DNA from: Vulcanimicrobiota bacterium
GTDB taxonomy: Bacteria > Vulcanimicrobiota > Vulcanimicrobiia > Vulcanimicrobiales > Vulcanimicrobiaceae
Direction of reading: 5' to 3'
Assembly (NCBI GenBank): GCA_003135555.1
Contig: PLCF01000089.1
Coordinates: forward strand, 1-19,740
Length of the DNA stretch: 19,740 nt
In this document: one piece after another, positions 1-19,740 of the stretch
Position numbering within the stretch: the stretch's first letter is position 1
Layout: each line of letters begins with the position of its first letter
Position numbers and translations under genes: made by a program
The notes under the pieces: generated by a model
Told to the model about the DNA's origin: nothing
The model's input: the letters and a program-made list of their open reading frames with translations, nothing else
Database searches by the model: none

Positions 1-129
1 GTTCATAATTCTCAGTTATCGGTCGCGGCCAGCGTGCTTGGCCAGTACCGTGCTCGATGCACCCGTCATGCCTGCTAGATTTAGACTATGGCCGCTCGGC
101 TACCTGGGGGCCGCTTTAGGTCAGCCCGC

Positions 130-864
130 TCAGACGTGAAGGTACCGCCGCCTCAGGTCTTCGTCGGTGCGGACTTGGTCGGGGGTGCCTTCGAACTTGA
201 TCTCGCCTTGGTCGATGATGTAGCACCGGTCGGCGACCGCCAGCGCGGAGTACAAATTCTGCTCGACCAAGAGCGTCGTGATCCCGGACGCCTTGATCTC
301 GCGGATCACGTTCTCGACCTCGCGCACGATCAGCGGCGCGAGTCCTTCGGTGGGCTCGTCGAGCAGCAGCACTTTCACGTCCTGCACCAGCGCGCGCGCG
401 ATGGCGAGCATTTGCTTCTCACCGCCGCTGATCTCGTCGCCCTTGTGGGTGAGCCGTTCGCGCAGTCGCGGAAACTTCTCGTAGACGTGGTCGAGCGTCC
501 AACCCGGCTTGCGCGCGGTCACCTGCGCGATCTTGAGATTCTCGGCCACGGTGAGGTTGGTGAAGATCCGGCGCTCTTCGGGGACCAGCGAGACGCCCTT
601 GCGGGCGATCGACATCATGTCGCGGCCGACCAGCTCCTCGCCGTCGAGGGTTACGCTGCCGGTGCGCGGCTTTAGCCAGCCGACGATGCTCTTGAGCGTG
701 GTCGTCTTGCCGACCCCGTTGCGGCCCAGCAGCGCGACCGTCTCGCCGGCGCCGATGTGCAGCGAGACGTCGCGTAGCACGTGGCTGTCGCCGTAGTAGG
801 TGTTGATCGCGTCGACCCGCAGGCGCGTCTGCGTCGCGGCCGGCGTTACGGCAGGTGTGCTCAT
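130..864 (-). CDS. livF: Branched-chain amino acid-type ABC transporter ATP-binding protein (LivF-like)
   Basis: Walker A GRNGVGKTT, 'VPEERRIF', signature ISGGEKQMLAIARAL, Walker B LLLDEP, 'LLVEQN'. ATG overlaps the upstream stop (ATGA, 861-864). Confidence 0.92.
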   Translation of the reverse strand: MSTPAVTPAATQTRLRVDAINTYYGDSHVLRDVSLHIGAGETVALLGRNGVGKTTTLKSIVGWLKPRTGSVTLDGEELVGRDMMSIARKGVSLVPEERRIFTNLTVAENLKIAQVTARKPGWTLDHVYEKFPRLRERLTHKGDEISGGEKQMLAIARALVQDVKVLLLDEPTEGLAPLIVREVENVIREIKASGITTLLVEQNLYSALAVADRCYIIDQGEIKFEGTPDQVRTDEDLRRRYLHV

Positions 865-1631
865 CCCGTCGTGAGCTCCGCTTCGGAATGGCCGCCCAAA
901 TACGCTTCTTGCACGCGCGGGTTGTCGCGGATCTCGGCCGGCGTCCCGGTCGCCAGGACCGTCCCCTGGTGCAGCACCGTGATCGAGTCGGAGATTCCCA
1001 TCACCATCTCCATGTCGTGCTCGATGACCAGCACCGTCATCTCAGTGGAGAGCTTGCGGATGAGCGCTTCGGTTTTCCGTGCTTCGTCCTTCGACATCCC
1101 GGCGACCGGCTCGTCGAGCAGCAGGATCTGCGGCTGCGTCGCGAGGGCGATCGCGATGTCGAGACGTTTCTTGTCGCCGTGCGAGAGATCGCCGGCGCGG
1201 ACGTCGGCGACCTCGAGCAGCTCGAGCCGCCCCATCGCGCGCTCGGCGAGCGCGTCGACGTCGTCCAGCCGGGTCGAGCGGCGGAAGACCTGTAAGGCGA
1301 AGCGCCCCTGCACCCGCGCGAGCGCAGCGAGCCGGCAGTTCTGCCGCACCGTCTGATCCGTATAGAGGCTCGCGGTTTGGAACGCCTTCGCGATCCCGAG
1401 GTGGACGCGTGAGGTGCCGCTCATGCGGCTCACGTCCCGACCCTTGTAGTTGAACGTGCCCGACGTCGGCGCGATCGTTCCGGCCAAGACGTTGAAGAAC
1501 GTGGTCTTGCCGGCGCCGTTCGGCCCGATCACCGCCCGCAACTCGCCCGGGTTGACGCGGAAATCGATGTCGCGGATGGCCGCGAAGCGGCCGAACAGCT
1601 TGCCCAGCTTGAACGTCTCGATGATGCTCAT
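861..1631 (-). CDS. livG: LivG-type ABC ATPase (C-terminal part of the fused ORF; has its own in-frame ATG)
   Basis: MSIIETFKLGKLFG..., Walker A GPNGAGKTT, LSHGDKKRLDIAIAL, LLLDEPVAGM, IEHDM, C-terminal VQEAYLG. ATG at 1631 lies in an ATGA context. Confidence 0.65.
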   Translation of the reverse strand: MSIIETFKLGKLFGRFAAIRDIDFRVNPGELRAVIGPNGAGKTTFFNVLAGTIAPTSGTFNYKGRDVSRMSGTSRVHLGIAKAFQTASLYTDQTVRQNCRLAALARVQGRFALQVFRRSTRLDDVDALAERAMGRLELLEVADVRAGDLSHGDKKRLDIAIALATQPQILLLDEPVAGMSKDEARKTEALIRKLSTEMTVLVIEHDMEMVMGISDSITVLHQGTVLATGTPAEIRDNPRVQEAYLGGHSEAELTTG

Positions 1632-2771
1632 CGGTCCGCCGCGCTGACCCTCGGCGGCGGGCTTGAGCAGCGGGTCCGGCTCCTCGGTCGGCAGCCGCAA
1701 CGAGCGGACGAACAGTCCGCGAGGGTTCTTCCCGCGCTGCTGCCGCAGAACCGTCGACAGACCGCGCGGCAAAAAGACGATGACGCCGACGAAGATCAAT
1801 CCTTCGATCAGGCGCCAGGCGGGCGTTCGCGCCGAGAGGACGTTCTCGAGAAACATGATGACGGCGGTGCCGGCGACCGGCCCGAACAGCGTTTGGACGC
1901 CGCCGATCACCGTGTAGATCACGAACGAGCCGCTGCGATCGATACTGAGCGAGTCGACCGGAACGCTGCCGTCGAAGAGGCCGCGTAGAGCGCCGGCGAA
2001 TCCCGTCAGCGCGCCGGAGATGGCGAATGCCGCCAGCCGGTATGCGGGCGCGTTGAAGCCGATCAGCGTGCTGCGCTGCTCGTTCTCGCGAATGGCACCC
2101 AGCACTTCACCGAACTGCGAACGCGTGAGCACCCGCGCCAGCATGAGCACGAGGAGCAGGCAGATCCCCGCGAAGATGTACCAGTACCGCAACTCGCCCA
2201 GATCGCCGAAGGGGCCGAGGTTGACCTTGGGCAGATGGGTCGTGAGGTCGAGGCTCCACGGGCCGAGCGGGAGGAGCGCGTTCGGCAACGCCTGCAGCCC
2301 GTCGTCGCCGTTGGTCCAGTCCTTCGCCTGCTCGACGATGAAGTAGACCATCTGCGCGAACGCCAGCGTGAGCAGCGCGAAGTAGATACCGTACAGGCGC
2401 ACGGTGACGGCGCCGACGAGCACCGCCAGCAGCGCGGTTCCAACCGTCGCGCCGATGACGCACAGCCACAGATTTGGGTGCTGCGGCGAGACGCGCAGCA
2501 GCAGGATCGCGGCGATATACCCGCCGCCGCCGTAGAACATCGCGTGGCCGTACGATAGCGACCCCGCGTATCCGAGCAACAGGTTGAACCCGATCGACGC
2601 GATGCTGACGATGGCGATCTGGGTCGCGAGCGTCGAATATCCGCCCAGCGGATGGAGGAGGAACGGGAAGAGCGCGATGCCGAGCGCGCACAGTACGGCG
2701 AACCGAACGTCTGCCGCGAGCAGGCCGGGTCGCGCGTCGGGAGCCGGAGCGGTCTCGCTCGCCGTGCTCAC
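861..2771 (-). CDS. livM: LivM-type permease read in frame into a LivG-type ATPase (apparent fusion ORF)
   Basis: GTG at 2771 overlaps the livH stop (GTGA). Permease motifs GFNLLLGYAGSLSYGHAMFYG, GIYFALLTLAFAQM and GGVQTLFGP are followed without a stop by an ABC ATPase. The ORF-track start at 3176 lies inside livH and is rejected. Confidence 0.8.
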   Translation of the reverse strand: MSTASETAPAPDARPGLLAADVRFAVLCALGIALFPFLLHPLGGYSTLATQIAIVSIASIGFNLLLGYAGSLSYGHAMFYGGGGYIAAILLLRVSPQHPNLWLCVIGATVGTALLAVLVGAVTVRLYGIYFALLTLAFAQMVYFIVEQAKDWTNGDDGLQALPNALLPLGPWSLDLTTHLPKVNLGPFGDLGELRYWYIFAGICLLLVLMLARVLTRSQFGEVLGAIRENEQRSTLIGFNAPAYRLAAFAISGALTGFAGALRGLFDGSVPVDSLSIDRSGSFVIYTVIGGVQTLFGPVAGTAVIMFLENVLSARTPAWRLIEGLIFVGVIVFLPRGLSTVLRQQRGKNPRGLFVRSLRLPTEEPDPLLKPAAEGQRGGPMSIIETFKLGKLFGRFAAIRDIDFRVNPGELRAVIGPNGAGKTTFFNVLAGTIAPTSGTFNYKGRDVSRMSGTSRVHLGIAKAFQTASLYTDQTVRQNCRLAALARVQGRFALQVFRRSTRLDDVDALAERAMGRLELLEVADVRAGDLSHGDKKRLDIAIALATQPQILLLDEPVAGMSKDEARKTEALIRKLSTEMTVLVIEHDMEMVMGISDSITVLHQGTVLATGTPAEIRDNPRVQEAYLGGHSEAELTTG

Positions 2772-3637
2772 TGGCGGATGACCTCGCTCTCGCCGAGCAG
2801 CCCCTGCGGACGGAGTAGCAGCACCAGCGCCATCGCTAAGTAGATGACGACGTTCGACGCGGGCGCGTACGCAAGGTTGGTGAGGCTCTGGAGCTCGCCG
2901 ATCAGCAACCCGCCCAGCACCGCACCCCAGAAGCTGCCAAGACCGCCGACCACCACGACCACGAACGAAGGGACGAGGAACGCGAAGCCGGTCGCCGGAT
3001 CGATGCTGTAGATCGGCGTCGCGGCCGCCCCGACGAGCCCGGCGATCGCCGCGCCCAGCGCGAACACGATCGTCGAGGCCTGACGGATGTTGCCGCCCAG
3101 CAGCTGCACCATGATCCGATCGCGGATGCCGGCACGCACGATCAAGCCGTAGGTCGTGCGCTCGATGAAGAGCCATACCAGCGCGAGCATGACGATCACG
3201 CCCGCCGCGAACAGCAAGCGGTACGCCGGATACGTGATTGGGCCGAACGTGACCGATCCCGACAAGGCGTCGGGCATCTTGTACTGCTGCGTGGTCGCAC
3301 CGAACATCAGGCGCAGCGTTTCTTCGACCACGAGTGCGATGCCGAACGTGACGAGCAGCTGCGCCGTCGGCTCCTTGTCGTAGAACATCCGCAACACGAC
3401 GCGATCGAGCAGGATCGCGAAGAGTGCGACGGCGATCGGCGCCGCCACGAACGCCCAGCCCACGCCGATGTGCTGGGCGATCACCAGACCGACGTACGCG
3501 CCGATAGCGTAGAACGCGCCGTGCGCGAAGTTCACCAGGCGCAGCGTCCCGAAAATGATCGTCAGCCCGACGGCGATCGCGACGTAGATGAGACCGAGGA
3601 TGAGGCCGCCGAGCAATGCTTCGAAGAACGCTTCCAC
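2768..3637 (-). CDS. livH: Branched-chain amino acid-type ABC transporter permease (LivH-like)
   Basis: GLTIIFGTLRLVNFAHGAFY, VVVGGLGSFWGA, LLLRPQGLLG; hydrophobic throughout; GAGGAG RBS before the GTG. Confidence 0.92.
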   Translation of the reverse strand: MEAFFEALLGGLILGLIYVAIAVGLTIIFGTLRLVNFAHGAFYAIGAYVGLVIAQHIGVGWAFVAAPIAVALFAILLDRVVLRMFYDKEPTAQLLVTFGIALVVEETLRLMFGATTQQYKMPDALSGSVTFGPITYPAYRLLFAAGVIVMLALVWLFIERTTYGLIVRAGIRDRIMVQLLGGNIRQASTIVFALGAAIAGLVGAAATPIYSIDPATGFAFLVPSFVVVVVGGLGSFWGAVLGGLLIGELQSLTNLAYAPASNVVIYLAMALVLLLRPQGLLGESEVIRQ

Positions 3638-3665
3638 GGTTACTCCTCGAACGCGAGATATGGAA

Positions 3666-3696
3666 ACGGGCCAGGCGCCCGAAGGCGCCGGCCCGT
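3666..3696 (-). terminator. GC-rich stem-loop between SBP gene and livH (mRNA stabiliser or partial terminator)
   Basis: Minus strand ACGGGCC-GGCGCC-TTCG-GGCGCC-T-GGCCCGT: 13-bp stem, C(UUCG)G tetraloop, only a short T run after it. Confidence 0.6.
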
Positions 3697-3719
3697 GTCG
3701 GGTATGACCGGGTTTCTGC

Positions 3720-4967
3720 TTATGCCGGCTCCATCTTGCAAGCGAGGCTTGAGAGCGGAGCGACGACCGACGGTCCAGCGTGCACTTCGAGCACCTTGGC
3801 GTAACCGAATCCGCCCGGCCCGCGTTGGCTCTCCGGGATCCCCTCGACCACTAGGCACGAGTTCACGCCCTGGTGGTCCTCCTTGCGGTACCACTCCTCT
3901 TCCTTGGTGAACTGGAACTTCGTCCCTTCGAGGACCGCGATCACCTTCGCGGCATCGGTCGAGCCCGCTTTCTCGACGGCCATCTTGTAGATGTAGATGT
4001 CAGCGTACGCGACCTCCGCGCCGTTGGACGGGGGGAAGCCGTAGCGCTTCTGGAAGGCGTCGACGAACTTCTTGGCGCCGGGATACTTCTCGGCGTGATA
4101 CTTCCAGTAGAACGGCGCCGTCGAGACGACGTTGTCGAAGTTGTCCTTCGTGCCTTTGGCCATGTACTCGTCGACCAGTGGTACGAGGATCTTCGTCGAC
4201 TTGGTCAAGCCGAACTGGGCCGCCTGGTTGAGGCAGAGCACCATGTCCGCGCCGAACTCGGTGAGCACGAGCACATCCGGCTTCGCCGCTTGCGCCTGCT
4301 GAAGCATCGGCGAGAAGTCCTTCGTGCCCGGGAACGGCGTCAGCACGTTCTTGATCGTCTTCGCGCCCTTGGGCTCGACGACCGCGGTGATGTTGTCGTA
4401 GACCGAGTGGCCCCACGCGTAGTCGGCGGTGATGTGGAACCACTTGCCGGTGCCGTATTTCGTCACCAGCGTCTTCGCCAGCGCCTGCGCGCTCATGTAC
4501 GCGTCGTTGTAGCGCCGGAACGTGTGCTTGTGGCAGTTCTGGTTCGTGGTCTCGTCGCCGTGCGTGAGCGTCGCCATGAAGATGACGCCCTTCTGTTGGC
4601 ACAGCCCCGACACCGCGACCGCGGTCCCCGTCGAGGATCCGCCGGTGATCATGATCGCGCCGTCGCGTTCGATCATGCGCTGGGCGTTTTCCGTCGCCAC
4701 GCCGGGCTTGGTTTGATCGTCGCCCTCACTGGACTTGATCTTCATGCCCATGATGCCGCCCTTGGCATTGATCTCCTCGATCGCCAAGTGGTAGGCGCGC
4801 AACTGATCCTGGCCTTGTTCCGCGTAGGGTCCGGACTGCGGGACGTCGAGCCCGATCGTGAGCTCTTTCGTCGGCGCAGCGATGACGTACGGCCCTCCGC
4901 CGAAGGTGAGCGCGGCCGCGCCTGCAGTACCGGCGACGAAGCGGCCACGCGAAAGAGAAGACTTCAC
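3720..4967 (-). CDS. ABC transporter substrate-binding protein, LivK/Peripla_BP_6-like
   Basis: GGGAG RBS then GTG at 4967; Tat-like leader SRGRFVAGTAGAAA; IGLDVPQSGPYAEQG, AIEEINAKGGIMG, DYAWG; first gene of the liv-type operon. Confidence 0.88.
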   Translation of the reverse strand: MKSSLSRGRFVAGTAGAAALTFGGGPYVIAAPTKELTIGLDVPQSGPYAEQGQDQLRAYHLAIEEINAKGGIMGMKIKSSEGDDQTKPGVATENAQRMIERDGAIMITGGSSTGTAVAVSGLCQQKGVIFMATLTHGDETTNQNCHKHTFRRYNDAYMSAQALAKTLVTKYGTGKWFHITADYAWGHSVYDNITAVVEPKGAKTIKNVLTPFPGTKDFSPMLQQAQAAKPDVLVLTEFGADMVLCLNQAAQFGLTKSTKILVPLVDEYMAKGTKDNFDNVVSTAPFYWKYHAEKYPGAKKFVDAFQKRYGFPPSNGAEVAYADIYIYKMAVEKAGSTDAAKVIAVLEGTKFQFTKEEEWYRKEDHQGVNSCLVVEGIPESQRGPGGFGYAKVLEVHAGPSVVAPLSSLACKMEPA

Positions 4968-5051
4968 AGGCAAGACTCCCTGGGGGAAAGCGGCAGAGTT
5001 TTGGACGGTGCGACTTAGGTCCGTCCCGGGCAAGTTCCCTCCGGTTGCCAG

Positions 5052-5069
5052 GAGTTTGTATGCAAACTC
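5052..5069. promoter_or_regulatory. 18-bp near-perfect palindrome, candidate operator (GntR-like core TTGTATGCAA)
   Basis: GAGTTTGTA|TGCAAACTC, one mismatch, abutting a TTGACA -35 box. Confidence 0.55.
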
Positions 5070-5098
5070 TTGACACCAGTCCGCCGCCGCAGTACGGT
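5070..5098 (+). promoter_or_regulatory. Sigma70-type promoter for the iclR-dehydrogenase operon
   Basis: TTGACA (5070-5075), 17-bp spacer, TACGGT (5093-5098). Confidence 0.65.
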
Positions 5099-5111
5099 CG
5101 CGGAGCCGATG

Positions 5112-5146
5112 TTCGATCATATCGAATTGCGTTTCAAATACTGAAA
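5112..5146. promoter_or_regulatory. Two tandem 15-bp palindromes, candidate IclR operators
   Basis: TTCGAT-cat-ATCGAA (5112-5126) and TTTCA-aatac-TGAAA (5132-5146), centres 20 bp apart, directly before and overlapping the IclR ATG. Confidence 0.55.
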
Positions 5147-5925
5147 TGGCGGAGCTGCTCGGAACCGTCCGACGGGCCTTGCGGGTGCTCGATTACCTCG
5201 CCGAGAGCGAGGAGCCGGTGGCGATCAAGCGGCTCGCGACGGAGCTCGGGATCAACATCTCGAGCGCGTACCACGTGCTGAACACGCTGGCCGCCGACGG
5301 CTACGTCAGCCGCGACGAGCGCACCGGAGCGTTCGGGCTGGGGGTCAAGACGGCGCGGCTGGGTGATGCGTACGCGCGGTCGTGGCCGGTCGAACCCGAG
5401 CTGCACGCGATCGTCACCGAGCTGGGAACGCGCACCGGCGAGAACGCTTACCTCGCCCTGGTCCACGGCAAGGACGTCGTGATCACCGACATCGTCGAGT
5501 CGCGCCAGCGGGTGCGCGTCCACGCGCTGCACCGCGGCTATTCGGCCGATCTCCACGCCCGGGCGCTGGGGAAGGCCGTGCTGGCCCACATCGGCGCCGC
5601 CGCCGTGCGCGAGCACTTCGCGGCCCACCCGCCGCGCCGTCTCACCCCGCGCACCTCGACCAGCCTGGGGGCGATCGAAGCCGAGCTCGAGCGGGCTCGC
5701 CGGCGCGGCTACAGCGAGGATCTCGAAGAGTTTTGTGAAGGCGTCTGCTGCCTCGCGGCGCCCTTCTTCGGCGGCGACCGCGCCGCGGCGGGCTCGCTCT
5801 CGATCTCCGTCCCGTCGTTTCGCTATCGCGCGGTGCGGACGGCGGTCCGCGACGCGGTGCTCGACGCCGCCCGCGCCGCGACCGTCGCGCTCGACAGCGC
5901 GCGCCTGCGAGTCTCGCTTGGCTAA
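5146..5925 (+). CDS. IclR-family transcriptional regulator
   Basis: N-terminal HTH 'TVRRALRVLDYL...SSAYHVLNTLAADGYV'; effector domain motifs HARALGKAVLA, RRRGYSEDLEE, GVCCLAAP, SLSISVP. Confidence 0.93.
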   Translation: MAELLGTVRRALRVLDYLAESEEPVAIKRLATELGINISSAYHVLNTLAADGYVSRDERTGAFGLGVKTARLGDAYARSWPVEPELHAIVTELGTRTGENAYLALVHGKDVVITDIVESRQRVRVHALHRGYSADLHARALGKAVLAHIGAAAVREHFAAHPPRRLTPRTSTSLGAIEAELERARRRGYSEDLEEFCEGVCCLAAPFFGGDRAAAGSLSISVPSFRYRAVRTAVRDAVLDAARAATVALDSARLRVSLG

Positions 5926-7009
5926 CACGCTCTCGGCCCCGGTCGAGGGATCGCGCCGCGAACTCGGGATCGCGATGCTGCGCACGATGACCCGCATCCG
6001 CGTGCTCGAGGAAGGGATCGAGAAGCACTTCCTCGCCGGCGACATCCCGGGCTTTGCGCACCTGTCGATCGGTCAGGAGGCCGTCGCCGCCGGAACCTGC
6101 ACCAACCTGCGCACCGGCGACGCGATCGCGTCGACGCATCGCGGTCACGGGCACACGCTCGCCAAGGGAACCTCGATGCGCGCGATGGTCGCGGAGTTGT
6201 TCGCGCGCGCGACGGGCGTCTGCAAGGGCAAGGGCGGGTCGATGCACATCGCCGACTTCTCGGTCGGGATGCTCGGGGCCAACGGCGTCGTCGCGGGCGG
6301 TTTCGGGCTCGTCGCCGGCGCGGCGCTCAGCGCGGTGCAGCGCAAGACCGATCAGGTCGCGGTGTGCTTTTTCGGCGACGGCGCGACGAACCGCGGGCCG
6401 TTCCACGAGAACCTCAACCTCTGCGCGATCTGGAACTTGCCGGCGATCTTCGTGTTGGAGAACAACCGCTACGCCTCGACCACCTCGACCGCCGAGACGA
6501 TGAAGATCGTCGACGTCGCGCGGCGGGCGGACGGCTACGGGATGGCGTCGGTGATCGTCGACGGGTTCGACGCGTTCGCCGTGTACGATGCAGTCGGCGT
6601 GGCGGTGCAGCGCGCGCGTTCGGGCGGCGGGCCGACCTTCGTTGAGTGCAAGACCTTCCGCGCGCGGGGCCACTACATCGGCGATCCGGAACGCTATCGT
6701 GCCAAGACCGAGGTCGAAGACGTGATGAACGCCTCCGACCCCATCGTGCGGATGCAGGCGCTGCTCGGCGATGCCCTTGCGGCCGCGGCGTTCGAAGCGC
6801 TGTGGAACGAGGCGCGGGCCGAGTTCGCCGACGCGGTCGCGTTCGCGCGCAGCTCGCCGCCGCCCGAACGCACGGAAGCGTTTTTCGGCGCGTACAGCGG
6901 CGACCGCGATCCCGGCGATCCGGTGCACGCCCTCGAAAGCCGCGAGCGCGACCGGTTCATGCCGTTCGCCCCCGACGTCGGCCCCGGTTCGCAAGGCTCC
7001 GGGCACTAA
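5918..7009 (+). CDS. acoA: TPP-dependent dehydrogenase E1 alpha subunit (acetoin/pyruvate dehydrogenase-like)
   Basis: GFAHLSIGQEA, STHRGHGH, GKGGSMH, TPP motif GDGA...ENN, RGHYIGD. Start is probably TTG 5918 overlapping the iclR stop; alternative ATG 5975. Confidence 0.85.
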   Translation: MANTLSAPVEGSRRELGIAMLRTMTRIRVLEEGIEKHFLAGDIPGFAHLSIGQEAVAAGTCTNLRTGDAIASTHRGHGHTLAKGTSMRAMVAELFARATGVCKGKGGSMHIADFSVGMLGANGVVAGGFGLVAGAALSAVQRKTDQVAVCFFGDGATNRGPFHENLNLCAIWNLPAIFVLENNRYASTTSTAETMKIVDVARRADGYGMASVIVDGFDAFAVYDAVGVAVQRARSGGGPTFVECKTFRARGHYIGDPERYRAKTEVEDVMNASDPIVRMQALLGDALAAAAFEALWNEARAEFADAVAFARSSPPPERTEAFFGAYSGDRDPGDPVHALESRERDRFMPFAPDVGPGSQGSGH

Positions 7010-7012
7010 GCC

Positions 7013-7999
7013 ATGCGCACGATATCTTTTACCGAGGCGACGCTCGAGGCGATGCAAGAAGAGATGCGGCGCGACGCGACCGTGTTCTTGATGGGCGAGG
7101 ATATTGCCAAACAGGGCGGGATCTTCGGTCAGTTCAAAGGCTTGCCGCAAGAGTTCGGACTCGAGCGCGTGCGTGACACGCCGATCTCCGAAGCCGCCCT
7201 GGTTGGAGCGGGGGTCGGCGCGGCGTTGACCGGTTGCCGCCCGGTCGTCGACATGCACTTCGCAGATTTCATCACGTGCGCGATGGACGAGCTGGTGAAC
7301 CAGGCGGCGAAGCTGCGCTACATGTTCGGCGAGCAATGCATCGTACCCATGACGCTGCGCGCTCCCGACGGGATCACCAAGTCGGCCGGCTCGCAGCACT
7401 CGCAGGCGCTCGAGAGCTGGTTCGTTCACACCCCCGGGCTCGAGGTCGTCGTCCCGGCCGATGCCGAGGATGCCAAAGGATTGCTCAAGGCGGCGATCCG
7501 CAGCGACAACCCGACCCTGTACTTCGAGCACAAGTCGCTCTTCCCGCAGAAGGGCCCCGTCCCCGACGACGACGACTTCGTCGTGCCGCTGGGCAAAGCC
7601 AAGACCATGCGCGACGGCCGCGATGTCGCCATCGTTACCTACGGCATCACGGTGGGCCGCGCGATCGAGGCGGCGAAGGTGCTCGAAGCCGACGGCATCG
7701 ATGCGACGGTGATCAACCTGCGCAGCCTGTGGCCGCTCGACTACGACGCCATCGCGGACGCCGTCGCGCGGACCCATCGGGTCGTCGTCGCGCACGAGGC
7801 GGTTCGCGTCGGCGGGGTCGGCGCGGAGATCGCGTCGTTCATCGGCGAGCACTGCTTCGACGATCTCGATGCGCCGGTGCTGCGGCTCGGCGCGGCGCAC
7901 GTTCCGGTCCCGTTCGCGCCGGGGCTGCAGGAGGCGATGTATCCCAAGGCGCCGATGATCGCCGACGCCGCGCGCCGCCTGGTCCGGCGGGAAGCCTAA
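7013..7999 (+). CDS. acoB: TPP-dependent dehydrogenase E1 beta subunit
   Basis: MGEDI, RVRDTPISE, QHSQALE, YFEHKSL, DLDAPVLRLG. Confidence 0.88.
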   Translation: MRTISFTEATLEAMQEEMRRDATVFLMGEDIAKQGGIFGQFKGLPQEFGLERVRDTPISEAALVGAGVGAALTGCRPVVDMHFADFITCAMDELVNQAAKLRYMFGEQCIVPMTLRAPDGITKSAGSQHSQALESWFVHTPGLEVVVPADAEDAKGLLKAAIRSDNPTLYFEHKSLFPQKGPVPDDDDFVVPLGKAKTMRDGRDVAIVTYGITVGRAIEAAKVLEADGIDATVINLRSLWPLDYDAIADAVARTHRVVVAHEAVRVGGVGAEIASFIGEHCFDDLDAPVLRLGAAHVPVPFAPGLQEAMYPKAPMIADAARRLVRREA

Positions 8000-8003
8000 C
8001 GCC

Positions 8004-9092
8004 ATGCCCGCCAATATCGTGATGCCGAAACTCGGGCTGACGATGACGAGCGGGACGATCGCGCGCTGGATCAAGCGTCCGGGCGACGCGGTCCGCGCGG
8101 GCGAGCCGCTGGTGGAAGTGTCGACCGACAAGATCACCTACGAGGTCGAAGCGCCGGCCGGCGGAACGCTGGCGCAGGCGCTGGGCAACGATGGCGACGA
8201 GTTCGCCTGCGGCGACGTGATCGGCACGATCCGCCTCGCCGGCGAATCCGATGCGATGGTCGCGGCCCCGGTCGAGGCCCCGCCGCCGGGTGCGAGCAAC
8301 GGCACGCGCGTCATCGCGTCGCCGGCTGCGCGCCGGCTCGCGCGCGAACACGGCGTCCCGCTCGGCGAGGTGCGCGGCACCGGCCCGCGCGGGCGGATCA
8401 CGCTCGCAGACGTGCCCGTACTCCCGTCGAGCTCGCCGCCGGATCGGTTTCCCGCGCGGTTGCCCGCCGCGCGCCGCCCGATCTACCGCAAGATGACCGA
8501 GGTGGCGCTGCTCCCGCTCGCGCAAGTCGAGACCGTCGCGCGGGTCGACGCGGTGAAAGCGCTGATCCAACGGCGCGGCGATTTTGGCTGGACCGCGTTC
8601 ACGGTGTATGCGGTGGCGCGGCTGCTGCAGGAACACGCGGACCTGCGCACCGACGCATCGACGGGTGCGCCGTTCGAGCGCGTCGATATCGGCGTCGCCG
8701 CCGACACGCCGCACGGCCTGATCGTCCCCGTGGTGCGCGACGCCGGCGCGCGTACCTTGGCCGAGATCCAGCGCGAGATCGTCCGCCTCGCGTCGGCGGC
8801 GCGCGACGCCGCGCTCGGTCCCGGCGACGTCGGGGGCGCATGCTTCTCGATCTCCAACGTCGGACCACAGGGCGTGGAACGCGTGGTCCCGCTCCCCGAC
8901 CCGCCGCAAACCGCAATCCTCGGCATCGGCGCGGTCACCCAGCGCCCCGCGGTCGTGGAAGGTGCCGTCGCGCCGGCCTGGATGCTCACGTGCGTGGTCT
9001 CGTTCGACCATCGCTTCATCGACGGCGCCCCCGCCGCGCGCTTTCTAGCCGCGCTCGCGCACGCATTCACCGACCCCGGAGTCTTGCTCTAG
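8004..9092 (+). CDS. acoC: Dihydrolipoamide acyltransferase E2 subunit
   Basis: Lipoyl domain (MPKLGLTM...VSTDKIT), E3/E1-binding domain (ASPAARRLAREHG...GTGPRGRIT), catalytic FSISNVG and FDHRFIDG. Confidence 0.85.
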   Translation: MPANIVMPKLGLTMTSGTIARWIKRPGDAVRAGEPLVEVSTDKITYEVEAPAGGTLAQALGNDGDEFACGDVIGTIRLAGESDAMVAAPVEAPPPGASNGTRVIASPAARRLAREHGVPLGEVRGTGPRGRITLADVPVLPSSSPPDRFPARLPAARRPIYRKMTEVALLPLAQVETVARVDAVKALIQRRGDFGWTAFTVYAVARLLQEHADLRTDASTGAPFERVDIGVAADTPHGLIVPVVRDAGARTLAEIQREIVRLASAARDAALGPGDVGGACFSISNVGPQGVERVVPLPDPPQTAILGIGAVTQRPAVVEGAVAPAWMLTCVVSFDHRFIDGAPAARFLAALAHAFTDPGVLL

Positions 9093-9106
9093 TGATTCAA
9101 GAAGGC

Positions 9107-9232
9107 ACAATGGTCATGGACCGAGCGCAGCAGCATCCTCCGCGTAGCAGGGCGTCGTTGCGAGGTCAAACCCGGGGGCCCCACGCAAAGCGTGGGGGGC
9201 GCGCAGCGAGAGCGGAGCGCCGTTAAAATGGA
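9107..9232 (+). mobile_element. 126-bp interspersed repeat, copy 1 (MIRU-like start-codon insertion; 118-bp unit bounded by AATGG direct repeats)
   Basis: 123/126 identical to the reverse complement of 12271-12396. AATGG at 9109-9113 and 9227-9231. Internal hairpin CCCCACGC-AAA-GCGTGGGG. Internal ORF 9110-9226. Confidence 0.8.
9110..9226 (+). CDS. 38-aa mini-ORF inside repeat copy 1 (putative translational-coupling peptide)
   Basis: GAAGG-caca-ATG GTC ATG GAC...CGT TAA-A-ATG; MVMDRAQQHPPRSRASLRGQTRGPHAKRGGRAARAERR. Confidence 0.45.
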   Translation: MVMDRAQQHPPRSRASLRGQTRGPHAKRGGRAARAERR

Positions 9233-9974
9233 ATGGTTTGGGGAGAATCCGCCTACGGCGATTGTTACGGGTGGTGCGAGCGGGATCGGGCGCGCTGTTT
9301 GCGAGTTGTTGTCGCAGAACGGGTATCGCGTCGCGGTTGCGGATCGCGATAAGAAAGGTGCCGACGAGGTCGCGCACCATATCGACGGCTACGCGTTTGA
9401 GGTCGACGTTGCCGACGAAGCCTCGGTGATCGCGCTGTTCGACGGCGCGCTGCAGGCGTTCGGCGGAACGCTCGATGCGCTGGCGACGCCGGCCGGGGTC
9501 GCCGACACGACGCCCTTCATGGAGTTGACCGTCGAGACGTTCCGCCGCGTGCACGACGTCAACGTGGTCGGCACGTTCTTGTGCATCCTCGAGGCGGCCA
9601 AGCGCATGCGTTCGGGCGGGCGCATCTGCACGGTCGCCAGCGTGGCGGGGAAGCGCGGCGGCGGGCTGTCCGGGACGGCCGCCTACGCCGCCAGCAAAGG
9701 TGCCGTGCTTGCGCTGTCGCGCAGCGCGGCGCGGGCGCTGGCGCCACACGGGATCGCCGTGAACTGCGTCGCGCCGGGGCCGACGCTCACGCCGATGTTG
9801 GACGAACCATTCAAGAATGCCGAGCAGCGTACGCGCGTCGAAGCGATGACGCTGCTCGGACGATCCGGGGAGCCGCGCGAGATCGCCGAGGCGATCGCGT
9901 GGCTGCTCTCGCCGCGCTCGTCGTACGTCGCCGGGGAGACGTTGACGATCGACGGCGGCCTCATGCTCGACTGA
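9228..9974 (+). CDS. Short-chain dehydrogenase/reductase (SDR, FabG-like, likely NAD-preferring)
   Basis: TGGASGIG, acidic VADRD, catalytic YAASK, VNCVAPG, GETLTIDGG. True ATG is at 9228; the upstream 12 aa in the ORF track belong to the repeat. Confidence 0.92.
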   Translation: MEWFGENPPTAIVTGGASGIGRAVCELLSQNGYRVAVADRDKKGADEVAHHIDGYAFEVDVADEASVIALFDGALQAFGGTLDALATPAGVADTTPFMELTVETFRRVHDVNVVGTFLCILEAAKRMRSGGRICTVASVAGKRGGGLSGTAAYAASKGAVLALSRSAARALAPHGIAVNCVAPGPTLTPMLDEPFKNAEQRTRVEAMTLLGRSGEPREIAEAIAWLLSPRSSYVAGETLTIDGGLMLD

Positions 9975-10004
9975 AACTTGAACACGGAGAGGATGACCAA
10001 CCCT

Positions 10005-11021
10005 ATGACCGACCATATCTCGCGCGGCCGTTTCGTCGCCGCCGGCTCGGCGGTGCTCGCGTCGATCGCCGTGATCAAGGCCCCCGCGCGCGCGGCGGAG
10101 TGGACGTACAAGTACGCCAACAACGTTTCTGTCGACCACCCCCTAAACGTGCGCACGAAGATGTGCTTCAACGACGTGAACCGCGAGACGAAGGGGCGGC
10201 TCGACGTTCAGATCTTCCCCAACAACCAGCTCGGCGGCGACACCCAGATGCTGCAGCAGCTGCGCTCGGGCGCGGTGCAGTTCTTCACCCTCGACGGCGG
10301 CATCTTGCAGTCGGTCGTCCCGTTAGCCGGCATCCAAGGCGTCGGTTTCGCCTTTAAGGATTCCGCCGAGGCGTTTCGTGCGATGGACGGCACGCTGGGC
10401 GACAACGTACGCGACGCGATTCGTGCAGCCGGACTGTACGCGCATCCCAAGATGTTCGAGAATGGGATGCGGCAGATCACCTCGTCGACCAAGCCGATTC
10501 GGAGCGTGGCCGACCTCGCGGGCTTCAAGATTCGCACTCCGCCGGGCGAGTTGTGGGTCGATCTCTTCAAGTCGCTGGGCGCCTCGCCGGCCCCGCTGAA
10601 CTTCGCCGAGCTCTATACGGCGCTGCAGACGCGCATCTTCGACGGTCAGGAAAACCCGTACGCGATCATCGACGTCGGGCGCCTGTTCGAGGTCCAGAAA
10701 TACCTCAGCGTCACCAACCACATGTGGTCGGCGTACCACTTCTTGGGCAACATGGATGCCTGGAAAGCACTGCCGCCCGACGTGCAGGCCGTCGTGGAGC
10801 GCAACCTCGCCAAGTACGCGCTGCTGCAGCGCCGCGACACGCAGCAGCGCAACGACTCGCTCTCCGACAAGCTCGCCCGCCTGGGGATGGTCATCAACAA
10901 GGCCGACACGAGCGGTTTCCGCTCCAAGCTGTCGAGCGCGGGGTTCTACACGAAGTGGCGCGACAAGTTTGGCGCGCAGGCGTGGGGACTGCTCGAGAAG
11001 ACGTCCGGAAAACTCGCGTAG
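10005..11021 (+). CDS. dctP: TRAP transporter substrate-binding protein (DctP family)
   Basis: IFPNNQLGGD, ENGMRQIT, GFKIRTP, ELYTALQTRIFDGQENP, EVQKYLSVTNH; Tat-like leader. Start is ATG 10005 or 9993 after GGAGAGG. Confidence 0.9.
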   Translation: MTDHISRGRFVAAGSAVLASIAVIKAPARAAEWTYKYANNVSVDHPLNVRTKMCFNDVNRETKGRLDVQIFPNNQLGGDTQMLQQLRSGAVQFFTLDGGILQSVVPLAGIQGVGFAFKDSAEAFRAMDGTLGDNVRDAIRAAGLYAHPKMFENGMRQITSSTKPIRSVADLAGFKIRTPPGELWVDLFKSLGASPAPLNFAELYTALQTRIFDGQENPYAIIDVGRLFEVQKYLSVTNHMWSAYHFLGNMDAWKALPPDVQAVVERNLAKYALLQRRDTQQRNDSLSDKLARLGMVINKADTSGFRSKLSSAGFYTKWRDKFGAQAWGLLEKTSGKLA

Positions 11022-11063
11022 CGCAGAAGAGCCCACCCCGTGCCGTGCCGAACGGGTCGAGTT

Positions 11064-11540
11064 GTGAACGTTTCGCGTCTTCGGCTCGCTTGGGCGCAGG
11101 GTGGGCTGCTCGCGCTCCTCGTCATGACGGCGTGCGCGCCGTCCGCGCCGCGCATCCATCTCCCCAGCCGCACCGACGCCAACTGCGAGAGCCGGTCCGT
11201 CAAGAAGACCGCCATCGACGCGATCGTCGCGTCGACCGACGATACCGTGCGCGACACGCACTATCCGGGTGATGCGGCGCTGCGCGCCCGCGTGAAGCGC
11301 AGCGGCGGCGTCTTCGCGTATTGGACCGACCAGCCGTTCCGAGCGCCCGACACGGCCAAGGCGCTCGGCGTGAACGGCGACCTGTCGCTCGCGCGGGCGG
11401 TGATCACCAACGAGCTCGGGCCCAAGCAGCAGTACCGGCCGGTCTGGCTGACCTTCGCGACGCCGAAGGGCGACGTGACCGTCCTCGAGCGCGCCTACGA
11501 CGTGCAGAACGTCTGCATCGAAGGCCGCCGCGAGCTCTAG
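11064..11540 (+). CDS. Putative lipoprotein of unknown function
   Basis: Basic N-terminus, hydrophobic stretch GGLLALLV and lipobox-like MTA-C; GC-rich third positions; two further Cys. Start uncertain (GTG 11064 or 11040). Confidence 0.65.
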   Translation: MNVSRLRLAWAQGGLLALLVMTACAPSAPRIHLPSRTDANCESRSVKKTAIDAIVASTDDTVRDTHYPGDAALRARVKRSGGVFAYWTDQPFRAPDTAKALGVNGDLSLARAVITNELGPKQQYRPVWLTFATPKGDVTVLERAYDVQNVCIEGRREL

Positions 11541-11863
11541 GCGTTGGGGCGAATGCGCCGGCGCAGGTCGGGTCCGACGAGTTGCTCGACCAGCAGCGCC
11601 ACGACCAGCATCCCGGTTTCGATGAGGGTGAACGCCCGCGCGGTCGGCATCCCCGGTCGCGCGATCAGCGCTGCGAGGATCAGCAACCCGAAGCCGATGA
11701 GAAACCGCACCACGCCGCGGGCGAGCACCAGCGGCATGCGCACGGAGCCGGCGACGTCGCGCGCCAGGCGCAACGGCGGACGGGTCCCGATGTCCCAGAC
11801 TGTGAAGGCGAGCGCGTCGAACACGATCGCCAACGCGAACCGGACCACGACGAGCGTGCTCAC
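11537..11863 (-). CDS. Small membrane protein (about 3 TM), downstream of sufU
   Basis: Three hydrophobic segments; begins 16 bp after the sufU stop; stop overlaps the convergent lipoprotein stop (CTAG). Confidence 0.6.
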   Translation of the reverse strand: MSTLVVVRFALAIVFDALAFTVWDIGTRPPLRLARDVAGSVRMPLVLARGVVRFLIGFGLLILAALIARPGMPTARAFTLIETGMLVVALLVEQLVGPDLRRRIRPNA

Positions 11864-11879
11864 GTCGTAACGCGGTGCC

Positions 11880-12275
11880 TTAGTGCGGTTCGTCGGGCCA
11901 GGAGGCGATCTCGCCGAGCGCGGCGCTCTTGAGCACCTTGAGCCCGAGCATCGCGCACTTCATGCGCGTCGGGCTGATACCGATCCCGACGTTCTCGAGC
12001 ACCGCCTCTTGCGGCAGCCGAGCCACGTCTTCGAGCTTCATCCCCTTGATCGACTCGGTCAGCATCGAAGCCGAGGCTTGCGAGATCGCGCAGCCGCGCC
12101 CGCTGAACTTGATGTCCTCGACGCGCTGATCTGCGTCGAGCGCGAGCTCGATTCGAATCGTGTCCCCGCACAACGGATTGAGGTCCTCAGCGCTCGCATC
12201 GACCCTTTCGAGATGCCCAAAATTCCGCGGACTCCGATAGTGGTCGAGGATGTACTCTTTGTAGAAATCGTCCAT
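11880..12275 (-). CDS. sufU: SufU/IscU-type Fe-S assembly protein
   Basis: YKEYILDHYRSPRNFG, NPLCGD, GRGCAISQAS, PTRMKCAML; follows sufS. True ATG is at 12275. Confidence 0.88.
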   Translation of the reverse strand: MDDFYKEYILDHYRSPRNFGHLERVDASAEDLNPLCGDTIRIELALDADQRVEDIKFSGRGCAISQASASMLTESIKGMKLEDVARLPQEAVLENVGIGISPTRMKCAMLGLKVLKSAALGEIASWPDEPH

Positions 12276-12396
12276 TTTAACGGCGCTCCGCTCTCGCTGC
12301 GCGCCCCCCACGCTTTGCGTGGGGCCCCCGGGTTTGACCTCGCAACGACGCCCCGGTACGCGGACGATGCTGCTGCGCTCGGTCCATGACCATTGT
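12271..12396 (-). mobile_element. 126-bp interspersed repeat, copy 2 (fills the whole sufS-sufU intergenic space)
   Basis: Inverted copy of 9107-9232 with 3 substitutions. Begins on the last base of the sufS TGA and ends in the sufU ATG. AATGG direct repeats 118 bp apart. Confidence 0.8.
12277..12393 (-). CDS. 38-aa mini-ORF inside repeat copy 2
   Basis: sufS TGA-ca-ATG...TAA-a-ATG sufU; MVMDRAQQHRPRTGASLRGQTRGPHAKRGGRAARAERR. Confidence 0.45.
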   Translation of the reverse strand: MVMDRAQQHRPRTGASLRGQTRGPHAKRGGRAARAERR

Positions 12397-13646
12397 CACG
12401 AGAGGCGGAAGACGTCGGCGGCTTTTTCTAGCGCGCGGACGAGGGCGTCGACGTCTTCTTCGGTGTTGTAGAGGTAGAACGACGCACGGGCGGTCGCGGG
12501 CCAGCCCATCTTTTCCATCAGCGGCATCGTGCAGTGGTGGCCAGCGCGCACGCAGACACCTTCGGTGTCGAGGATCGAGGCCAAGTCGTGCGCGTGGATG
12601 TCGCCGAGGTTGAACGAGATCACGCCGGCGCGGTCTTCGGCGCGCGGCGGCCCGTAGACCGCGAGGCCACGCGACTCGAACGCACGCAGCTGGGCGAGCG
12701 CATACGCGGTGATGCGGATCTCGTGCGCGCGCACCCAGTCCATCCCGATGTCGCTGAGGTAGTCGACCGCCGCGCCGAGCGCGATCGCGTCGGCGATGTT
12801 GCTGGTGCCGGCCTCGAACTTCCAGGGCAGTTCGTTGTAGGTCGTCGTCTCGTAGGAGACGCGCTTGATCATGTCGCCGCCGGTCAAGAACGGCGGCATC
12901 GCCTCGAGCAGTGCGCGCTTGCCGTACAGGAACCCGATCCCGGTCGGGCCGCACATCTTGTGGCCGCTGGCGGCGAGGAAGTCGACGTCGAGCGCCTGCA
13001 CGTCGACGGGCATGTGCGGGACCGACTGCGCGGCGTCGACGAGCACGACGGCGCCGGCGGCGTGCGCGCGCGCGACGATGACGTCGAGCGGCGCGATCGA
13101 CCCGATCGTGTTCGAGATGTGGGCGAGCGCGACGAGCTTCACGCCGGCGAGCAGATCGTCGAGATGCTCGAGCGCCAACACGCCGTCGCGGTCGGCCGGG
13201 ATGAAGCGCAGCTCGGCGCCGGTCTTGGCGGCGAGAAGCTGCCACGGCACGAGGTTGGAGTGGTGCTCGAGTTGGGTGGTGAGGATCGCATCGCCGGGCC
13301 CGAGGTTGGCCAGGCCCCACGAGAAGGAGACGAGGTTGATCGCCTCGGTCGTGTTGCGCGTCCAGATGATCTCGGCGGTGTCGGCGGCGTTGACGAAGCG
13401 GGCGACCTTCGCACGCGCAGCCTCGAAGGCGTCGGTCGCGCGTGCGGCGAGCTCGTACACGCCGCGATGGATGTTGGCGTTGTCGTTCTCGTAGTAGTCG
13501 ACCAGCGCTTGGATCACCGCGCGCGGCTTCTGCGAGGAGGCGGCCGAGTCGAGGTACACGAGTCGTTTGCCGCGCGACGTGAGCTTGGCCAGGATCGGGA
13601 AGTCGGCGACGATCGCTTCCTGCTTGCGGTCCGTAGCTTCGATCAT
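12396..13646 (-). CDS. sufS: Cysteine desulfurase, class II (SufS)
   Basis: LVYLDSAASSQKP, NANIHRGV, EHHSNLVPWQ, PLP lysine SGHKMCGPTG, catalytic VRAGHHC. Confidence 0.96.
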   Translation of the reverse strand: MIEATDRKQEAIVADFPILAKLTSRGKRLVYLDSAASSQKPRAVIQALVDYYENDNANIHRGVYELAARATDAFEAARAKVARFVNAADTAEIIWTRNTTEAINLVSFSWGLANLGPGDAILTTQLEHHSNLVPWQLLAAKTGAELRFIPADRDGVLALEHLDDLLAGVKLVALAHISNTIGSIAPLDVIVARAHAAGAVVLVDAAQSVPHMPVDVQALDVDFLAASGHKMCGPTGIGFLYGKRALLEAMPPFLTGGDMIKRVSYETTTYNELPWKFEAGTSNIADAIALGAAVDYLSDIGMDWVRAHEIRITAYALAQLRAFESRGLAVYGPPRAEDRAGVISFNLGDIHAHDLASILDTEGVCVRAGHHCTMPLMEKMGWPATARASFYLYNTEEDVDALVRALEKAADVFRLS

Positions 13647-14986
13647 ACGTCGAGCTCCGTGGCGTCGTCGAGCTTGCGGTCCAGCGCGGTGCGGATCTCG
13701 TCGCGCAGCGACTCCCCCGGGAAGCGCGCGATGACGGGCTCGAAGAAGCCCAGCGTGATGAGCCGCAGCGCTTCGCCGCGCGCGATTCCGCGGCTGCCTG
13801 CATAGAACAGCGCGTCTTCGTCCAGCGATCCGACGGTCGCTCCGTGGAAGGCCTTGACGTCGTTCGCGGCGATCTCCAGCGCGGGGATGGAGTCGATGTG
13901 CGCCCGCTTCGAGAGCAACAGGGCATCGTCGCGCAGCGAGGCGTCGCTCCCGTGCGCCTTCGGCCGGATGACGATGTTGCCGACGTAGCGGCCCTGGCCG
14001 CGATCGGTCGCCGCGCTGCGCACGACGGTGTCCGACGTCGTCGGACCGACGGTGTGGTCGACGCCGGACAGCAGGTCGACGTGCTGCGCCCCGGTGTTAA
14101 AGAAGAGTGCCGACGTTTCGGCGCGCCCGCCGGGCGCGTCGAGCCGTACGCCCAGGACGGTTCGCGTGAGCGCCCCGCCGAGCTCGGCGAGGTGCCAGCG
14201 CACCTGCGCGTCGTGCTCGCAGCGCGCGTTGCGCGAGAACATCACGCGCGCCGCTTCGCCGGCTTGCTGCACGATCGCGTAGTCGAGCTCCGCGCCGGCG
14301 CCGGCCTGCACTTCCACGATGCCGCAGACGAACGGGTCGCCCGCGCCGAGGTGCCGCTCGATGACGGTCGCGCGCGCATTCTTGCCGAGGACGACGACGA
14401 CGTGCGGGAAGACCGCTTCGTCGTCGGGCGCGCTTGCGAAGATCAGCTGGATCGGATCATCGAGCTGCACGTTGTCCGGAACGTGGACGTACGCACCGCA
14501 ATTCTGGAAGGCCGTTGTGAGCGCGGCGAACTTATCCGCGCGCCAATCGACGATCTCGTGCAGCACCCCGTCGAGACTCGCCTCGAAATCGCGAACGGTC
14601 TGCCCGTCGAGCGCCAGCAGCGTCACCTTCGCATCGACGTTGCTCGGCGCATCGACGTGGGTTGCGCCAAGGAAATACAAGCCGCCGGCATTCTCGGTCG
14701 CGAGCGCCGGACGATCGAGGTCGACGTCTCCCGCCGTGGCCGGGCGTGCCGTCGGACGCGCCGGCAAGGCCGGCATCTCGACTCGGCCCGAGGTCCAGCG
14801 CAGATCGTCGAAGGGCAGGTTCGCGTAGTCGTACTTCCAGCCGCGACTGGGGCGCCCGCCCGGCGCGGGCAACGCGTCATAGCGCGCCAGGGCCTCGCGG
14901 CGCAGCGCCGCGTCGACGGCGCCGCCGCGCTCGTCGTGCTCGCTTACGAACGCGATCGCCGCTTCGAGAGCGGCGGCGGTGGGCAT
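13643..14986 (-). CDS. sufD: Fe-S cluster assembly protein SufD
   Basis: Beta-helix region, LLLSKRAHIDSIPALEI, DVKAFHGATVG, LFYAGSRGI. Start is ATG 14986 or GTG 15028 overlapping the sufC stop. Confidence 0.88.
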   Translation of the reverse strand: MPTAAALEAAIAFVSEHDERGGAVDAALRREALARYDALPAPGGRPSRGWKYDYANLPFDDLRWTSGRVEMPALPARPTARPATAGDVDLDRPALATENAGGLYFLGATHVDAPSNVDAKVTLLALDGQTVRDFEASLDGVLHEIVDWRADKFAALTTAFQNCGAYVHVPDNVQLDDPIQLIFASAPDDEAVFPHVVVVLGKNARATVIERHLGAGDPFVCGIVEVQAGAGAELDYAIVQQAGEAARVMFSRNARCEHDAQVRWHLAELGGALTRTVLGVRLDAPGGRAETSALFFNTGAQHVDLLSGVDHTVGPTTSDTVVRSAATDRGQGRYVGNIVIRPKAHGSDASLRDDALLLSKRAHIDSIPALEIAANDVKAFHGATVGSLDEDALFYAGSRGIARGEALRLITLGFFEPVIARFPGESLRDEIRTALDRKLDDATELDV

Positions 14987-15020
14987 AAATGCCAGCCCCG
15001 AAACGGCTGCAGTGGTGCCG

Positions 15021-15794
15021 CTAGGCACGGGCCGCGGCAACCTCATCGCGGACCGCGTCGTAGCCGTCGCGTTCGATCTCATCGGCGAGCTCGGGGCCGC
15101 CGCTCTTGACGATGCGGCCGTCGATCATGATGTGCACGACGTCCGCGGGGACGTGCTTGAGGATGCGTGGATAGTGCGTGATGACGAGGAAGCCGATGTC
15201 CTTGCCCTCGTCGCTGTTGCGCAGCGCGTTGACGCTGTTGCCGACCGATTGCAGCGCGTCGATGTCGAGGCCGGAATCGGTCTCGTCGAGCACGGCGTAC
15301 TTGGGTGCCAAGATCGCCAGTTGCAACATCTCGAGGCGCTTTTTCTCGCCGCCCGAGAAGCCGTCGTTGACGTAGCGGCCCAGGAACGCCGGATCCATGT
15401 CGAGCGTGTCGAGCTTCTCGAAAACCAGTTTGCGGAACTTGGCCGGGTTGAGGTCTTCGGGCCGAACGGCCATGCGGGCGGTGCGCAGGAAGTTCGCGAC
15501 CGAGACGCCCGGGATCGCGGCGGGGTACTGGAACGACAGGAACAAGCCGGCCTTCGCGCGCTTGTCGGGCGGCAGCTCGAGCAGCTCCTCGCCGTCGAGG
15601 CTCGCCGAGCCGCTCAGAACGGTATATCCCGGGTGCCCGGCCAGGGTGAATGCGAGCGTCGATTTTCCGCTTCCGTTGGGACCCATCAGCGCGTGCACGC
15701 GCCCCGGTTCCACGGTGAGGTCGATCCCCTTGAGAATCTCTTTGTTGTCGACTGCGACGCGAAGGTCGCGCGCGATGAGCCCGAGCGTAGACAT
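15021..15794 (-). CDS. sufC: Fe-S cluster assembly ATPase SufC
   Basis: MGPNGSGKSTL, FLSFQYP, VNDGFSGGEKKR, LDETDSGLDIDAL, ITHY. Confidence 0.96.
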   Translation of the reverse strand: MSTLGLIARDLRVAVDNKEILKGIDLTVEPGRVHALMGPNGSGKSTLAFTLAGHPGYTVLSGSASLDGEELLELPPDKRAKAGLFLSFQYPAAIPGVSVANFLRTARMAVRPEDLNPAKFRKLVFEKLDTLDMDPAFLGRYVNDGFSGGEKKRLEMLQLAILAPKYAVLDETDSGLDIDALQSVGNSVNALRNSDEGKDIGFLVITHYPRILKHVPADVVHIMIDGRIVKSGGPELADEIERDGYDAVRDEVAAARA

Positions 15795-15802
15795 GCTAGG
15801 GT

Positions 15803-15831
15803 ATCGTAGGTCCGAGAGGAGAGAAAGTCAA
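15803..15831 (-). promoter_or_regulatory. Sigma70-type promoter of sufC (leaderless or nearly so)
   Basis: TTGACT (15831-15826), 17 bp, TACGAT (15808-15803), 8 nt before the ATG; no Shine-Dalgarno. Confidence 0.7.
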
Positions 15832-15850
15832 GGAAAGCCTGGACTATCTC
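15821..15850. promoter_or_regulatory. Imperfect 30-bp palindrome over both -35 boxes, candidate SufR operator
   Basis: GAGAAAGTCAAGG-aaag-CCTGGACTATCTC, arms match at 11/13. Confidence 0.55.
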
Positions 15851-15868
15851 CGACTTCCGTGGTACCGT
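15840..15868 (+). promoter_or_regulatory. Sigma70-type promoter of sufR
   Basis: TGGACT (15840-15845), 17 bp, TACCGT (15863-15868) with TGn extended -10. Confidence 0.55.
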
Positions 15869-15878
15869 GACCGTGGCA

Positions 15879-16538
15879 ATGCACGACCGGTTTTTCGACT
15901 CCACGCGCGGGAAAATCGTCGGCGCCCTTCGCGAGCGCCCGTCGGCATCGGCATTCGATCTCGCCACCTTGTTCGGACTGTCTCCCAACGCGATCCGCCA
16001 GCAGCTGGTCGTCCTCGAACGCGATGGGCTCATCGCCGGGCGCAGCGTCCGGCGCGGGAAGACCAAGCCGACGGTCGAGTACTCGCTCACCGCCGAGGCG
16101 GCGCGCTACTTTCCGCAGCGCTACGACAAGATGCTCAACGCCGTGTTGCGCGAGATCCGCGTCGCCGGCGGCGACGGGGCGGTCAAGGCCGTCTTCGAGC
16201 GGATCGGCAAGCGCACCGCGGACCGGCTGGGCGCCGTAACCGAGGAGCACCCGGCCGAGGAACACCTGACCAAGGTCGTCACGGCACTCAAGGCAGCCGG
16301 GGTAAACGCCGAGCTGCAGAAGACCGCGGACGGGACGTTGCTGCTGCACGAGCACGCCTGCCCGTACGCGACGGTGGTCGCCGAGAACCCCGAAGCTTGC
16401 GGCGCCATCCACACGATCCTCGACAGCGTCGCGCCCGGGCGAGCGCGCCAAGTCGAGAGCCTCGCAACCGGCGGCGCCGAATGCCGATTCGAGATAGACG
16501 TAGACACCGTGCCGAGAAAGACCACTGCAACCGCATGA
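15879..16538 (+). CDS. sufR: SufR-like Fe-S-sensing HTH transcriptional regulator
   Basis: STRGKIV...LSPNAIRQQLVVLERDGLI...YSLT...FPQRY; C-terminal C-X12-C-X27-C; divergent from sufC. Start ATG 15879 is preferred from the promoter position (GTG 15867/15873 are alternatives). Confidence 0.85.
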   Translation: MHDRFFDSTRGKIVGALRERPSASAFDLATLFGLSPNAIRQQLVVLERDGLIAGRSVRRGKTKPTVEYSLTAEAARYFPQRYDKMLNAVLREIRVAGGDGAVKAVFERIGKRTADRLGAVTEEHPAEEHLTKVVTALKAAGVNAELQKTADGTLLLHEHACPYATVVAENPEACGAIHTILDSVAPGRARQVESLATGGAECRFEIDVDTVPRKTTATA

Positions 16539-17065
16539 ATTTCGCTAAATTTCAAGAGCTCGTCGAGCATCGGACCGGATTTCGGACGATGGAGAAGCCG
16601 ACCGCGAGCGGTGAGTACTTCAGCGACTCGTGCGGCGATCTGTACACGTTCTTCTTGAAAGTCGGGCCGGGTGACGTGATCGAGGACGTCTCGTACTTCA
16701 CGACCGGGTGCGGTTTTGGGACCGCGACGTGTTCGCTGCTGGTCGAGTTGGCCAAGGGCAAGACGGTCGACGAAGCGCTGGCGATCACCGACGCCGACAT
16801 CGAAGCCGCCCTCGACGGGTATCCCGAAAAGAAGAAGGACTACCCCGAGCGGTCGCGCTTCGCGCTGCAGGCCGCGATCGAAGACTATCGGGCCAAGCGC
16901 GCGGCCGGCCAGATCACCGACGCGATGCTCGAAGAAGCGCGCGCGACCGTCGCGGCGGCTTCGGCTGCCGCGAACCAGCGCGGGAACGGCACGACCCAAG
17001 AGGATGCCAAGGCCGACCCGCGCGTCCTCGAAGACGCCGGCGTCCTCACCATCAAGCTCCATTAG
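16535..17065 (+). CDS. Atypical IscU/NifU-N-like scaffold protein
   Basis: ATGA overlap with the sufR stop; SCGD, TTGCGFGTATC, LAKGKTVDEA, ALQAAIEDY; third canonical Cys absent. Confidence 0.82.
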   Translation: MNFAKFQELVEHRTGFRTMEKPTASGEYFSDSCGDLYTFFLKVGPGDVIEDVSYFTTGCGFGTATCSLLVELAKGKTVDEALAITDADIEAALDGYPEKKKDYPERSRFALQAAIEDYRAKRAAGQITDAMLEEARATVAAASAAANQRGNGTTQEDAKADPRVLEDAGVLTIKLH

Positions 17066-17076
17066 AGGGCACTCCC

Positions 17077-17406
17077 TTGGCGCTCGAACGACGGTTGTTC
17101 GCCCCGCTGGCCGCGCTCGCACTGCTCGCCGCCGTTTCGCCACCCAGTCCGGCGCCCGCCCCGGCCACGCTCACCGTCATCTGCGGGCGCACGCCGCTCT
17201 ACCTGTTCCTGAGCGGCACCGATCGCCCCATGCGAGCACGCACGCCCGACGCGACACAGGGGCAGCGATTTGCGAAGGTGAGCGGACCTCGCACGACGCT
17301 CGAAAGCTTTCAATTCTACGAGACCGACGTTGCCGTGGTCGAACCGGGCTATCCGGCCAACGCGCACTATTGGATCAACAGCGTCTGCGCGATCCCCTCA
17401 ACGTAG
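17077..17406 (+). CDS. Small secreted hypothetical protein
   Basis: AGAGGG RBS, TTG start, signal peptide RRLFAPLAALALLAA, Pro-rich linker, Cys near each end of the mature domain. Confidence 0.6.
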   Translation: MALERRLFAPLAALALLAAVSPPSPAPAPATLTVICGRTPLYLFLSGTDRPMRARTPDATQGQRFAKVSGPRTTLESFQFYETDVAVVEPGYPANAHYWINSVCAIPST

Positions 17407-17430
17407 TCCGATCGGCCGCGCTCCCGGCGC

Positions 17431-18006
17431 CTACTTGGAGACGACTTCGACGTTTATGTCGAGGGTGACGTCGTTGCCGGCGATCAGCGCTCCGCCGGGC
17501 GTCGTGTGCCCCCAATTCAAGCCCCACTCACGGCGGTCGAGCGTTCCCGTCGCAGTGTAGCCGACGTGCGTGCGTCCCCGCGCGTCCGTCATCTTCCCGA
17601 TCGTTTTTGCGCTGAGCGTCACCGGTTTGGTTACGCCGTGCATCGTCAGGTCGCCGACCATGGTAAAGGCTTGCGGCGTTCCGGTGATGGCCTTGGAGAC
17701 GAACGTCATCGTCGGAAACTTGTCGACCTCGAACCAGTCGGGCGAGCGCAAGTCCTTGTCGCGATCGGCGCTCTGCGTGTCGATGTCCTTCGCGCTGAAC
17801 GTGACGCTCACGGCGGTCGGGAGATCGGTAGCGCCCAGCACGACCGTGCCGGCGGTGACCGGCACCTTCCCGCTGACCCGCGAGATCGCAAGATGCGTCA
17901 CGGTGAACGTGGCTTGCGTGTGGTTGGGGTCGATGGCGTAGTCCGCGGCGAAGGCCGGGGCGGCGAGCGCCGCGACGAACGCAGCGGCGAGGAGCGGACG
18001 AAACAA
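17431..18006 (-). CDS. yceI: YceI-family periplasmic polyisoprenoid-binding protein
   Basis: AGGAGG RBS with TTG; signal peptide ending AFA; YAIDPNHT, RDKDLRSPDWF, FPTMTF, GDLTMHGVTKPVTL. Confidence 0.92.
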   Translation of the reverse strand: MFRPLLAAAFVAALAAPAFAADYAIDPNHTQATFTVTHLAISRVSGKVPVTAGTVVLGATDLPTAVSVTFSAKDIDTQSADRDKDLRSPDWFEVDKFPTMTFVSKAITGTPQAFTMVGDLTMHGVTKPVTLSAKTIGKMTDARGRTHVGYTATGTLDRREWGLNWGHTTPGGALIAGNDVTLDINVEVVSK

Positions 18007-18120
18007 CCTGGCCTCCTAAGGTACGTAGGCGCGACGAGCGACCACCGTACGCCCGGATCATGAGAGAAGTCTGATCCGGCAACGGCGAGGACCGCGAAAC
18101 GTCTCGCGGAAGGCGCTCGA

Positions 18121-19740
18121 ATGCTCATGACCCGTCTACCCGCCGTCGTTGCGCTGGCCCTCATTCTCGGCGCGTCGCCGGCCCCCGTTCCGAGCGGTTC
18201 GTCGGGAGTCGTGGATGCACGCTACGCTGCCCTGGCCAAGGCCTACTTCGACGAGTCGTTCCGGGCCAATCCCGTCACCGCGACGGCGACTGGGATCCAC
18301 CGCTACGATACGCTGCTCGGGTCGTACTCGGCCGCCGACTATGCCGCGCAGCTGGCACGCGACCGCGGCTACCTCGAGGGATTGGCGGGGATCGATCCGG
18401 CGGCGATGTCCCCCCGCGGGGCGCTCGACCGGCGCATGCTCGAGAACGCGCTGCGCGACGATCTGCTGCTCAACGACACCATGCAGCTCTGGAAGCACCA
18501 GCCCGACGGCTACGTCCAGACCGCCAGCGGCGCCGTCTTCGTGCTGATCTCGCGCCGGTTCGCCGCGGCCGAGGTACGGCTGCACGACGCGATCGCGCGC
18601 GAGGAGCAGATCCCGCAATTGTACGCGCAGGCTCGCGAGAACCTCACGGCCGTCGACGCCGACACGGCCTCGATCGCGATCGACGACGCGAACGGCAGCA
18701 TCCAGCTGTTCGAGAAGACCGTCCCGCGGGCGTTCGCGGGGATCGGGGATCCCGCGACGCGCGCCCGCTTTCGCCGCTCGACCGCAACAGCCGTCGCGGC
18801 GACGAAGGATTTCGCGAGCTATCTCACGCGGCGCTGGAAGGCGCACCCGTCGGGAACGTTCGCGATCGGAGCTGCGAACTACAGCGCGCGGCTGAAATTC
18901 GAAGAGGGGATCGACATGCCCCTCGACCGGTATCTCGCCGTCGGGGAAAAGGCGCTGGCGCAAACGCATGCCGAGATGGTTGCCACCGCAAGGCGGATCG
19001 ATCCGAATGCCGGCACCGAGCAAGTCCTCGCGCGCCTCTACAAGATCCACCCGACGTCGGGGCAGCTGCTCGCCGCCGCGCAGAGCGACCTGGTGAAGCT
19101 GCGCAGGTTCGTCGTAACGCACCACATCATCGACCTACCGCCGGACGCCGACATCTCGGTGACCGAGACGCCGGAGTTCCTGCGTGCCACCACCGAGGCC
19201 TCGATGGACGCTCCCGGACCGCTCGAGCGCGTCGCGACCCACGCGTACTACAACGTGACGCCGGTCGATCCGCGCGATCCGCCCAAGGTGCAAGAGCAGT
19301 ACTTGGAGGCGTTCAACGACTTCGAACGTCCGATCATCTCCGCGCACGAAGTCTATCCCGGACACTTCGTCAACTTCACCATCGACAAGCACCTGCCGCT
19401 GACGCTGAGCGAGAGGCTGCTGACCGCGACGTCGTTCGTGGAGGGCTGGGCACACTACGACGAGCAGATGATGGTCGAGCAAGGCTGGGGCAACGGCGAC
19501 CCGCGGGTCAAGCTGATGCAGCTGCGCGAAGCGATCTGGCGCAACGCGCGCTACGTCGCCGGCGTGAAGATGCACACTCAGGGGATGACGGTCGCGCAGG
19601 CGGAGCGGCTATTCCGCACGCAGGCCTTCCTCGACCCGGCCAGCGCTCGCGCGGAAGCGCGGCGCGGGACGCAGGACGCCACCTACGGCTACTACACGTT
19701 CGGCAAGCTCGCGATCTTCAAGCTCCGCGCCGACTACAAG
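18121..19740 (+). CDS. DUF885-family secreted protein (metallopeptidase-like motif), truncated by window end
   Basis: Absent from the ORF track because it has no stop. Manual translation gives MLMTRLPAVVALALILGA...NPVTATATGIHRYD, HEVYPGH (19345-19365) and EGWAHY (19441-19458); GGAAGG RBS. Confidence 0.88.
   Translation, partial: MLMTRLPAVVALALILGASPAPVPSGSSGVVDARYAALAKAYFDESFRANPVTATATGIHRYDTLLGSYSAADYAAQLARDRGYLEGLAGIDPAAMSPRGALDRRMLENALRDDLLLNDTMQLWKHQPDGYVQTASGAVFVLISRRFAAAEVRLHDAIAREEQIPQLYAQARENLTAVDADTASIAIDDANGSIQLFEKTVPRAFAGIGDPATRARFRRSTATAVAATKDFASYLTRRWKAHPSGTFAIGAANYSARLKFEEGIDMPLDRYLAVGEKALAQTHAEMVATARRIDPNAGTEQVLARLYKIHPTSGQLLAAAQSDLVKLRRFVVTHHIIDLPPDADISVTETPEFLRATTEASMDAPGPLERVATHAYYNVTPVDPRDPPKVQEQYLEAFNDFERPIISAHEVYPGHFVNFTIDKHLPLTLSERLLTATSFVEGWAHYDEQMMVEQGWGNGDPRVKLMQLREAIWRNARYVAGVKMHTQGMTVAQAERLFRTQAFLDPASARAEARRGTQDATYGYYTFGKLAIFKLRADYK

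Follow-up and report, generated by a model that had tools for sequence, protein, structure and literature searches.

The window, by which we mean the whole 19,740-nucleotide stretch of Vulcanimicrobiota DNA analysed here, carries two copies of a dispersed repeat of about 120 bp which is confined to one family of Vulcanimicrobiota/Eremiobacterota, uncultured bacteria of soil and peat. It is not a new kind of element; it is lineage-restricted, structured and MIRU-like in its working. The element is probably mobile, the occupancy and orientation of a given junction differing between species, and selection for a translational relay accounts at least in part for its position at start codons. The explanation which we favour, and hold to be reasonably probable as a whole, is that of a non-autonomous repeat moved in trans, whose copies at gene junctions are retained by selection for translational coupling.

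The two stretches, 9107-9232 on the forward strand and 12271-12396 on the reverse strand, are 123/126 identical, with differences at positions 32, 41 and 43 of the pairwise alignment. They form by far the longest repeat in the window, the next inverted pair being 50 nt at 70%. A previous sequence-only reading had described both as ending in the ATG of an operon-internal gene, coding for an SDR protein in one case and for SufU in the other, and this was borne out. The core of copy 1 (9110..9227, +, subfamily A) is located between the stop codon (9090-9092) of a gene for an E2-type 2-oxoacid dehydrogenase acyltransferase (8004..9092, +, PF00198) and the start codon (9228) of the SDR gene (9228..9974, +, PF13561). 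Its mini-ORF (9110..9226, +) comprises 38 codons with two in-frame ATGs, has no Pfam match and ends with a TAA 1 nt before the SDR ATG. The predicted fold includes a 5′ domain P1 (9119..9167, +), in which the helix strand GACC-GA-GCG (9119-9127) pairs with 9159-9167, forms a tandem G·A/A·G mismatch and encloses a variable middle of about 25 nt. It is followed by hairpin P2 (9179..9197, +), a CCCC-stem-loop-GGGG structure, and by hairpin P3 (9198..9221, +), which has a GNA/GNA internal loop and contains an SD-like GGAG (9214-9217) 10 nt before the ATG. A poorly conserved, GAAGGCAC-like stretch (9098..9109, +) is probably the 5′ leader of this copy; leaders resembling it precede other copies and are absent at empty SDR junctions. 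No promoter- or terminator-like site was detected at copy 1.

The core of copy 2 (12276..12393, −, subfamily A) lies between the stop codon (12398-12396) of sufS (12396..13646, −, class-V aminotransferase, Aminotran_5, PF00266) and the start codon (12275) of sufU (11880..12275, −, NifU_N, PF01592). Its 38-codon mini-ORF (12277..12393, −) is coupled at both ends: the ATG is found 2 nt behind the sufS TGA and the TAA 1 nt before the sufU ATG. The Pfam scan behind these assignments covered nine of the window's proteins. The window had been said to hold no transposase, and no transposase-like ORF stood out in its ORF list. Copies 1 and 2 bound a 3-kb segment in inverted orientation, for which no inversion was seen in the gene order of relatives. 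Within this segment, between a TRAP solute-binding gene and sufU, are two small genes without Pfam match (11040-11540, + and 11537-11863, −). A second gene with a NifU_N domain (16544-17065, +) is divergent from the suf operon; the start of its homologue bears an element copy in G007 and G011.

A multi-copy, non-autonomous element had been proposed from the window, and the proposal was supported at the genome level. BLAST of the window unit against its own genome (G000, 84% complete) gave at least 40 matches, with scores for 40 of 65 candidates. With a profile built iteratively from the 3′ half, the search settled at 45, of which 43 are complete with the 5′ domain and two are remnants fused into gene ends. 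Mean identity among the G000 copies is 66%; head-to-tail tandem copies occur, some of them near-identical. Element matches are present in 20/24 genomes of the genus. An exact pattern of the 3′ hairpin was found in 56/124 genomes of the family and in 0/76 other genomes of the phylum, with counts per genome ranging from 0 to 41, and gave 41 matches versus 0 with a reversed control. A GTDB pattern scan yielded at least 120 loci, and among the 80 titled loci listed almost all were from Vulcanimicrobiota/Eremiobacterota. Full copies also occur in a few records whose titles name Limnocylindria, Binatia, Acidimicrobiaceae or Acidoferrum, possibly mis-binned, and at pattern matches in Streptomyces, Solirubrobacteraceae and Kutzneria the rest of the element is absent. 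Viral contigs, plasmids and phages gave 0 matches each. The check for a known riboswitch which had been suggested was run on Rfam and returned no match to the element (one chance CRISPR-DR hit, E 0.61, fell outside it), with 0 in 16 further loci. No published description of this repeat family was found in a literature coverage without most subscription journals or supplements.

Orphan half-elements in G000 are short deletion remnants, and three remnants have turned coding. One (C94:33397-33451) is presumably the N-terminal extension of a gatB-like gene, another (C56:74944-74998) presumably the C-terminus of a phosphoribosyltransferase-like gene, and the third (C9:29951-30060) is taken to be ruvC read-through into the element.

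All copies share a 3′ module composed of a G run, hairpin P2, hairpin P3 with its GNA/GNA internal loop and about 6 further nt, in a unit of about 118-130 bp. In subfamily A, the 5′ helix carries the tandem G·A mismatches and includes one variable pair, C-G in 59 and G-C in 20 among 81 copies. Subfamily B has a different 5′ helix with full compensatory changes. In subfamily C (L132, L137, L143, L190 and L191), the strands of the A-type tandem G·A helix stand in swapped order ahead of the shared 3′ module; the swapped order in these five loci indicates that the conserved unit is the helix, not the linear sequence. Pairs of P2 covary in subfamilies A and B, with G-T tolerated; stem and loop length vary, with compensatory changes. 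The same three helices were obtained from an alignment of 13 copies, and near-invariant structural positions run through the 81 A and 40 B copies aligned. At the middle N of both GNA motifs all four bases were found, and, as judged by eye, different species have different variable middles at a given site. Folding of single sequences was no better than that of shuffles (z −0.6 to −1.5 as RNA and −0.2 to −0.7 as DNA). Both in RNA and in single-stranded DNA, tandem G·A pairs and GNA loops are expected to be stable.

The earlier statement that terminal inverted repeats are lacking was nearly right, except for a 7-nt end complement (AACGGCG / CGCCGTT) in some copies such as the sufU copy of G007. 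Covariation between the two ends was not seen in the 81 A and 40 B copies. A TIR-type MITE was rejected on these grounds and on the absence of duplication.

Antisense copies (21) fit the 3′ profile like sense copies (medians 42.7 vs 45.0 bits) and also fit the A-type 5′ profile like them (51.1 vs 51.4 bits), whereas antisense B copies fit the B 5′ profile less well (22.5 vs 32.2 bits, P 0.02). That antisense copies keep the fold though off the mRNA suggests that its retention serves something other than the mRNA.

In other genera, a further GGGGTCCCC-tagged hairpin comes after the 3′ module (L316-L320, L322, L323, L328, L329, L333, L336 and L337). Some copies of this type (L316, L322) seem to lie in frame inside long genes, which we take to be mfd-like, and in L337 another REP-like palindrome encloses one such hairpin. 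Also in other genera, a GACGAAGTCCC-like conserved motif stands about 40 nt upstream of B-type copies at leader positions (L321, L325-L327, L330 and L331); it was not found in that arrangement in G000. As it joins other modules in other genera, the 3′ module is a shuffled building block.

With respect to genes, 44/45 copies in G000 lie between co-directional neighbours (37 sense and 7 antisense), one at a divergent pair and none at a convergent one. The co-directional background is 2236/3204 junctions (P 2e-6); gene calls (3302 genes, 86% coding) and sense/antisense classes are from our own heuristics. When distinct copies of G000 and further loci were pooled, 124/217 had a start codon at +5 to +9 behind the 3′ hairpin, 86 of them at +6, a start being counted if it opens at least 70 codons. 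The strong bias toward start codons, first noticed on two copies, was supported. The other 93 copies include 21 classed as antisense and 72 unclear. The 124 downstream genes fall into 90 clusters and are, we presume, mostly housekeeping genes. For some genes that directly follow the element, ATC, CTG or ATT seems to serve as the start codon (C21:12301, C31:12225 and C9:32683 of G000). TTG and GTG starts were dropped as an effect of the element, since an empty sufU allele also starts with GTG.

The frame of the mini-ORF is tied to the junction. In subfamily A, this frame, counted from a conserved inner start position, stops at the junction in 58/68 sense copies, compared with 7/68 and 12/68 for the other frames. 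In subfamily B, the same holds for 29/32 copies with an ATG, 24 further B copies being without one. Copies one base longer have their stop in the shifted frame in 13/13 cases versus 10/48 for the common length (P 2e-7) and lose the usual stop (retained in 3/13 versus 45/48), and the second GNA motif, which as GGA yields a GGAG 10 nt before the start, is GGA in 118/124 sense copies versus 70/93 others (P 3e-5), the P values being overstated because copies from related genomes are not independent. The first GNA motif is GGA in 51/124 sense copies. These junction stops and the frame compensation give support to a coupled mini-ORF and look like the signature of a ribosome relay under selection; as read from the sequence, the mini-ORF probably passes ribosomes on to the next gene. 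The 16S 3′ end, sought for the anti-SD of GGAG, was not found in the G000 assembly.

Alignment of the window junctions with those of sister genomes, as had been recommended, revealed clean empty sites at both. At sufS-sufU, 23 genus loci were readable and one of 24 was cut off: six are filled, one has a remnant, two carry a second repeat, two carry other inserts of about 120 nt and 12 are short or empty. Among 18 E2-SDR loci that keep E2 upstream, seven are filled, four carry the second repeat, one a remnant of it, and six are empty. Tidy, near-identical empty junctions are found in distant branches and outgroups. A single clade of the seven sufU carriers was rejected (p-AU 1.9e-6, in a test of 25 rows that excluded G010 and four outgroup rows). 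Resolution of the genus tree is poor, so that gains and losses are not countable. Seven genes have the element in sense in one genome and antisense in another; they presumably include ruvC-ruvA and both sides of a fliQ-like gene.

Clusters of shared downstream genes, which were defined at 55% identity and may include paralogues, mix subfamilies A and B in 6/18 cases and keep the same subfamily in 12/18, and the latter implies that much of the pattern is old and vertical. In peat contigs from three of four runs, the sufU junction is without the element; the checkable bridging contig is about 88% identical and thus from another species. Contigs of the fourth run (9/327 and 7/169 differences) carry the sufU copy. 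No within-species polymorphism was seen at this junction, the near-conspecific contigs being filled.

The second repeat is a hairpin dimer of CGTC/TGTC type, unrelated to the element, which fills the sufS-sufU and E2-SDR junctions in other species (L002, L004, L034 and L037-L039). It brackets genes for GIY-YIG proteins of about 100 aa in 10/10 genus loci (L284-L289, L296, L299, L300 and L304) and was found beside such genes in 0/16 loci of other families. In G000 its motif has about 37 occurrences, many of which lie within called genes and may be due to chance; the small GIY-YIG gene was not found in G000. By its arrangement, not by alignment, it looks like an Ssn/SRM-like system: according to the available text of Chenal 2025 (PMC11893778) on Ssn nucleases with NTS/SRM hairpin repeats, SRMs flank ssnA as the second repeat flanks the small GIY-YIG genes. 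The element itself was rejected as an Ssn/SRM repeat, being beside 0/26 GIY-YIG loci; this partnership belongs to the second repeat. The inserts at the sufS-sufU junctions of G019 and G003 (L019 and L022, respectively) are unrelated, of about 120 nt, and resemble tiny membrane-peptide frames. The antisense fraction of about 1 in 6 and the presence of an unrelated repeat at the same junctions are better explained by tolerance at the junctions together with selection than by a single target sequence.

The enzyme partners proposed by the sequence-only reading, IS110, HUH/Y1 or RT, were sought and no partner was found, nor did an autonomous copy turn up in the loci scanned. The same approach did reveal the GIY-YIG partner of the second repeat. 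In G000 (84% complete), Y1, RT and IS110 were not detected and GIY-YIG was seen only within a 663-aa frame. Across 40 relatives, Y1 was recorded in 6, IS110 in 7 and RT in 5, with 2 weak DUF559 matches in long frames. Y1 is present in 1/24 genomes of the genus and in 8/150 of the family, in MAGs that are incomplete. None of 28 Y1 loci is flanked by the element, and profile scans of 34, 26 and 28 enzyme loci gave weak partial matches only. Likewise, 20 stretches from low-copy genomes (21 matches) have no common neighbour gene, and closely paired copies flank ordinary genes, taken to be ruvA and a fliQ-like gene. When one metagenome set was scanned for the pattern of a related hairpin, 2 loci were obtained, and no enzyme was seen in the 450 bases covered. 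Among the genomes tallied, G036 is one outgroup row in the sufS-sufU comparison and the genus tree, one negative GIY-YIG locus and one negative genome in the genus match, Y1, IS110, RT, DUF559 and exact-pattern tallies. G189 and G234 contribute 4 of the 28 Y1 loci, and G189 is also one negative genome in the exact-pattern tally. The conclusions are independent of these three genomes.

The presence of AATGG at both ends, 118 bp apart, had led to a model of sequence-specific insertion at (AC)AATGG(A) with a 5-bp duplication, which failed on flanks and on empty sites. The direct repeats are true for copies 1 and 2 and are not a family trait: the 5-mers around the two start codons, 5′ and 3′, agree in 4/68 sense A copies, where shuffled pairing would give 2.4 (P about 0.2). 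No target-site duplication was observed above shuffled pairing in 7 windows comparing the downstream start with the 5′ flank in 124 copies. The 8-mer ACAATGGA, supposed to mark the empty sites, is found in no empty sufU or SDR junction. The sufU empties (0/12 short or empty loci with the 8-mer) read TGAC-ATG, TGACC-ATG, TAATC-ATG and similar. The SDR empties are TAG-ATG, TAGT-ATG or a TAATG overlap and lack the GAAGGCAC spacer, so that what had been reconstructed as the RBS of the SDR gene is more likely the element's own 5′ leader.

The 8-mer common to the two window sites can be traced to the two copies being the most alike pair in G000 (97.5%, the next best being 92.4%). The G000 sufU copy is 92% identical to the SDR copy of G007 and 82% to its sufU copy, which suggests that its neighbour served as the source for copying or conversion. 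As judged from these identities, local copying is the most likely reason for the likeness of the window pair. In G015 and G007, neighbouring pairs also have common middles, and nearness does not predict likeness genome-wide in G000 (near pairs of the same subfamily, 6/11 vs 400/809).

Could a recombinase or transposase, IS110/IS900-like or other, insert at an ATG target and duplicate it? The fixed distance of 6 nt to the start codon in 86/124 copies would fit such enzymatic targeting, as would a tandem copy in G021 joined at an internal ATG and a few sites (C11, L108 and L093) with a 6-8-nt upstream repeat of the gene's first bases; moreover, IS900 is said, in the title of a 1997 paper by Doran cited in PMC8141618, to target translation initiation signals. 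However, no excess of duplications was seen in any of the 7 windows or around ATGs, although old copies may have lost theirs, and the empty sites share no 8-mer. IS110 is present in 5/24 genus genomes, one of which (G002) lacks the element, and 20 IS110 loci have no element ends nearby, save one weak partial hit (E 0.075). The last result also removed a non-autonomous IS110/IS1111 derivative from consideration, and we regard start-codon targeting by an enzyme as unlikely. A further idea, in our estimate unlikely too, is that the translation-transcription machinery, and not a DNA sequence, directs insertion to stop-start junctions, the element being moved, and at times flipped in place, by a protein that reads the tandem G·A helix; it would then represent, as a non-autonomous member, an undescribed mobile class.

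It is unlikely that the element is a cis-regulatory RNA of the host, a coupling switch in which P3 would hide the SD up to translation of the mini-ORF, spread by recombination or conversion and kept for regulation, not as a selfish repeat. Such a module could account for a covarying fold with G-T pairs and GNRA-like loops, for selection on the SD-like GGAG and on the mini-ORF frame in sense copies, and for the longer, leader-like versions ahead of first genes in other genera. Nevertheless, the 124 downstream genes belong to 90 unrelated clusters, orthologous junctions are empty, hold the element in opposite orientation or hold another repeat, antisense copies keep the fold although off the mRNA, and copies per genome vary from 0 to 41.

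An early burst in the family ancestor, followed only by loss, inversion and local gene conversion after the mobiliser had gone, appears improbable. The 66% average identity of the G000 copies, the subfamily and leader often kept by same-site copies, the failure of the searches to find a mobiliser and the lack of conspecific polymorphism are what a fossil family would be expected to give. On the other hand, many exact deletions would have to be assumed for the tidy empty junctions in distant branches and outgroups, the near-invariant structural positions argue for continued selection or recent copying, and the near-identical tandems also stand against it. Retro-mobility via an RNA intermediate by a host reverse transcriptase, which the sense bias (37/44) and RNA-like G-T pairs might recall, is highly improbable, given that RT is present in only 5/24 genus genomes and was not found in G000, that none of 5 RT loci has an element nearby, that copy 1 has no promoter-like site, and that neither duplication nor tail is seen.

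In the favoured explanation of a repeat moved in trans and retained by selection, copies would arise by occasional insertion in either orientation without detectable target duplication. The enzyme supplied in trans would recognise a folded single strand, with the tandem G·A helix and the GNA/GNA loop, and the host would retain those copies that leave translational coupling intact. Ribosomes that have finished the upstream gene would restart on the mini-ORF, whose translation would melt hairpin P3, taken to hide the GGAG; they would then stop at the mini-ORF end and restart on the downstream gene. Local copying or conversion would sometimes make neighbouring copies alike, the window pair being a likely example. 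With hundreds of copies, alleles that are empty, filled or flipped, and frameshift variants that arose naturally, the family makes the relay testable with simple reporters. Two unrelated repeats compete for the same operon junctions. For annotation, the element accounts for non-ATG starts and for spurious N-terminal extensions of genes in this lineage.

Among known systems, REP/REPINs are the first to be compared. As far as the available part of Di Nocera 2013 (PMC3733652) shows, these are non-autonomous, GC-rich palindromes, lineage-restricted and intergenic, with strand-specific hairpins, and in these respects they are like the element. REPs often lie between convergent genes and near upstream stops, whereas the element is found between convergent genes in 0/45 cases and is anchored to the downstream start rather than only to the upstream stop. 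A REP/REPIN-RAYT/TIRYT assignment was rejected: the consensus of 81 A and 40 B copies has no GTAG/CGTC tag and none of the 28 Y1 loci, from incomplete MAGs, is flanked. IS900-type IS110 elements are autonomous, of 1.4 kb, with a DEDD recombinase; insertion at translation starts is alike, but the ends of the element are not common to the IS110 loci of its relatives.

Mycobacterial MIRUs, which had been named as the known analogue, proved to be the right one. In the available text of PMC12548453, MIRUs are described as apparently mobile units that insert at start codons and whose ORF is coupled to the gene at a −4 spacing; in that of Delihas 2011 (PMC3184786), they measure 40-100 bp, number 40-50 copies and have empty sites and tetranucleotide repeats. 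As described in these partial sources, the likeness covers copy number (about 40-50 per genome versus 45 in G000), an intergenic position inside operons and at start codons, a mini-ORF that is coupled to the gene behind it, relatives with empty sites, inverted repeats rich in GC within the unit, and tandem copies. The element differs in its host, which belongs to another phylum, and in its length of about 120 bp against 40-100 bp. In place of the −4 spacing described there, it mostly has a TAA or TAG 1-4 nt before the ATG, mostly at +1, with the −4 overlap only sometimes. The tetranucleotide direct repeats described for MIRUs have no counterpart above shuffled pairing, which the age of the copies may hide. 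The movement of MIRUs and their landing on start codons have been open since 1997, and the 2025 review, in its available part, cites only the original paper (PMC12548453); machinery-steered insertion, if true, would also explain MIRUs. Taken together, the element, compared with MIRUs by description and not by sequence, seems to work like a MIRU and is not filed as one since it fails the direct-repeat test. Unlike MIRUs, it has about 1 in 6 copies in antisense, a three-domain covarying fold with a tandem G·A helix, and a strand-swapped subfamily.

Follow-up and report, generated by a model that had tools for sequence, protein, structure and literature searches.

A dispersed operon repeat of Vulcanimicrobiaceae carries a stop-to-start reading frame that likely relays ribosomes across its insertions

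The dispersed repeat described here carries a reading frame that runs from the stop codon that ends the gene upstream to the start codon of the gene downstream, and this frame likely relays ribosomes across the insert and preserves the translational coupling of the host operon, as judged from sequence comparison. Two copies lie in the window, the 19,740-nucleotide stretch of a Vulcanimicrobiota contig that was analysed. The window's genome (G000, 84% complete) holds 43 copies by profile search and 41 by pattern. The repeat is structured and about 120 nt long (copies about 117-130 nt); roughly half of the G000 copies are of type A, like the copy at the sufS-sufU junction, and the others join the same 3' module to a different 5' arm. 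Among the core operon pairs that flank it are rpsH-rplF, pheS-pheT, purB-purC, sucC-sucD, gatA-gatB, fliF-fliG, grpE-dnaJ and several nuo pairs, with names inferred from the Pfam families of 139 of 215 flanking ORFs, and these genes share no common pathway. The element occurs in both orientations relative to its neighbours: both flanks lie on its own strand in 104 of 172 type-A copies, while 34 of 163 classified copies, about a fifth, face a gene on the opposite strand.

Copy 2, of type A, occupies 12271..12396 on the minus strand, its ends being approximate, between sufS (12396..13646, minus; cysteine desulfurase family, PF00266; TGA at 12396-12398) and sufU (11880..12275, minus; NifU_N, PF01592; ATG at 12275). 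Its mini-ORF (12277..12393, minus) runs from the first ATG through 38 codons and a TAA without an internal stop, with a second in-frame ATG at 12387-12385, and the exit junction TAA-A-ATG (12273..12279, minus) comprises the mini-ORF stop, a single nucleotide and the sufU start. Copy 1 (9107..9232, plus) follows a 2-oxoacid dehydrogenase E2 gene and precedes an SDR gene; its ATG-started ORF (9110-9226, plus) ends in a TAA 1 nt before the SDR ATG at 9228. Across the window's strands, the two elements are 98% complementary. An earlier note, made from the letters of the window, had reported an uninterrupted 38-codon frame ending TAA-A-ATG in both copies, running in copy 2 from 2 nt after the sufS stop to 1 nt before the sufU ATG, with a GGAG 10 nt ahead of the downstream ATG and three differences between the two ORFs, all of them non-synonymous. 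These observations were borne out: both frames translate without a stop, the positions agree, the GGAG of sufU lies at 12289-12286, and the translations give P/R, S/T and R/G. What that reader missed is an in-frame GTG overlapping the upstream stop in both copies. In copy 2 a GTGA (12396..12399, minus) overlaps the sufS stop at -4 spacing and lengthens the mini-ORF to 40 codons, and in copy 1 a GTG overlaps the E2 TAG (TAGTG, -1), giving a mini-ORF of 44 codons (9092..9226, plus). Because the frames reach back to these GTG codons, both window copies touch a gene at each end. Neither a sigma-70-like promoter nor an intrinsic terminator was found in window positions 11800-12700; TAAAAT at the exit was considered as a -10 box and rejected, since it overlaps the sufU start codon itself. 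At 15867-17065 (plus), a gene for a winged-helix regulator and another gene with a NifU_N domain are oriented divergently to the suf operon.

Openness of the frame is by itself a weak signal, because a body shuffled at the composition of the copy (70% GC) stays open 51% of the time (P about 0.5). The informative signal is where the frame ends across many copies. We assembled 172 distinct type-A copies at 97 sites, from the window's genome and the loci L001-L311, and classed the downstream neighbour by a codon model trained on G000: 129 neighbours lay on the same strand (sense copies), 34 lay on the opposite strand (controls), and 9 were unclear and left out. Each frame was scored from the conserved ATG position, and a relay was defined as an end 4-12 nt past the terminal 3' stem. 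The frame ended there in 108/129 sense copies vs 8/34 controls (Fisher 6e-11), and with one copy per site it ended at the downstream start in 58 of 66 sense sites vs 7 of 26 control sites (median p 3e-8). When bodies and tails were permuted among sense copies, 64.7±4.0 relays were expected against the 108 observed and none of 20000 permutations reached that number, although such p-values overstate the case because the copies share ancestry; the same permutation among controls gave 8.5 against 8 observed, which is not significant.

This result holds with other end windows and in several subsets of the data. Where both flanks were called alike, the relay was present in 84/104 sense and 4/19 control copies. 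The window's genome alone gives 14/18 vs 0/4, and a second genome alone (G010) gives 9/11 vs 3/7, which is not significant (p=0.14). Eighty copies came from a pattern blind to both start and tail, a subset that matters because the pattern used on GTDB fixed one tail base, and here the relay was found in 47 of 57 sense copies vs 8 of 22 controls. An unpublished genome (G044) supplies one copy and one junction row, and the result is unchanged without its copy (107/128). Variants with other 5' arms, scored under a looser definition, show the relay in 33/48 vs 0/9 (permuted 16.8±2.4). The relay is not required everywhere, since about a fifth of the copies face an opposite-strand gene and, of the 19 whose flanks both lie opposite, just some appear to carry a bridge on the reverse strand.

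The 21 of 129 sense copies that lack a simple relay comprise 11 premature stops and 10 read-throughs, four of which run more than 100 nt past the end, and several of the 21 have a second bridging frame. One of the nine filled sufS-sufU alleles, that of G041, has a frame ending 17 nt inside sufU. Where the stop-to-start gap was read (n=96) it was +1 in 46 copies, -4 in 20 and 0 in 13, and these count as efficient spacings because they fall inside the range of -4 to +3 given for efficient coupling in the passages seen of PMC12548453. The commonest gaps among 1840 close gene pairs of G000 are -4 (456) and -1 (119). At the 5' end, an exact -1 or -4 overlap with the upstream stop occurs in 33 of 94 copies; of the starts that overlap the upstream stop, 35/41 are in frame, and the figure is 14/19 when starts within the element's own run are set aside. 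Two further features of the flanking frames were noted. The downstream frames at one G000 copy (contig C21, near 12300) and at L064, L109, L164 and L263 seem to begin with ATC or CTG at the usual ATG position, which makes these candidate non-canonical starts. On G000 contigs C19 and C62, where the element has another 5' arm, the frame of the upstream gene apparently continues to the tail stop as a C-terminal extension.

Copies of altered length re-couple by other routes. Among copies whose length shifts the frame, 31/45 still couple vs 9.6±2.3 under permutation, either by an altered tail or by overlapping at ATGA: in-phase sense copies retain the usual tail stop in 76/84 cases and off-phase ones in 10/45, and the 30 phase-2 copies place their stop at the ATGA position in 21 cases and use a new tail stop 1 nt earlier in 9. 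Indels in separate modules also offset one another, leaving 84 copies in phase vs 55.7±5.1 with module lengths shuffled, an excess that control copies lack. Some orthologous sites (29, 30, 46 and 78) carry different phases, each re-coupling differently. Within the variable loop, stop triplets fall by frame as 4/23/33 in sense copies vs 8/3/7 in controls (p=5e-4). The earlier note had proposed that stops and frameshifts should be depleted across copies with dN/dS near 1, and each of these is seen: loop stops are depleted in the relay frame, net shifts are compensated either within the element (84/129 in phase) or at the junction, and pN/pS, taken over 45 sense copies of equal length, comes to 1.12 overall and 0.91 in the loop.

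In the same 45 copies entropy is equal across the three codon positions. Where internal frameshifts have been compensated, the middle of the peptide differs. At sufS-sufU, two remnants with internal deletions (G037, 36 nt; G006, 27 nt) preserve the frame: each has a start at -1 or -4 and a bridge that stops 1 nt ahead of sufU, and frames likewise span several unrelated inserts at this junction. That selection acts on the start, the frame and the stop position, and not on the peptide, is well supported by these comparisons, as is the earlier contention that an open frame of the right length matters more than what it encodes; the relay reading with which that contention was put forward appears supported across the family.

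A ribosome-covered frame could also serve as a shield against polarity: ribosomes on the insert would prevent Rho-dependent termination or decay of the mRNA, and the GGAG of the element would let the downstream gene initiate on its own. Polarity is described in the passages seen of PMC12548453, and such a shield would account equally for the depletion of stops and the unselected peptide. A GGAG at fixed distance is present in 121/129 sense copies, barely more conserved than in controls (28/34), and the sufU start has drifted to GTG or TTG in two of the nine filled alleles, both of which would suit independent initiation. Coverage, however, needs no stop that follows the downstream start as closely as -4 to +1 nt, and no switch to ATGA when the frame shifts. 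We therefore regard the shield as improbable in place of the relay, while noting that the two are not mutually exclusive.

The frame might instead be a neutral by-product, owed to descent from a few master elements and to insertion at start codons, and unselected since. The copies are related, a 70% GC frame of this length is open about half the time as noted above, and in controls the ATG persists in 24/34 and the tail stop in 15/34, so these parts were inherited; because control copies still carry them, we take the relay parts to be built into the element. Controls from the same pool nevertheless decay, with premature stops in 13/34 vs 11/129 sense copies, the compensation between modules is confined to sense copies, and the four orthologous sites that differ in phase are each re-coupled in their own way. 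Only sense copies keep or rebuild the bridge, which argues that host selection maintains it. The by-product reading is thus largely refuted, and we hold it to be very improbable.

The element is predicted to fold into four helices. In copy 2, helix 1 (12336..12384, minus) is a stem with a tandem G-A internal loop that encloses the variable loop of about 30 nt, helix 2 (12306..12324, minus) is a hairpin with a 3-nt loop, and helices 3-4 (12282..12305, minus) form a terminal domain with a GNA/GNA internal loop that carries the GGAG. Over 64 copies these helices are 99.3% paired, and 5 of 23 pairs show two-sided changes, figures that exceed those of shuffled and slid controls; in helix 1 such changes occur in 16 of 64 rows. 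The pairing figures favour the drawn structure because it was built from the same 64 sequences. Helix 2 shows 63 G-T pairs vs 2 A-C mismatches, which places the fold on the element's own strand. Folding of the single sequence gives weak evidence (z=-1.8). RNA prediction has the stem after GGA paired (P unpaired 0.09, 128 copies), so that in a copy left untranslated the start region of the downstream gene would likely be concealed. C-GNA-G loops are common, and variation in the 3' module falls mainly on the N of GC-GNA-GC; in the passages seen of PMC13037366, GNA-type motifs are described as very stable DNA mini-hairpins that are weaker in RNA, and by analogy the loops hint at a single-stranded DNA stage.

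The conserved, strand-specific fold with its compensatory changes and its paired stem adjoining GGAG could also be expected of a cis-regulatory RNA that senses a ligand or protein and gates the downstream ribosome binding site, with the ORF as an accessory. The absence of a shared pathway among flanking genes, the patchy presence of the element in both orientations, loops that fit DNA-type mini-hairpins (PMC13037366, in the part seen) and the lack of any match at E<=1 among Rfam covariance models over the window (0 matches) argue against this, and we give it little more than marginal credence. Least probable of all is an Arg-rich leader peptide, the alternative raised in the earlier note, which would stall ribosomes and in this way control the downstream gene: Arg makes up 20% of residues in the 108 relay peptides and 45 of them end in RR, yet pN/pS is about 1, codon-position entropy is level, peptide middles are swapped, remnants with almost no peptide persist, no Pfam family matches the mini-ORF peptide, and richness in Arg, Gly and Ala follows from GC content.

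Returning to the relay, its carrier is probably confined to one bacterial family of soil and peat, the Vulcanimicrobiaceae. Of 81 further genomes from this family, 29 contain the exact 3'-module pattern; of 69 from the phylum's other families, none does. A pattern scan of GTDB returned at least 121 loci, most with titles of Vulcanimicrobiota or Eremiobacteraeota, from which the family name is deduced, and a few of other phyla; no mycobacterial title occurs among the matches listed. The matches listed do include records under the names Binatia (7 loci, one MAG), Limnocylindria, Acidimicrobiaceae and Acidoferrum (L077, L090, L114-L116, L122, L123, L055, L097, L110, L130), which may reflect either transfer between phyla or mislabelled bins. 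Some loci show rearranged forms: a swapped-arm variant, with the arms of helix 1 seemingly in reversed order and the same 3' module, is present at L051, L056, L097, L153 and L157, and tandem pairs are present at L041, L091, L129 and L244. At L041, the frame of the first copy continues into the second, which has its stop next to the SDR start.

Occupancy of orthologous sites varies. The full element sits at the sufS-sufU junction in 9 of 34 genus genomes examined (of 44), and the filled/empty label must change 7 times on the tree, with at least 5 of these called for by well-supported branches; empty alleles have a stop 1-3 nt from the ATG or overlapping it. Peat metagenome contigs that skip the element at this junction (likeness 85) possibly come from other species and were not counted. 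One genome (G051) is filled while its two nearest rows share a 2-nt gap, which favours gain, even though the tree alone cannot separate gain from loss. At the start of the SDR gene, 13 of 30 loci carry the element. The window copies match each other at 97%, but the sufS-sufU copy matches those at the same junction in four relatives at only 80-86%, which points to recent copying or gene conversion. Two filled alleles have GTG or TTG sufU starts (L002 and L003) but the remaining 25 genus rows all have ATG, which might mean that the element relaxes the constraint on the start codon. These junctions also receive other insertions: a second, unrelated palindromic repeat family lies at sufS-sufU and E2-SDR in other genus genomes (L006, L022, L025-L027, L030, L036, L038, L183, L189), some of its sufS-sufU inserts having frames that open at -4 and end close to where sufU starts, and L184 (G031) has at sufS-sufU an unrelated 121-nt insert whose 41-codon ORF looks hydrophobic and overlaps both sufS (-4) and sufU (-1).

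The repeat is likely non-autonomous. No transposase family appeared among the 139 flanking ORFs identified from 215 candidates, and viral contigs, phages and plasmids gave no match to the element. Within the genus, whose genomes are incomplete MAGs, PF01797 is absent from the window's genome (0/1) and present in 2/44, and neither of its two loci carries the element; PF02371 (IS110 family) is present in 8/44, with the 3' module at 0 of 19 loci by pattern. Together these give 0 of 21 loci with the element, in a search directed at these two families. Exact inverted matches between the two ends reach no more than 3-4 nt in 147 of 171 copies, and no terminal inverted repeat was found. Nor was a target duplication found, direct matches between left flank and tail averaging 3.56 vs 3.52±0.06 when permuted, although old copies may have lost one. 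It is conceivable, if unlikely, that the repeat represents a new class of mobile element free of terminal repeats, moved by some enzyme as folded single-stranded DNA and homing to the coupled stop/start junctions of ribosomal, respiratory and biosynthetic operons as a portable coupling lock. If so, its own ribosome binding site would stay folded until a relayed ribosome melted it, and with each insertion the downstream gene would come to depend strictly on the upstream one being translated.

REP and REPIN elements are non-autonomous palindromic intergenic repeats associated with RAYT (Y1 HUH) transposases. Our repeat resembles them in being non-autonomous, palindromic and intergenic, with hairpins suited to single-stranded DNA, but it differs in that neither PF01797 locus of the genus carries it and in lying mostly in sense, directly before start codons. 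MITEs, as described in the passages seen of PMC3184786, are similarly shorter than 200 bp, without a transposase, structured and sometimes ORF-bearing, while our element lacks both terminal inverted repeats and an excess of direct repeats at its ends. The Neisseria REP2 and Borrelia IR repeats bear promoters upstream of co-regulated genes, according to the same passages (PMC3184786), whereas the element here is intercistronic, spanned by a coupled ORF and without a sigma-70-like site.

MIRUs (mycobacterial interspersed repetitive units), in the passages seen of PMC12548453 and PMC3184786, are repeats of 40-100 bp with tetranucleotide direct repeats (PMC3184786) that insert at start codons, with an ORF coupled at -4 (PMC12548453). 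The likeness is extensive: both are short, GC-rich repeats dispersed at about 40 copies per genome inside operons (PMC12548453, PMC3184786), with filled and empty orthologous sites and an ORF that overlaps or abuts the adjacent genes (here at the 3' end in 108/129 copies and exactly at the 5' end in 33/94), its downstream coupling having been proposed for MIRUs to render insertion harmless. Set against those descriptions, our element is larger, exits mostly through a stop, 1 nt and a start with a built-in GGAG, showing -4 only in off-length copies, has no direct repeats detected at its ends, and adopts a four-helix fold with interchangeable 5' arms. We do not file it as a MIRU because its size and ends differ, the comparison being one of description and not of sequence homology. 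The concept of a relay has already been proposed for MIRUs, for which the idea of a selfish repeat with a disposable frame is stated as a likelihood in the passages seen (PMC12548453, PMC3184786); a statistical test of selection on the frame, as given here, was not met in the review passages. No published description of the repeat family itself was found in the open literature searched.

We propose that a ribosome finishing sufS would restart at the overlapping GTG or a nearby ATG, and in moving on would melt three hairpins, including the one that holds GGAG. It would then stop at TAA and re-initiate at sufU 1 nt on, or a new ribosome would load there, with GGAG helping; in the general case, the stop would lie at -4 to +1 from the next start and re-initiation would follow. 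The element would bring the parts, namely a run of starts, the GGAG and a tail stop, and host selection would keep them or rebuild them after frame-shifting indels. Spread might proceed through a single-stranded DNA form and local gene conversion, which is the weakest step of the scheme.

Such small ORFs are a warning for annotation, being selected yet without a useful peptide. Its 97 sites, three length phases, sense copies, opposite-strand controls and deletion remnants make the family a natural experiment that shows which stop/start spacings selection accepts, and it makes the question of re-initiation versus RNA unfolding testable. Overall, comparison of its copies provides evidence that a disposable reading frame can allow selfish repeats to live within core operons.
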